From Paecilomyces variotii (Eukaryota): a DNA stretch of 64,000 bases. Below the pieces are notes generated by a model. That model saw nothing but the letters and a program-made list of their open reading frames with translations. It was not told where the DNA came from and did no database searches. Made by a program: the position numbers and the translations under genes. Location of the stretch: NCBI GenBank assembly GCA_004022145.1, contig RCNU01000001.1; one strand, written 5' to 3'. Within the stretch, counting starts at the first letter, position 1; each line of letters begins with the position of its first letter. Below, piece by piece: positions 1 to 64,000 of the stretch.

Positions 1-734
1 AAAGGAAGAACAGGCGCAATAATGGAGTCAGCTCGACTGACAACCGGATGTGGGCCTGTGACGGCTGGATGCGGCTCTGGATATGGCGAGCAGCAGTTCG
101 GTGCTGGGTTGACCACCACGAGGGAATAATAAATAATAATACGAACAGGGTCTATAAACTGTCAAACTGCTCTATCAGTTGACAAGACAAGAGAGGAACT
201 GCCACAAGCGAGCGCAAGTCGTTATTATGCTGGGCTGCGTTATCTTCAGGGTCCCTCATGGAAGAGTACGGAACGGCCTTACTTAGCAGCTGAACAGCCG
301 CCGGAGCGAAGCTAGTTAGCCCCGGAGTCGTCATCTGCAGCGGAGTATTCGCTTCTCGAGTCGATGAGTTGGAGGAGAAAATGGGTAATTAATAGATTCA
401 ACATTCTACGCTCTGTATTTACTCTATAATAATTGAAGATCCGCATTTACTGTTCAAAACTGTGTAGGATCAAGCACGTTCGTGGCTGTAGATACATAGC
501 TGCTTTCACGTTGTCTGAGGCCACAAGGCTGACCCCGACCGGCGGCATGTTGTTCCGCCTGGAGATCGTTTCGGCAGCTCATCGGGGTCACTGAGGCAAA
601 CCGATATCATTATTATTTTGTTGATTGCCAGCCTCTGTTCGCGGTTCTGGTCCGACCGCTGCCTTTGCATTATTGATCATGTCCTGGCGGTAGTCCCGAA
701 GTGAGCTGTGTCGTCGCCTCATTGTCACTTAAAG

Positions 735-2697
735 ATGGCTACGGGTTGGTGATAGCACCCATCGCATGTGCCCGTGTATGATGATGTATACTGATCATGT
801 CCCAGTGCGGATCTGCGTTTGCGGAGACGAGGGTACTGGCAAGTCCAGCCTCATCACCTCCCTTGTCAAGGGAGTTTTTGTCACGAACAAGATCCAACCC
901 GTTCTACCGCAGATCACGATTCCTCCCACGATCGGTACCCCTGAGAACGTGACAACCACAACGGTGGTCGACACGTCTGCGCTGCCGCAGGAACGGAACA
1001 ACCTGGCCAGGGAGATCCGGAAATCGAACGTGATATTGCTCGTGTATTCCGATCACTACAGCTATGAACGGGTCGCGCTATTCTGGTTGCCGTATTTCCG
1101 TTCCTTGGGCGTCAATGTGCCCGTGGTGCTGTGCGCCAACAAATCCGACTTGGCAGCCGCAGGGAGCGAAGCTCAGGTGGTCGAAGAAGAAATGTTACCA
1201 TTGATGGCAGAGTTCAAGGAAATCGACTCATGCATCCGGTCTAGCGCTCGAGAACACAGGAATGTTAACGAAGCGTTCTTCCTCTGCCAGAAGGCCGTCA
1301 CACACCCCATCGCTCCGCTGTTTGACTCGAAAGAGTCTGTTTTGAAGCCGGCAGCTGTTGCGGCTCTGCAGCGCATATTCTACCTGTGCGACAAGGATCG
1401 AGATGGATATCTGTCGGATAAAGAGATCGAGGACTTCCAGATGAAGTGCTTTGGAAAGTCCTTGAGTCCGGAGGACCTTATCCACATCAAAGAGACGATC
1501 CAGAAAGCTTATCCAGAATCAGTGACCCCCCTGGGCATCGACTCTCAAGGGTTCCTGCATCTGAACAAGCTTTATGCGGAGAAAGGACGCCACGAAACGG
1601 TGTGGATCATTTTGCGGACGTTTCAATATACCGATAATCTATCGCTTCAGGAAAGCTTCCTCCATCCGAAATTCGAGGTGCCTCCTTTCGCATCAGCAGA
1701 GCTTTCGCCGGAAGGATATCGCTTCTTTGTTGATCTTTTCCTGCTATCTGACAAAGACAACGACGGTGGTCTGAATGACGCAGAATTGGCCTCTCTGTTC
1801 GCCCCAACTCCGGGGCTACCGAGCTCCTGGGTTGAATGGTCCTTCCCATCATCGACGGTACGGAATGAAGCTGGACATGTCACCCTACAAGGTTGGCTGG
1901 CCCAGTGGAGCATGACGACATTTACCTCTCCCAAAACAACTCTCGAATATCTAGCCTACCTAGGGTTCGAATCCTCCGATCGTAGCAACCCGACTACAAC
2001 AGCTGCTTTGAAAGTAACCCGACCGCGGAAACGGAGACGGCGTCCTGGACGTGTAGGACGGAACGTGGTGCTTTGCCATGTGCTTGGAGCTCCGGGTTCA
2101 GGGAAATCGGCCCTTCTGGATGCTTTCCTGGCGCGGCCTTTCAGCATCACATACCATCCTACCATCCAACCACGGACCGCAGTCAACACCGTAGAGCTTC
2201 CCGGTGGGAAACAGTGCTACCTGATCCTAGACGAGCTAGGAGAATTGGAACCTGCACTACTGGAAAACCAGACCAAGCTCTTGGACCAATGTGACGTCGT
2301 GGCATATACCTATGACTCGTCGGACCCAGATTCCTTTTCTTATATCCCAGCCCTGCGGTCCAAGCATCCCCATCTAGAAGAGCTCCCCAGTGTCTTTATT
2401 GCGCTCAAGGCAGACCTCGATCGCACCACACAGCGGGCTGAATGCCAGCCGGATGAGTATACAGCCAGGCTTCGGATGGCGGGCTCGCCCTTGCATGTGA
2501 GCGTAACGTGGAGCTCTATCCAAGAACTTTTCGTTCATATCGCAGAGGCTGCGATGGAACCGAGCACGGCCTTCCCGCGAACCGAAGAGGACGTGGAGGG
2601 CAAATGGATGTCTTGGGGCATCGCTCTTGGGGCCGTCGTCTGCGCCGGAGCAGCGGCGGTCATGATCTGGCGACGGGTCAGTGGCAGTGGAGCTTAA
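735..2697 (+). CDS. gem1: Mitochondrial Rho GTPase (Miro/Gem1)
   Basis: Exon 1 (735-744, ATG GCT ACG G) and intron 745-805 give [17 protein letters not shown]. Two GTPase domains ([16 protein letters not shown]), EF hands ([24 protein letters not shown]) and a C-terminal TM tail anchor. Confidence 0.96.
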
Positions 2698-4982
2698 TCC
2701 AGGGACGCCGCGTTCCCCAAGTAGGTATTATTGAGGTTGCATACCTTAGGTACCCTGGGCGAACGAGCTGCGCCTGTGTTCGCTCTAGTCGATTACATAC
2801 TGGACCGATACCCTGTTTCAACCATCCAGTATACGCAGCAAGCCCGTGTATACTAGGCTTCATAGCAGAACTTAATGAACATGACTACGGTAGATAGCAA
2901 TTAGAGTATGTACGATGCGCGAGTCGATTTCCCTTTCTGTTCTACGGGAGCGACGCTGCTTCATGTCCAGCGTTGCTCATGAATCGCTTCCGGGGGCTGA
3001 GGCCTGCACCATGATCACACAGATGAACGGCGGGGCTGCTCATTTAGTACCCAGTAATTAAGCATTCAGCAGATGCTCACAGATGGCGCTAAGCACGTCA
3101 AGGTCGATCAGTGATCAGCAACTGATGACGCACTGAGCTGAAACGGAGAAGTTGGAAAAGCAGGCGACAATCGGACTTGATAACTTTATATTAACTTACA
3201 GGAAATCATTCTGGGGTAGTTTAGTTCCAGGAAGTATTGGGTCACACCAACACAGATCGGCAAAGCATACCAGATATTGCTTGCACTCAAATTGGTATAT
3301 ATAAAAGCCCTATGTGCATAAGTGACAGTTTCCATAGAATGAGATTCTGCCATCGAGTACCGTGGTTCTACCTTCCGTAACTCGATTTGTATTCCCTTGA
3401 AAACACTTGTCGAACCGTCTTTCCTCAGCAAAATGGGCGATACGACATTCATCGTAAATAGGGTCTTGATTCAACATTGGTACCTTTCTTATATAAGGAA
3501 ATAGGTTATTTTTAAACCAGATGCCACCAAAGATATCATAGATGAATATGCAAGGCGGGTCGAAAGCGGCGGTGGGAAGGTTACAGCTAGATGGAGCAGC
3601 GGTTTGAGCGGATTCAGGTACTTATAGGTTCTCTTTGCATTGGCAGTGCGTAGAACCATCTTTGCTAAGCGAAATCAGGGCTATTCTTCCAGACGATTTC
3701 GTACAGATGTGGCAGACTGAGATGGAGACTGGTGATAGCCCGATTGACTGTATTGAGATAGATTAGCAACATCGGCGCATAACGCTATGTTGTGGAAACT
3801 ATCAGTCAGGAAGAGGAATGCACAGGGGCAGTTTTCAGTATCTAATTCTTATGGAGGAGAATCCCGTCGTATGTAATCTGGACGAGAGTACCCAGCAGCC
3901 CTGGAAATTGGTTGTTCTGACCGAAACGTGACTATGTATTGAATGATACCTGGATATTTCCTAGCTTGGTATTCCGATGATGGTCACTCGATGCTACGGC
4001 AGCTACGTTCGTTCTGTTTCAGCCCAAGAACCGTCTAAACCTGGAGTATCAACGTGCAATAAGTAGAATCATACACGCCAACAAGCAATGTAGCGGTTCG
4101 TGCGAGGTTTCCTCGTCGCGCGCCTGGCTCGTCATCGTCGGCCACTCACACTCGACTCTGGCAGAAAACGTCGCAATGATCTCCAACAGATCTCGATGTG
4201 TTTCCTCTGCTCTCTTCATGTCTCCTTTTCTGTGTTTCTCCGTCTTCATGACTGCTCTCCACTCTCCAACTTTGACGCCACGCGACCCCACGAACCGGTC
4301 ATACTTAGCAGAACCAACCGGAATTCGCGCTCCCGTATTACCCCAGAACCAGACCTCTCCGCTCTGCTTTCCAACGCCTCTTCGAGCCTTTCCTGTCTTG
4401 GACCTCCTCGTCCTTCTTCGTTAACATCCTTTGTCTTCACCACAATCAAAATCCTGGTCTTTCTGTGCCAGTCATCCTCGAGCTAGCAGCGTTCAGAGAG
4501 TGAGTCGACCGTGAGCGCTGCCCCCGCAATTGAGCACCGGCCCCGGCTCAGTTACAACTTCCCGATCGCGATATTTCACCAAGACGACGGCCAGACGGAG
4601 AACAGACCTTCAAGCAGCGGGATAGCTGCACGGTATACGGAGTATCTCACATCGCATTGCATCTGCCCCCGGTCGTTATCGAGGGACGTGCTGTCACCGG
4701 CAGGATTATAATATACTGTACATCGTCGCAGAGACACAAAGGGAAGACCAGGCTAGGATCTCGGGCCCATCGGGACGTTATCAAACCATAACTAGCTGCG
4801 CAATCTGACGCAGCACTCCCCTGCTCTACAGACACAGATTAATGATCACGCCACAACTCCTTCGACCCGAGCAGCCAAAAGCCTTGTTGGTTCAACTCAT
4901 AATCGGGTTCCTCGTGGCGTGGTCCACGTTCCCCTCTGGGAAGCGCGCAGTGGGAGTTTCGTAGCTGTCGCAAACTGCCATC

Positions 4983-7496
4983 ATGTTGTAAGGATTCCCT
5001 TCTCCCATTGATCCCTCTGCGCGAGTCACTGTTCTTTGGTGCCCTGGAACCCATGCGCCGCATCCTAGCTATGCGGGCGCTGTCATAAGAAGCGCAGGCG
5101 CTTGCCCCAAACCTATTTCTGCGAGAAGCATTCGATGTCTCTGCACGCGAAGATAAAACCCCTGCAGAGATTATCACAGAGAAGGCCCTGTTTCTGACTC
5201 CACGCAGTGTCCTCCCACCTCCTCCGCCGCGGTATACCGTGCCGCTGGCGTATGCGGCGGGTGCTTCCAACGGCATGGCGGTGCCAATTCTCGAGACAAA
5301 TAATGTCATTAGCCATCCAGAGGGTGGTTGTCCCCTCCAAGTAGGTGAAGGTAAGTTCAATTGCGCATCTGCGGTGTAGCCTTTGGAGTTTCTACGCTAT
5401 TGCCGTCGATGGATCGGAAGACAACAACTTAGATTGTACATAATTGCTGACAATGGTAACTCCAGGAACATATGAACTCCAAGATGATTTACATCTCGCG
5501 ACCCCTCCTCCGCATCCCTCCGAAGCCCCCGTCACAAATCCAAATCCCCTCGCGACTGTTCCGACGCCACCGACCTCCGGCGTCAAGCTGACACTCGTCA
5601 GTGTTGATGGGCAAAAGAAAGTCCCTCGGCTGTATAATGTCCGGAATGGGTTGTCTGAGCTCAGGAATATCAAAGAAGATGATAAAGAGGGACGAACATC
5701 GGAGAGTGGCAGTGATACATTTCGGAAGACCAATCTATCAGTACCTATTTTTGGAGAAGGCAATCCCGCACTTGCTCCTCCTGCGAGTAAAGATGGCTTG
5801 AAACGGAGAAAACCGAAGAACAATATCGTCAAGAGCAGTTCGTCGTTCGTTTCCAGAGTGATTCTCCATGAATCCTTGACGAAGCGCCTTAACGAACGGG
5901 ATCCGGACGGCGTATTTGCATTTGCGAACATCAACCGCGCCTTCCAATGGCTGGACCTGGGATCGAAGTCCAAAGAGGAGCCCCTGGCTAAGATACTCTT
6001 GACAAAGGCGCACATGCTGTGCCACGACGTCAATGAGCTGACCAAGACAGCCTCCCACATCGATGTCGTCATGGGGTCGTCCGCCGGCGATATTATCTGG
6101 TATGAGCCTATGTCGCAGAAGTATGCTCGCATCAACAAGTACGGGGTGGTTTGCAAATCCCCCGTAACACATATAAAGTGGATTCCGGGGTCGGAAAACT
6201 TATTTCTGGCTGCGCATGCCAACGGCCATCTGGTCGTATACGACAAAGAAAAGGAGGATGCCTTGTTCACACCGGAGACCAACGATGTATTCGACAGGCC
6301 GAGTGCCAGCGTCAATACGCGGAAAGGGATGACGATCTTGAAGTCTGTCAATTCAAGAAATCAGAAGACCAACCCTGTTTCCGTCTGGAAGCTTTCGAAC
6401 CAACGAATCAATCAGTTTGCCTTCTCGCCAGATCACAAGCATCTGGCTGTTGTCCTTGAAGATGGCACGTTGCGAATTATGAACTTCTTGAAAGAAGAGT
6501 ACGTCGCGAATCTGTTAAATACACTATATGCAGTTCTCTAACTTTGTTCAGGGTGCTGGACATCTTCAGAAGTTACTATGGAGGCATGATTTGTGTCTGC
6601 TGGTCTCCCGATGGCAAGTACATCGTGACCGGTGGACAGGATGACCTCGTAACGATCTGGTCCTTTCCAGAGCAAAAGATCATTGCGCGATGTCAGGGTC
6701 ACAATTCGTGGGTATCTACGGTGGCGTTTGATCCTTGGAGATGCGATGAGCGGACCTACAGATTTGGCAGTGTGGGTGACGATTGCAGACTACTGCTGTG
6801 GGATTTCAGCGTTGGGATGCTGCATCGTCCAAAGGCGGTACGTCAGAATCCCAGTCTCTTAGCCTGGTCCTGTGTCGAGAATCTGAGGCTATCATGCTGT
6901 ACTTACTCTCTTGACTAACGGTTATCCCCTGCAGCTCCAAGCGACCGCCAGGCAGCGAAACAGCATTGTTGCATCTGGCTCACATCTTAGTCGACACCAG
7001 ACAGACAGTACGAGTCACCGGAAACGATCCGACTCTAACCGAACAGAGAAACCAGACGATGATGAGGAAGAAGTCACGGTCTGTCATCCAGTCGAACCCA
7101 GGGCGCGAACTGCACATTTGCCCCCTATCATGGTGCGTGTTTACCCTGGCAATTGTTTTTTCTTCCTAAGAATAACACAACAATCTCATTTGTTCTTTTT
7201 TCATCACCGAAGCTAACTAATATCCTATATAGTCCAAGGTCGTCGGTGAAGATCCTATCTGCTGGCTCGGCTTCCAGGAGGATTGTATCATGACATCGTC
7301 CTTAGAAGGTACGTACATTTCCCATATGTTTACTTTCACCTCGAAACCACTTATCCGTCCATCCACCAACAACATACCCATTACTAACACAACACAAGGC
7401 CATATTCGCACCTGGCACCGCCCTCGTGAAGGTCCGAACGAAAGCCGCATCAACCTATCATCCGCCACTGCCTCCGGCTCCGGATCTGTATCATAG
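4983..7496 (+). CDS. creC: WD40 catabolite repression protein CreC (WDR20-like)
   Basis: A 5-nt first coding exon (ATGTT 4983-4987) spliced to 5208 gives [17 protein letters not shown]. Further exons give [12 protein letters not shown] and WD repeats ([39 protein letters not shown]). Ends GHIRTWHRP...SVS*. Confidence 0.9.
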
Positions 7497-7973
7497 CCAT
7501 ACCATACTCTCACGAAATCGATGTAGTGAGAAATCTCTTCTTTATGAGACATAATTACTACCCCTAACATTCTATACATACGATGAATGAAGATGGTATA
7601 CATGAAGGTGGGGGCGGGGATCCGAAATCCATAGGATTTCGCACTATGACCCATTTGTTCCTTGTATATATTTAGAATCTGTGCGAAAAGATCACGAAAT
7701 TCACTTTTACATATTGTGTTTCCTGGTTTACTACTTCTGCAGAGTAAGTAGACTTCTATTTGACTGCCCTGCTTGTAGCTTTGGAAAGTACAGTAGTTAC
7801 GATTTTCGCTTACCATATATATTTTGCTTTTTATTTACACACGTATTCTGGAGTTGTTAATGCAGAGCTCCTAAAGGGGCAATAAGTATACTTTAAAAAA
7901 AATGACATTAATTCCACTTTCATTGATGCTAATGAAATTCGCAAGGAACAAAACAAGATTAGTCTATTTGTTT

Positions 7974-9924
7974 TCATCCCCAGACATTTCCAAAAAGGTC
8001 ATCAGCACCGCCAAACCCGCCAGCCGGTTTGGTGTTTATCGTAGATGTTGATGTGGTCGTCGTGGTCGTGGTCGTGGTGGTTGTGGCTGGTTCCGGTGCG
8101 GCACTGGCCCATCCTCCAAAGTCCTCATCCGCGGCTACGGCAGGAGGGGATTTGGCAGCGGATGGGGACGGTGCACCCCAGCCGCTGCCGATGTCGTTGG
8201 CGGTCAATGTGTCAGGGACTTTCATCATGTTCGAGGGTGCCGCTGCGGCGGGGGCGGGATCAGGAGTGCTCCATGCGTCGCTGCCCCAGGGGTCCAGGTT
8301 GCTCGAGAAGACGCTGGACGTTGCTGTGACTACCGGCTTGGGGGTGGGTTCAGCAGCTGGAGCCGGCGCGGGCTGAGGAGCAGGCTTGGAGAGGTTGAAA
8401 ATAGAGCTGAGATCCGCAGATGGTGAGGATACAGCCTTGGGAGGCGGAGGAGAAGTGGTCGGCGGAGACGAGAGACCGAATAAATCATTGGAGGTTGATG
8501 AAGCAGTAGGCAGGTTAGGTCTCGATGCTGGGGTTGCCGTCTTCGTAAAGCTGAAGTCCAGGCCGTTAGATGAGACGGAAGTTGTACGCTGTGGCTGTGG
8601 CTTAGGCGAAGTGCTGGATGCCAGGGTGTCGAACAATCCCCCACCGGAAGACATAGCAGGGGAGGTGACCTGAGGCGCTGCGGGACTTGACTTGGGAATG
8701 CTGAAGCTTCCGAGGTTCGAAAAGGGGGAAGGCTTCTCCGCCTGCTTCTGAGGCGGCGGAGTCGCAGTAGAAGGGAAACTGAGCCCACTGAAAGCGTCCG
8801 TCAAACCGCCAAGGGAGGACTGCGACTGAGGCGAAGCCAGGTTTCCGAAAGAGGACGTGCGCTCGTGTTGCGGAGCAGCCGGCTGAGGCTTCGGAGCGGA
8901 CGCATAGAGAGACAGGATGGACTGCTTCAAGTCTGGTCGTGAAAGGCCAGTGGGTGCAGGAGTGGAAGAGAGGGAGGCTGGCCGACTGCCTGTGGATGGC
9001 TGGCTGCTTCCAAAGAAATCCAATCCCAGCAATGAATCACCAGGCTTCGTCTGTTTAGGTGCCGGCTGAGATGCCTTCGGGGGCGGTGCGCGAATAGGAG
9101 GATCTGTCGTGCTGGGTCGCGTTGGAGGGGAGACGATATCGTCGTCGCCGAAGAGATCTACGGATTGGGTCTGCTTCCGTACCGGAGGTTGCTGACTCGA
9201 GACCGAACCCAGACGCTGCGATGCGGAACGCTCAAGCTTCGCTTTCTCTTGAACAACGGCAAGTGGCTAAGAAGAGATCAGTATGCCAGTGGGAGCCAGA
9301 ACCATGATCAGCCACCTACCACATCGTCATCCCCTTCAACATCGAGTGTGGAGGGATCCGGCATGGGCCCGTCCATCACCCATCTCTTCGATTCATATTT
9401 TGTCCTGATGAAATTCTCTATCTTTCTGTGAAGGGCGTCAGTCTCAATGATGCCGATAGTCTATCTGCGATCAAACCCACGCTTCAGATGGTACATGGCC
9501 CGGCGCAAGTTTGGCTTCCCAATATCTGAAGATCCGTCAGCCCCTAATCCCTATTATGATATCCATGAATGTTCGACACACTTGTTCGCTCGCGCATTTC
9601 CCCACTTCAGTACACTCTGCAACTGCTCGTCTGTCCAGGAATCGAGATCAACAGACTTGACTCGGCTGATGTGAGTGCCCATGCCCCTGTGAATTCCCGA
9701 GCAGCGGATGCAAATGAATATCCCCAGATTCCAAGACGCCCATCGTGGGTCTGGAGAAAAAGCGGCACACTGTCAGTAACAGGTCGAATGAACCAGACGT
9801 TAACGGATCACCAACGTTTATTGCGCTTGCAATCGGCGCAGACCTTGTTGTGCTCCAGCTTCAGCAGACTCTTGATCGTCTGCTGATTCTGGGCAGCCCG
9901 GTCGGCTGTAGGGCGCCGAGACAT
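7974..9924 (-). CDS. ArfGAP, SMAP/Age2-like, with Pro/Ser-rich tail
   Basis: Spliced N-terminus [74 protein letters not shown] is an ArfGAP Zn finger. Tail has DLFG motifs and ends DDLFGNVWG. Confidence 0.92.
8053..8085. repeat. (GTGGTC/GTC)n coding microsatellite (poly-Thr in ArfGAP)
   Basis: gtggtcgtcgtggtcgtggtcgtggtggttgtg read directly. Confidence 0.7.
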
Positions 9925-10713
9925 GTTCTCTCTGAAGTATGTCGGATAGACCCTGCCAAATACAGTGCGTAGGTGAAGTAAAAGGGGCTCTTGTTAATCC
10001 GTAGAGTAAGTTGTATCAGGACAGACTTATCGAGAACGTGGCGGAGGATGTCGCGGTGGAGCGGAGTTAATTATTGCACGGTGCCTGATGACTGGGATAC
10101 TTAGTTGCGGGGGACGATTGCCGCCGTCTGTGCACTTTGGCTTCCGTTGTCTGCGGGACCAGAATTCCGTTCTAGCAATTGAGAACTGTCAAGTGAACAA
10201 GATTAATGCTGCTGGAATGTCTTCTCTTATGAGCAATCTCGAGTTTGTGCGCCTCTTGTGGCAGTGGCCCGAGTTACGCCTGAAACGTGTGGCGAGCCGC
10301 TGTCGATCAAACAACGGATACACTGCGCTCATACAACATCCGCCACATCAAGGCCATAGTTTGATATACATGGGAGTTTCCATACGTGCTTATCATCGAT
10401 TCGCTTATCATCGATTCTCGGGATAGAGAAGAAGCTTGAAGGATCATCATATCGGAGGGTGTATAGTAACTAGACGCTTTTCCGTTCCTAGTATGCTCCT
10501 ATACAATCGAAACCCCTCGGTATATTAGGTCTTCATCATCAGATCTGACCACATTCGAATCATACATTTCCCCACGACCATTCTTCGCCACTACTCCGAA
10601 AGTTTTCACCTCCTGACCCCAAGTACATACACCTACTCCCCTTGGCAACGAAAGCTTCGCCCAGAATAAATCAATCCCACTGTTACAAGCTCCCGGTCTT
10701 CCCGTTGAGCCTC

Positions 10714-11465
10714 TTAAGCCTTGGCCTTGACCTGGTCTGCCTCCTGCACGGCCTTATCATCGTCCGCAAACTTCAAACTGATACTATTGACACAGTGTCT
10801 CTCGTCAGTGGGTGTGTCGTAACCCTCTCCCTTAAAGACATGTCCCAGGTGTCCTCCACAGTTGCTGCAAACGATCTCTGTGCGTTCCATACCAAAGGAG
10901 CTGTCGGTGTGGCGATCGATGGCCCCTGGAATGGCATCAAAGAAAGCGGGCCAGCCGCAGCCAGATTTGAACTTGTGAGAGGCCTTGTAAAGGGGAGCTT
11001 CGCAGCCGGCACAGGTGTAGACACCTTTCGAAGGGTAATGCGAGTCGTATTCACCAGTGAACGATGGCTCTGTGCCTTTTTGGCGGAGGATACGGAATTG
11101 CTCTGCAGGTGCCAGTTGTCAGTATTCTACTTGATGATCCATAACTGGCGGTACGGGAACGTGTAAAGGATATTCGCCATACCTGGACTCAGCACCGCTC
11201 TCCACTCCTCCTCGCTCTTCTGAACTGGATGAGACATCTCTCCACCGTTACTTGGATCTTCTGCTTTAGCGCTCGAGCTGAAGAGGGAGCTTAAAAATGG
11301 AATCGCAGGTGCCGCCTTCAGGACAGTAGCCCCGGACAGTGGCAGTGGAATCCGACCAAGAGACGAGAGCGTGCTGAAAACGATCCGCCGTCCTCTAATC
11401 GGTGACACAGATCTGGCAGCGGTAGCAAACGTCCGAAGAGCTGCTTGGAGTCCTTGGAAACGCAT
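10714..11465 (-). CDS. msrB: Methionine-R-sulfoxide reductase MsrB/SelR with mitochondrial presequence
   Basis: KSEEEWRAVLSP, YTCAGC, KFKSGCGWPAF, CSNCGGHLGHVF, RHCVNSISL. One intron. Arg/Ser/Leu-rich N-terminus. Confidence 0.93.
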
Positions 11466-12512
11466 AGACGCGACGGTTTTATACGGGTGATGAGCGGAGT
11501 ATATCCGGAGCGGGACAAAGCGGAGACGGCCTTTTGCAGGGTGAGTATGTCCTTTGCTAAGCTAAGTCGAGTACATGCAGGAATTCAATGGAATCATGAA
11601 TGTCCCGGGCTAGAACGAAAAAGATGCGGTCTTGCGACTACCGGTAGGAAAATCAACCGCGCCACAAGTAAGTCGCTATCTTGTTTTTACGTCATCATGC
11701 GGGGTTACAAGGGAATAGAATATGGTGTTTTGTGAACTGTCGAGATGTTTGAATGCGGAAATGTATTAGCTATCAGGAGCCTCTGAACCAGACTTGAGTC
11801 GTGGAAGAAATACAAGTATTTGATCATTCCAGGATCATTGTTGACCATGGCGTTTGGTCTAGCTAACTACCTACCTAAGTTATTCCTATCTAGTTAAGTC
11901 ACACTGTTATGCTAGGATGACTAAGCCATAGAAACTGAACGTTGGAAGTTGGCTTCTTTAACAGCAATCAAACCCTGGATTAGAGTAATGTTAATTATAG
12001 AACCTACTGGTGGCTGGTAGCAATTACCTGTCTTAAGCAGGAATAAACGGAGTTGCTGGAATCAGAATGAATCAGAATTTGTACTGTATGTACATTGCTA
12101 AAGTGGTTCTTTCAATTAAACTTTCAGACTCCTTTTCAGGCACAAGGCTTTTGTAGATTCAAAAGGTCAAATAATAATAATGAAGAAAAAGCCATACTAT
12201 TGTCTAGCTTATTGTCTTGACTAAGTATGTACCATAGTATGGAGGGACAGCGCGTCATAGACAAACAGCCGTGCACGCGCGGGGAAAAGCCCTTACTTAG
12301 TTTCAACCAAGAAACTCTGAAAGACTTCGCCTGCAACCTGATCGACCATGACTCCAACAACACTATTCCGCCCACAACACGCAGCTGCAGTTTCTTATAA
12401 CAGGTCGCGTGATTAAAGAGACCTGGGACTGGCTTTAAACTTGTTGATTCTCCAAAAGTTATGCGCATAACACCCAGACCAGATTTACGACACGAAATTG
12501 GCGAGTTTGAAG

Positions 12513-14238
12513 ATGGATGACGATCGGGAGCGTCTGTTAGAAGTGGGTTAGAAAGTGCCTAGATCCCTAACGATCATGCTTATATTGTTTCCAGGATCTT
12601 GAAAAGACATATTGTCCTCCCCTGGACGCAGCGTTGTTCGCCGCGATCGCATGCGACTTCGATCTCTCCAAAGATGACCAGGTTGCCCAGCTACGTGAAA
12701 CTCTTGATACCTTGAAGATCTCTGCTATTGAGCAAGAGGACCTCCCATTTGATCCTTCAGGAACAAGCGGATTCAACTCCGGCAGCCTACTCGATGGAGA
12801 TGGTATCCCCTCCGAACGCAGCACCTCACGCAATGAGACGTCGAAATCAAGAGAAACCGATCTGACCAGCCTGGGATCGGATATTCCACCCTTAAACATG
12901 GAAAGGGGAGGATCTGGAGTCAGAAGTAATGGATCTCGACGTTCTTCGGCTGCCCCTGTGGGGTATATTATTGGTCCCAACGGATCGGCCAGCCTGACTG
13001 GAATGACTCTGGATGACAAAGTCTGCTACCTGAGTGAGATGTTTCCGTCTGTGGAGGCGTTTACTATCAAGCACACATTGACCAAGTGTGACGAGGACGT
13101 GGACCGCTCGATGGACGTCTTGCTTAATTTGGCCTTTTTCGAGGAACAGGGGCCATGTAATGATGAGGGCAAGGTGTCCATCCCAAAAGGGATAGATGGG
13201 TTTCTCGGGGAATCAAATGACAACAAGGGGAAAAGGAAAGGGAAGAAGAAGAAGGGGAAAGAACGGGATCTTTTGAGCTCATCGAGCGATCCACAAGACG
13301 GGGTCAAAGTTGTCAACAAGTGGGAGACCAGCAAGGCGGACGTCGAATTTATCTTCTCGAGAACGTCCCCGATTCTGGCGAAAGAAGTGGTGGCTTCAGC
13401 ATACCATTCCAACGGTGCATCTCTTTCAGCAACTATCAGATCCCTCGCCACATCGCATGCACCTAATGATGCAGGGCAGATCCTCGAAAATCCGGTCATG
13501 GCCACGCAGGTCGCGGAGCTTAGCCAGGAGTTTCCTACAATTTCAAAAACAAACTTGGCCGGTCTACTGAAAATCACGAGGAATTCCATATCCGCTGCCA
13601 ACGAACTCGCGTCGGCCATGCTGGATTGGCCATCGCGCCCGCAGTTATCTGACCTCATCCGCATCACTGCAGCACCGCCTGTGCTCGATGAGGACAGAAG
13701 AGAACCGAAGAAATCAAAGGCAAGCCAGCGAATAGCACGAGACTATGAAAGTGCACGGAGTGCTGCGGGCTCACATCTTATGGCTGGCGCAGAAGCCTTC
13801 AACAAAGCTTCTGCTGCTTACCGTCGTGGTAGGTCAGATAAGTTGATGGGAGGTGCAGCAGCGTACTACTCCGCGATCGGTCGAGAGCACATTGAGAGAG
13901 CAAAGCGTGAAGCTTCAGCGGCAGCAGACGCGTTGGTAGAGACCCAGTCTACAGCAGACTCTCTTGATCTCCACGGTGTGACGGTGCAGGATGCCGTTCG
14001 CATTGCCAATGACCGCGTATCCCAATGGTGGGAGTCTCTTGGAGATGCAAAATACACGAATAGCGGGGGGTTGTTAACCCGGAGAGAGTATCGAATCGTG
14101 ACCGGTGCAGGACGACACAGCCGGGATGGTACCTCTCGATTAGGGCCTGCAGTTGGGAAAATGCTGGCTCGAGAAGGCTGGAGAGTTGAGATTGGAGAAG
14201 GTGTCATTACAGTTACCGGTAAGGTGCGGCGTCGTTGA
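12513..14238 (+). CDS. CUE + DUF1771 + Smr domain protein (Cue2/N4BP2-like endonuclease)
   Basis: Exon 1 MDDDRERLLE, intron 12543-12594. CUE-like LSEMFP. Smr motifs LDLHGVTVQDA and IVTGAGRHS. Confidence 0.85.
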
Positions 14239-17200
14239 ATAATTTCGTTCGCGACAAGGACAAACGATATTGCTTAGTTTCATCCAGATACCCAGGATTT
14301 CCGACATTTTCTATACCTGTTGCGAAATTTCGATTGTCCATGTTAATTGACATTTTCTGGCATTTGGTCTGTCTTGATTATCGACTTGTTGATTATTGAG
14401 GAACACCTAGCGATGCAAACCAGACATTTCTACTGCCGCGAATGTACATACATATGTTACGACGAAATCATAGAAGGTGGTAAAGATCACCTTACCTATA
14501 ATTTATTATCGAGCTGCTCAACTTCGTAAAGCCTCAGTCTCCAACAAAGGTCATTAGCCAGTAAAGTAGGCACCCGCCAAACAGTTGCCCAACCCAGAAA
14601 CATCATTCTACTCTAGCACCCGGCTATAGAAGCAAAGGAAAGTTAACATTAAGAAAGACGACACCGCTAAAAATAGATCTCACATGCGTTTTTCTAGAAA
14701 AAAAAATCCTCGCCGGCAGGTCCCAATGACCCAGGCAACGAAACTAGGCTACAAGTTAACGTAACCATGGATTGGGCGTCCATGTCTCAGGATTTAGTAG
14801 CAGCGTTTATTCTGGTCCGGCACGTGGGGAATGTCTAAGGGAGAAAAAAGAACAAGGAGAGGGTAGGAGGCAGAAAAGAACAAAAAAGACAACCACGAGA
14901 TTGTTATTTAGTTTCCTCTCTATACATGATGGTACTTTAAGAGGAATCTTTCCAAGTTGGAATTTCTTTTCGGGTTGAGTGAGTGACTACTTGGTAGGTT
15001 TGTATAAAATTTTCCTTCTTGGTCCACTTCTATCTTCCGGAGAAAGCCGTTCGGTTCCATATAATCATTATGTATTATCATCAATTTATACATATGATTA
15101 CGTAGTAGTATAGTGTCCGGTTTATAATAATATGGTTTGATTAGCATTAAAGAATAATTCTTATAATCATTGAAATTCTTAGTGATAATAACAGCGTTCA
15201 TCTTCTCTTTTAGGGAATAACTGAAACTAGTGCATGCATTTTTGCTACCTTTTTCGGGAACTCACTGAAAACTTTTAGTATCTTTCTTACTATATTTTTT
15301 TTTTCTTAGTTCCCACATTCAGGCCCGCCATGATTAGAAAGCCACCGCAGATAAAATAGCCGGTCAATTCTGGGGGTATGTACATACATATGTACTCGGG
15401 AACTCGGAGAAGGAACTGTATTGGCAAACGGTGTTGATAGTCCGACGAGGATTTCATAGAGGTAACTACGCTCTGCGTTTGACTAGATGTTCATGCTTTG
15501 TAGGATCGGGCCGACATGATATTATTGAGTGTCCGCTGTATCAAGATCATAATCTAGTCCGAGAGACATAAACAGGCGTATTCGATTGCGCCGAAGAGTT
15601 GTAGGTATACATGGTTTCGTTGTAACTCTGTTACGTCCTGTTTTATCTATACAGAGAAATCATACTGAAGTCTGCAATAATGTCCTGGTTTGCGGCTCTC
15701 ACATCTAACATGGGTGTAAGTTGCATTTGTATACAATGGATGAGGGTGTATAACATGCTTCGGCATGGCTAGATAATTAATGCACAGCATAGACATTAAA
15801 TAGTCATAGATAGATAATCAGCTATCTTTGATACGCTTCGATTCAGCGCTTCCTAGTTCTCCGGCTGACAGACTAAGAGCTCGTTTCCGAATACGAGAAT
15901 GGCCTTGTTAGCCAGTCCGTAAGCTTTTACCTTCCCAATGACTTTTTAACTAGCTAATAATAATAATAAAATTAGAATTAAAATTAAAAGAGCGTCATCC
16001 TTGCTTTGAAGACGCCAATATGCTAGTTTCGACAAGGTTCTAACAGACAAGATATTGGCGATTCTTTAGAAAAGACACCAGATAATGAAGTCCGCAAGTT
16101 CACTATTATTAACAATAACTATCTCAGCTGACAGCTTACTTAAAGCCTTAGTTACATAAACCTTTAAGGATGTGGAGAATTTTATGAGTCGCTAAGATCT
16201 TAGTGAGCCTGAGCTGGGACTTATTATTATAATCTCGGACCAGCACTAACTACTCCGTACTAGCTCCTTAGTTAGACTGGAATCATGACCCTACGACCCA
16301 AAGAGGAAGACGAGTATCATTATTATTTAGGTTCCTTGAATCTGACCGGCTCTCGAGTCGTCCCAACGTCGTATCGCAGCCGAGATCCGCTAAAGTTATC
16401 GCATGGTTTTCCGCCGATCGCCGCGATGGCGTTGTATGAAAAACCGGCTTCGCAGTCAACCCTAGGCCACCAGTGTGCAGCGTGCAGCAATAATGCATCA
16501 TGAACAGTCTCTTCTTGATTGCTCCCCTTCAGAGCCCAACGGTATAGCTGGATGTGTGCACCCATGGTGTCCGCAGGGATACAAGGATACCAAATTCAAT
16601 CAACTTTGGCTGTGGGAATAAATATCGAATGGTTCTCCTTGCATCCTGAATCGTCTTCTCGGCCAATATTATGCAAAACCGGGAAAGATTATAGACTAGC
16701 TGCGGGCCGATGCTACTGTCTCAGAAGGAAAGCAAAAAATTCACCAGACGGCGCAACGGTAAAGGCTGACATGGTGAGCTGGTCGAGGTTCGATATATGG
16801 TAAAATTGCGCCATGATAGAGTGGTAGAGTAGGTATTCTCTTCTGTGTTCCTGGGACAATGCACCGGGAGAAGAGACACAACGAGGAGGCATTATCCATC
16901 TGGATCATGATCGACAAAAGTAGGAGCTGCTTATCTCCCTAGCCGGCCGGGGAACTGAGCCCAGATCGCCCTTTGGGACGCTTTGGTGCCTGTCACGCAA
17001 TAATAAATGATGTGCAACTCCAAACCACCGCTAACCGCAAGGGCGGATATATTGAAGGCGCGACAAACGTTGAACGGCAGTCATCCCAACTCGACCGTTT
17101 CGCGTTGTTTTTGCCCCGGAGAAGCCAAACAGAGAGGCTGAAGCCATTAATGATTGCTGGCACGACTGGAACATGACCCAAGGCAAGGTCTTTGCCAAGG

Positions 17201-17719
17201 CCTCCTACCGAAGGAGCCGTCAAAAAAATAAAAAAAAAATATTACGATGCTACCTCCAATCAAGGAGATGAGCCGACAGCCCAGCAAGGCTGGGATTGGA
17301 CTATCGCTGCCTTTATCGGTCCCTGGTGGCTTTTTTACTTGGCCGGCCCTGGAGAGATAGGGAGTCAGGGACCCTCCTCGCTTGCCACGCTTCCACTCTC
17401 CTCACCAGCTCCCACGACTAGCTGTACAAGGAGTTCCCCAAAATAGATGGCGCTGCGAGCCCTGTGAAACCCAGGTTGGAGGATGGAGCCATCCTTGCTG
17501 ACTGCGTCCCTGGGGGCAGTCTGGATTGATTTAAAACTGTTGTCCCGCTGTTTGGCTCGGGATCTTGCTTTCTGCTCATCCCATCACAATCTGGTTCTCT
17601 CGACGTTTGTTGCTGTTCGTCGTTGCAGTCACTCGCTTCTACTTCGATCGTTCATATAATACCGCTCTCGTTAAGATACCCATTTGCTTCTTTCCCGGAA
17701 AGCATCCATATTATTCATA

Positions 17720-18637
17720 ATGCAGTTCACCATTGCCACTCTCGTCGCGCTCGCCGCGTCCGCTTCTGGTATGTTTAACTTGTGCCCCCTGGTCTTGTAT
17801 ATCTTGTATACTGAACTCGATAACTAACCAAACCATAGCCCTCCAGGTCACTTACCCTGGCAAGGACGCTAAGCTCGACCTGACCAAGGACAACAAGATC
17901 GAGTGGAACTCGGTCAGGTACGTAGCTATCTATCATTAACGCTTATTATATCTCGATTGGCCAACGCGACTGACAAATGATCCTAGCACTGACCCGTCCA
18001 CCGTTGACATCTACCTCGTGGACAACAGCGTCTACCCCACGGTTAACACCAAGATCGCCTCCGGTGTTGACACCTCTAAGGGCTCTTACACCTTTGATCT
18101 CAAGGGTGTCAAGGCTGGGTATGTAGCTGCCAGCTCCCTCACGACATATGTCGTATGTTCATATTGCTGACAATCAAAACACAGTTCCGGCTACCAGATC
18201 AACCTGGTTTCTGATGATGCTCAGAACACCGGTATTCTGGCTCAGTCCCAGCAGTTCGACGTGACTGAGGCTGGATCCAGCTCCACCAGCGCCGTCACTT
18301 TCACCGACACCACCACTGGTGCCAGCACCTCTTCCACTGGTATGAGAACCAACCACCGTCTCTCAGACAGCAGGTCATCTTACTAACAACCATCCTCGCA
18401 GCTTCCGGTAGCTCCACCACCCTGAGCACCAGCACCACTGGTACTGCCAGCTCCAGCGCCAGCGCTGCTTCCAGCAGCAGCTCTGCCTCTTCCAGCGCTT
18501 CCAAGACCAGCTCGAAGACCGCTTCCGAGACTGGTTCCTCCGCTACCGCTACCGCTACCCACAACGCCGCCAGCGCCCTCTCCGTCTCCGCTGGTGCCGG
18601 TACCTTCCTCATGGGTATCTTCGCTCTCATCCTGTAA
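17720..18637 (+). CDS. GPI-anchored Ser/Thr-rich cell-wall protein (Kre9/Knh1-like N-terminal domain)
   Basis: Five hand-spliced exons: signal MQFTIATLVALAASAS, IEWNSVSTDPSTVDIYLV, YQINLV..ILAQSQQFDV, an S/T-rich stalk and hydrophobic GPI signal NAASALSVSAGAGTFLMGIFALIL*. Missed by the ORF track. Confidence 0.9.
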
Positions 18638-19912
18638 AGAAATTGTCAGTGATAAGCACGACAGGATGAGATCGCGGGGGAAAAGGGAAAACGTGAAAAC
18701 GTCACCCCAACCCGCATTCTCCTCGCTTTCATGGGAGGCAAGATATATACGAAGAAATTCTTAAAAACATAATGATATCCCCTTGCAGAGAAAAGGAGGA
18801 AATGGAGGAGAGACGTTGATGGAAATTTCTTTTCTTTTCTTTTCTTTTCTTTTTTGATGTGTAAAGGCCACTTCGTCGTCACCACCGATAGTGAGGAATC
18901 ATTGGGTGGGTGTTCGAATTTAGCTATTAATGTGAATGGAGCTATGTATCTATACTCCTGTGCTCGAATTTGGGGGAAACCGCTCCTCGTCTTTACTTCT
19001 CTCATCTTCTTAACCCTATTTGATTGAATAGTTAATCTGGATTGATGGTCAAACCTTGGGAGGGCTATCTCTTCCGGCTCGACGTCGAAAATATTAATAT
19101 AATACCAGTTCTTGTTTACTCTAGACGAAGCTACAGCCAACTTAGGCATAATGTACGCACACGAGAGTATAGCTTATAAACGTCGATCATAGTGGCGGAA
19201 GTTACCAACCTCTAGTTTAAAAGACGAGAAGAAACCCCGGTCTGTAAAATCGAACCCCATGCATTGCTTTTGCGCGCAGTGCGCTTTCACGTGCACCAGC
19301 TAGCCACTGTGAAGGGGAAACAGACAACATGCTTGCTATTGTACATTCGTTTCGTGAGCAATAAATATGAAAAGAAGAACTTGAAATTGAAAGAAAAACC
19401 AGCGAGATAAACAATGTCATGCCAGATCGGACTGCAAAATGTCGAGTCTCTCCTTAGAGGTGTCTCTCGTCCTTTCCAAAAGCCGATCTGTACAGAGGAC
19501 ATAGTTATTCTTCGACAAAGGATAATTAAGACAGGATCAGAGTAGCCCAGCGACAACGGAGAGTGAAGGAATCAACGAATCCCAATACAGGGCCGTATGC
19601 CCTCCGTCGCCGACATTTCCGCTGCGAAAACACCGACCATTCAAAGAATTGGAACTTTTCTAAAATTTTCATCGCCAAACCAACCGTTTTCGCCAGCCAC
19701 CGTTTTGTAACCCGAAGCCGAAGCCAAAGCTATCGCCACACCAATAGACAGCATCGTCCCGTGACGTGACTTGAAATAGAAAGACATAGGGGAAATGAAG
19801 TTCAAAGAAACAGAGCTGTCAGAAAACAAGGGGTATTAAGTCGTACATGATGCATGGGTAGGAAAATCGCGTCCTGTGGTCTTGCAAACTAAGTAAGGCT
19901 GCGACTGACAGG

Positions 19913-22900
19913 TTAATCGTCTTCTTTCTCGAATTCCATGATCAGCTCTGTAAGCTCTTTGCGCAACGAGCGATTGCGGTCCCACGTTGAGATAATCTTC
20001 GCACGGTGGCTCAGGAATACAGCCTTTTTCCACGGCAAGTCGTTGTATCTTGGCCCCGCACTGCCGCTGGGGAGGTTCCAAGCAATGTTGCGCATGATCA
20101 GCGCAGCCTTGTACGCGACACCATAAGGCTCGCCTCTCTCGTTGGTCGGTGTATCCATGTAGTACCAGCGCCGGACAACGCGCGGCTGAAGGATCTTACG
20201 CTCCGGCTTAGGCGGTTCAGCGTCAGGATCGCGCTCTTCAGGCAAGTGTGAAGCAACATGCTCAGCAACCATAGCAGTGTCGTCGCTTGGGCCAGTTGTT
20301 CTGAACTTGGTGCAGTTATTCCATTCGCAGGTGTGGATAGGTCTGTCTGCTTTGCTGAGGTCGTAATGACCAGGCTGTTCCGTAGGTTTCAGATGCATGT
20401 GCTCCGTGAAGACATGGGAACGAAGATCAGTAGGCGTAGGGAAGGCACGGCCGCAAACCCTCGAGGCCTGGGCATTATCGGCCCATTTGCAGTACAGGTA
20501 AGGGAAGCCTTGGAAGGTGTACGCAGTTTCCAACGGGCGGATGCCCTTGATGATGAACTTGGTTGCAGTTCCCGGTCCATTGATAACCTGCGCCTGTGCA
20601 TTGGTAAAGGTGGTGCTGACGTTCTTGATGAACTCGGCAGCAGGAAGAACACCACCACCGGGAAGCCGAGAGTCAGCGAACCTGCTCTGATAGGCTTGCC
20701 AAAGAGCAATCTGTGTGATTTCACATTCGGGGTCTTCGACGAAACAGCAACGTAGCCAGCGGGAACTGCGTTCAGGCTCGGAGAGTTCCATCAGATCCTT
20801 GAACAGCTCTGGGGGCACACGCGGAATCTCGGTAGGTGGCGCTTCGACCTTCTCTTCTTGCAGCACAGTCTCACGCTTGCCAAGTCTTCCTTCATGGTGG
20901 AGTAGATCAATCATTTTGGGAACGAAAACAGTGGGAAGACTGAACACCTCGAGCATAGTATCCATGTTCTCTGGTATGAGAGTGTACTGGTAGAAGAAGT
21001 CAAGAGCACCGCTGATCATATCCTTATCACTGGGAACAAGAGTGAGATAGTAAAGCTGCTGAAGAATGTCCTTGGGTACCCCACCACGGATCGCAGTGTT
21101 GCTATCAGGAGCCTCCAACTCGGTAGAGAAATGGGTCAGGGACCAAAGAGCGCGGACGATATGCGCACGATCGTTTGATTTGAGACATTCCAACAATGAA
21201 ATCCAGAGAGGATCTTGCGGATCCGTTCTCATGTACATCGTTACCTCTTCCGCAATGTCCAAGGCATCGTTCTTGATCTCGTTGAGACGAGGGTCGGACG
21301 GGATATTGATCAGGACGACGAGGAAATCCCTCAAAAGTCCCTTTGCATAGCGTGACACGTACCAGGCGTTCTCTTTCAAGAGAACCATGTTACGCAGAAC
21401 CAACGTAGCCTCTTTGATATTCCGTAGATGGTGATTGAACTCTTCAGTTTCGAGAGTGTCATTGGGCAGAGTGACGGGAATACTCTTGATGCGCTCAAGG
21501 ATATCGCGTGTGCTCTGCAGGGAATTGAGAATATTCACACGGTTCATTGGCTTGTGGAAGTCATATTCAAGTTCCCATTTGACTCCAGTACAGAGAAGAG
21601 TGATCTCCATGGCTTTCTCCATAAGCGTTTCTGCGAGCAGCGGGAACCCCTCAAACTTGAATTTGTCCCAGCGTTGGTTCGATATCTGCACCAAGTGGTA
21701 AAGCGCAAAGTCAACTTCGTCGGGAATTCCAGATTGGAGTCCGTAGTGAGCACGCTTATAGATATGGTCCGCTGTGTGATATAGTCAGCATAGATTCACA
21801 ACCGGGTTTAGCCTGCATATTATGCATCTAGCATGCAACACGAGACTTACACTTCGGGACATCAAGAAATCTGAGAGGGAACAAAGGGTCATAGAAGTCA
21901 GCCTCTTTGACCTCCTTGGTTCTCTGCTCAGCGAAAAGGCCTGGACGAGAACCAGGGGTAGGTACGTCGCGCGTCAGCATCGGAACAAATTTCTCATCCT
22001 TGCCCTGGAAATCATGAACATTGAAGTTCGCGCTCATGGGATTCGAGCTGGAGTTCATGTTTGGAGGGTGTGAGCCACTAGGCTGTGGGGAGGAAGTGTG
22101 AGTACTGGCGCGAGTCTGTCTGACGGGCGCAGTATTCGGGGTAAACTGCGGCGCTTTGGGGGGCTGCGGCCTTAAGCCTTCTGTAGAAAAGATCAGTATT
22201 GAGACTATGTCACTGTCTTATATGAGAAAGGATTAGGCACTCACCACGGCGCGCATCACGGTTGGAAGGGGTGGACATTGCTATGTCTGCAGTCGTTCCC
22301 TGCACAAAGGAGAAGGGAGAAGGAGAAGAAAATATGAAAGAAGGAGCTGGCGTTTTATTTATGTTATCTGCGTGACCGTTGTAACGTCCGTCGTGGGAGG
22401 GCTCTGGTGAAGCGCCTTCCTGCCCCGCCCTGACAGGTTGGTTATTGAAAAACCGAGCGACAGCGCCAGTCTCACCAGGCCGGTGCTGCTGGAATTGGTG
22501 GAACAGGCCGTCGAAAAGAGCCTGGTCTTTAAGCAGGCGCTGTTCCTCTGTCTCCAATGGGAGACCAACGGGCGCGACGTCCTCGAGGAGCGTTTTTGGA
22601 GGAGGCGTCCTATTCTGAAGCCGGGCAATCTCGTACGCGCTATATCGCACACGTTAACAGTAGTCCAACAGATTCAAAGTTGAGCATTACTCACAGAAGA
22701 TTGTCCTTGTAGATTCCCTTCACTTGGAAGGACAGGTGCTGGGGCACGTTGAGCTCCTCGCAAACGAACCTCCAGTATCTCGCCCCGTATTCCGGACGTG
22801 AGAGGGCGGCGTAACCCCCGGCGGCAACGACGGTCTTCAGTAGCTCGTAGAGCTCGAGGCTTCTGTGGATCGAGGGGTGCTTCAATTGGGATGTTGTGCT

Positions 22901-23202
22901 GTTGTATGAATTCTGTTCAGCGCATCATCCAAAAGTATGCGAGAAACGCGATGCAGGAACACTGACCCCCTCTCGGTGGAGAACCTTTTCAAGTCCTCGT
23001 GGAACTCGCGCTTAGTTTCCGGTATAAGCGCTGGGTTAGGCCTCTCGTCCCAATGATCCTTTAGCCCTCCAGCTGCTGCGAACGGCGCGACTTGGTTCTG
23101 AGAGCTGTTTCGAGATCCCAGAGACAAAGACCGCGCTTCGATAGCAGCAGCTGGAGGCGCGTCCGGAATATCATTTCTCCAAGAAAGCCCGGCGCTCTCC
23201 AT
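19913..23202 (-). CDS. rsc9: RSC chromatin-remodelling subunit Rsc9 (ARID + RFX-like winged helix)
   Basis: ARID (LELYELLKTVVAAGGY..YWRFV..LSFQVKGIYKDNL), EVDFALYHL, RWLRCCFVED..EITQIALWQAYQ, AAEFIKNVSTTF. Several GT-AG introns. Start codon less certain. Confidence 0.85.
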
Positions 23203-23755
23203 GGCTTACCTAAGCCTAGATCACGTGGGAAGGTAGATATGGCAAGGTGCTGGAGCCAATCACGTGCGGTCACAGGGATATCAGAAAGATTATTGCCTGA
23301 GGCATGAACAAGCACTCATTGCTCGCTACAACAAAGAACCTCTGGCAGAAGTTGGAGAAAGAGAAAGTCAAGTTCTGGATTTTTCAGAATCAAAGCAGTT
23401 AAATAACATAGAACACGTGATACAGGCAGTGATAGCAATACATCCTAGGAGCTACAATTCAGGGTGTACCCTTGATCAGTAACACTTCCTCAATATATCA
23501 AGAAATGATTTATCCCAGCAGATTATTGAGGTATCCCTGAAAGTGATATTGCATAAGATCTAAAATAACATAATTAAAGCACTTTCCTGTAAAAGAATAA
23601 TACGGACACCGTCGATACTATACAAGCCCTCCATTTCCTCTTCCTCCTCTGGGGACATCATTTGCTCTCAAGATCGTAGATAGGTATCCTTTTCTTGCCG
23701 TCTAGAGCCCATCCATAATTTTTCTTCGAGAAGCAGATACAGCAGCCTTGATAAT

Positions 23756-25396
23756 ATGTCCATCATATCTTACTTTCCTAACAATGCAGAGCAGCCTACT
23801 CAGCTGGCTCGTCTGGTTCTAGCCAAATTCTCCTACACGACAACATCAACGCTTCACAACGCGCCCCTGAATTGGAATCACATCATTGGACAAGGGGATA
23901 TTGAGGCTGTATTCGAGAGGTACCATGCATCAGGGCTAGGAACTCCTCACGGTCTTGGGAAGACAGTTCTGAAAGTGTCACAGCATGCTAAGGTGCTAGT
24001 AAGTTGTGTCTTTGAGGCAGTACGACGACACAATACGACTGCAAGAAAGCTGATTATAGACAACAAAAGGAAGAGTTGAACTTGAATCTCTTGACGCAAG
24101 AAGCTGTTTCTCAATCTCGATCCATGCAGATTGGGAATGCGAAACCTACAGTAGCTGTGATTGTCAAGTCGCCGTGTCTGGCTGTCCGCTACCCCCGGTC
24201 TATGGGCCAGGTATGTCTCTGAAAGGCCCAAGTTTTTATTTGTTAACACATTTAAGTCATAATTTCGTCCAGATCCGTCGTTTCCAACTTAAATTCTCAT
24301 CCGACCATGACTACTATACGGCGTTGGCTATCTTGAGTGAGATCAACTGCCCATTCACTGAGTCGAGCGGCGGCCCTTCGGTGCAAACAACCCTGAGACC
24401 TGCGTCTTCATCTTCGCAAATACGCCCAGCTTCAGCATCTGTGGCTGGGACAGGCTTTTCGGCCCCAGTCAGAAGCAGTGGGCTGGCTCCTGTGTTCAAT
24501 ACTGCCTTCGACGCGAGAGCATTCACGGGAAGCAATCCATATGGAACTTCAATTAGTGCACCGCGTAACTACCCCCCTCATTCTTCCTGAACCATTGACA
24601 GGGCTAACTATTTTTCCTCATCAGGGTCATCCATATCCTCATCCTCCTCGTACACTGTCTCTACCGGATTCGAGCCGGCCACTGGGAATCGAGCCGGTCT
24701 TCAGCACGAAGAGAACCATGCATTACAATCCTTGCCTCAAAGGAGTCCATATTTCAACCAGGGTACATCTCATGGGGAAGGATCCGCATTTGGGACTCGC
24801 CCTTCAACAGCACCGGTGTCTGGCTACCATGACATTGAGTCTTTGAACCAGATCCTGCCACCAAAAAGAGAGCTTCCCTTTGCCAGACCCCTTGCGAAGA
24901 AGACTAAGACGGCACAGGATCCTCCGAAGACCGCGTCTTCTGGTCAACTCAGAGAATCAGAAGCTGAGCCATCTGCAGCGAGCAGGTCTCTTGAACCAAC
25001 CGGCAACATACTCCCAGACAAAACCCATCTTACACAGCTTCCTCCAAATACTTACAATGACTCAAGGCCTCGCGTTCCATTACAGAAAAACGCTGCTCAC
25101 TTAAACCCAGAAGTGAGTCTCGTAACTCAAATCTGAACCTTTAACAAAGCCACCGTTCTAACCCAACAAAGCAGCTTCAGACACCCAATCCGCAGCTTTC
25201 AACGAATCACTCTCCTCTATCCCAGTCTCTTGGTATTCTCTCATCAGCAGACCTATCCGCATACCTAGTCAAACCAGTACCTGAGCGTTCCGCCCTCGTT
25301 GAATCGTGGGTATGCCAGCAGCTTGAAGATGATGGATTTCTGAGCCTATGTCAGGATATAGAAGGTGTTTGGAAAAGGATTACTTTCGGACGATGA
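23756..25396 (+). CDS. Probable meiotic DSB protein Rec114/Rec7 orthologue
   Basis: Exons 23756-23998, 24070-24210 and 24273 onward splice in frame. PH-like N-terminus with CLAVRYP..IRRFQLKF, disordered middle, C-terminal VESWVCQQLEDDGFLSLCQDIEGVWKRITFGR*. Confidence 0.65.
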
Positions 25397-26317
25397 GGAG
25401 AAGAAATGATATATAACAGTGGTGAGGTAAGAAGAGCGGTTTCAGTAATAACCAGAACGGGGGTCTATAATATGTCGAATAGGGGTTGAGAAAGGAAAGT
25501 GGGAAGTGCTTTGCTTATATGAAACTCAACATACGTTTAACATTTCATATATTATACTATGCATGCTAGCATTACTCTTCCCCTCGCGGAAGTTATATGA
25601 TAGCACATTGATCTTAATTAGTACTAAAGATGCGAGGAAAAAGTAACTGGAAGATATTTTTGAGAGCGAGCTGTATTCGATACCACTTGACCTAAGTATT
25701 ACATACAGGTATGGACAAAGAACAAACAGCAAGAGTCGCCCTCCCAGCAATGAAGTCCAGTGACGGCTAGTAAATGGAAGAAGGACCAGTGATGGTCTCC
25801 CGCCTATCACAAGATTGATACCAAGGGTATCTGTACGTGAGTGCAAATATTTGCATGTCATCACGACAAGGCTTATTACCGCGGTGCTGAAGAAAGTCTC
25901 CGTTCGTCTCGCTTTCTGAGGAGAAAGGCAACTACTAGAAGATAGCACCTTGTCGAGGCAAAGAAACAAGAGATGGGAAATAGAAAGACAAGACCATAAA
26001 AGAAATCCCGGCCCGAAAGATTCCCAACCCCTTCCAATGCTATCAAGTTGAGATGTCACATTTTTTTCTTCTTTTCTTTTCTCTTTTCTTTTCTTTTGAG
26101 TCCTTTTGAGTCGTTTTGGCATTTTTTGTTATGTTTTCTGCTCCCCGCCCATGTGCCACAAAAGTTCGATTTTGAACGCCAGCCAACGCCGATTGCTTGA
26201 AAATGATTAAAAAGCCTGCTCTGTCATAAAAGACATACCCGAAAGAGAAATGACATTCCGAGTGTCGACGACTTGAGAGTCGATGACTACCTCAGGAAGA
26301 TAAGAAAAGTGATAGAC

Positions 26318-29097
26318 TTAATATTTAGCGAAGATATTAAGGTAGCCTTTCTTGGTGAGCATGCCCCATTCGATGTACATGTAGACAGGTGGCTGCGCCT
26401 GGGACTGCTGATTCTGACTGTTCTGGCCGGGAGTGGAAGTGTTGGTCTGACCGGGATGACCAGAGCCTGCAGCATTACCGTCAGCTGCAGAGATAGGAGG
26501 AGATGCGGCGTTCGTGGCAGCGCTGCCTTCCGCTCCAACTGCCAAGTCTGCAAGGTGCTGCAAAGAGCGCTGCTCGTTAGGTCCCATCACCGGCGGAGCT
26601 CCAGTCGAAGCGCTGGTGTTAGCGTTGGTGTTCGCATTGCTCGCGGCTGTACCCTGTCCTTGGCCTTGCGCCTGAGCCCTGGCCTGCTTCCTTTCGATGG
26701 CGGTGCGTATTTTAGCATCCCAGACCGGAGTGGCGAAGATGTTTGAGAACTCTCCTCCCTCATTGGTGCGCTGGTGACGAAGGTCAATGAGCTCTTTGGC
26801 CTTGTCCAGCCATTCCCAGCACTCTTTGGCATGCTCAGGGAGATCGGTCGCCTCAAGAAGACTCATCACACTGAGGGCTAGAGCGTGGAGGTCAAAGGGA
26901 GATGGCATGCGAGGACCAGTCGTCATCTGCTTCAGCAGATCCTCAATGATACGTTGGCAGGGATAGAGGACGTCGGATGCGTCTGATATAGCAATTTGAC
27001 GTTTGACCATGACACCGAGAAACCAATAAATAAGCCTCTCCACGGTGTCTAGATAACGCCCTATGGCAGAGTTTGGATCATTTGCTCCAGGGATTTTCCG
27101 GCTCAGAGCAGCCACCCTCTGAATTTCTGTACCCAGGCGACGACTCATTACACGAGGTGCCGCCACGCTCCAGTTGAGCAAGTCGACCCCAGAAACGATG
27201 ACCTCGGTGATGTGAGGCAGAAACTCGGATAAATCTATTCAGATATTCAGGTTAGCACGTTTTGATTACTAGTATAGTAGACTTTGAACTTACGGAAAGT
27301 GTGCTCGAGGCCGGACCCAAGAGTGTCTGGATCGTAACGGACTGGTTCATTCGTCGCAAACAGGTCGGAGGTTCCAACGCTGACATCATGCCAACGAGAA
27401 AGAACGGCAAGCGTGGCATAGGCACGACATGCGAGATCACCATCTGGGGTGGTCGGAGCGGGCGCAAGGCGATCGTATGGGATAGGCGGGTTCAATTCCC
27501 CCAGGCTCCTGACGAGAGCGCGCGCGTGCCTGATGGCAAATTGGATGATGACACTCTTCTGCAAAGGATCCCGATAACGAATGCTCTCGGGGCCACGTGC
27601 GTCGCATTCCAGGACAAGGCATATCAACGTCCACATCCAAACCATATTGGCAGGGATGCTGTCACGGAGAGGCGGCATCCCTTGCTGGTAATGCCAGAGT
27701 TTGTCGACAACATTGTCTAGAGTAAAGACCTTCTTGAAATTATTCTGGACACGGTCCAGGTTCGTGTCCGTGACCGCATAGAACACGTAGAGAAGAGCCT
27801 CCTGCACTTCACGCGGACACTGGTGTAGAATCTCGAGGAACCGTTCCCGGTTGTCGGGAAGGAACCCAAGCATGGGGTGGATGCATTGGTAGTACCTGAT
27901 ATTCTGTTAGAAACCCAAAAAAACGAGGACGTGTTTGAGACCATTCAGGACATACGCATTCAGCGACCCCTCATCCACCTCCGCCGGGCTGTTATCTTCT
28001 GGCATTTTAGCCTCGTCAGTGACCTCAAGAGTATCTTGTAGACCGTGCTCGTTAGCCCAGAATGGTTGGGTAGCCTTAGGGACAGAGCCAGTACCGTTGT
28101 GAAGCGGCTGGCTGTAGAAGTCAGAGTGTTCAGCTGCAGGTGTGGTGTGTGAGCAAGACAGCGTAGAAGCACGACCAGGGGAAACAATCACGTACCAAGA
28201 CCAGGATGAGGTGCGCGGGACATGAAAGAACCCTGCGGAAACGAAGAGGTAGGGAAATTCTCTGACATGGAAAAGGTCCGTTTACGACTAAGCAGATTTC
28301 CATCCATAGGCGGGGAGAACTCCTGGTAACCTCTCGGCGACGCGACATCGTTGATCGCTGGGTACTGCATCTCAGCCTGCCCTATCGCGGGCTGCATTTG
28401 GCTTTCAAGAGTATTCAACCGTTCGGCCAGTTCTTTGATATAGCTAAACCACCCTGTCAGCTGCTGCTCTTGATATGGTAATGTCCTGCCTGCTCTTACC
28501 CTTTGCTGGGTCCTCGTTTCATCGGCACCCGACTGAACTGACAGTTTACACCCAGACGACGGCAGTTGGAACATGTTTCGACCCCGGACTCGGATGTGGC
28601 ATCGCAGCGAACCTGAGGAAAGAAAGCAACATTAGCTATCGGGTTCTGGGACGCGTCCAAGCACATAGAGAGGGAAAAGATGACGCTCCTACCTTCTTGC
28701 GCCGACATTCGTCACAAGCGCGAGATACTTTCGAACGTTTCCTACGCGCGCTCTGGTCTCCATAGCTCAAATCATGGTTGGGATCGACGCCAACCTGCTG
28801 GTTCGGAGTGAACTGCAGCATGTGTTGCTGTTGTTGATCTGCAGACTGCGGACGACCCATATCAGGCGCGCCTGGGTTGGAAGGACCCAAGACCATAGGC
28901 TGGCCATGATGCAGACCGTTGCTACCGCCATCTTGAAGATTGGCGCCAGACGCTTCACGCGAGAGTTCCGCAGAGAGGAGCTCATCGGTTGTCAACTGAC
29001 GGTTGTAGTACTGCATGGTGCCCTGGCCCATCTGCGCCGCGTTGGGAGAGGGATACGAGGGCGCCGGAGGCATATCGGAGTGTTCTCGATGATTCAT
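26318..29097 (-). CDS. Zn(II)2Cys6 transcription factor, Rgt1-like
   Basis: Spliced RACDECRRKKVRCD..CSNCRRLGVNCQFSRVPMKRGPSKGYIKELAERL. The KRGPSKGY linker is typical of the Rgt1 family. Confidence 0.85.
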
Positions 29098-30553
29098 TGC
29101 ATCGAACTGGGCCGCGAAGAGGGCGTGGAGGTGGTGTTTGTTGCTGGAGCGAGACTCCGGAAGGTGAGAGAAGGTGGTGGTTGTAAGGGCGAGGCCGAGC
29201 TGCGACGCAAGATTTTACAGGCTAATTTTCTATGGGCGGGGGGGCGATGGATAGGCTAGTGCGGGCAGCACTCGGCGCAGGAAGGCAGGACTCGTCAAAC
29301 ATCGTGCTCGACGAATTTGCGATTTACATACTTCGAGGGAGCCGGCGACATGGCGATGGGGATGCGATATAGTTCCCTTTAGGATGATTGCGTCGCGGCG
29401 GAGATCCGGCCTTTTGTTTCTGCGTCCTGCGAGCGGAATAATACTATTTCCCACCGGCCCAGACTCTCCATTTTTTCCCGGAAGAACTCGAGCACGAACG
29501 GCCCGAGTCGCTGTCGGAAATTCTGCTGGCCGAGGCTAGATGATAATGATACATACAAAGGGCGTTGGTCATGGCTGGTTGTTGCGGTCTATCCCTGGTT
29601 GACGCTGCGATGCTGTTCTGAAGCTGTTTCGTATGGCATGAGGAATAGTGGTGGTCGCCACCGCACAACTCCGCTTTGGTCTGCCCTCAGAGAGCGTCAC
29701 TTTTATACAAAGACAGCAGAATCACCCGCAGGCAAACGCCTTCAACTAGAGCAGCCTCTGCGTCTGGCTCTCTTCATGATGTCAGAACCTTTGTGTGACG
29801 CAGTAGCCTTTGTCCTGCCTTATAGAGAGGCTGGCAGGGAAAAGCTACAGTATTCACTATGTTATATTATTGAATGTAGGTAGCTAATCTATATGTGGAA
29901 CTGTGACTTCTAAGACAGAATTCTCTATTGACAAATTCTTTGAGAATAGAGTTATTATACGGACAATCTGTGACCAAAAGCAATGATTACTATCGTCTAG
30001 GAGTAAACGGACATGGCTTGATTGTATGTTGCATGTGATGTCCAAACATCTCTGGTCGTTATTCCAGATAAAGCACCCCAGAAGTCCTGTATTTCATTCC
30101 AACCTTCTCCGTCTTCATAATGCCGTCTCATATCTTCTGGAGAGAAGTTAAAGGGGAGATCACCGCATCCCTGAGAAATGGATATCTAAACCTTTGCCAG
30201 TGTCGCGATATCTTGGCCATGATCTGATCTACCAAATGGGGTCGCAATGGACAAACTGCATTCACCCAGGCTACAAGGCTATCTTGTCAAAGTGAGCCAC
30301 GCATGAATATGCGAATGTGTGGGAACCCTTATATGTAAGTAAGCTATCTAGTTAATAATATATTTCTATATCCTCGTAAGATATCTTCATAGAGACCACT
30401 TCAGATGTTTCAATATATAATAATTCTATGTACTATATGCATACTTGTAAAGAAAAGCTCAACAAAAAGGAAAAAGAAAACAAAAAGTCTAGACCGGTTA
30501 CAATACTCCATCAATGCGACCTCCCAAACACCATCCCTCCCTTGGTATCTCGA

Positions 30554-32227
30554 TTAGTTTTCCCCTAGTATCTTGACACGAGTTGGCAACCCTTGCGACG
30601 GTTTAGCAGTAACGTCCAATGTCTGATACATGTAGGTGCCGTTTTCGTAGACCGTCTCAAAGTCAAAGGTGCGCAAAGTCATGACTAGAATGATTTTGAG
30701 CTGGATCAATGCCAACGTCTGCCCAAGACAAGTTCGCGGGCCCTTCTCGAAAGGCCGCCATGCGTCCTTGGGCACAAAGTACGGGTCCGTCGGATCAGTA
30801 ACAAGATGGCGCTCGGGGTAGAACTTCTCAGAGTCTTTGAACAGGTCTTCACGCCGCATTGTGGCGCAGTTATTCACGAGAACAGCGAAGGGGTATGTTG
30901 GCCATTCCCTGCCATCCGCTTTCAAGGTCTGACCTGGCTGTCCGCTCCGCAGACTAACACCTGTCGGTGGCCATAGTCTCAACGCTTCCTTGATGATTGC
31001 GAGAGTGTAATGGAGGTTGTTAACGAGTGCGGGATCCGTCCGGAGCATAACTGCAGCTCTAGAGGGGTCCTTGCCAAAGAGTGCTTCATGTTCTTCTCGA
31101 ACACGCTTAAGGATATGAGGGCTCTTGCCAAGTGCTGCGTATGTGTACTAAGAGACGAATTAGCTAACGTACGAGAGAAGTTGTATAGGTTCCAACTTAC
31201 GCAGAGAGTGCTAGCCGAGGTGTCGTGTCCGGCAAAGATCAAAGTCTTGACTGATGCAATCAGCATCTCGCGCGTGTCCTGATTGACAGATGCCTTTGCA
31301 TCGCCCGATATACTCTTATTGTTCAAACCGATTGCAATAGCGTCGTCAATGGCAAAATACTTGCTCTTCTCATCCACAGGCGCTGTAGCTGGTCCGTGGG
31401 CGATTCTCTTGTCCACGATACGGCCGACGTAGTTGTCAAGGGCACGTCCATTTTTCCATTTCCGGTAGTGCCGACTGGGACTGATATCGTACAAGTATCG
31501 CGACCAGAAGTCTTGAGGGGCGAGAGCTGCCTGCGCTCTGAAGAGTTCAAGGAACTCATCGTCATCTCTCTGGGCGTTGCATTCAATACCCCTACACCAC
31601 TGTTAGTGAATGGAACGAATCTATACTGGAGACGAAAAAAGCTCACAAAATAACCCTAGCGGATATATTGAAGATCATACGAGCGCACACGTCCTCCATT
31701 TTGAAAACATCTTCGTTTCTTGCGTGTTCTTTGAGGACTTCAGCGAACTGTAAAGCATTGTCCACAATACCAGGAACATGCTGCAACACTTTCCGCGGTT
31801 GGAAGCCCGGCGTGAACGACTTCCTTGCTACCAGCCATTCGTGTCCATTCGCAGTAACCATAGACTTCTTGCCAAGGATATGGCCAGTCCATTTCTGCAT
31901 GACAACCGACTCCTTTGGTAGATTCATCTTCTGGACAATTTGTGTCGCGAGTTCCGGTTGGACGATAACGAGCTGCGGTGGAGCGAGGGGCCATAGATCG
32001 AGGTAGAAGAAATCGCCCAAGCCATATCGCTTGCGCATCAAATGGGCGAAAAGTTGAGGAGTTGCATCAGGTGGTAGAGACCCTGCTATTTCTCGCATGA
32101 CCAAAAAGTGACCCCAGATAGCGTGATGCGGAGGACCAGGGAGATCTTTGAACATGCTTCGCTGCTGGCGCAGTCTCCAGAGGAAATAGACCACGAGGGC
32201 TACTACTGCGACGATTGGAATGAACAT
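30554..32227 (-). CDS. Cytochrome P450 monooxygenase
   Basis: N-terminal anchor MFIPIVAVVALVVYFLW, PGPP hinge, I-helix FAGHDTS, K-helix EALR, PERH and heme motif PFEKGPRTCLG. Two introns. Confidence 0.95.
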
Positions 32228-32778
32228 ATTGAGATTCGGTTGTCTTAGAGTTGGGTGTCCAAAGCCAAGAGTCGTCACCAGCGAAGATGCAGAGGTCAAG
32301 AGGTGAAGAGTGAATGATGTTTGAATAAAATTCAGCTTCAAGCATGGGCATTGCGGAATGAGGAGATGTGCTTGGAAGATATTATTTCATCTCGAGGGAC
32401 ATGCGTTCCATCGCTTTTATATCGATATTCCCGATGCCAATTTATTCCGCATAGACTCTCTCCTGTACTCTACTTAAACCGCTGAGCCTTAGGTCCAAAA
32501 CGCCCGATGCTATATTTGGCCGATTAGTCTACGTATATTTTTAGATGCATGGAAGCAATTTAGAACGCTACTTCAGGTACAACTATCCATGCGCATTTTC
32601 ATAGAAAATCTGCTTTACACTACCCTTGGGGCTAGCGTGATAATGTAAGTGCTGCTTCTCCACAATATACCTTAGGTAGGTAGTTTGGGGGCAGGAAAAT
32701 GGGCCACTTAGACCGACAGTGTACCTTAATATGGCAACATAATCGACGCCAACCTTATCTCAAATCCTTCCAGTTGCA

Positions 32779-32917
32779 ACGAAGGATGCGCTAAAGCAAT
32801 GCCGAACCACATGGCAATGAGCCTCAACTCGCGGCTGCGCTTGGCTGCTGACTGGGGCCGACCTGTTTCTTGATCCACCATGATCTAAGTTAGTTACTGG
32901 GGGCTATCATCCTTCGT
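32779..32917. promoter_or_regulatory. Inverted pair of ACGAAGGATG elements in the P450/7TM divergent promoter
   Basis: ACGAAGGATG at 32779-32788 (+) and its reverse complement CATCCTTCGT at 32908-32917. Confidence 0.5.
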
Positions 32918-33216
32918 GTTTACTTGGGATTTACAGCTAGATTCTCTATTTCTATCCTGAAACTTCAGGATAGTGGCCCGTGGGGCGGAATAGGCCTGAT
33001 GTCCCAGGTCGATACGGACGTCACAACCTGGGGCGGAATCTGGATCTCAGAATGTCGTTCACAATACTACCTACCCCATAGAAAAAGAATAAAAAAAGAC
33101 TAGTGGAAGCAATCTGCCAATTTTAAGCGTCCTTGCCTGATTATTCTCCTTCGTTCGAATGTCAATCTTTCTCAAGTCCATCTTTCTCAACCCTCTCCAG
33201 CATCATCATCATCATC

Positions 33217-34099
33217 ATGTTCGCTCTACGAGACGCAATCTATCTTATTGAATTGTCCTTCTATGGGCCTATCATCCCTGCTATCGTTTTCATCATTCTA
33301 ATTCACACGGCTCAAAAGCCGTACACATGGCGCCCCATAGTCATACCTCTTCTCCTGCTCTCCGGGTTGCGAATTGCTGGATCATCATTGGGACTCACAG
33401 CACTCGATCCTGACAAGTCCTCGCTGCTCACCACGTCGACGTTGCTCGATACAATCGGGCTGGCGCCAGTCTTATGCTTGCTTCTAGGACTTTTGATTCG
33501 AGCGTGAGTCTCCTGTGTACCTGTCGAACTTGGCTTTCTCCCCCGGGAATAGAACATTGACAAAATATACCAGAAATGCACCATTAGACAGGGGATTGCC
33601 CATCTGGGCGTTTCTACCACTCCATTTGATCACCATCGCGGCCACCGTGATGACAGCCTATGGAGGGAGAGACCTTTATACCACTCGGAAGACACAATCA
33701 AAGGACCTGAAACTGATGAAAGCAGGAATATTCCTGTTCATCGGTGCCTTCAGTATCTCCATAATCCTAGCGATTGTAACGCTATTCCGAGCCCGCTCGA
33801 TATTTAAGAGAACGGAACGGACAGCCGCCATCTGCGCGCTCCTATGTGTTCCGTTCATGAGCGTCAGGTTGGCTTATTCGGCCGGTTCTCTCTTCTCAGG
33901 CCAGGGTTCGGTTTTGAACCCGCTTTCCGACGACGACACAAGCATATGGCTTCATTTCCTCATGGTTATTGTCATGGAATATATCCCAACGCTTTCTGCG
34001 ACTGCAGTCGCTCTGACTGCTAGGAGAATGACAATAACACATATCAGAAACGATGAAGGTAAATATGATTTGGACGATGAAAGTGAGAACTGTATTTAG
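33217..34099 (+). CDS. Fungal ~7TM integral membrane protein (DUF7702-like)
   Basis: MFALRDAIYLIELSFY..LRIAGSSL..IGLAPVL, one intron, VPFMSVRLAYS, MEY. Alternating hydrophobic segments. Confidence 0.8.
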
Positions 34100-34908
34100 A
34101 TATGTGTTTATTTTCGTTATTTATGCCTTAGATTTTTCTGTCATTCGGGGTTTTGGTTGTCGTTTTTTTATTTTGTGCCGACGAAGAAGGTACAGGTTGT
34201 GGTAGCTGGATGAAACACGCATGATAGTTATCGAATTGTCTACTGAGTCAAATTTCTATGTGTATTAGCTTCGCTTCGAAATAAATCGTATCTATTTTCG
34301 ACGTTCTTACTCGAAGTGGATTTCAGTGCTGCCTCCTGGGTGGAGCCGTTGAGCGTAGTCTATGTACTTATCCTACTCAGCCCTGGTGCTACTGCTCTGA
34401 ACATGTGCAGAACGCATTGCGGTATACTTTAGGTAGTAAAAAGCGGCGGGAAAAAAAAATCCCATATTGGCATATACATCGTCGCATATATCTTCCTGGT
34501 AGATAGTCGACCTTTTTTCTTCATGGTCAACCACGCTGTCCACGATGTCTGAACAAGAAGTTCTAGCTTCGAACAATTTCGCGCCCAAAATGGCCCCCCC
34601 AGCCACTTATATAGAATGAAGGGGCGAAGGATTATTATTCGGGGGCGCTTTACTGAGGATCGTCATAGTTTACAGTTACCAGGGCAAAATATAGAAATGG
34701 AAACTTTGATAGCTTGATTGTAGCACTGGCCAAACGGCCGCTCTAGATATATGCTCTCTATAAACAACGAAAGAAATACGACAAAAAAAAGGCATAACAG
34801 CCACTGCATGGTAATGGTATACAAAAACAGACATCCTGCCAACGCTCGACACCCATGATTTTCCAATTCCAAGACAAAAGAAAAAAAAAAAACACCTGTA
34901 GCACGCAT

Positions 34909-35865
34909 TTAGCCAATGCTTAACAATAACAGAAAACAGAACGCCATGGCCAGAACAACTAGCCATAGCAGGATTCCAAGTACCATTGCTACCCGCTTGT
35001 AATACCTTAGATGGCCAGCCTCATTGCCATGCGGGAACGGATTCGGCCTTTGTCGTCCGAGGAACTCGCATAGCGGTGCCCAACCATCCTGGCACTTGAA
35101 GACTAGTAGTCTGTTTTTCGGCACGATCTTCTTCACCCAGGCACTGTGTGCATGATATAGTTCCACAGATGGCTCAGGAGGAAGATTATATCGCTCAGAT
35201 GCTAGTTGCATCCAGCCTCGGTAAAGGTCGTTGGCGGCGACGACGCCCGGTACCCAGTATCCGATCCAGCGGAAGCACTCAGACCGCAGGTCGATGCCAA
35301 AGCCATGCCATGAGTTGAGCCAGACTTTGGCTGAGGTGCGCTCGGTGAGGATCACTTTAGCGTCAGGGTACATTTCCAAGAGATCGGGCAAGCAAGCGCT
35401 TCCAGGAACTTCGAGTGTAGCTTCGCGACCATGGAAGAGCTTTGCTAGCTTGCGTCTTCTTAATGTTGTGTCCTTGGTGTGGACAATGTCGGCACTTAAT
35501 CTGAGATTCTCGAATTGACAGAGTGGCTCTGCAAGATGGAAACAATTGTTGTAGCCAAGCTCTTCTAGTGCTTTCTTCATGCTCATGGTACCAGTTCGTG
35601 GCAGTCCAGCCTGAAGAAGTACTCATTAGCTCAATTGTATCCTGGATATGTCCATATCAGAGGATCAACTTACCACAATGACCTTTATCGTTCCTCCATG
35701 ATGCACCCCTGCTGAGGACACACGTAGCCTGAGATCCGCCTTGGGATCGGGGCTGGTGATGCTGATACCCGCCTTGAGAATAAGCGGGAGCAGGTTCAGA
35801 CTGAGCTTGTGGTAGACCCATGAATTGGGCTTGTGGATATCTATCTGAACCCTTGGGCTCTGCAT
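34909..35865 (-). CDS. Sulfotransferase-like P-loop protein (Sulfotransfer_4 type) with C-terminal TM anchor
   Basis: Spliced IKVIVAGLPRTGTMSMKKALEELGY..CFH, YPDAKVILTER..W..S, VPKNRLLVF..DGWAPLCEFLG..P..PFPHGN, then a hydrophobic tail. Confidence 0.85.
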
Positions 35866-36552
35866 CTTTGCGGTAGAATGGGCGGGAAAGGATATGAGAA
35901 GGAATTGTGATGCTAGATGGATTGGCAGCTCCTGGAACAACTGAAGATGAGAATTGGCCCGGGGAGGAGATGGATTATATTATGGTCTATAGATGAGCTC
36001 TTGATACTACCTACCTATCATTAATAGTTACAGTTCTTTTCAGAGCCTACACAGCCAAGAAAGCGTCTATACTACGGCCCCTAAGCTAAACCGCATCACG
36101 CAATGTACCCTCGGATGCCAAGAGGGATATTTTTACGAACAATACTACGATAGTGAAGCCTCATAGAGCTATTTTTACGCTCTGCCACGAGGTACCGTGT
36201 TCACGTGGAAGCGTCTGTTGATACTAAGTCTATATGTTTAAGGGATCCTGTCAGCTTGAAGCTATCTAGATCCATCGAAGATCTCGTATCAGATCAGCAT
36301 TGTTAGACGCCACTGCAAGGGACCCGCTAAGTAGCTAGTAACGGGCCGGGCGTTTCTGCAGCAGTTGCGCTTAGATCCCTGGCCCCCAGATCGATCTCTC
36401 TTCAGGGTACGCTTAATTATTATTATTAGCTTGTCTGAGCCTCCGCACTACTTCCTGGCTTGGGGCCGGGCCCCGCAAGGATCGTACCCCTACTACCTAA
36501 AATAATCACTTCCTTCTGCAACTACACTTCACGCTCACTGACACTATCCGAG

Positions 36553-36635
36553 ACGAAGGATGATGTACATAACTAAATAAATCCTCGTCGAAGACACGTT
36601 CTCACCGAAGGATGCGCTAAACTAGAGACGAAGGA
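36553..36635 (+). promoter_or_regulatory. Three CGAAGGA(TG) elements upstream of the sulfotransferase-like gene
   Basis: ACGAAGGATG 36553-36562, CGAAGGATGCGCTAAA 36606-36621 and CGAAGGA at about 36629. Confidence 0.5.
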
Positions 36636-37840
36636 AACATACTCGGAAAAGACCTTCCACGCAAATAAAAATAGGGCACTGATCATGGGGCTGAAATCCT
36701 AGAATCATGGCCGAAACTGCACTATATGCCATCGCTCGCCACGAAAGAATCGGTGGGTATACTTGGGGTTAACTTGGTCTGAAGGATTGAAAGTGCGGGT
36801 CTTGGAGTCGAAATAACAAGACTGAGGATACAACACAAATGCTACTCTTTTGGGTCCATAACGATGACCATATGGAGAGATGTAACAGAGGTTGCCACAA
36901 TTTCCGAGAACGTACTACACGTCACTTTTCAGGAATAATCGCTATGTAATTTTCTGCAAAGCTACACTCCTACGCGGAAGTTTGAACTATCCATTGGCAT
37001 TACTGTCGCATTTTCAGTGCTGTACTTTGGAGAAACCACGCCCTTTTCAACGGAGTATTACTTTGAAAATGCCAAACTATTTGATCTTGTCTATAATATG
37101 TAAAAATAAAGGAGAAATTACTGGAAACCAGTTCGACCTCACGGGGGCTAGTTTGAAACTTTTGTCGTATAACTTTATTATAATCAAGTCTGAAGAGTCA
37201 TAGGTCTGGCGGATCTAGTACAGACACCGATAAAACTCTCAGCCGCACAGATTCTACTTTCCCGCAGATGATTAGAAGGTTGATAGAATTGGGTTTTAGT
37301 AAAATTCCTTTCCACGTGGCTGCAAGGAGCCAATGGCAAAATTTCTGAAACTATGATATTCGACTTGGCTACGTGGTGGGGGCTGAATAGAGATTCGTTA
37401 GGATTAACAGGAAGTACAGAAGCCATGTCAGCACACAAAGAGTGTGCATTGTGATCTGCAGTGCTATCCATTGGTATCGGGCTTTTTTAGTATGGGGCAG
37501 AATCCACTGAATCTTTTGGATCTATACTCAGTGTAATTAGAAAATCAACAGAGCCATCTTCCTTACATATAGAATCAAGCAATCAATTCAAGATTCTGCT
37601 AGATGCTGCAGTAGCTTTTTGCTTCCGTGTCCTTCTAAGGTCTAACAAGTTCTTGATATCCACGATGGTGATATTGAAATTGAATTCGTTCTAGTTACAA
37701 CGCAATGAACATGACGTATGAAAAACAAAACCAATATGCTCAAAAACAGCCCAAACTATCTATATGCACTTGAGTAATCTAGTAGATATAAAACCGCACT
37801 TTTTCAACTGATGCAGATGCGCGCTTATAAAGGATCTCAT

Positions 37841-38943
37841 CTAGGAGTCAGCGTTAACAGTGCACTGCTGGAAGGTGCCACCTGCTCCTTCAATCATCAC
37901 TCCCTGGAACTTGCCATCGGAGCCGCCAACAACACGGTATTTACCGGGAGATTGGTCTGTTGCAGAGACTACGGTTAGCTTCTACTCGACACAATATTGT
38001 AAAAGTGAGCGGGAGCTGAACAAGAACTTACCTCCATAGAAGGTTCCTCCTGGGATGATTGGGAATTCGAGCAGCTCCTTGGTAACACCCGGGTACACCT
38101 GGGAACCGCCGCTCATGTTGCCAAAGACTTCAGGGTATTTACCGTATGTACCGACAGCGTTGTCCTTCAGCTGCTTGAAGGCACTTCCGACATCGTCCTT
38201 GGACAGAGTGGTACCATCGGGGCAGGTAGCAGAGCCGACCTTCTTCTTCTTAGCACGGGCGGCGAGCTCGTTCGTCTGGGAGCTAGGGGAGGGAGCAGAT
38301 GTGTCTCGGACGGCGAGTTCATCATCGCCGCTGTCGTCGTTGTCGTCGCCATTGTCACCGTTGCCTTTCTTGTCGCCCTTGTCGCCCTTGTCCTTCTTGT
38401 CTTCCTTATCTTTGTCGTCGTCGTCGTCGTTGCGCTTGTCCTTGACAGGGGTGCAGGCTTCGTAGGCACCGGAAATGGTAGCACCAGTATGTTGCATTAC
38501 ACCCCTGAAGTCTCCGCGATTATTCTTGTAGTCAGTGACTACGCGGTATGCACCGGGGGGTCCTAAGAAGGGCTTTATGTTAGCATATCGCAAAACATGA
38601 TGTGAGCGTATTGGGACAATGTACCTCCTGTATACGCAGCACCAGAGATAATTGGGAACTCTCTAAGATCAGTGCCGTCAGGGATGTTCGAGAAGACTTT
38701 CCCCCCGCCACTCTTGTTTCCGAAGGGCTTAGGATAGCTGCGCGCGACGGTTCTATCGTCGTGGGCTCTGCACTCTTGGAGTGCAGTCTTGATATCATCT
38801 TTGGCAATCGTTGAGCCATCAGGACAAAGGTAGTCACTGAGCTTGGCTGCTCTCTTGGTGAGAGCGTTCTCCGCTGTAGAAGACGCGGGGATAGGAGAGG
38901 CATAGGCCACGGCGACGAGCCCGTAGAGGAAAACTGACTTCAT
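37841..38943 (-). CDS. Secreted polyprotein with two RNase T1/U2-fold domains
   Basis: Signal MKSVFLYGLVAVAYA, pro-site ALTKR. Domain 1: YPKPFGN..REFPII..GGPPGAYRVV..GVMQHTGA..ACT. Acidic linker. Domain 2: YPEVFGN..LEFPII..SPGKYRVV..GVMIEGA..QCT. Introns 38563-38624 and 37957-38031. Confidence 0.88.
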
Positions 38944-39999
38944 GTCGAAGAACATTTTGAATATAAAAAGTCAAGAGACCGAAAAAACAGACTTTGGGCT
39001 TTTCGGAACAAGAAATTGATCTATTCAAACAATAGAGGGATCGAGTTGGTAAAGCGCAAGACTGGAAATGCCTTCCAATTGATGCTGTTGCTGTTGTTGC
39101 TGTTGGATAGAGAGATCTGGTGTCGATGGTAAGGACCCTTATATAGACGATGAAGTACAATTTGGACCCATATTGGAATCAGTACAGTTTCTATTTTGGA
39201 TAACAACTTGTAGTCTCAGTAGATGGTCGGGGGCTGCAATCCTGATAGTCAGCTTGGCGGAGTACTCCATGAGCACCGATCTTAAGCACCTCAGGTCGTA
39301 GTAAAGTATAGGTCTTACTGAGATCCACTTCCTTCTACCCCAGACTATCCTCTGAAATAGAAAGATCAGCGTCCAAGGATACGCCGATAAGATACACTGT
39401 ACCTGGCCCCTACATGAAGATAGCATCTAGCCCCCAACGGTAGACTACTTACGCCGAGCCTGTACTTATCCTGCGACGCCTATCACCTCCACAGCAGCAA
39501 TGTCGCGTGGATGAAGACTTGGCGGCCCCAGAAGCGAGTCCAATGGCCCCCATCCAAGAGGAAATAAACTGACGATCCATAAGCACCATGATCCAAGTTC
39601 AAGTCCGGGAAAATTGATCGATGCAATCCGCCAAGGTCAACGTTAAGTCAACTAGTTAACTAGTTTAACTTACTTACCTAGGTAGTTAACTAAGTAACTA
39701 AGTCCTTGGCAATGAATAAGCAGAGGGGCTGGTTAATGAAGTTAGCCTAACCAGTTAACTAAATTTAGACTACCAGCTGCACTGCGCCATCACACTCGTC
39801 TCTAAAGTATACTCCGTACAATGTATGTATAAACTCGTTCTAGCCCCACTACTTAAGAATATCGATAAAAGCTCTGACACTGTCAACCCCTGCCAGTCTT
39901 CCAAAACACACATCGTCCTTCTTCATTTCATTCTCTTTTCCCTTCGTGATCTTTGAGAAGATACCTAGTGAAGTGTATCGTACTTGGGAGATCGCCAAT

Positions 40000-40948
40000 A
40001 TGGGAAGAGCCGACTTCATCAAGCAGGTCGAAAGTTCGGAAGAATTCAAGATTCTCGACTCGGTCACAAAGCACGATGCGACAGTTGATGATGCCCTGCA
40101 AAAGGTCATCGACATGACCATGGTTGCCACCACTGTGCATGGTCCAAACAGCCTCCAAGGCGCCGGCCTCGTCGACTACAACGTCGCCTTGGCTCTTATG
40201 GAGTTGTCCCAGCGCCTCGAGTCCGCTAAGCATGGCAAGCTCGTAGAGTTCATCTCAAAACTTCAAAAGCAGACCGCAACCGACCCATTAACGGGCGAGC
40301 CGCAAAAGATCCAGGGAGATACCCTTTGGACGGATCTACCGTCGTTTGGCTACACCGAACTAGAAACGTGGTACGAGTTCGGGGGTGAATACAAAGGTAA
40401 TTCATTCCTAACACCCATCAGTACTTGTTCATACCACTAACCAGCCACGATACTATCTAGATCCTCTCGATCCTAAGATGGATCCCGAGGAACAATCGCG
40501 ATGGGCCAACCTGAACGCTTTTCTCGCCCAACTGTGCCAAGCCACTGACGTCCACTATCCGTCTCCTGACGAAAAAGTCCTTTACCATCCTTTGGACAAA
40601 TCTCTTCGGGGACTGTGGACGCTCCAGAAGGCGCTTGAAAACGGAGACCATCCTCCCGAAACACTTATTGGCACAGTTGCTCTGCGGGCCACATGTCTGT
40701 GGTTTATCCACGCCGCTGACCGGCTGTGGGCCAATGTTAAGAACGGTCGCACGTACCCTCAAGCCTCAGGAGCTGGACATGCAAGTGGAAAATATGCGCC
40801 GCGAGGCTGGAAGGGGTTTGAGAAAGAGAGGTGGGATATCTGGGTGCAGGGTCTGCAGGATGCCAAAGCAGCGTCTACTGATGAAGAGGAGAAGGCATTG
40901 ATTGCAGATGCTCTGGCACACATTAAGAGCGCGACGGAAAGTGGCTAG
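40000..40948 (+). CDS. DUF3632-like cytoplasmic protein
   Basis: HGKLVEFI..L, LWTDLPSFG..E, WANLNAFLAQL, ATCLWFIHAADRLW, GFEKERWDIW. Intron 40397-40460. Confidence 0.8.
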
Positions 40949-42126
40949 GTTTCTGGGAACATTATGATAGCATGTATTGGATACCCAGGAGAATAGAGTC
41001 ATGGACTCTGATAGATTAACGGTTCAAATTGCTCAATATATTGATACACAGCATATATGTGTAGGAACATTATCCAGTACAAATACAGTTAAACCGCGAC
41101 AACCGCCGAAAGAATTTTATATATAACGAATCTAGTGAGACAATAGGCTGCACAAATTGTTTAATGATGAGGAGTTACTGAATTCCGAGGTATATATTAA
41201 CCTCCTAGCGAGACAGTTTTCTGCCAGTCCATGGTCTATAATCAACACGTCCTAACTCTACAGTACATATAATCGTCATATTCGTTCCACTATCCACATC
41301 AATCTAGAGGTTATCAGGTTTCCTACCACGTAGAAACCTACAAAGCAGCTTCAGTTTCTAGATATATATCTCAGAAGCTTGCCCTGAAGTTATGTACATT
41401 ACATATCAGAGTGCTATCTGCTCGAGAGAATGGGCATAAGAGTCTTTACCGCACTGCCTCTCCATCTACCTACCTGCCGCCAGAAAATGGTTGCATAGTC
41501 CCTCTCCCTTCGTAGGGGCTGGCGGTTAGGACGAGGTGAGAAATGGCCCTTCACGATTGGGATTGATTCCCAGCCTGCCAAGAAGGCTTGTGCTGCAACT
41601 TGGTTGCTAAAGGATTCTCTTAGCGCTTGGGGTCTGAGAATCCTTCGAGAAACTAGCCCATGTCAGGCAGTTGCACAGATTATCGTCGACGAAGTAAGGC
41701 ACTTTCGCGATAAACTAAGGTTGGGAGCCGTGCGGGTCGTGGGGGCCATAAATCAGCGTTGGAATTAAGTTCGCGTATAGTGTCCAACCTCCAGGCGGGG
41801 ATCCTAACTTAGCTTGGAGAGAAAACAAAATATGGCCCCCCTGCCTACTGCAATTCTGGCATAGATCTATGCATCGTGTCCAATGGCAACTGACTAAGTA
41901 TTCGTCGAATGTGGCTTATACAGCCGATACCGACTAGCTAATTAACACTCTGGCGAGGCGCCCGACTTTATTTATCGTCTCGGCGCCCTGGTCTGTCATG
42001 GATCGAGGAATATTAATCAGGGCTCTTTCTTCAGTCGCTCCCTAAATCGCACTCTAACGCAGTCAGGACCGGGTTCTGAGAGTTGTCAAATCTCGTTCCA
42101 TTTCCTATCGCCCACTGCAGTTCACA

Positions 42127-43017
42127 ATGACCAACGGTCTCTCCACAGCCGAGCTGGTCATCTATGTGATCCTCATCATCCCAGTTCTGTACCTGCTCGT
42201 CAAACATGGACGGAACGGCTTGCTAGGATGGCTCTTCCTGTCCTTTTTCTGCGTCCTCAGAATCGTTGGTGGAGGGTTGGCGATAAAGAGCTCTAGTCCA
42301 GCTGCTACCATCATTTCCAACGTCGGACTTTCTCCTATATTACTTGCGACAGCCGGTATCCTGCATGAAGCGTGAGTCGAACTCCCACAATCTCAAGGGA
42401 GATATATAGCTAATACGGGGGGAATAGGAGGAGTTACCGCATCCATGGTCTTGACGCAAAACTTGAGCAGGTTCTCGGGCTCCTTTTCCATATGCTGGTG
42501 ATTGCGGGAGTTGCCCTCACTGCCGCCGGATCTGCGAAACTCCAAGCCCACCAACAACCAATTGACAAAGACGAGTCGATCGTCAAGGCGGGTATCTCTA
42601 TTTTGACCGTCTCTTGGGGAGTCCTCGTCGGATGGACCGCACAGTCATTCACTGCGCAGCGTGCAACGCACGGTGTCGCGCGTGCGGGAACACTGGTAAG
42701 CAATGCATTCTCGAGATATCACGGCAGCACTAGGAGTTGCTGACTTTGGAATCTAGCTCCTCTCGTCTGTCGGCTTTGCTCTCGTGTTCATCGGTGTTCG
42801 CGTGTTCTACAGTCTCGTTGCTTTATGCACCGAGAGGGCATCTCTCAACCCGACTACCGGCTCCCTCGCTGTCCGGGTGGTGCTGGGCTTCTTGCCAGAA
42901 CTTATTGCGACGCTGATTTACATTTCCGCGGGATTCGCGACTCAGAGTGTCGCCCAACAGGCTCGAGGTGAAGCTGTTGACTTGGCTCGGAAGCCTCATC
43001 AGGCGCCATATGTTTGA
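42127..43017 (+). CDS. Fungal ~7TM integral membrane protein (DUF7702-like), second copy
   Basis: Three exons: AELVIYVIL..KHGRNGLLGWLFLSFFCVLRIVGGGL..VGLSPILLA; FIGVRVFYS; VVLGFLPELIA. Confidence 0.85.
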
Positions 43018-43708
43018 ATGGTGGACTGATTCTTGTTCCACTGTCGTGCGTCAGTCTTGTATATACATAATTAAAGCGATACCATATATTCCATACTATC
43101 ATGTTACTCACGCGTCTTGAATTTCGAATTTCTGCTGTCATTATCCTAACGAGAACGCTTCCTTGGAATATTGCTCCACGACCTGTCCTAGAAGAGATGG
43201 CCTCGATGATCGCTGTGCGTGTTGGAAAGACAGCTGCATCAGCGGGAATGCGGAATAAGGGGTTTCATAGACGGAGGAATCTATTAGATTGCATTAAACC
43301 TAGGTTATTGTAACGGTCTATAAACGGCTATTTATTCTCAGTCTGGCAGATACTTAGCGGAACACCGTTAGAAGCCATCCAATCCAGATCAACTTCGAAC
43401 CGGATGAGGCACTCTGCGAGACATTTCCTTTGGGAATTATGTACGTAGGTACTTCAGAGTGAGCCTCACAATCAATTGTAGCTGACCATTCACGAATCAA
43501 AACCATGTATAGATAGAATAGAATGTTGCTATTGCTGGTTCGCTCCACCCGGAGTTTAATCTCTTCGGAACCCCACTAATGTACTTAGAATTCTATTCCG
43601 AAACTGTCGTCGAAAAAGACTAATAGTAAGCAGCTACCCTACCTAGTCAACTATACTCACTTCATAATCCATCTTCTCGTTCCATCCAGAACGGAATTTT
43701 CTTTTAAC

Positions 43709-44542
43709 ATGTCGCAAATCCCCAGTGACGCCCTCGATTTCCCGGACTCCGATCGGAAGTTCCTGGAACCTCATCTCCCACCTCGGAATGGCGAGATCAA
43801 GAGTCCTAACTTGCCATTCACAACAGTGACATTTGCCATGTCACTAGATGCATCTCTGGCGATCTCACCGGGAGTCCGAACGGTCCTGTCGGGACCTCAG
43901 TCCAAGGCAATGACGCATTATCTACGCTCTCGTCACGATGCTATCTTAATTGGCGTTGGTACCGCTCTAGCAGACGATCCTGGTCTGAATTGTCGCATAG
44001 AGGGCGTGGGCGGATACGGCGGCGAGAGTCTGCAAGGCCAGCCTAGGCCTATTATCATTGATCCTTCGGCTAGATGGGAATTTACGGAAGAGGCTAAGAT
44101 CTTGAAACTCGTCAACGAAGGCCGTGGGCGTGCTCCGTATATCGTTACTGGCAAGCATTCACCTCCGGTGAAACAGAAGGAGATCCTTGAAGAGCACGGT
44201 GGGAAGTATCTTACTATGGATATCACTACGACGGAAGCTGGAGCTCATCGGTTCGACTGGACCGTCCTGCTGGAGAGGTTGAAGAAAGAGGGTCTAAACA
44301 GCGTCATGATTGAAGGCGGTGCTGTTATTATCAATTCTCTCCTGGATCCCTCGTCTCAGGCGCTGATTGATAGTGTGATCATCACGATCGCACCAACGTG
44401 GCTGGGTCGAGGTGGGGTGGTTGTCTCACCTGAACGACGATATGATAGTGGTGGCAATTCCATTCCGGTATCACGTCTCTCGGACGTAAAGTGGTATCCC
44501 TTTGGTGAAGATGTTGTGCTCTGTGGAAAGATCAAACACTAA
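43709..44542 (+). CDS. rib7: RibD-C reductase of riboflavin biosynthesis (Rib7)
   Basis: PFTTVTFAMSLDA, THYLRSRHDAILIGVGTALADDPGLNCR, SVMIEGGA. Single exon. Confidence 0.9.
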   Translation: MSQIPSDALDFPDSDRKFLEPHLPPRNGEIKSPNLPFTTVTFAMSLDASLAISPGVRTVLSGPQSKAMTHYLRSRHDAILIGVGTALADDPGLNCRIEGVGGYGGESLQGQPRPIIIDPSARWEFTEEAKILKLVNEGRGRAPYIVTGKHSPPVKQKEILEEHGGKYLTMDITTTEAGAHRFDWTVLLERLKKEGLNSVMIEGGAVIINSLLDPSSQALIDSVIITIAPTWLGRGGVVVSPERRYDSGGNSIPVSRLSDVKWYPFGEDVVLCGKIKH

Positions 44543-44863
44543 AATGTTGGGTACAAGGAGTGAATGCTCACGATGCGAGGCAGCACGCAGAAGATGCACG
44601 ATGGAATTTATCATATGACCACAGCATGTAGCGAATAGAATCGTATTCCTGATGTTTCTTTCTCAAAGTAGAATGGAGCTCACGAAGGCTGAGAAACCTC
44701 AGTAACAAGACAGCCAAGAACACCACAGGGGCCACAGCAAACACAAGCGTGAGAACTGAGAACCAAGCTGAAACCCCGAGAAAGGCGTTCCATTCTGGCC
44801 TCGCCTGAGTTCCCACTTACATCGTGTGTAATATGAGACTCAGGACTCCAAGCAGAAAGAGAA

Positions 44864-44890
44864 GGGGGGGGGGGGGGGGGGGGGGGGGGG
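44864..44890 (+). repeat. Poly-G homopolymer (27 nt)
   Basis: Read directly. Confidence 0.9.
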
Positions 44891-47800
44891 CGTAGTGCTT
44901 CGCGAGTACATCGGAAGGCAGTACAAATGTGTTGGATAGTGCCTGTTTGGAAATAAAAGTCCAGATCAGGAGAAGCATCTAGAAGCAGTGTGGAGAGCTG
45001 GAATAGGACTTTCTCGAGTAGACTCGTCTCTCCAGGAACCTCTACAGGAGGTACAGGACACAGTGGCAGAGGGGACCATGCTGGTTAGATGAACGAATGA
45101 AGAAGTACCTTCCAGAGCGGCTAATTCCAGAACCCCATTTTATTCTTCCTCTATATGGGGTTAATAACAATAAGTCTCATAATAAAGTATCCTTTCTCCA
45201 AGTTGGATTTCGGTACGTCCTTTATGGTTCAACCCAATATAGATCTGCCACAAATGACTTAGGTACACAGAATACCTATTTAGCTTGCAAAGCTTCAACA
45301 ACGATGATGAGAACAAAGGGGTAAAAAAGAGAGCATAAAGTGACAAGAGAACATGAGATTCTCGCCTTTCGGTTCAAGAGTAAATAAGAAATCCCCTGCA
45401 ACTGCGCGCATGTGGGAGTAATTACCTAACCAGGTTCGGTTTTCCTGTTTGGGAACCTATTACATCTATGTCATGTGATTCAATAAGAGTTTGGAACCAC
45501 GACGAGCTGGCACCCCTTCAATAACTAACTAGTTAGAGTGAGGATATGATTAGTAAGATCTGTATTCTCTCTCGCGGAATCGACGGGGAATAATTCAAGA
45601 AGGCTTTCTTTCTTGGCAAGTAATCTTATCCTCTAGGGTATAGTGAGACACAGCGGCGCAGTGGAGTACTGTATTTTTCCTTGCCTATCTTATCTCCCAA
45701 GTAAGCATCTTTCCAAGATATTACGTCGAAAGTGAATCAGGTAACATCCACGTTTGGAAAATAGATCCCTATAAGTACATGTGAGTGCGACTGTAGAGTA
45801 CGTGGTACCCTGCTATAGATAGAAACAAGAGAAGGAGGCGCAGGGAAAAGTTGCCGCAGGATCGGAGGGTGGACAAACTGCGTACTCGTACAGGGCTGAG
45901 TCTGCGTTTACCCGCGTAACCGCGATGGGGAGGACATGACCCACCGCTTGGGGTCGATGGTAGCGGGGATTTATTTTTAAGTTATCATCCTCCATCAATG
46001 CCAAGATAACTAAAGTTGTTATTATTATCTGGGGATCGCATAAACACTTTCCTATTTGGTCTCTTTGCTGGGTTACTCTAACGGCTGTGCCGTCAGTAGG
46101 GGACTGTGTCTGTTTTGGGATTGTTGCATCGCTTAGCAAGTGCGAGCGTCCTGAAGAAGGGCCAGTTGATGTAGACCTCGACCGTAGCATATATCCGGTT
46201 TTCCCCAAGACACGATAGGGATAATAAACAATGAATTGTTGGGTGAGCTTCTTCTAAGGTCTTATATGGGTAGTATTTGGAATCCAAGTGTGACTGATAT
46301 CGGAATTGTATTAGTTATTGGCCAGACAAATGCTAGGTACAGAGGTTCGAGATAGAGAATAATATACTGACCTGGGCACAGATTACCATAGAGTAATAAT
46401 TCATCAACCCTGTTACATCTTAACAAGAAAGATGATCCATAGATGATATTGCCTCTTAATCAGGCTAAGGTATTCCTGCCAACCTGCCAGATTCCGGGGG
46501 ATTTTAGCGGGATGAAGCCATGTCGCACAGGCTGCCCAAGGCCCGACCCGGCTTTTCCCTATACCATCACTCTGATTGGCTGCATCCGCCCACTTACCGG
46601 GCGATCCAGGGTTCGCCAAGAAGAACACCTGACCGACGAGGGGAACAGCACCATGACGCCATCGCGCAGCAGCAGTCAAAGAGCAAAATACGATCGTCTG
46701 GCGTGTCTGATGCCATAACCATAACCCGCGATGGTTACAGTCTGATCATTGGCAGCCAGCGCTCGCACGCGGGGAGAGAGATCGGAGCAGAGACCGTGCG
46801 CCACTTGGTTCTCGTGCCCGGGCCTGCTTCTGCCTTCTGGTGACGACGGCCAGCAGTGAGGGGTATCCGGCACTGACGACGGGGCTTTCTCGGCCTCTCA
46901 TGGGGGGTTGACGAAGAAGAGAAAAATCTGCCACGGTTCCGCACTTCTACTGCCCGGCAACAGCAGTGGGAAATGTGGACGGTAACTACTAATAAACTAA
47001 CTAGACTACCAGTCGTGGGCGAGTCAGCGGTCGGTGGGACGGACGTGGACACCTGGCAGCTCGGCCGTGGCGTAGAGCCGTGAGTGAAGTTCCTGTGCGG
47101 TCGATGCGACACTGCCAACTGCCAATGATGCGGTCAGCAAGCTGTTTTAGTGGCATGCAGCGAACATGGCGGGATTCTTTCTAGAAGCCTGCCCGGACCA
47201 CAGCCCTGCCAGCTTCCTTTGCGGGCATCGAAGACGACGCCAATGACATTGTGCACATGCATTCTTCGTTGCAGGCGGGAGGTTTCGTTAGCCTTATGGA
47301 CGTGGCGCCAGAGAAGAAAGGAGCCGTGGGGTTTGATTTGGTCTATTAAAGAAAATCCGTTTCTGACCCCGCGGTGTGACCAAAACAAACCGCCAGTGGA
47401 CTTGGAGTCTTGGACGGAGAGCAAGGCCGCGATGACGTGAAGTCAGGCTGCTTCCCACTCAGCTCGGCCATTGAACTGAACTGCAGATGATCGCGACAAG
47501 ATGACAAGAGGCTGAAGCCGTACGCTGGACATGATAATTTGATCAGGTATGAGCGACTGGTGAGGACACCCGAGCCATGGATCGTCCATACCACGGAGCG
47601 GCACCTGGACCGCGCACCGCCGGAGGGTTCGATGCCAGCAATGCCTGGACACGCCAATGGTGATCCTCGTATATATGTAGCGCTTCGCTGCGGTCTCCAG
47701 GCGTCTACTGGCTGGCCTGGAGGTTGTACTGTACATCAGACCGATCTGGGATGTAGGACGAGCCTTGCTCGTTGCGGACACCGGTCCAACCCCGGATAAT

Positions 47801-48964
47801 AGCCGATACGTACCATTATTATTTCTCCAGATTTAGGATCCTCCCGGCCGGGTCGAGGACACAGATGCGATACGCAAGGTCCGATCGAGGTACTAGACGT
47901 GAACCATGGACGCGACTCTCGCTTGTAGTTCCCAGTACCACGGACTCCCCAGTATTCCAGACCTATATAGCGGCCGTGCGCCATTCCACAACGCTCAATG
48001 GCACACAGAAATTATTTCTTGCTCGTCTAGGACGACTATCGCCCGTCGAAAGCGCCAGGGTCAGCGCGTCCGCCAATGAACCGGGAGTGGTGATAAACGC
48101 GGCGCGAAACGATCATCTGCAGGAAGTCCGTCAACGAGGCGCCGGGATCATCCTGGGGGGGAAGTTATCTGTGCGAAAGCGACCCTGGGACATCCTGTGC
48201 CTGGGGCCAACGGTCTCCTAGAGTTCAAACTTCAGCCGGCGCAGCTTTGGGAGACTGAACGGCGCCATCCACGGGTCAGAAGCTTCAGACGCTCGGGGCG
48301 ATCAGCGTCGCTACGCCTCGTCGGATACGGGAGACCATTGAGACCAAGTACGCAACTCGGCCTCTGCCCTCGCCCTCCCCCGACTCTTTCTTCCCTCTCT
48401 CCTCTCCTCCCAGCGCCTCCTCCCATCTTTTTCTCTTTCTCCTGCTGTCTGTGAAGGACATCCCCCTCCCTATCGACAAACCGTCAACTCAATCTGGCCG
48501 CCACTACCGATATTTGGTGTCCTGTCTCACGGCCGGCGCCAAACGGTGCGTAGGCTCTTGGCCCCCTCCCCTCCTTTCTCCAGCTCGTTGCTGCGCTGCT
48601 CGTTACGGGCCCAGTCATCTCCCAACTGCACACGGCTACCGCGCAGCTTGGTGCACGCTTGTCGCTCTGGAACCGGCGTTTGGAATCTTGCGCATCCAAA
48701 AAAAGAAGATACTCGATACCCATTTCTTTGTTTGGAATTTGATTGATTTCTTTTGGATCTGTTTTTTGCTTGTCCCCTGCCAATTCGTACGGGACGCCGG
48801 TCATACGTCCCTCGCCGGGCTCTGGTGTCAGCCCCTTGGTATCGAGTCGAGCATCTCGAGGCGCCTTGACGGCCAATTCGTTTCCTGACTCTTTTTTTTA
48901 CATATTCTTTTTTATATTCCCCATCGCGAATCATCGCATGTCATCTCAGTAGAGAACCGCGGCG

Positions 48965-50514
48965 ATGCTTATCGATGGCGAGAAGTGGGCTTGTGAAGCT
49001 TGCGTCCGGGGTCACCGGGTCAGCAGCTGTCACCACAGCGGTAGGTCGAACCAACAGAAGGAAATGAGATTGAATTGGACCCCAGGCAAACTAACATTTC
49101 TACCACAGACCGACCCCTCACCCATATCAACAAAAAAGGCCGACCAGTCTCTCAATGTACACACTGTCGCGGTCTACGCAAGTCGAGGACAACCCACGTG
49201 AAATGCGAGTGCGGTGACAAGAAGAAGAACAACAGCAACAACAATAACAACCATCATAGTGAATCTGACTCCCCCACCGGAGATAATCGCTTGTGCTGCG
49301 GCTGTACTCATGGCCAACGCTGCACCTGTGCGCTCAAGAAGGAGCATCACCTCGACCCGGTCCCGGAGACGGGCTTGCCTCTAGCACCACCAGCGGTCAC
49401 GTCAGAACCTAAGAAACCTCGTTTGACATCGACCAAGTCTGAGAGCACACTCACTGTCTTCCGTGATGGCCATCACAAGCCGGCCTACAAGCACAACGAC
49501 ATGGCTCACAAGTGCGGTGTGCCGTACACCATCCCCAGGTCTCACACGATCCACTCCACCACGGATATTGTCCAGCGATCGACAGATGCTCTTGCGGGCA
49601 TCGGCCAGACCGCTGACATCGGTCAAGATGTCTCCAACCGTGTGGATCAGACGCCCAGTGGTCCCCAGCGCCTGGTCAAATCGGAGCATGGATCTCCTGA
49701 AAGCGCGCCCGTCCCGAGTTTGGAGCAGATCAACACCCAAATGCCGCCTCTCGATATCTCGTCGTTCTCCCCCTTTGGAACAACCGAGTCTCCTTTGACA
49801 TCGATGACGTTCCAGGATTCTTACCAAGAACAACCGTTCTTCACCTCGCCTGAGGCTGACTTTTCGCTCGGGTCCGCTGGTCTCAGTGCACCGCCGGTGG
49901 ACTGGTCAAGCTTCCCATTGTATGCGTCCGACGTATCCGCCACAGCAGAGAGCCAGCCTCCTTCCTACGCTAGTTTTGATTACAATGCGTTCAACAATCA
50001 CCCGGGCATCGCAGCTTCGTCGTCCGGTGATATTTCTGAGATTGATGAATTTGGACCGCTCCCCGGGTTGGGGCAGTCTTCCAACGATATCCATGACCTC
50101 AACAGTGTGAGTGACGGTTCTGACAGCGATCAGTACCGCTTCAGCTCATCTTCCTCCTTCATTGGGTTGCCTCAGGCACAGCTCCTGTCGTCAACCAGCC
50201 TGGAGTCGATCAACATCGATGATTTCTTGAAATCAGCCAATGAGTCGACGGCGGCGTTGGAGCACCAGCTTCAAGCCAGCATGGGCCTGGAGTCAAAGCC
50301 CATGCCGTCGCAGAGCGGCTATGCGATCCCGCAGGCGCAGCTTTACCCCCACGGTAGTGAGCCACTGACGAGCGAGCCGCTGCCAGATTCGATGAGCGGT
50401 ATCCCGATGACGACGTCTCCTACCGATGCTATCTGGGCCCCTAGCTTGTATGATTCCGCATCTGTGCCTCTCGGTAATGAGCAGTCCTTCCCTCAGAACC
50501 AGTGGTCCAGCTAG
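48965..50514 (+). CDS. aceA: Copper-fist transcription factor (Ace1/Cup2-like)
   Basis: Spliced MLIDGEKWACEACVRGHRVSSCHHSDRPLTHINKKGRPVSQCTHCR..CECG..CCGCTHGQRCTCA. Acidic Ser-rich C-terminus. Confidence 0.88.
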
Positions 50515-52081
50515 CATGGTCCATACATGCTGTGGGTCCTATCGTTTCGGTAGTGATCATCATTGGGGGACCCCTCTTGAGCCACCCTGTTGTAACAGCA
50601 CCTCCATACCGTCTGAGTGACATCCAGAGTCTTCATGACCTTGATGAGAGATGATGATAATACGTGTTTTACCTTTGTCCCATTAGCCAGTCTAAATCTA
50701 TTTGATATCTAGCCTGTCCGTCGCAGATCCAACTTACTCTCAGTGAGAGAGCAAGGCTCTTCCAAGCCCCGTGTACTTATCTCGCTCTGTTCGCCATCTC
50801 TGGTCGTCTCTGACGCTCTGCAGGAGCGCTTACGTCTGGCCATTTTGTCCACTCCCCCATTTTGTTGCGCTTTTCATGCAGCAGATTATGGTATGGCGAC
50901 GAATGTTTAGATTTCCTCAACACTTGGATTCTTGCCGTGACTGTAGACCTATTATACTGCGACTACACCAGCGTTATCTGCATGTTTGTCCTGGGAACCG
51001 CTCTGTCATTGTTCTCTGGCAGGACATGGATCATTTCCCGTTCTGAGTTGCACATTCGACTCTTTGCTCCGTTTATTTGAAAGAGCCAGTTGCCTCTTCC
51101 TCGCAGCAGCAGATTCCCCGTTGGTTATGGTTCGCAAGCATGATATACTATACATTTTGTACATATGCATCTTTGTTATTAGATACCACTGCACATTTGA
51201 ATTACAGCTGAAGTCGTTACACTTCTGTCAACGAAAGGAGCCTTCCACTACGAGCCACCTAGTAAGATCGAGTAGGTCCAGAAATCGGCGGTGTAGACCG
51301 CAGAGCAGATGTCGGCAATTCCGATTCTTTTCTGAAAGCACATCATCCCTTGTAGGTACAAGGTGCCATTATTACTGGGTATTCTGCATGGAGCCAGAAT
51401 GAACCGTGCTTTCCTTGGGCCCTCAACCTGGAACAAGACTAGTTAGTTGAGAGAAGGCAACCCAAGTGGCCACAAAAGACACAAGACCCCAAGCCCAACC
51501 ACACAACCAATTGCAGCATAAACTTGACAGCCTATCTCATAATATAGGTAGTTATAGGAAGTATGGTAGTTAGTCATACAGTCAAATATGTAACTAGTTA
51601 GGTATGTATCTAAGATATCTCGCATACATAACTCTTAAAAACTCTACCCAACCCAACCAGAGAATCTCGGCCAAAAGACGTAGGCTAGTTAGTTAACTAA
51701 GACTATCTACGGAGTACTCCGTATTCTAATTTAAAAAAGTAGCGGTGTGCAGGAAACATGACCCCCTCGGACTCCTCTTTTCGCTTGCGCTTTGCCCCTC
51801 CCCGTCTGTGCCCCGAGCTTTCGGGCTGCCTAGCAACTATGCTGGGGCGGGGTGTCCGAAGCGCGTAGGTATCTGACCACGAATAATACTCTGTAGACGG
51901 TTGATGATAAACGCATGTAGTTCTAGTTAAGACACAGGATAATCGAGATGGTAACTACCAGTAATTTTCACAGTTACAACTTACTAGAGTAGAATATAAG
52001 CCACCAATTAACTGCATCTTCCACATCCCCAATCTAACAGGGATAACGATAAGGGGGGTTTAGATAGAGAGAGAAAGAGGA

Positions 52082-52094
52082 GGGGGGGGGGGGG
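52082..52094 (+). repeat. Poly-G (13 nt) preceded by GA repeats
   Basis: Read directly. Confidence 0.8.
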
Positions 52095-53660
52095 TGAAGG
52101 TGAGATCTCAACCAGGTCGCGGTCCAGTTTTTCTCTCTAATAATTGTGGGGATTTAAACCAAACTTACCAAGTTGAGGAATGATAATACGTACTACAATC
52201 CGCACCATAGACATTAGTGCCAAAGCCAAGCGCAAACAAGCACTGTGCGAAGATGGACCCGGGGAATAATAGAGAAAAAGCTTAGCCAAGGTTAAACCGT
52301 TAACCGTATGGTATATTAGTACGGAGTACATATATGCAAGTACGCGGGCATTTTAGTGTTTCTCTAGAGTGCTTCCTATGGTAAGTTTATAACTAGGACG
52401 TGGGGGTGGTTTCGTCACGCAATATTTCTCTTGGAATAATCTGTTATTATTACCTAGCTGACGTTATTTGCCTGCTAGAGTTCAGCTTCAGCGGCAAATG
52501 CGCTTGGTGCCCACACTCTATCAAGACAGAGGAGTACATACTTCCCCGACTCATCCATTTGATACCGGAGAAAGAAGTCTGGGATCCTTAACCGAGTGCC
52601 TAGGGCGTACTTAACTTATCTACCGAACATCTTCAATAGGCAAAAGATAGGCAGGTTTGAACCCGCCAGCTCCAAGGTCCAATTCCTCTTCCCGACCACT
52701 AGATACGCGCGTTTCACGATCCGAATATCCCGATCAACCAGCCGGCCAGCCAGCCAGCCAGCAATCCAATATTTCATATCGTATTATTATTGACTACATC
52801 AAAACCCATTGCCACGGTGTACGTGCATAATGCAAGGGGCTCTGTATACCCCCACCTCCTTCTCCGCTACGTAGTAGTTACTCCACAAGAAACAGAAACA
52901 AGCATCACTAAGCTTTTTGTCCTGCGGTCGGAATTGAAATATGATCTACCAATCCCCAATCCTAAATATGGAATAGTTAGACTATGCCCCGATACTTTAC
53001 TCCGCAAATATACCTAGACGATTATGATTCTTCCAGAGCTTTGGTTCTGCAGTCTATAGTTAGTTACATTGGTAGCTGACGTATTGTATTGCCTTTCCTA
53101 CCTACACGTAAGTTACTCCAGTTATAGTGATACTTATATGATAGGTATGATAAGTTATGCAAAACATATCTCATTTCCCGACCGAGTGGATGTCCGACGA
53201 TGTATCTAGTGCTAGGAGAAAGTGTGTAATGGAAAGCTTAGCGTTCGACACCGCATCTGGAGATGATCGAATTGCTTATTCTTGAAGATTTTTAAAGACA
53301 AAGGGTTGATCCGTGTCTTGCTAAGTAGTGAAGTAACTACATAGCATAATAAGATAGTGAAATCCGCGAATTAGGTTGAGCCGGGGTCAGGTCGTGTCAG
53401 ACGGAAAGAATATGCTTTGGACAAGTCCTTTGCCCGATCGAGGAAGATAAAAAAAGAATGGAAAAGTGGGAAAGAGAGTTTCATTACTTAAATCCCAAAT
53501 TATGGTTGACCTTTTTCCCTTGTTTGGGATCATAGTTATAACTAGTCGGTATGACAATGATTCACCCCCCACCCCCCAAAAAAGTCCATATTACATCTAG
53601 AAGGCGAGTAGCTGGCAAATCGACGCTGAAAAAATGACCACCATGGGATGGAGGCCCTAA

Positions 53661-54030
53661 ACGGACGCACTTATCGATTGGCAAGCGGCTAGGGTCGAGC
53701 CAGTCCTCTGGTATGCAGGTAAGGTGCCCGACTTTGCAATAGAACATGTAATAAGCATGAGAACATTCGAAATCTGCTCACGCCTAAGCTCTCGGGACCA
53801 AGAAGGATGGATGAACGCTTTTTTTCATCTTGATTACAACTACAGGAACTGGAAGGACGGTGCAGTAGCTCTGCGCCATGAGTTGATTGAAACAACCCAG
53901 AAGCTGGGATTGCAAGAGGTGAATCATCATCCTAGGAAATGATGATCTGGATTAGACGGGATATCTCAAGATTCCTTGTCATGCTGGCTCAATGCTGTCC
54001 CCGAAGAATGCTGGTCAGATATCGTCTGTA
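53661..54030 (+). pseudogene. Decayed fragment of fungal APH-like/Aim9-like phosphotransferase gene
   Basis: Stop-bounded frame ALIDWQAARVEPVLWYAGKVPDFA..WKDGAVALRHELIET, then frameshifted LSCWLNAVPEECW. No start codon and no HxD catalytic motif. Confidence 0.55.
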
Positions 54031-54470
54031 TTATCCTTAACTTGAAATATCATCCGAGCGCCTTCCATACACTGGTTGGGGATGTGCACTAATCTTCACA
54101 GGTTACAGTATGTTGAGGTTGTATGCATATGTATACTAAGCTTCACCGCAGAATCCGTCCTCGGCGACAAACTAAATTCTTAGAGGTCGCAAAAAAGAAC
54201 AAAAAGAACACATTCTCTCCGGCAGTTGACTGCGCATCGTAGCATTCACCACACAATTCCACTGCCCACAAACTAAAGACTGCATAGATGCGATATATTT
54301 GACGACTTGGACTGTATGTCTCCAAATGATTCTAAGCACTAGTCTATGAGGTATCAAACTTTTCAAATGTCTGCATACGCTTCCTTCCTGTAGGAAATTG
54401 CGCTGAATCGCCGACCAGGACGTAGAGGACATGGAATCCAGATAACCGTGGCTCGTGACGAAGAAAGGTA

Positions 54471-56454
54471 TCACTTGAATTCTGCCATAAACTCCGCGTG
54501 GAACTTGACGATACGCTCAACCCAGTCCGTACCCGGAGCCAAGAAAGTGGTTCGGAAGTGGAATGTGCCCTCTTTCTGACCGAAGCCAGAACCGGGTACG
54601 ACACAAACACCCGTCGCGTCCAGCAAGCGCAGACAGTAGAATTCATCAGGGAAGCGGTTCTTGGCCTTCGCAGCCTCGACGGCCTTAGGTGGCAGAGTGA
54701 TGGTAGGGAACAGGTACATGGCACCCTGGCATATGTTAGCTCTGGATTATTGCGACCAAATTAACATCTCCACTCACCTGCGGCTCCTGGCACTCGACGC
54801 CTTCCATCTTCTTGAAGGCCTCGTACAAAGCCAATGCGCGCTTGTGCAGACCATCCCGAATGCCCGTGTATTCTTTCTGGTACAGCTCGTAGCTGGGCTC
54901 GCCCTCCTTCGGGGGGTTGACCATCAGTTCAACCAAGCACTGGCCAATAACTGGAGGGCAGAGCATGATACTGATAAACTTGTAGATCTCAGCCGCAACA
55001 TCAGGGTGGAAGCCAACAAGTTCGAAGTAGCCACCACGGTGACCACACTCTCCAACCATACCCTTGGAGACACTGTGCAGCGAAGCAAGCTCGACATGGT
55101 CATATCGTCCAGGCACAGCCTTCTGCAGCTCTCGTAGGCGCTTCTTAAACGAGGTGAATTCTCCAACAAACACGTTGGTCTGATAGACCTCGTCAGCAAT
55201 CACCACGAGGTTCTCGTCCACAGCGAGATCGAGCACGCTCTTGATATCCTCCGGACTTAGCGAAGCTCCAGTTGGGTTTCCCGGGTTAATAACCACAATC
55301 GCACGGACGTCAATACCGTCTGCCTTGGCCTTGGCCACGGACGCTCGGATTGCGTCGACTTCGGTACCCCAAGCCTTCTCCTCCTCCAGATGGTATGGTA
55401 CACATTGTGCGTCCAGCACAGACAATGTGGCCGTGTAAAGGGGATACTGCGGGATTGGAACGAGGATACCGGTCTTAGGACCCTCGCACATGACGTTCAG
55501 CAGAGTGTTAACACCCGAAGACGCCCCACCAGAGAGGTAGATATCGTTGGGGTTCGCGGGGAAGCCATCACGCTGCTCGATGAATTTCGCTACGCTGGCT
55601 CTCACTGCCGGGGAGCCGTGGCTCTGGCTGTATGCGCCCACACTGCGAATATCCTTCAGCAACCTTTTGGCGCGGTCAATAACATCCTGCTTGTATCCAA
55701 GTCCGTTCTTCAACACATCCTCGTTCTCCAGCAGGGGGGGGTATTCGAGCAAACTCAGGACCTGGCGGAAGAAGGTAATAGGCTTCTGGTCCAGCTGCTG
55801 AGGGTTTCCGATGTTGGCAAAGATCACACTGTCGAACGGCAAGGATTTGTCGCCCTTCTCCAGCCGCACACGATATTCCTCTGCCTTCGTGGCCAGCTCT
55901 CCACGGACGGCATACTTAGCGGCTTTGACGTTGGGGTTGATGTTGTCGACCGTAAGACGGCCGAAACGAGGGAGGGACATCTTGGGGTCCGATTTTGACA
56001 GGTCTATATACCAACAAGGTGCTAGTTAGCTGACGGGACGGTCTTCCTCGGTAAATTTAACGTTGTGAGAATATCTTCCTGGTCCTCCCAGGGCAACGAG
56101 GACTCTCGGAAACAGAAGGCTGGCCACGGAGCTTCCCGGGTGACTAGAGGTACACGCGACAACACAGTGAGTGGGGTTGAAGGACAGACTAATAATTTAC
56201 GGACCCAAAAGACGAAGCCAATGTTTCGGGACAACTTGACAGCTGTAGACCACGGAGGGGAGGAGGGGCTTGTATCATTACTTAAAAGGACGACGCTCAA
56301 AACTCGTACCTGGAGAGCTAGCGAGACTCTGACCCCGCGTCGAGCTCAAGAAGCGCTGGGGGACATATAAATGCCCTGTGAAGTTGCCGGGCCATCGGAG
56401 AGAGCATGGCCGCGGAGTAAACCGAGCACGGCATAGCGATATAGTCTGGTTCAT
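54471..56454 (-). CDS. alaA: Alanine aminotransferase (PLP-dependent) with spliced mitochondrial presequence
   Basis: YAVRGE, NIGNPQ, INPGNPTG, ADEVYQ and SLHSVSKGMVGECGHRGGY (PLP Lys). Upstream exon 56310-56454 splices in frame via intron 56004-56309 to ...DLSKSDPKMSLPRF. Confidence 0.92.
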
Positions 56455-57133
56455 GTTGTTTTAAGATGCCGATACCCACCAGGAAGGGGGAATATCTTCC
56501 CGCGCGGCGGAAGATTTCGCGATAGATGGTTTCTGTGGGCGGTGAGGGCGCAACCCCGATAGATAGTCTAGTAGGCCAGAAGCCAGTCGCACAGCCAAGG
56601 GGAATCCATCATAACGGCCTTCTCCGCGCATCTATATATGACAAAAGAATTTGCAGAGGGAAATCTAGACCAGGGGATGAGATGTTGAAAGAAGCAGTCA
56701 AGGATATCTATTGGGTTCAAGATCTGGCTGCGCCGTTGGTTGAGATCGAGATCAGACGGCACAACGCAGGGATTGTTGCACCGGGGTGAGACGAGCAGCA
56801 TCGGATTTTAATCATTGGTTGCGCTGGTAATAATGTTAGGACGTTTACAAGGTCGCGTCAGGAGCAAGAAAGACGAGAACTGACGATGGCTGTCATGGCA
56901 TGGTCCCTCCGACGACAATCGGGAGGAGTTCCAGTTACAGCTGATAACGACATGGAAACGCGCCCGATTATAACCAGGGACCTATCTACGGAAATAATAG
57001 TCTCACTTGAGCCATGTCATGGAAAAGTTCAAGGTATATCAGTCGTCATTTTATGTCAATGCAGCCATGTATCTGAATGGACAACAAATCCCCCGACACC
57101 CACCCGGCCGAGAAAACACGTAGAACATCACAT

Positions 57134-58730
57134 CTAGCTTCGTTCGCTTCCGCGCAGTCTGACGGTTTGTCCGTATTTCTGCAGCTTCGTGATAAGAGCA
57201 TCACCCTGCTTAACCACATCCGCATACTGCTTGTTCTTGTCGTCAGGCCGGTTGGTCTCGATGATGCCATTGACCCGGTCGATTGTGCAAGGTATCCGGT
57301 CGGCAGCGATAAACTTAGCCAGATCCCTAGATTGTGTCAGTATAGCCTGTGATGACCGCCAATATACTGGTACATACCGGTCGAGGAAGTCCACTGTCAC
57401 GCCAAAGTCGCTGGCCATGCTAGCCAGTCCAACCACCCTGTAGCTCTGGAGGAGCTGCTGGTATCCTCTCAGTCTCATCTCCCGGACAAACCAAGCGCGG
57501 TGCTCGTAGAGATATCGGTCCTGCGTGAGGAAGTTGTCCTCGACAGCAGCAAGGGCGACGAAAAATGAGCGATAGTCGCCATTGTACAGGCTACTGACCA
57601 GGTTGGCCAAGGGCGAGAAGTCCATGGGGGCTTCAGCCTCAGCCTGGGTGCCGGAGCCAGTACCCAGCGTCGTCAGGTTGACGACCGTGGATGCTGTGCC
57701 CGGAGTAGCGCTCGACACGGAGACATCCTTCATCTCCTCATCCGCCGCTGCTGGTCCCGAAGAGACAGCACCAGTCAGAGCAGCGATTCTGTTGTCTTCA
57801 CCTTCTCCAAGGATAGCCTTGATTTCCGGCGCATCCACCACCTTGGCCTTGAAGTCGACTCTCTTGAGGGAAAGCGAACCGGCTAGGACAGCGTAGATCA
57901 CAAGGGCGGAATAACTGCAGAGTTCATAGCTGGTAAAGGTAGACAAACTGTCCAGCAGAAGAGGAGCAGCAAGGTTGTATGAGCGGATCGTAAGAAGGTG
58001 AAGGCCCTTGTACGCCTTCAATCGGTTCCTCCGGTCCCAGTCACCACCGCTCTCCACCAACGCATTCGCGCGCTCAACCTGCTTCTTGACAAATACCCGG
58101 TCACCGAAGAACAATCCTACCCGGATCATCGCCAGCACCAGATCGATCTTTGTGCCAAGAATGCCCGTCTTCTCGAGCACGTCCTCGTATGACGTGATTG
58201 CCTTGTCCTGTAGGAACATGGACCGTCAGCGCTCTATCCTGAGTGAAATATCCTATGCCTGTCATTCTCACCTTGTCTCCTACTCGGGCCCAGAACTCTG
58301 CGCGCTTGCCACGGGCAGCTTGCACTTCCGTGTCTCCAGCAGCTTCGGCCGCCTCTTCCTCCTCCTTCTGGTATGCCTCCAGCTCCTTCTTATTCTCCTC
58401 TACCAACGACTCGTAAAGCTTCTCGTCCCATGGAAAAACAATCTTATTCGAAAGCTTCTTTGTCGCGAGCAGGTTGGAGGTGATAACCTGCTTGTTGGTG
58501 CCGTGCTGGGCATGTTGAGGAAGGCCTTCACCGGTGCTGTTCAGGATACCTTCGACGGGATGTGCGAGGTGTCGGTATAGGGGAGCCATCTTGTGTTCCT
58601 CGATCGCATTCTGAAGCTTCTTCAGCGAATTCTGCTGCACCGTGGGCGAACATGATGGATTGGAGATGTTGAAGATGTCCTGGGCGAGGGTGAGGTCGGG
58701 GTACTTGGCGTATTGCGGATCGGACCCCAT
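57134..58730 (-). CDS. rpn7: 26S proteasome lid subunit Rpn7
   Basis: MGSDPQYAKYP.., GGDWDRRNRLKAYKG, PCI domain (YQQLLQSYRVVGLASMASDFGVTVDFLD), IDRVNGIIETNRPDDKN. Two introns. Confidence 0.96.
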
Positions 58731-60000
58731 GGTGGCGGGGAATGAAGAAAACGACGGCTCAGGAGAGGGACGAGGAGGGCGAAATAGGAGGGAGGGCCAG
58801 GGAGTGTAGCAAGCAGAGTTGTTTGGTTTCAAAGACGGGTTGGGTTACGTCTGGATGTTTGGACGATGATATCCAGGCTGCGGTGCTCACGTAGCTGACC
58901 CGAGCTCAGCTGGGGCCACGTTTTTCCAGCTCCGAGCATCGCCCGCTTACAACATTGACATGCAAGGAACCTCACAGCTAGTACTCTCAAGTTCTTTTCT
59001 TTTCCTAATGATGGTTTATTCCTTGATGGGTGCTAATATTCAGTGTGCTCTATGATTTGTCATTGAGTTTATCTCAGGGAACACACATCCTCGTGATATT
59101 CCCCATCGGTTATATATTTTGTCGGCGCACAAAGCGTACGTACAGGTGATCTGTCGTATCATCCATTTGTAGCAGGTTCTTTGATATCCTAATTATAAGG
59201 TAGAACCTATTATAGTAGATCACTAGGATCTAGATACTTTGTATTCTATAGGGGATAACCATGCGTTCACCCCCCCGCCTAGAACTAGAGTCAAGCAAGC
59301 AAGTCAAGCAGCCCAGATATATCAGCTAGGTGGTCCAATATAATGACCGTGCTTCCGTGCTTTGGACTCGACATATTTCCTCGTCTGCTTTTGTCGCATG
59401 TACTGTATTACTTATATCTCCTAGGATTCCTATGGCGCGTATTCCAAATATACAAATATACGGAATCCAAATGCATTGATACATCTGGCATGCTCATTTC
59501 TGATTGGCAGCGCTAGCTTTGCCTACCCTTCGATACCATCTGTTTCCAATTTGTGTTGTGAAAGGTGGTGGTATATGATGGGGCCCTTCGATTTAATCGA
59601 CTGGAGGATCTTGATTCCACGGTTGACATAGATTGCGAGACGGCTGAGTTCTTAATTACCAATAAGTTTCTACAATAGTTAACTAGTTCAGGATAGCCAT
59701 TCTTTCCCTTACAAATGTCGTCCCTTTTGAGATATTGCCCCCAGTGCATATTCTGATGTGGACAATAGTGTATTATGAAAGATTGGAAATTGAAGAGTCT
59801 TGGTTTGCGGTTGTATGGCCCGCTACTTAATCTGTTCAACCCGCCCCCTCCGTAACTTTCAGAGCTCGGATAGCAGCAGCTTCTTGATCAGAATTAGAGG
59901 CAGTGTTCCTGAAATTCCCAAACCATTTTACTTTTTGCGTGCGTGTATTTTTCCGCGTCTATGTGCGAGCTCAGATCCGATCTCGAGTCTTGGTGGCACC

Positions 60001-60226
60001 CACGTGCGGCGCCTTTAACCCACATGTTTTAGCACTGCGTAACTAGTGGAACCCCAGAGAAGAGAAGGTGGATTCGGATAATTTTTATATCGGGTCACTC
60101 ACTTCCTGCAGTGTACTACACGGTCTCGACTAGCACCAACTGTGAGACGATGTAGGCCGCTTGATGAATGTACGCGTTGGCCATCGTTGTCAACTCGCCA
60201 GTTGCAATGATACTGCCCAGCACGTG
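60001..60226. promoter_or_regulatory. CACGTG boxes (Pho4/PalcA-type) upstream of git1
   Basis: CACGTG at 60001-60006 and 60221-60226. Confidence 0.45.
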
Positions 60227-60584
60227 GAAATGCTGGGCTGAGCCGGTGAGCTGGTTGGTCGATAACCAGGCAGGGTTGCACCCGCTAGAGGAGGGCCGAT
60301 CGGGAGAGCCGACAGTATAACCGCTTTGGCGCAGAGCTTGAACGTGAACCTTCTAGCATTCTGGCTCAAGAGAGGCTAAGAATCATGGTCTATCCACGGA
60401 GGCGAATCGGTTGCATCCCGCTCTGGGATATCCGCTGATAACGTCTCGTGCCTCGTGGAGCGGTACAAATGCCTGGCTGTCCGCTGTCCTCTCGACTGTC
60501 AGTCCGATCAACTCTGCTCCTGTAGACTGTCCAATTCCTCGCGCTGGAGCGCTACTGTTGATACTTAACGGACCAGCTATAGCC

Positions 60585-62360
60585 ATGGCCTCCAAGCGGG
60601 ACCAGAGCACTTACCCCGACGCTGCGGCTGAAAAGCAGCAGCTCCCTATCGACAGCGTGACGAACAGTGTCGACGGGCCTGTCGAGATCGTGCCACTGGA
60701 AAATCTTCCCAAGAGTCGTTGGGAGCGCAGTTGGCCTACCATTGCTTGTGGTGCTGGTCTCTTTTCCGACGGTTATCTCAATGGGGTGGGTGGATGTTCT
60801 ACATATACGTACTCTTATCGCGGGGTTGAAAGGGCTGACACGAGCGAACTACAGGTGATCGGGTCCGTGAACACCATCCTGGGTATCCTCTATCCCAAGG
60901 AATATGAAAACTCTCCCGCTAGCCAGAATGTTTCGTCCATCACCTTCGCGGGAACGGTGCTGGGGCAGCTCGTGTTTGGAGTTGTCAGTGACCACTGGTC
61001 GCGCAAATGGGCGCTGATGATTTCCACTATCATTCTCATCATCTTCGCGGCGCTCTCTGCCGGTTCTTACGGGTTGGACGGTAGCATCTATGGCATGTTC
61101 GCCGCGCTGACTGCCTATCGTTTCTTCCTCGGAGTGGGCATTGGCGGAGAATACCCTGCGGGGTCCGTCGCGGCGGCCGAGAGCACGGGTGAACTGAAGA
61201 AGGGTCATCGCAACCGTTGGTTCATCATGTTCACCAACTTTCAGATCGATGCCGGATTCGTTGTTGCCGCCATTGTCCCAATGATCCTGGTGCTTATCTT
61301 CACGGAGGATCATTTGCGGGCTGTCTGGCGTGTGGCTCTGGGGCTCGGGGTCATTCCACCCCTCAGTCTGTTCTATCTGCGATTGAAGCTGAATGAACCC
61401 GAGGAGTTCAACCGGGAGCGGATGCACAAGTACCCTGTCTGGCTGATTATCAAGTACTACTGGTGGCGTCTGGTAAGGCTGGCCGGCCTTTTTCTTTCTT
61501 CGCTTGCATGCGACTTATACTGACATGTTAACCCAGAGTGTCGTCTCCTTGATCTGGTTCGTCTATGACTTCTCGTCGTATTCATTCTCTATTTACTCGT
61601 CCAAGTGGATCAACATTATCATCGGCGGGGAGGCTCCGCTGTGGCAGCAGTTTGGCTGGAACACCCTTGTCAACGCCTTCTACATCCCTGGCTCGTTCCT
61701 GGGAGCGTTTGTGAGCGACTGGCTGGGCCCCCGCAACGCACTGGCCTTTGGAGTTCTCGCTCAGGGAATCATTGGATTCATCATGTCGGGCTGTTACGCA
61801 TGGCTGGCCACTCCGCAGTACGTTGCTGCGTTCGTTGTGGTCTATGGGTAAGAGGAGCCTTCGGATATCTTGTAATCGCGACTGACATGTGAAGAATCTT
61901 TCTGTCTCTTGGTGAGCTTGGTTCTGGTAACAACATCGGACTGATTGCCTCCAAAACGAGTGCTACTGCCATCCGTGGCCAGTACTATGGGATCGCCGCC
62001 GCGATGGGCAAGATTGGTGCCTTCGTGGGAACGTATGTTCTCCCGATTGTTCAGAAGAACGCCCCCAACCCGACCCGTTCTGGACAGGATCCTTTCTTCG
62101 TGTCGAGTGCGCTGTGCATCTTCAGTGCGGCGCTGGCGTTCTTCCTGCTCCCGCATATTGGACAGGTAAGTTACGATCTCGGCAACAATGGGCCGCTTCA
62201 GTACTGATCAGTATCTCTGCAGGACACGATTACGGAGGAGGATCTTAATTTCCGTGCCTATCTCGAGGCGAATGGCTACGATACTTCCAACATGGGCAAT
62301 AGGGACGCCAAGGAGCGAACCCCCCAGAACGCTGCGCCTGAAGTCACCGCGGAAGTATGA
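60585..62360 (+). CDS. git1: MFS glycerophosphodiester (glycerophosphoinositol) transporter
   Basis: CGAGLFSDGYLN, GVGIGGEYPAGSV, GELGSGNNIGLIASKTSATAIRGQYYGIAAAMGKIGAFVG. Four coding introns. Confidence 0.88.
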
Positions 62361-63333
62361 GTCTCTTAAAATCTTGAACCAGGACCGCACGGCAGACGAC
62401 AGTGAGTACCAGTCTCATCACCTTCTGCACATGTCCAGTAATACGGTACCGCCCACACTCCGGGGGTAGTCGCTTTGTCGCGTCTACAGCTACATGGGAA
62501 CAGCAGCCCTCGCCAGTTGAACTCGCCCGTTAGTGATGGTAGAGAGTTGAGACGAGAGCTGGGTGCAGCCATGATCTCACCGCCCAACGATGATAGAGAA
62601 GGCCCGATGCAGCATGGAAAAGAGACGAGTCGTAGAGGCGCAGTCCCACGTGTCCAATGGATGGAGGCGATCGATTTGGCCCTTCGTATTTCAAAATTTA
62701 TGCCCAAGATCCCGTGTACCTTAGCGTTGCCCTGTGCCGGAAGGGAGATGATTGTATAATTGTTAGCTACCAAGAGCCCACGAGCTTCCAGCACTCTCCT
62801 TCGCAGCCATCCTCTCCGAACGGCCGAGTGCCTTCGTAAATGCCCTCGAGGAGCATCCCACCCAACTGTCAACTCATGACAGCCAAACCAATTGGACAGT
62901 AGACGATCTCACATCGATCAAAAGAGCAGCCGTCGATCCATCGAGAGTGCGCATGGTTGTGTGCGGGGGACCATATAGATGGCGATTCCTCTCGTCTTCT
63001 CTGGCTTCTCCATCTCCCGGTCGCAGAGATGTGGGGAGAGATGGCGCGCGGTCGGGGTAAGTAAGTCGTTTCCCCGCGTCTCCGAAAGACGAGTCAAAAG
63101 GAGGTGAATGTCATCTTCAAGCTCATTTCTCTCTTCTTTTTGGATTTAAATCCATCCTAGGGATTATTATTATTAGTATTATTTAATCATTGAGAAAGTT
63201 CAACTGCAGTGGGGTGGGAATCCAGAGTCAGTTAAGTGATAACTAAAGGATTAACTTAACTACTAACTAGTTCCAACTTCACGGACATCCGCAACGGCAT
63301 CGCACTCACGGCGGTCGGCTTTCCCCAGCCCAG

Positions 63334-63339
63334 CCGAGG
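63334..63339. promoter_or_regulatory. CCGAGG FarA/FarB-type fatty-acid response element upstream of pex11
   Basis: CCGAGG about 265 bp upstream of the pex11 ATG. A single hexamer. Confidence 0.35.
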
Positions 63340-63601
63340 TTGACCACTTAATTAAATCGACACAATCCATCCTCCATCCCTGACGTCTCCGACTCCATAT
63401 AGTGTGTCTGTTTCCGTTCCTAGACCCGCATTCTCTCTCTTCTTTCTCCTCTCTCCCATCCTTATCCAAGCCTCCACGTCTAGCCCGGTCTCCGCCGACA
63501 TAAATAAATACCGGAAGCACCGGACGTCACCAGCAGTCATCTCAGTACTCATCATTCACGAACAAGTCGTGCAATCGAACAAAGTCATCACCACCACAAC
63601 C

Positions 63602-64000
63602 ATGGTTGCTGACGCCGTTATCTACCACCCTGCGGTGGCTCATTACCTGCGCTTCGTCGCTACGACCGGTAGGTAGACTCGTTGATTCTTATCCTTATCG
63701 CTCATCCTCGATCAAAACGCAGGATGAAGGAGGAGATGTGACGGTCGCAATGCGGGATCTTCTCTCCCGTCCATATCAGATGGAACATGGAGAGACGAGT
63801 TTACTGATGATCTATAATAGTTGGTCGCGACAAGCTGCTGCGAACCCTCCAGTACTTCTCCCGCTTCTACGCCTGGTACCTGTTCCGTACCAACCGCCCC
63901 CAGACCGCGATCGCACCCTTCGAATCCATCAAGAAGCAGTTCGGTCTGACGCGAAAGATCCTCCGTATCGGCAAGTTCATTGAACACTTCAAGGCCGCTG
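63602..64000 (+). CDS. pex11: Peroxin Pex11, 5' part (runs off the window)
   Basis: MVADAVIYHPAVAHYLRFVATT, intron, VGRDKLLRTLQYFSRFYAWYL..RKILRIGKFIEH. Confidence 0.93.

What the first reader, a model, noticed from the sequence alone, without database searches (positions are those of the whole stretch)
30554..35865. Backbone-less three-gene module: P450 + 7TM protein + membrane-anchored sulfotransferase-like enzyme
Seen: three adjacent intact genes, all predicted membrane-bound (N-anchor, polytopic, C-anchor). The P450 and 7TM genes are divergent, and no PKS, NRPS or terpene synthase is present in the window. Established: P450 oxidation followed by PAPS-dependent sulfation is a standard modification sequence, and GLPRTGT resembles the 5'-phosphosulfate-binding loop. 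Inference: an ER-based oxidise/sulfate/export-or-sense module acting on a lipid, sterol or xenobiotic, which backbone-centred cluster finders would miss. A shared promoter motif (separate finding) supports co-regulation.
Basis: partly seen in the sequence, partly recalled or inferred. Interest (0 to 1): 0.72.

Follow-up and report, generated by a model that had tools for sequence, protein, structure and literature searches.

The report
Conserved fungal P450–7TM–sulfotransferase gene trio
Three neighbouring membrane-protein genes of the mould Paecilomyces variotii (an oxidase, a seven-helix membrane protein and a sulfate-adding enzyme) stay side by side in many distantly related fungi, so they probably work together on an unknown fatty or drug-like molecule.

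Summary
Window 30554-35865 holds three intact, intron-bearing genes of Paecilomyces variotii:
- a 521-aa N-anchored cytochrome P450, orthologue of A. nidulans AN9210 = CYP662A1;
- a 270-aa seven-helix DUF7702 protein, weakly RTA1-like;
- a 297-aa tail-anchored PF17784 ("S. mansoni-type") sulfotransferase with its PAPS-binding loop intact.

No PKS, NRPS or terpene synthase lies in the window.

Judged by consecutive locus tags or accessions, the same three orthologues are adjacent in seven species, including A. nidulans (AN9208-AN9210) and P. expansum. Pairs or near-neighbours occur in about 14 more, including Xylariales, a different class. All three gene trees share one odd split, which has 100/100 support in the concatenated tree, so the trio is inherited as a unit. 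Aspergillus monophyly is rejected, which suggests horizontal spread or differential loss.

A 16-nt exact motif is shared by the P450/7TM divergent promoter and the sulfotransferase upstream region.

Chemistry, substrate and co-expression remain untested. The hydroxylate, sulfate, then export reading is coherent but inferred. Nearest precedent: the backbone-less mcfP/mcfS O-sulfonation cluster of FR901379.

The parts
30554..32227 (-). Cytochrome P450 gene (CYP662 family, CYP59 clan). Three exons: 32227-31647, 31591-31201, 31147-30554. 521 aa with an N-terminal membrane anchor.
   Evidence: The sequence shows GT..AG introns. Pfam p450 hits all three exons and the whole protein. The spliced translation equals P0227. 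The motifs AGHDTSAS, EALR, PERH and FEKGPRTCLG are seen. AN9210 = CYP662A1 lies in the same 90%-identity cluster as P0181, and P0181 is 76.7% identical to the near-identical P. variotii protein P0173.
32228..33216 (.). 989-bp divergent intergenic region shared by the P450 and 7TM genes.
   Evidence: The region holds motif copy 1 and two exact GGGGCGGAAT sites.
32777..32806 (+). Shared promoter motif, copy 1. The exact 16-mer core CGAAGGATGCGCTAAA lies at 32780-32795. It is about 550 bp upstream of the P450 ATG and about 420 bp upstream of the 7TM ATG.
32982..33039 (+). Two exact GGGGCGGAAT sites, at 32982-32991 and 33030-33039, upstream of the 7TM gene.
   Evidence: With one mismatch allowed there are 8 matches in the window against 3.99 expected, so enrichment is only weak. 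No exact copy lies upstream of the sulfotransferase gene.
33217..34099 (+). DUF7702 seven-transmembrane protein gene. Two exons: 33217-33503 and 33574-34099. 270 aa.
   Evidence: Sequence. Pfam DUF7702. Seven hydrophobic segments. Helices in the (low-confidence) model. The spliced translation equals P0211.
34909..35865 (-). PF17784 (Sulfotransfer_4) sulfotransferase gene. Two exons: 35865-35674 and 35610-34909. 297 aa. It has a clade-specific 60-aa N-terminal extension, the catalytic domain, and a C-terminal transmembrane tail at 274-292.
   Evidence: Sequence. Pfam. PDB sequence and fold matches to PAPS-dependent sulfotransferases. Invariant residues. The spliced translation equals P0197.
36603..36632 (+). 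Shared promoter motif, copy 2. The exact 16-mer core lies at 36606-36621, about 740 bp upstream of the sulfotransferase ATG.

Best explanation
The three genes form one self-contained, co-inherited membrane cassette that modifies a lipophilic small molecule without needing a backbone synthase.

Proposed order of events (inferred):
1. The N-anchored CYP662 P450, whose catalytic domain faces the cytosol on the ER, adds a hydroxyl group.
2. The tail-anchored PF17784 enzyme, also cytosol-facing where PAPS is made, transfers sulfate from PAPS to that hydroxyl.
3. The RTA1-like DUF7702 seven-helix protein moves the substrate or the charged product across a membrane.

What is shown:
- gene structures, family memberships and intact cofactor motifs;
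- membrane anchors;
- conserved adjacency;
- congruent phylogeny;
- a shared upstream motif.

What is inferred:
- the order of reactions, ER location and the direction of transport;
- that the substrate is either a widespread xenobiotic or toxic lipid (a phase I/II/III-like detoxification) or a universal primary lipid turned into a sulfated product.
For: Family membership:
- All three families were assigned by Pfam above their cutoffs.
- The sulfotransferase matches the schistosome SULT-OR, Cpz8 (solved with PAP) and SgdX2 structures by sequence (E 1e-22 to 3e-16). The match also holds by fold for a model of pLDDT 85.9 (TM 0.67-0.87 normalised to the target).
- The loop A65 G66 R69 T72 S74, plus R155, W161 and S164, are invariant in 32 of 32 aligned family members.
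- The P450 has its heme-Cys, ExxR and I-helix motifs.

Adjacency, by consecutive numbering:
- Full trios: P. variotii (many strains), P. lecythidis, A. wentii (2 strains), Arachnomyces sp., A. nidulans AN9208-10, A. nidulans var. acristatus and P. expansum (4 strains).
- Pairs or two-apart: A. terreus, A. floccosus, A. tetrazonus, A. tanneri, A. terricola, A. similis, A. recurvatus, P. fimorum, P. ucsense, Penicillium sp. DV-2018c, Pseudomassariella vexata and Pestalotiopsis fici.
- Same contig: A. ambiguus.
- Four apart: Xylariales sp. PMI_506.

Orthologue groups:
- Each is sharply bounded. Identity drops from 74% to 52% for the sulfotransferase and from 64% to 46% for the P450.
- All three groups cover the same genera.

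Phylogeny:
- All three gene trees show the split {P. variotii, A. wentii, Arachnomyces, Xylariales} against {other Aspergillus plus Penicillium}. SH-aLRT support is 88, 83 and 99.7.
- The concatenated tree supports the same split at 100/100.

Other:
- An exact 16-mer occurs only in the two promoter regions of the trio within the 64-kb window.
- Precedent: the FR901379 O-sulfonation cluster mcfP (P450) plus mcfS lies apart from its core cluster (PMC9987125, passages).
- A. oryzae PF17784 proteins LdrG/H sit on lipid droplets and ER (bioRxiv 10.1101/2022.11.24.517872, passages).
Against: - No chemistry, substrate, localisation or co-expression was tested.
- The position of the catalytic Asp (D91 in SmSULT, D100 in ShSULT; PMC7167500 figure legend) is Glu131 here.
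- The DUF7702 match to RTA1 is below Pfam's cutoff (20.2 against 24). Its AF2 model was too poor (pLDDT 56) to classify as transporter or receptor.
- Adjacency was read from numbering, not from coordinates.
- In one P. variotii strain (DTO166G4) the sulfotransferase sits on a different contig from the other two genes. In another strain (DTO271D3) the tags are 11 apart.
- Within Eurotiales, part of the conserved adjacency could be ordinary synteny.
- The motif test is post hoc.
- The CYP59 clan, to which CYP662 belongs, is known for aromatic polyketide oxidation (StcS/AflN) rather than lipid oxidation. That function is recalled; clan membership comes from PMC8955511 and PMC4122930.
Confidence: 0.45

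Rival explanations
1. Trans-acting tailoring module. The trio decorates a secondary metabolite whose core synthase lies elsewhere in the genome, as mcfP/mcfS do for FR901379. The 7TM protein would serve export or self-protection.
For: - Documented precedent of a separate P450 plus sulfotransferase cluster (PMC9987125 passages).
- In A. nidulans the trio abuts the AN11191 PKS cluster, and SMURF drew the cluster edge at AN9210 (PMC3689640).
- CYP662 belongs to the CYP59 clan together with StcS/AflN-type enzymes.
Against: - Manual curation excluded AN9210 from the AN11191 cluster.
- No backbone gene lies in the 64-kb window.
- The trio occurs in fungi as different as Paecilomyces, Penicillium, several Aspergillus sections, Arachnomyces and Xylariales. 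All of these would need to share one core product.
Confidence: 0.2
2. Activating sulfation. The enzyme sulfates a P450-made hydroxyl only to create a leaving group (elimination, cyclisation or alkylation), so the end product carries no sulfate.
For: - Among the solved relatives, SgdX2 is titled 'bacterial activating sulfotransferase' (title of Mori et al. 2024 seen in a reference list).
- The schistosome enzyme activates oxamniquine as a prodrug (abstract of PMC7167500).
Against: - Cpz8, equally close, makes stable aryl sulfates (PMC11677658 passage).
- Nothing in the locus encodes a partner for an elimination step.
- A dedicated membrane protein fits export of a charged product better.
Confidence: 0.12
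3. Organelle or lipid-homeostasis role. The PF17784 protein acts like A. oryzae LdrG/LdrH at ER or lipid droplets, with or without catalysis. The P450 and 7TM protein adjust a membrane lipid, so the trio is not a detoxification or export device.
For: - LdrG/H are PF17784 proteins on lipid droplets and ER that affect droplet number and size.
- The sulfotransferase has hydrophobic segments at both ends.
- RTA1-type proteins are linked to lipid handling (recalled).
Against: - A. oryzae is absent from the orthologue group, so LdrG/H are paralogues at best.
- A patchy, dispensable distribution argues against a core homeostatic role.
- The invariant PAPS-site residues argue for catalysis.
Confidence: 0.1
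4. Three unrelated genes whose adjacency persists by descent or by hitch-hiking in one transferred DNA segment, with no common pathway.
For: - No functional or expression link was shown here.
- Many of the syntenic species are Eurotiales, where microsynteny is common.
Against: - Adjacency holds in Xylariales, another class.
- The three orthologue groups cover the same genera.
- The three trees are congruent.
- Flanking sequence differs even among Paecilomyces annotations while the trio is kept.
- A promoter motif is shared.
Confidence: 0.1

Closest known systems
FR901379 O-sulfonation gene cluster (mcfP P450 + mcfS sulfotransferase) of Coleophoma empetri
   Same: It is a small fungal cluster without a backbone enzyme that pairs a P450 with a sulfotransferase. 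It lies apart from the core cluster and carries out hydroxylation followed by O-sulfonation (PMC9987125 passages).
   Different: Its substrate (an echinocandin homotyrosine) and core cluster are known. No 7TM gene is mentioned in the passages read. I could not obtain the McfS sequence, so it is unknown whether it belongs to PF17784 or is membrane-anchored. The trio here is far more widely distributed.
Schistosome SULT-OR, Streptomyces Cpz8 and Micromonospora SgdX2 (solved PF17784 sulfotransferases)
   Same: Same Pfam family and fold. They share the GxxRTGT loop and the conserved Arg and Ser.
   Different: Only 27-31% identical. Glu replaces the catalytic Asp. The fungal protein adds a 60-aa N-terminal extension and a C-terminal transmembrane tail, and it sits in a P450/7TM cluster.
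Aspergillus oryzae LdrG/LdrH (PF17784 lipid-droplet regulators)
   Same: They are fungal PF17784 proteins attached to ER and lipid-droplet membranes.
   Different: They attach through amphipathic helices, not a tail anchor. No enzymatic activity is reported and no cluster partners are described. They are not in the orthologue group found here.
RTA1/RSB1 lipid-translocating exporter family (PF04479)
   Same: Fungal seven-helix membrane proteins. DUF7702 gives a weak RTA1 match, and language-model neighbours include RTA1 clusters. Roles in resistance to toxic sterol and sphingoid amines are recalled, not tested.
   Different: The match is below Pfam's cutoff for RTA1. No member of DUF7702 has a known function.
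Animal phase I / II / III xenobiotic metabolism
   Same: The same logic: P450 oxidation, then PAPS-dependent sulfation, then export of the conjugate.
   Different: In animals the genes are dispersed and the sulfotransferases are soluble PF00685 enzymes. Here three membrane proteins are encoded in one 5.3-kb block.

Membership tests
PF17784 Sulfotransfer_4 (S. mansoni-type PAPS-dependent sulfotransferase) | Match to the family HMM above the gathering score | tested here: met
   191.9 bits against a cutoff of 22.8, covering profile positions 1-213 of 215. Exon 2 alone scores 184 bits.
PF17784 Sulfotransfer_4 (S. mansoni-type PAPS-dependent sulfotransferase) | 5'-phosphosulfate-binding P-loop | tested here: met
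   AGLPRTGTMS lies at residues 65-74. A65, G66, R69, T72 and S74 are invariant in 32 of 32 aligned members.
PF17784 Sulfotransfer_4 (S. mansoni-type PAPS-dependent sulfotransferase) | Conserved Arg and Ser of the 3'-phosphate-binding region | tested here: met
   R155, W161 and S164 are invariant. Their assignment to the 3'-PB site rests on analogy with other sulfotransferases, which is recalled.
PF17784 Sulfotransfer_4 (S. mansoni-type PAPS-dependent sulfotransferase) | Catalytic Asp (D91 in SmSULT, D100 in ShSULT) | tested here: inconclusive
   The aligned position is Glu131 (D91/D100 from the figure legend of PMC7167500). Glu is shared by the whole orthologue clade and by its 45-52% relatives. 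More distant members have Asp.
PF17784 Sulfotransfer_4 (S. mansoni-type PAPS-dependent sulfotransferase) | Fold of the solved family members | tested here: met
   AF2 model with pLDDT 85.9 and pTM 0.78. The top 19 Foldseek hits are all SULT-OR, Cpz8 or SgdX2, with E from 4e-12 to 2e-10.
PF17784 Sulfotransfer_4 (S. mansoni-type PAPS-dependent sulfotransferase) | PAPS-dependent sulfate transfer | not testable with these tools
   Needs an enzyme assay.
Cytochrome P450, family CYP662 (CYP59 clan) | P450 HMM match plus the heme-thiolate, ExxR and I-helix motifs | tested here: met
   173 bits. FEKGPRTCLG, EALR and AGHDTSAS are in the sequence.
Cytochrome P450, family CYP662 (CYP59 clan) | More than 40% identity to a named CYP662 member | tested here: met
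   AN9210 is listed as CYP662A1 (supplement of PMC3689640). AN9210.2 is in the same 90%-identity cluster as P0181. P0181 is 76.7% identical to the P. variotii protein P0173, which differs from the window's protein at 3 residues.
DUF7702 (PF24800) | HMM match above the cutoff and seven transmembrane helices | tested here: met
   109 bits against a cutoff of 27. Seven hydrophobic segments.
RTA1-like lipid-translocating exporters (PF04479) | HMM match above the gathering score | tested here: not met
   20.2 bits against a cutoff of 24. It is related at best at clan level, so it is not filed as RTA1.
Canonical fungal biosynthetic gene cluster | A backbone enzyme (PKS, NRPS, terpene synthase) within the cluster | tested here: not met
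   0 of 104 ORFs of 110 aa or more in the 64-kb window.
Backbone-less P450 + sulfotransferase O-sulfonation cluster (mcfP/mcfS type) | Adjacent P450 and sulfotransferase genes away from any core synthase | tested here: met
   Conserved in other genomes.
Backbone-less P450 + sulfotransferase O-sulfonation cluster (mcfP/mcfS type) | Homology of the sulfotransferase and P450 to McfS and McfP | not tested

The most novel reading that the evidence does not exclude
The trio is a horizontally spreading, self-sufficient 'hydroxylate, sulfate, export' cassette. It would give the first biochemical role to fungal PF17784 sulfotransferases and to the DUF7702 family. It would either neutralise a widespread toxic lipophile or make a sulfated lipid signal from a universal precursor. 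Its near-identity across genera (P450 88-90% between Penicillium and Aspergillus, 82-84% between Eurotiomycetes and Xylariales) would reflect recent transfer of the whole block.
Probability: 0.3. Interest if true: 0.75.

Novelty: new variant of a known kind. Interest (0 to 1): 0.55.

Why it matters
Fungal sulfation is poorly understood. A 2024 survey looked only at soluble PF00685 enzymes and called the mechanisms "largely unknown" (PMC11677658 abstract and passages).

This locus offers three things:
- a defined, conserved, three-gene handle on a membrane-bound sulfation route;
- a first genomic context for the uncharacterised DUF7702 family;
- a case of a backbone-less cluster that standard cluster finders skip.

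It is directly testable in A. nidulans (AN9208-AN9210). The cross-genus sequence identity and the tree discordance also make it a candidate example of en-bloc gene-cluster transfer.

Tried and rejected
- **Whole-genome search.** No genome is held for this window, so paralogue and co-location statistics within the genome were impossible.
- **Metagenome scan with the sulfotransferase.** Of 20 loci, the only hit above 53% identity was one 1.1-kb P. variotii fragment (L001). The other 19 were short or distant relatives at or below 53% identity, so it gave no orthologous context.
- **RNA evidence.**
  - Runs X1 and X2 (metatranscriptomes) cover the locus with long unspliced contigs that include the intergenic DNA. 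This says nothing about transcription.
  - Run X5 has short low-depth pieces on exons of all three genes. It also has an 8-letter loose end at 31591 that matches 7 of 8 letters expected across P450 intron 1. This is only a weak hint of transcription and of the splice site.
  - Run X16 laid nothing, and X16-X24 held about none of the words. That is no proof of silence, and no co-expression statement can be made.
- **AF2 model of the 7TM protein.** Built from 19 close orthologues, it reached only pLDDT 56, so no fold search was run and export versus sensing stays open.
- **Literature searches with no hits.** Searches for AN9208, AN9209, AN9207, DUF7702, NFIA_044210, PFICI_10961/2, PEX2_0748x0 and ATEG_0794x found no paper on these genes. 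AN9210 appears only in one cluster table and its supplement. The SgdX2/9KF1/8Y9P search returned only false word matches. The five-term fungal sulfotransferase search gave nothing relevant.
- **GGGGCGGAAT as a shared site.** There are two exact copies upstream of the 7TM gene and none exact upstream of the sulfotransferase, and window-wide enrichment is weak. It was not used as evidence of co-regulation.
- **A 14-nt inverted pair flanking the trio (30330 / 37558).** Judged too short to mean anything.
- **Earlier findings of this scan.** Nothing was shown. One look-up was mis-worded and not repeated.
- **Complex prediction.** Not attempted, because no binding claim is made.

Full report
**What is there**

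The window is fungal, from Paecilomyces variotii, as named by the database hits. I read the sequence on both strands and built three gene models with canonical GT..AG introns:

| Gene | Strand | Exons | Length |
|---|---|---|---|
| P450 | minus | 32227-31647, 31591-31201, 31147-30554 | 521 aa |
| Seven-helix protein | plus | 33217-33503, 33574-34099 | 270 aa |
| Sulfotransferase-like | minus | 35865-35674, 35610-34909 | 297 aa |

Spliced in a script, each model translates without internal stops. Each is letter-for-letter identical to a deposited P. variotii protein: P0227, P0211 and P0197. The finding's coordinates, 30554-35865, run exactly from the P450 stop to the sulfotransferase start.

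**Families**

- Pfam assigns p450, DUF7702 (with a sub-threshold RTA1 match) and Sulfotransfer_4 PF17784.
- Hydropathy gives an N-terminal anchor in the P450, seven segments in DUF7702 and one C-terminal segment (274-292) in the sulfotransferase.
- The P450 carries AGHDTSAS, EALR, PERH and FEKGPRTCLG.
- PF17784 is InterPro's "S. mansoni-type" sulfotransferase family (PMC11625862, passage).

Evidence that the third protein is a real sulfotransferase:
- It matches the solved schistosome oxamniquine-activating enzymes, Streptomyces Cpz8 (solved with PAP) and the "activating sulfotransferase" SgdX2 by sequence.
- A confident AF2 model (pLDDT 85.9) matches the same structures by fold. The 19 best Foldseek hits are all these proteins.
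- In an alignment of 32 family members, the loop A65 G66 R69 T72 S74 and R155, W161 and S164 are invariant.
- The catalytic Asp of the schistosome enzymes (D91/D100, figure legend of PMC7167500) aligns with Glu131 here. I checked this through the Y54F construct offset. Glu is shared by the orthologue clade and its 45-52% relatives, while distant members keep Asp.

The C-terminal hydrophobic tail is common in the family, even in bacterial members. A roughly 60-aa N-terminal extension with a hydrophobic helix (residues about 13-40) is specific to the orthologue clade.

**Surroundings**

0 of 104 stop-to-stop ORFs of 110 aa or more hit a PKS, NRPS or terpene synthase. The neighbours are ordinary genes:
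- Miro GTPase, WD40, MsrB, a CUE/DUF1771 protein, a C2H2 protein and Rec114;
- a Zn2Cys6-type regulator directly to the left;
- an RNase-T1-like ORF to the right;
- DUF3632, RibD_C, an aminotransferase, RPN7 and an MFS sugar transporter.

The "backbone-less" description therefore holds for this window.

**Are the genes co-located elsewhere?**

No eukaryotic genome context tool was available, so I used the numbering of deposited proteins.

The homologue searches show a sharply bounded orthologue group for each gene:
- Sulfotransferase: 32 clusters at 74% identity or more, then 52% (1354 hits, 120 listed).
- 7TM protein: 52 hits, all at 45% or more.
- P450: 15 hits at 64% or more, then 46% (24 hits).

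All three groups come from the same genera.

Consecutive locus tags or accessions for all three genes, in the window's order (sulfotransferase, 7TM, P450), are seen in:
- many P. variotii strains;
- P. lecythidis;
- A. wentii (two strains);
- Arachnomyces sp. PD_36 (FQN54_000605/606/607);
- A. nidulans FGSC A4 (AN9208/AN9209/AN9210);
- A. nidulans var. acristatus;
- P. expansum (four strains).

Weaker forms of the same evidence:
- Sulfotransferase and P450 two numbers apart: A. floccosus, P. fimorum, A. tetrazonus.
- Adjacent pairs: A. terreus (both pairs, in different strains), A. tanneri, A. terricola, A. similis, A. recurvatus, P. ucsense, Penicillium sp. DV-2018c. In Xylariales: Pseudomassariella vexata (7TM and P450) and Pestalotiopsis fici (sulfotransferase and 7TM).
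- A. ambiguus has all three on one 179-kb contig.
- In Xylariales sp. PMI_506 the sulfotransferase and P450 are four numbers apart.

Exceptions:
- In P. variotii DTO166G4 the sulfotransferase is on another contig than the other two genes. Metatranscriptome contigs also break at the poly-T tract near 34.78-34.90 kb, so an assembly break is plausible but unproven.
- In DTO271D3 the tags are 11 apart.

Adjacency is inferred from numbering, not from coordinates.

**Co-inheritance**

- Separate trees of the sulfotransferase (26 rows), P450 (19 rows) and 7TM protein (19 rows) all recover the same split. It is {P. variotii, A. wentii, Arachnomyces, Xylariales} against {other Aspergillus plus Penicillium}, with SH-aLRT 88, 83 and 99.7. 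These trees used full-length named proteins only; unnamed fragments were left out.
- A concatenated tree of 17 species (1078 columns, some genes missing for 7 species) gives this split 100/100 support.
- Holding all Aspergillus rows together costs 147 log-likelihood units (p-AU 2e-76). The group was named after seeing the trees.
- Xylariales monophyly is not rejected (p = 0.43).
- Identities are unusually high for such genes. The P450 is 88-90% identical between P. expansum, A. nidulans var. acristatus, A. terreus and A. fischeri. It is 82-84% identical between P. variotii or Arachnomyces and Pseudomassariella, which belongs to another class.
- My recollection that average Aspergillus orthologues are near 70% identical is not from a call.

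Together this says the trio travels as a unit. It has either been transferred horizontally or sorted from old paralogous copies.

The flank beyond the P450 also differs among Paecilomyces annotations. The strain No. 5 model runs into a Helicase_C fragment, and the P. lecythidis model extends by about 350 aa. Neither extension has a match anywhere in the window.

**P450 family**

- AN9210 is listed as CYP662A1 (supplement of PMC3689640).
- AN9210.2 falls in the same 90%-identity cluster as the P. expansum orthologue.
- CYP662 sits in the CYP59 clan (PMC4122930 and PMC8955511 passages).
- Among eight aspergilli it was found only in A. nidulans and A. terreus. Both species also carry the other two genes.
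- SMURF put AN9210 at the edge of the AN11191 PKS cluster, but manual curation excluded it.

**Regulation**

- The longest direct repeat in 29.9-38.0 kb is a 30-nt element with an exact 16-nt core, CGAAGGATGCGCTAAA.
- One copy lies in the P450/7TM divergent promoter (32780-32795). The other lies about 740 bp upstream of the sulfotransferase (36606-36621).
- There is no other copy in the window, even with 3 mismatches allowed.
- By my rough estimate, a chance exact 16-mer shared between these two regions has odds of about 1 in 1000 (inference, and post hoc).
- Expression data were uninformative (see Tried and rejected).

**How it most likely works**

Shown: three membrane-bound proteins with intact cofactor motifs, inherited together. 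The rest is inferred.

1. A tail-anchored sulfotransferase and an N-anchored P450 would both expose their catalytic domains to the cytosol, where PAPS is made.
2. P450 hydroxylation followed by sulfation of a lipophilic substrate at the membrane surface is therefore the simplest joint chemistry.
3. The resulting amphiphilic anion would need a membrane protein to leave. The RTA1-like 7TM protein is the obvious candidate.

A block that is maintained in unrelated genomic settings and in different classes should be useful on its own. This favours a widespread xenobiotic or toxic lipid, or a universal primary lipid, as substrate.

Rivals:
- trans-tailoring of a metabolite made elsewhere (the mcfP/mcfS precedent; PMC9987125);
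- activating sulfation with no sulfated end product (SgdX2 and SULT-OR analogy);
- a lipid-droplet or ER homeostasis role like LdrG/H;
- no common pathway.

**Novelty**

I found no paper on these genes. A 2024 study of fungal sulfotransferases considered only PF00685. The kind of system, a small backbone-less P450 plus sulfotransferase cluster, is known. New here are this membrane-bound version with a DUF7702 partner, its wide and patchy distribution, and its discordant phylogeny.

Noticed in passing
orthologues in other genomes (P0181, P0273, P0176, P0288; P0177, P0174): P450 orthologues of Penicillium expansum, A. nidulans var. acristatus, A. terreus and A. fischeri are 88-90% identical. Those of P. 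variotii and Arachnomyces are 82-84% identical to a Xylariales one. Members from several genera fall into single 90%-identity clusters. This is unusually high for a P450 and suggests recent spread.
   Followed up: partly
window 29215-30553 versus P0232 and P0231: Gene models of the same P450 in P. variotii No. 5 and P. lecythidis continue into extra sequence: a Helicase_C fragment in one and about 350 aa in the other. Neither extra part has a tblastn match anywhere in this 64-kb window, so the flank beyond the P450 differs between close relatives.
   Followed up: partly
window 26321-29214 (-): A long Zn2Cys6-type regulator gene lies directly beside the P450. Its CDECRRKK...C..C zinc-cluster motif is split by an intron between ORFs 28636-29097 and 28496-28708. 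Whether it regulates the trio or is an unrelated housekeeping factor was not examined.
   Followed up: no
window 34780-34900: A poly-T/A tract lies just downstream of the sulfotransferase stop codon. Contigs of two public runs break here and length variants occur (2-5 letters left out, 5 A put in). This is a likely cause of assembly breaks between the sulfotransferase and 7TM genes in draft genomes.
   Followed up: no
window 37985-38662 (-): An ORF with a weak guanyl-specific ribonuclease (PF00545) match also carries a long Asp/Lys/Gly-rich low-complexity stretch.
   Followed up: no
window 23684-24587 (+): A Rec114/Rec7-type meiotic recombination gene is split over two ORFs. This fits a sexual cycle in this mould.
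   Followed up: no
alignment A1: A C-terminal hydrophobic tail is present in most aligned PF17784 members, including bacterial ones (Chloroflexi, Hyphomonadaceae, Rubrobacteraceae). Membrane anchoring may therefore be ancestral in this branch of the family, unlike the crystallised schistosome sulfotransferase chains (253-263 residues), whose matches to the query end at about residue 260, before the tail.
   Followed up: no

Follow-up and report, generated by a model that had tools for sequence, protein, structure and literature searches.

A transcribed Paecilomyces variotii gene for a putatively secreted precursor with two RNase T1-fold domains and non-canonical active sites

Gene model and precursor layout

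The window analyzed here, a stretch of 64,000 nucleotides from contig RCNU01000001.1 of Paecilomyces variotii (assembly GCA_004022145.1), carries on its minus strand a gene for a precursor with two RNase T1-like domains, which we call D1 and D2. Its features are as follows.

37841..38955, minus strand: complete coding region of 325 aa and stop codon, in three exons separated by two introns
38625..38955, minus strand: exon 1, from the signal peptide through the propeptide into D1 (N-terminal two thirds); ends in phase 1
38563..38624, minus strand: intron 1, 62 nt, GT..AG, phase 1, within D1 right before xPGxYRVV
38032..38562, minus strand: exon 2, from the C-terminal third of D1 through the spacer into D2 (N-terminal two thirds)
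37957..38031, minus strand: intron 2, 75 nt, GTAAGT..CAG, phase 1
37841..37956, minus strand: exon 3, with the C-terminal third of D2; stop codon TAG at 37843-37841
38899..38955, minus strand: predicted signal peptide MFFDMKSVFLYGLVAVAYA, aa 1-19, recognized by eye from its hydrophobic core and Ala at -3/-1
38851..38898, minus strand: N-terminal propeptide SPIPASSTAENALTKR, aa 20-35, ending in the dibasic L-T-K-R
38432..38850, minus strand: D1, aa 36-154, including intron 1; PF00545, RNase T1 fold, ends VKDKR
38255..38431, minus strand: spacer, aa 155-213, with an Asp/Lys-rich run, ELAVR, a Ser/Pro-rich 17-mer and ELAAR
38414-38430: (GTC)n microsatellite within the spacer
37844..38254, minus strand: D2, aa 214-325, including intron 2; second PF00545 stretch, RNase T1 fold, AKKKK start

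The gene is transcribed in food-fermentation metatranscriptomes. RNA contigs X1, X2 and X8, which represent three of four runs and three studies, lack exactly both introns and contain the joints 38561>38624 (cut +1) for intron 1 and 37956>38032 for intron 2, while the contig of the fourth run, X5, is an unspliced 10-kb sequence with strain differences. Thus the splicing that the first-pass annotation had read from the letters is borne out by RNA, and the gene model stands as listed. Both intron places recur in other species, where intron-blind ORF fragments turn to junk (after YTGG in P0064; after GGTWT in P0034, P0036, P0037, P0038, P0040, P0063, P0065 and P0084). In addition, an alignment of the two domains places intron 2 of D2 in the same column as intron 1 of D1.

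The end of the gene had been correctly placed before, but 38943, originally taken as its start, is the second in-frame ATG. Translation from there gives 321 aa, while the ATG at 38955 adds MFFD to yield 325 aa. Since the first Met and an M-x-F-D/N-x-K-S pattern are kept in relatives, whereas the second Met is variable (F, L or I in P0019, P0022 and P0005), the start codon is more likely at 38955 than at 38943. The resulting product matches P0045, a hypothetical protein of P. variotii at NCBI, letter for letter and is 99% identical to P0001. The gene neighbors encode a P450, a DUF7702/RTA1-like protein, a sulfotransferase, a DUF3632 protein and a RibD_C protein. A functional cluster with the RNase gene was considered and dropped, since no neighbor suggests one.

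The precursor is arranged as signal peptide, LTKR, D1, KDKR, a disordered charged spacer, ELAAR and the AKKKK-led D2, and all sequence features listed at first sight (ALTKR, VKDKR, the charged spacer, ELAVR, ELAAR and AKKKK) are present on the minus strand. Residues A19, S20 and P21, at the end of the predicted signal peptide and the beginning of the propeptide, are invariant or almost so in 29 relatives. The AlphaFold2 model has a pLDDT <50 at residues 10-33, and the KR that ends the propeptide is found in 28 of the 29 relatives, while P4 is Leu in 24 of 29.

Two RNase T1 folds and their catalytic positions

D1 (119 residues) and D2 (112 residues) are paralogous domains of one fold. PF00545 matches P0001 in two stretches (71 bits against a Pfam gathering cut-off of 24) and was likewise found twice in all 11 two-domain proteins scanned; exon-wise scans of the window scored 27.8 bits (exon 2) and 13.7 bits (37-aa piece in exon 3). 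The domains also match each other (E 2.8e-15 and 9.3e-14). In the AlphaFold2 model, 10-residue block means of pLDDT range from 79 to 95 across both domains, and VIA-align superimposed D2 (model residues 222-324) on RNase F1 (1fus; Z 13.9, rmsd 2.0, 98 aligned) and D1 (model residues 38-149) on RNase He1 (6ls1; Z 12.9, rmsd 2.5, 99 aligned). Thus two PF00545 domains with T1 folds lie in one precursor, as the first-pass annotation had proposed. The full-length model, with a pTM of 0.40, gives no confident placing of D1 relative to D2, and a prediction of the D1-D2 complex (P0001 36-154 against 217-328), run with the alignment unused and no controls, returned a score of 0.00 and a mark of 0.34 and does not bear on binding in either direction. 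An interdomain disulfide via the third Cys of each domain was considered as well; D2 lacks this Cys in 5 of 29 cases, that of the window included.

Catalytic residues were assigned by HMMER alignment to RNase T1 chains for D1 and via the D1/D2 alignment for D2, and the earlier calls by eye at the catalytic positions proved right. In D1 of the window, Lys76 (38728-38730) takes the His40 position, whereas the other three catalytic residues are retained as Glu99, Arg117 and His135 (codon of the latter 38489-38491). D2 keeps the Glu58 and Arg77 counterparts and carries Glu both at the His40 position (38129-38131) and at the His92 position (37889-37891). The 29 relatives vary at the His40 position of D1 (Ala 22, Phe 3, Lys 2, Ser 1, Glu 1), while Glu58, Arg77 and His92 are each kept in 29/29. 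In D2, the His40 position is His in 27 and Glu in 2, Glu58 and Arg77 are kept in 28 of 29 each, and the His92 position is Glu without exception. Consequently, the full His40/Glu58/Arg77/His92 tetrad occurs in 0/29 D1 and 0/29 D2 domains. Nevertheless, natural proteins often carry Lys at the His40 position: of 80 complete tetrads among representatives, 12 read K-E-R-H.

The best PDB sequence match to D1 is the His40Lys mutant of RNase T1 (2aad, E 4.8e-08), which the entry title (2aad/2aae) describes as partially active. According to one study, RNase T1 loses its activity when His40 is replaced by Ala and retains part of it as the His40Lys mutant (PMC11487538). By analogy with the latter, D1 is probably a weakened but working endoribonuclease. 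However, its activity is uncertain, since 22 of the 29 relatives carry Ala at this position and, as far as that source goes, His40Ala inactivates T1. The initial view of D1 as likely active thus needs toning down for the family, while the Lys of the window represents the milder case. The guanine-recognition loop of D1, PFGNKSGGGKVF, lies opposite YNNYEGFDF of T1 and shows no acidic residue at the Glu46 column, a reading from one pairwise HMMER alignment across a gapped loop that is not firm. An N-x-S sequon is found in the base-binding loop of 21/29 D1 and 27/29 D2 domains; its glycosylation, if present, could block base binding.

As for D2, we infer that it is inactive in ordinary RNA cleavage, and the negative charge of Glu at the His92 position should disfavor phosphate binding. 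Nevertheless, this invariant Glu could support unusual chemistry, and inactivity is not implied by it.

One might even suppose that neither domain is a working nuclease and that both are RNase-like binders for inter-organism interactions, comparable to the pseudo-RNase effectors of powdery mildews. The missing tetrads fit this idea, as do the sequon inside the base-binding loop and the match of the model to Blumeria AVR RNase-like effectors (Z 10.8-11.1). Furthermore, D1 and D2 fall into a clade apart from mostly canonical H-E-R-H proteins (SH-aLRT 94), although in a quick tree that is poorly resolved, with 55 of 99 inner branches open, and from which no order of fusion versus internal duplication was drawn. 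However, the conservation of Glu58, Arg77 and His92 in every D1 would be surprising in a protein without catalysis, T1 retains partial activity as the His40Lys mutant, and barnase and RNase Sa, bacterial members of the family, work without a His40 counterpart. On balance, we regard the absence of any nuclease activity as rather unlikely.

Relatives, spacer and candidate processing sites

Both YPxxF[GRS]N motifs are present in 34 of 44 hits, and such two-motif proteins come from Aspergillus, Penicillium, Paecilomyces, Pestalotiopsis, Pseudomassariella, Arachnomyces and Helicocarpus. The architecture is conserved in Aspergillus, Penicillium, Paecilomyces, Onygenales and Xylariales, with many species of the first two genera carrying it. 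Mean pairwise identity amounts to 77% for D1 and 76% for D2, compared to 34% for the spacer. Besides, each domain type is found alone: D1 in P0042, P0043 and P0083, and the D2 type in P0093, P0102 and P0092, with an own signal peptide in P0093 and P0102, although these lone versions come from automatic gene models and might reflect truncated annotation. The stand-alone D2-type proteins P0093 and P0094 consist of a signal peptide and a propeptide, followed by ETR and AKSKK or by LEIR and AKKKK, then the domain. In P0088, D1 has shrunk to a short remnant, while spacer and D2 are kept.

D2 is not a decaying copy, since it is conserved like D1 and also encoded as a stand-alone secreted protein. 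Together with its His40 (27/29) and its invariant Glu (29/29), this speaks against the 'pseudo' domain or dead paralogue that the first-pass annotation had seen in it. In addition, neither domain seems to need the other obligatorily, since each type also occurs as a single-domain gene.

A search for longer or fused forms of 570-2000 aa gave none at E <= 0.001, which is weak evidence. One apparent second kind of tandem, P0130 from Pleurotus (312 aa, two H-E-R-H domains), was rejected on account of an apparent second signal peptide in mid-protein; it probably represents two neighboring genes that annotation has fused. A search of the open-access literature and bioRxiv yielded no paper on the D1-D2 family or on any tandem T1-domain protein, which leaves absence unproven, and the family is apparently unstudied. 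The same search agrees with the earlier statement that characterized members of the RNase T1 family are single-domain proteins, and to our knowledge all of them are.

The spacer is predicted to be disordered (pLDDT <50 at residues 153-217 of P0001), evolves fast and varies from 17 to 131 aa across relatives. Its length also differs between strains of P. variotii. A strongly acidic net charge (-11 and -12) is confined to Paecilomyces; in the other 27 relatives it ranges from -9 to +4 and is near neutral (-3 to +4) in 16. Thus the release of an 'acidic peptide', as previously suggested, does not describe the family, in which charge and length of the spacer are variable. In Aspergillus (P0008, P0010, P0013 and P0016), a repeated spacer unit is bounded by DLTKR.

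These data bear on a function that had been envisioned for the second half of the precursor: D2 or the acidic spacer might act as a built-in inhibitor or chaperone of D1 until kexin cleavage, or D2 might be a delivery subunit. The Paecilomyces spacer could mimic nucleic acid by its charge, but it is poorly conserved, and the range of charges elsewhere does not fit such a role. While the basic KKKK start of D2 is invariant and would suit inhibition or delivery, lone D2-type proteins share it. A 2026 preprint describes an RNase-like effector that is catalytically competent but restrained by an extension at its N-terminus (10.64898/2026.08.13.744637). In contrast, the D1-only genes P0042, P0043 and P0083 point to a D1 that folds and is secreted without D2 or spacer, P0042 and P0043 argue against an obligatory partner, and the model does not confidently place one domain on the other. 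We found no support for these roles and consider them quite improbable.

Instead, the spacer might be understood from its boundaries, as KR and LxxR motifs flank this disordered segment just as had been noticed at first. The candidate kexin motifs of the window are LTKR, KDKR, ELAVR and ELAAR. Expanded LxxR as well as KR/RR are given as Kex2 motifs of fungal pro-domains in the accessible text of PMC8528282, and the precursor, with its signal peptide and disordered segments ended by KR/RR or LxxR, has the sequence pattern of Kex2-processed pro-domain (K2PP) effectors and Kex2-processed repeat proteins (KEPs). The KR after D1 is present at the homologous site in 23 of 29 relatives and absent in 6. 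At the junction before D2, 28 of 29 relatives carry Leu at P4 and likewise 28 carry Arg at P1, and KKKK follows in about 28; P2 is Thr or Ala instead of Lys or Arg, which makes this no classic dibasic site. Among the first domains of 83 representatives, [LIVF]xxR lies <=22 aa before the first domain Cys in 59, and most of these sites read L-x-A-R, then A/G/S/M and lysines. Mature RNase T1 itself begins after an L-V-E-R site. Since such an LxxR-then-basic junction is the usual propeptide junction of the clade, the spacer is best read as the retained propeptide of D2 and less as a bioactive peptide under conservation.

From these motifs, kexin cleavage may be inferred at three sites, LTKR, KDKR and ELAAR. 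A literature search for secretome data of P. variotii found nothing relevant. In the six relatives without KR after D1, the spacer would stay on D1 as a tail unless another protease acts. Precisely these six, together with the monobasic site before D2, would fit an uncut two-domain enzyme, in which D1 is catalytic and D2, tethered by a linker that is long, flexible and charged, serves to bind RNA or to anchor the protein to a surface. This reading gains from the fact that D1 and D2 always share one reading frame in the relatives seen, and from a D2 pocket that may persist, given invariant Tyr38 and Phe100 counterparts and the conservation of Glu58, Arg77 and His40. However, the junction that would form part of this linker also ends the propeptide of single-domain relatives (59/83), the supposed linker is highly variable in length and sequence, and its repeats between DLTKR sites in some Aspergillus resemble a processed repeat. 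Furthermore, Glu at the His92 position of D2 should work against phosphate binding. Thus, we hold an uncut enzyme to be unlikely, although it is the most probable of the rival readings.

Proposed function and comparison with known systems

Taken together, an expressed and correctly spliced gene encodes a secreted pre-pro-protein with two paralogous T1-fold domains. We favor, at about an even chance, the reading that this precursor is processed into a weakened RNase (D1) and a non-cleaving protein (D2). A kexin of the KexB/Kex2 type would cut after LTKR, KDKR and ELAAR late in the secretory pathway, so that two separate proteins of ~12-13 kDa are set free and the spacer is discarded. The latter would be homologous to the propeptide of stand-alone relatives, placed ahead of the same LxxR-then-basic junction. 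D1, with Lys/Glu/Arg/His, would be a weakened, probably working endoribonuclease. D2, with Glu/Glu/Arg/Glu here and His/Glu/Arg/Glu in most relatives, presumably cannot use the general-acid step of His92; it may represent a conserved RNase-like protein with its own function, most likely RNA or ligand binding without ordinary cleavage. The two products would not depend obligatorily on each other.

D1-D2 is a conserved tandem form of the T1 fold in which each domain lacks a different catalytic His while the constraint on the two is equal. RNase T1, a textbook enzyme, has the ribotoxins and large families of RNase-like effectors in plant pathogens among its relatives. The family offers a natural experiment on the role of T1-fold proteins once canonical catalysis is altered, and a tractable case for asking whether fungal kexins process a monobasic LxxR site that lies between folded domains. 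A wider clade of secreted T1-like proteins is defined as well; its members have in common a characteristic signal peptide, non-canonical active sites and a propeptide with an LxxR junction, and automatic annotation now lumps them with guanyl-specific RNases.

Two processed subunits that are required jointly for activity are known from killer toxins. The K1 and KP6 preprotoxins are pro-alpha-gamma-beta precursors cut by Kex2, and in KP6 both subunits are similarly folded. The layout is the same as that of the precursor described here: signal, pro-region, subunit 1, an excised spacer with basic flanks and subunit 2. One might speculate that D1 and D2 likewise form a two-subunit RNase after removal of the spacer. 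In one version the target cell or RNA would be bound by D2, whose start is basic (KKKK) and whose site is blocked; in the other, the half-crippled sites of D1 (without His40) and D2 (without His92) would make up for each other's loss in a heterodimer. Either version would account for the retention of the reciprocal pattern in almost all relatives. However, the fold is unrelated to that of the killer toxins, and both domain types also exist as single genes. We consider a two-subunit RNase of this kind distinctly doubtful.

Compared to RNase T1, F1, Po1 and He1, both domains show the same alpha+beta fold (Z 12.9-13.9, rmsd 2.0-2.5, 96-99 residues) and share the PF00545 match. D1 and D2 keep the counterparts of Tyr38, Glu58, Arg77 and Phe100 as well as the N-/C-terminal Cys pair of T1-type enzymes, which are likewise secreted with a short propeptide. 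In contrast to these, two domains lie in one precursor and neither has the full tetrad, and the base-recognition loop of D1 is longer than that of T1 and, as aligned, without the Glu46 counterpart. The T1 His40Lys mutant carries Lys at the same position as D1 of the window. However, the mutant is a canonical enzyme with one engineered substitution, while D1 is natural, ~30% identical and equipped with another base-binding loop.

The ribotoxins share the T1-type core as well (restrictocin Z 11.3, alpha-sarcin Z 10.4), but they (1aqz, 1de3) are 142-150 residues long with extra loops, and with 105-106 residues aligned their Z-scores stay below those of the T1-type matches. Ribotoxins are defined by a chain of ~150 residues in which a long N-terminal hairpin and extended basic loops surround the T1 core, and D1 and D2, with 119 and 112 residues, do not fit this definition. 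The RALPH/AVR effectors have the T1-type core in common with both domains (AVRA22, AVRA10 and AVRPM2, Z 10.8-11.1), and D2 resembles them in lacking the full catalytic set. While RALPHs are devoid of most catalytic residues, D2 of most relatives departs from the catalytic set at just one of four positions, where Glu is invariant.

With regard to processing, K2PP effectors also combine a signal peptide with a disordered pro-region ended by KR or LxxR, as far as the accessible text of PMC8528282 goes, and KEPs, according to the available parts of PMC7329392 and PMC9769878, contain repeat units like those between the DLTKR sites of the Aspergillus spacers. In contrast to both, the predicted sites of the precursor described here would separate two folded enzyme-type domains instead of freeing short peptides or taking off a single N-terminal pro-domain.

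Gene model and transcription

The gene was read from region 37400-39400 as three exons:

38955 (or 38943)-38625, minus strand: exon 1
38624-38563, minus strand: intron 1 (62 nt, GT..AG, phase 1)
38562-38032, minus strand: exon 2
38031-37957, minus strand: intron 2 (75 nt, GTAAGT..CAG, phase 1)
37956-37841, minus strand: exon 3, with the TAG stop at its end

The spliced product from the ATG at 38943 comprises 321 aa and contains all elements quoted in the first-pass annotation. The form starting four residues earlier, at 38955, equals P0045 at every position, a 'hypothetical protein' of Paecilomyces variotii at NCBI that was found on 10 contigs, and it is identical to P0001, the protein of another strain, at 320 of 324 positions. 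Since relatives keep the first Met and replace the second by Phe, Leu or Ile, 38955 is the likelier start.

Splicing was examined by aligning contigs of four RNA-library runs to 37700-39100. Contigs of three runs from three different studies (X1, X2 and X8) show the joints 37956>38032 and 38561>38624 (cut +1), which are exactly both predicted introns, with CT..AC on the plus strand, equal to GT..AG on the minus strand. Thus the gene is transcribed and spliced as read. The fourth run, X5, provided a single unspliced contig of 10,004 letters that deviates at 13 of them and carries a GTC insertion of 9 bases; given these differences from the window, it represents genomic DNA or pre-mRNA of another strain. 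The spliced contigs, which include food-fermentation metatranscriptomes, show transcription and give no expression ranking. Intron-blind ORF fragments of other species end at these two intron positions as well, P0064 after YTGG, and P0034, P0036, P0037, P0038, P0040, P0063, P0065 and P0084 after GGTWT. Taken by themselves, gene model and domain calls are nearly certain.

The spliced X1 contig (1923 nt) extends 612 nt past 39100 and so reaches roughly 750 nt ahead of the start codon, reflecting a very long 5' leader or else overlap with the transcript of the divergent DUF3632 gene. No link was evident between the RNase gene and the following neighbouring ORF pieces:

30554-32386, minus strand: cytochrome P450 match
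33127-34099, plus strand: DUF7702/RTA1-like match
34909-35622, minus strand: Sulfotransfer_4 match
39844-40948, plus strand: DUF3632 match
43589-44542, plus strand: RibD_C match

Two T1-fold domains and their catalytic positions

The precursor carries an N-terminal (D1) and a C-terminal (D2) RNase T1-like domain. An exon-wise Pfam scan matched PF00545 to exon 2 (27.8 bits) and weakly to exon 3, a piece of 37 aa (13.7 bits). Scanned as whole proteins, all 11 of 11 two-domain relatives contain PF00545 in two stretches (P0001: 71 bits vs. a cut-off of 24), and the single-domain relative P0042 in one. D1 and D2 are 33-37% identical and match each other with E 2.8e-15 and 9.3e-14, and introns 1 and 2 occupy the same column of their alignment, both in phase 1. 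An AlphaFold2 model, computed from a 29-sequence alignment, comprises two domains (10-residue block means of pLDDT 79-95), while residues 153-217 fall below 50; since pTM is 0.40, the mutual placing of D1 and D2 is not predicted. Foldseek returned RNases Po1, F1, T1 and U2 as top matches, from E 1.4e-05. In VIA-align, D2 (222-324) was placed on RNase F1 (Z 13.9, rmsd 2.0, 98 residues) and D1 (38-149) on RNase He1 (Z 12.9, rmsd 2.5, 99 residues), while restrictocin, alpha-sarcin and Blumeria AVR RNase-like effectors rank lower (Z 10.4-11.3).

Aligned by HMMER with chains of RNase T1, P0001 has Lys at position 40 in D1, and REFPI, YRVV and QHTG provide Glu58, Arg77 and His92. The top PDB match is the T1 His40Lys mutant 2aad (E 4.8e-08), partially active according to its entry title, and a 2024 paper states that T1 activity is lost in His40Ala and partly retained in His40Lys (PMC11487538).

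Residues at RNase T1 catalytic positions in 29 full-length relatives (D2 columns assigned through the D1/D2 alignment)
His40 position, D1: Ala 22, Phe 3, Lys 2, Ser 1, Glu 1; no His
His40 position, D2: His 27, Glu 2 (both Paecilomyces)
Glu58 position: D1 29/29, D2 28/29
Arg77 position: D1 29/29, D2 28/29
His92 position: D1 His 29/29; D2 Glu 29/29

The family pattern is a reciprocal, fixed asymmetry: D1 is without His40, and D2 is without His92 and nearly always keeps His40. The two PF00545 matches expected by the first-pass annotation and its residue calls at these positions proved correct. We suggest that D1 is a weakened RNase that probably still works and whose base-binding loop is altered. 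D2 would be unable to perform the usual His92 acid step and would fulfill a conserved non-canonical role of its own. That both are non-catalytic RNase-like binders appears distinctly unlikely to us.

Two further features were observed. An N-x-S sequon (FGN-K/M-S) lies in the loop matching the T1 guanine-binding loop (window 38710-38718 in D1, 38111-38119 in D2; 21/29 D1 and 27/29 D2), and if it is used, the glycan would sit on the base-binding site. D1 also has an RGD tripeptide (NRGDF; window 38476-38484, aa 126-128 of P0045) in the loop that joins the Arg77 and His92 strands, kept in 25 of the 29 relatives, and D2 shows a 3-residue deletion exactly there in the D1/D2 alignment.

Stand-alone relatives, spacer and putative processing sites

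Searching 1.84 billion representatives with a profile yielded 128 proteins at E <= 0.001, of which 125 were examined, the remaining three being already among the collected proteins.

Tetrads (positions 40-58-77-92) among 80 domains with a complete tetrad
H-E-R-H (canonical): 40
K-E-R-H: 12
E-E-R-H: 6
A-E-R-H: 4
K-E-R-K: 4
H-E-R-E: 2 (P0093, Neoarthrinium moseri; P0102, Annulohypoxylon moriforme)
E-E-R-E: 1 (P0092)

P0093, P0102 and P0092 are single-domain proteins, each with its own signal peptide, and D1-type proteins occur alone as well (P0042, Penicillium oxalicum; P0043, P. diatomitis; P0083). By eye, P0088 (Xylariales sp. PMI_506) retains only a short piece of D1 between that domain's two terminal cysteines, while acidic spacer and D2 are kept. 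D2 is not a copy in decay: its mean pairwise identity is 76% vs. 77% for D1 (spacer 34%), and single-domain D2-type proteins exist. Neither domain would thus obligatorily depend on the other. The earlier proposal of an inhibitor, chaperone or delivery subunit seems to us quite unlikely. The first-pass observation was confirmed and its interpretation supported in part. A quick tree with 55 of 99 branches open places D1 in one group (SH-aLRT 96), D2 with stand-alone H-E-R-E and K-E-R-K proteins, and both in a clade (94) apart from mostly canonical T1-type proteins; because of this poor resolution, no order of events was drawn from it.

In P0085 (Helicocarpus griseus) D1 is truncated and spacer and D2 are retained; its D2 may carry His at the His92 column (E-E-R-H), where the alignment is ambiguous. 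The Aspergillus fumigatus models of this gene, P0044, P0059 and P0060, comprise 184, 265 and 121 aa, P0044 being without the end of D1 and any D2, while the A. fischeri and A. lentulus forms are full (354-359 aa). The short forms may stem from gene degradation or from poor modelling.

The segment between the domains comprises:

aa 155-213, minus strand: spacer (Asp/Lys run, ELAVR, 17-mer, ELAAR)
38414-38430: (GTC)5.7 microsatellite, encoding part of the Asp/Lys run
38345-38401: 27-nt/9-nt repeat, encoding the Asp/Lys run together with the microsatellite

Spacers of relatives range from 17 to 131 aa and from -12 to +4 in net charge. Values of -11 and -12 occur in the two Paecilomyces proteins alone, so that a strongly acidic spacer is a trait of these and not of the family. 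P. variotii strains differ in spacer length (proteins 321-329 aa) at the (GTC)n run, X5 insertion included; at 38413, +GTCGTCGTC was seen in an RNA-library contig.

The N-terminal propeptide ends in KR in 28/29 relatives. After D1, the homologous site carries KR in 23/29 (24/29 by regex, which counts the non-homologous CKR of P0035). Before D2, P4 is Leu and P1 Arg (28/29 each) and P2 is Thr (22) or Ala (5), followed by KKKK. Yeast Kex2 tolerates Thr at P2 better than many other residues, and mature RNase T1 starts after an L-V-E-R site. In single-domain relatives the propeptide closes with the same junction as the one before D2: 59/83 first domains have [LIVF]xxR no more than 22 aa ahead of the first cysteine of the domain, typically as L-x-A-R, then A/G/S/M and lysines, against a rough chance estimate of ~20/83. 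Stand-alone D2-type proteins show signal peptide, propeptide, then ETR followed by AKSKK or LEIR followed by AKKKK. In the Aspergillus proteins P0008, P0010, P0013 and P0016 the spacer unit is repeated between DLTKR sites. KR/RR and expanded LxxR served as Kex2 motifs for finding fungal pro-domains (PMC8528282). From these motifs, we read the KR/LxxR sites as probably cut by kexin, which would set free two proteins, D1 of ~119 aa and D2 of 112 aa, and the spacer as the putative propeptide of D2, retained once two units shared one frame. That the protein stays uncut, as a two-domain enzyme in which D2 serves as a tethered binding module, is unlikely in our view.

Many single-domain relatives within P0083-P0207 start with M-L/F-F-N/D-x-K-S...GL.A...ASP, very like the tandem proteins, despite wide divergence of the domains themselves, which points to a conserved signal-peptide and propeptide cassette in this clade.

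Comparison with known systems

Taken together, a spliced and transcribed gene encodes a secreted-type precursor with two T1-fold domains, a disordered spacer and conserved asymmetric active sites. Whether the complete proposal holds, including kexin cleavage, a weakened D1, a non-canonical D2 and their mutual independence, we consider evenly balanced. Both domains are PF00545 members in fold and in profile, but neither meets the catalytic definition of a canonical T1-type enzyme, and neither fits ribotoxins in size or loops. Searches of the open-access literature found neither a tandem T1-domain protein nor this D1/D2 family described. The protein is a conserved and apparently uncharacterised tandem variant within a textbook enzyme family, and its halves are non-canonical in complementary ways. 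The precursor layout is similar to kexin-processed pro-domain effectors and repeat proteins, and it resembles the pro-alpha-gamma-beta organization of the K1 and KP6 killer preprotoxins.
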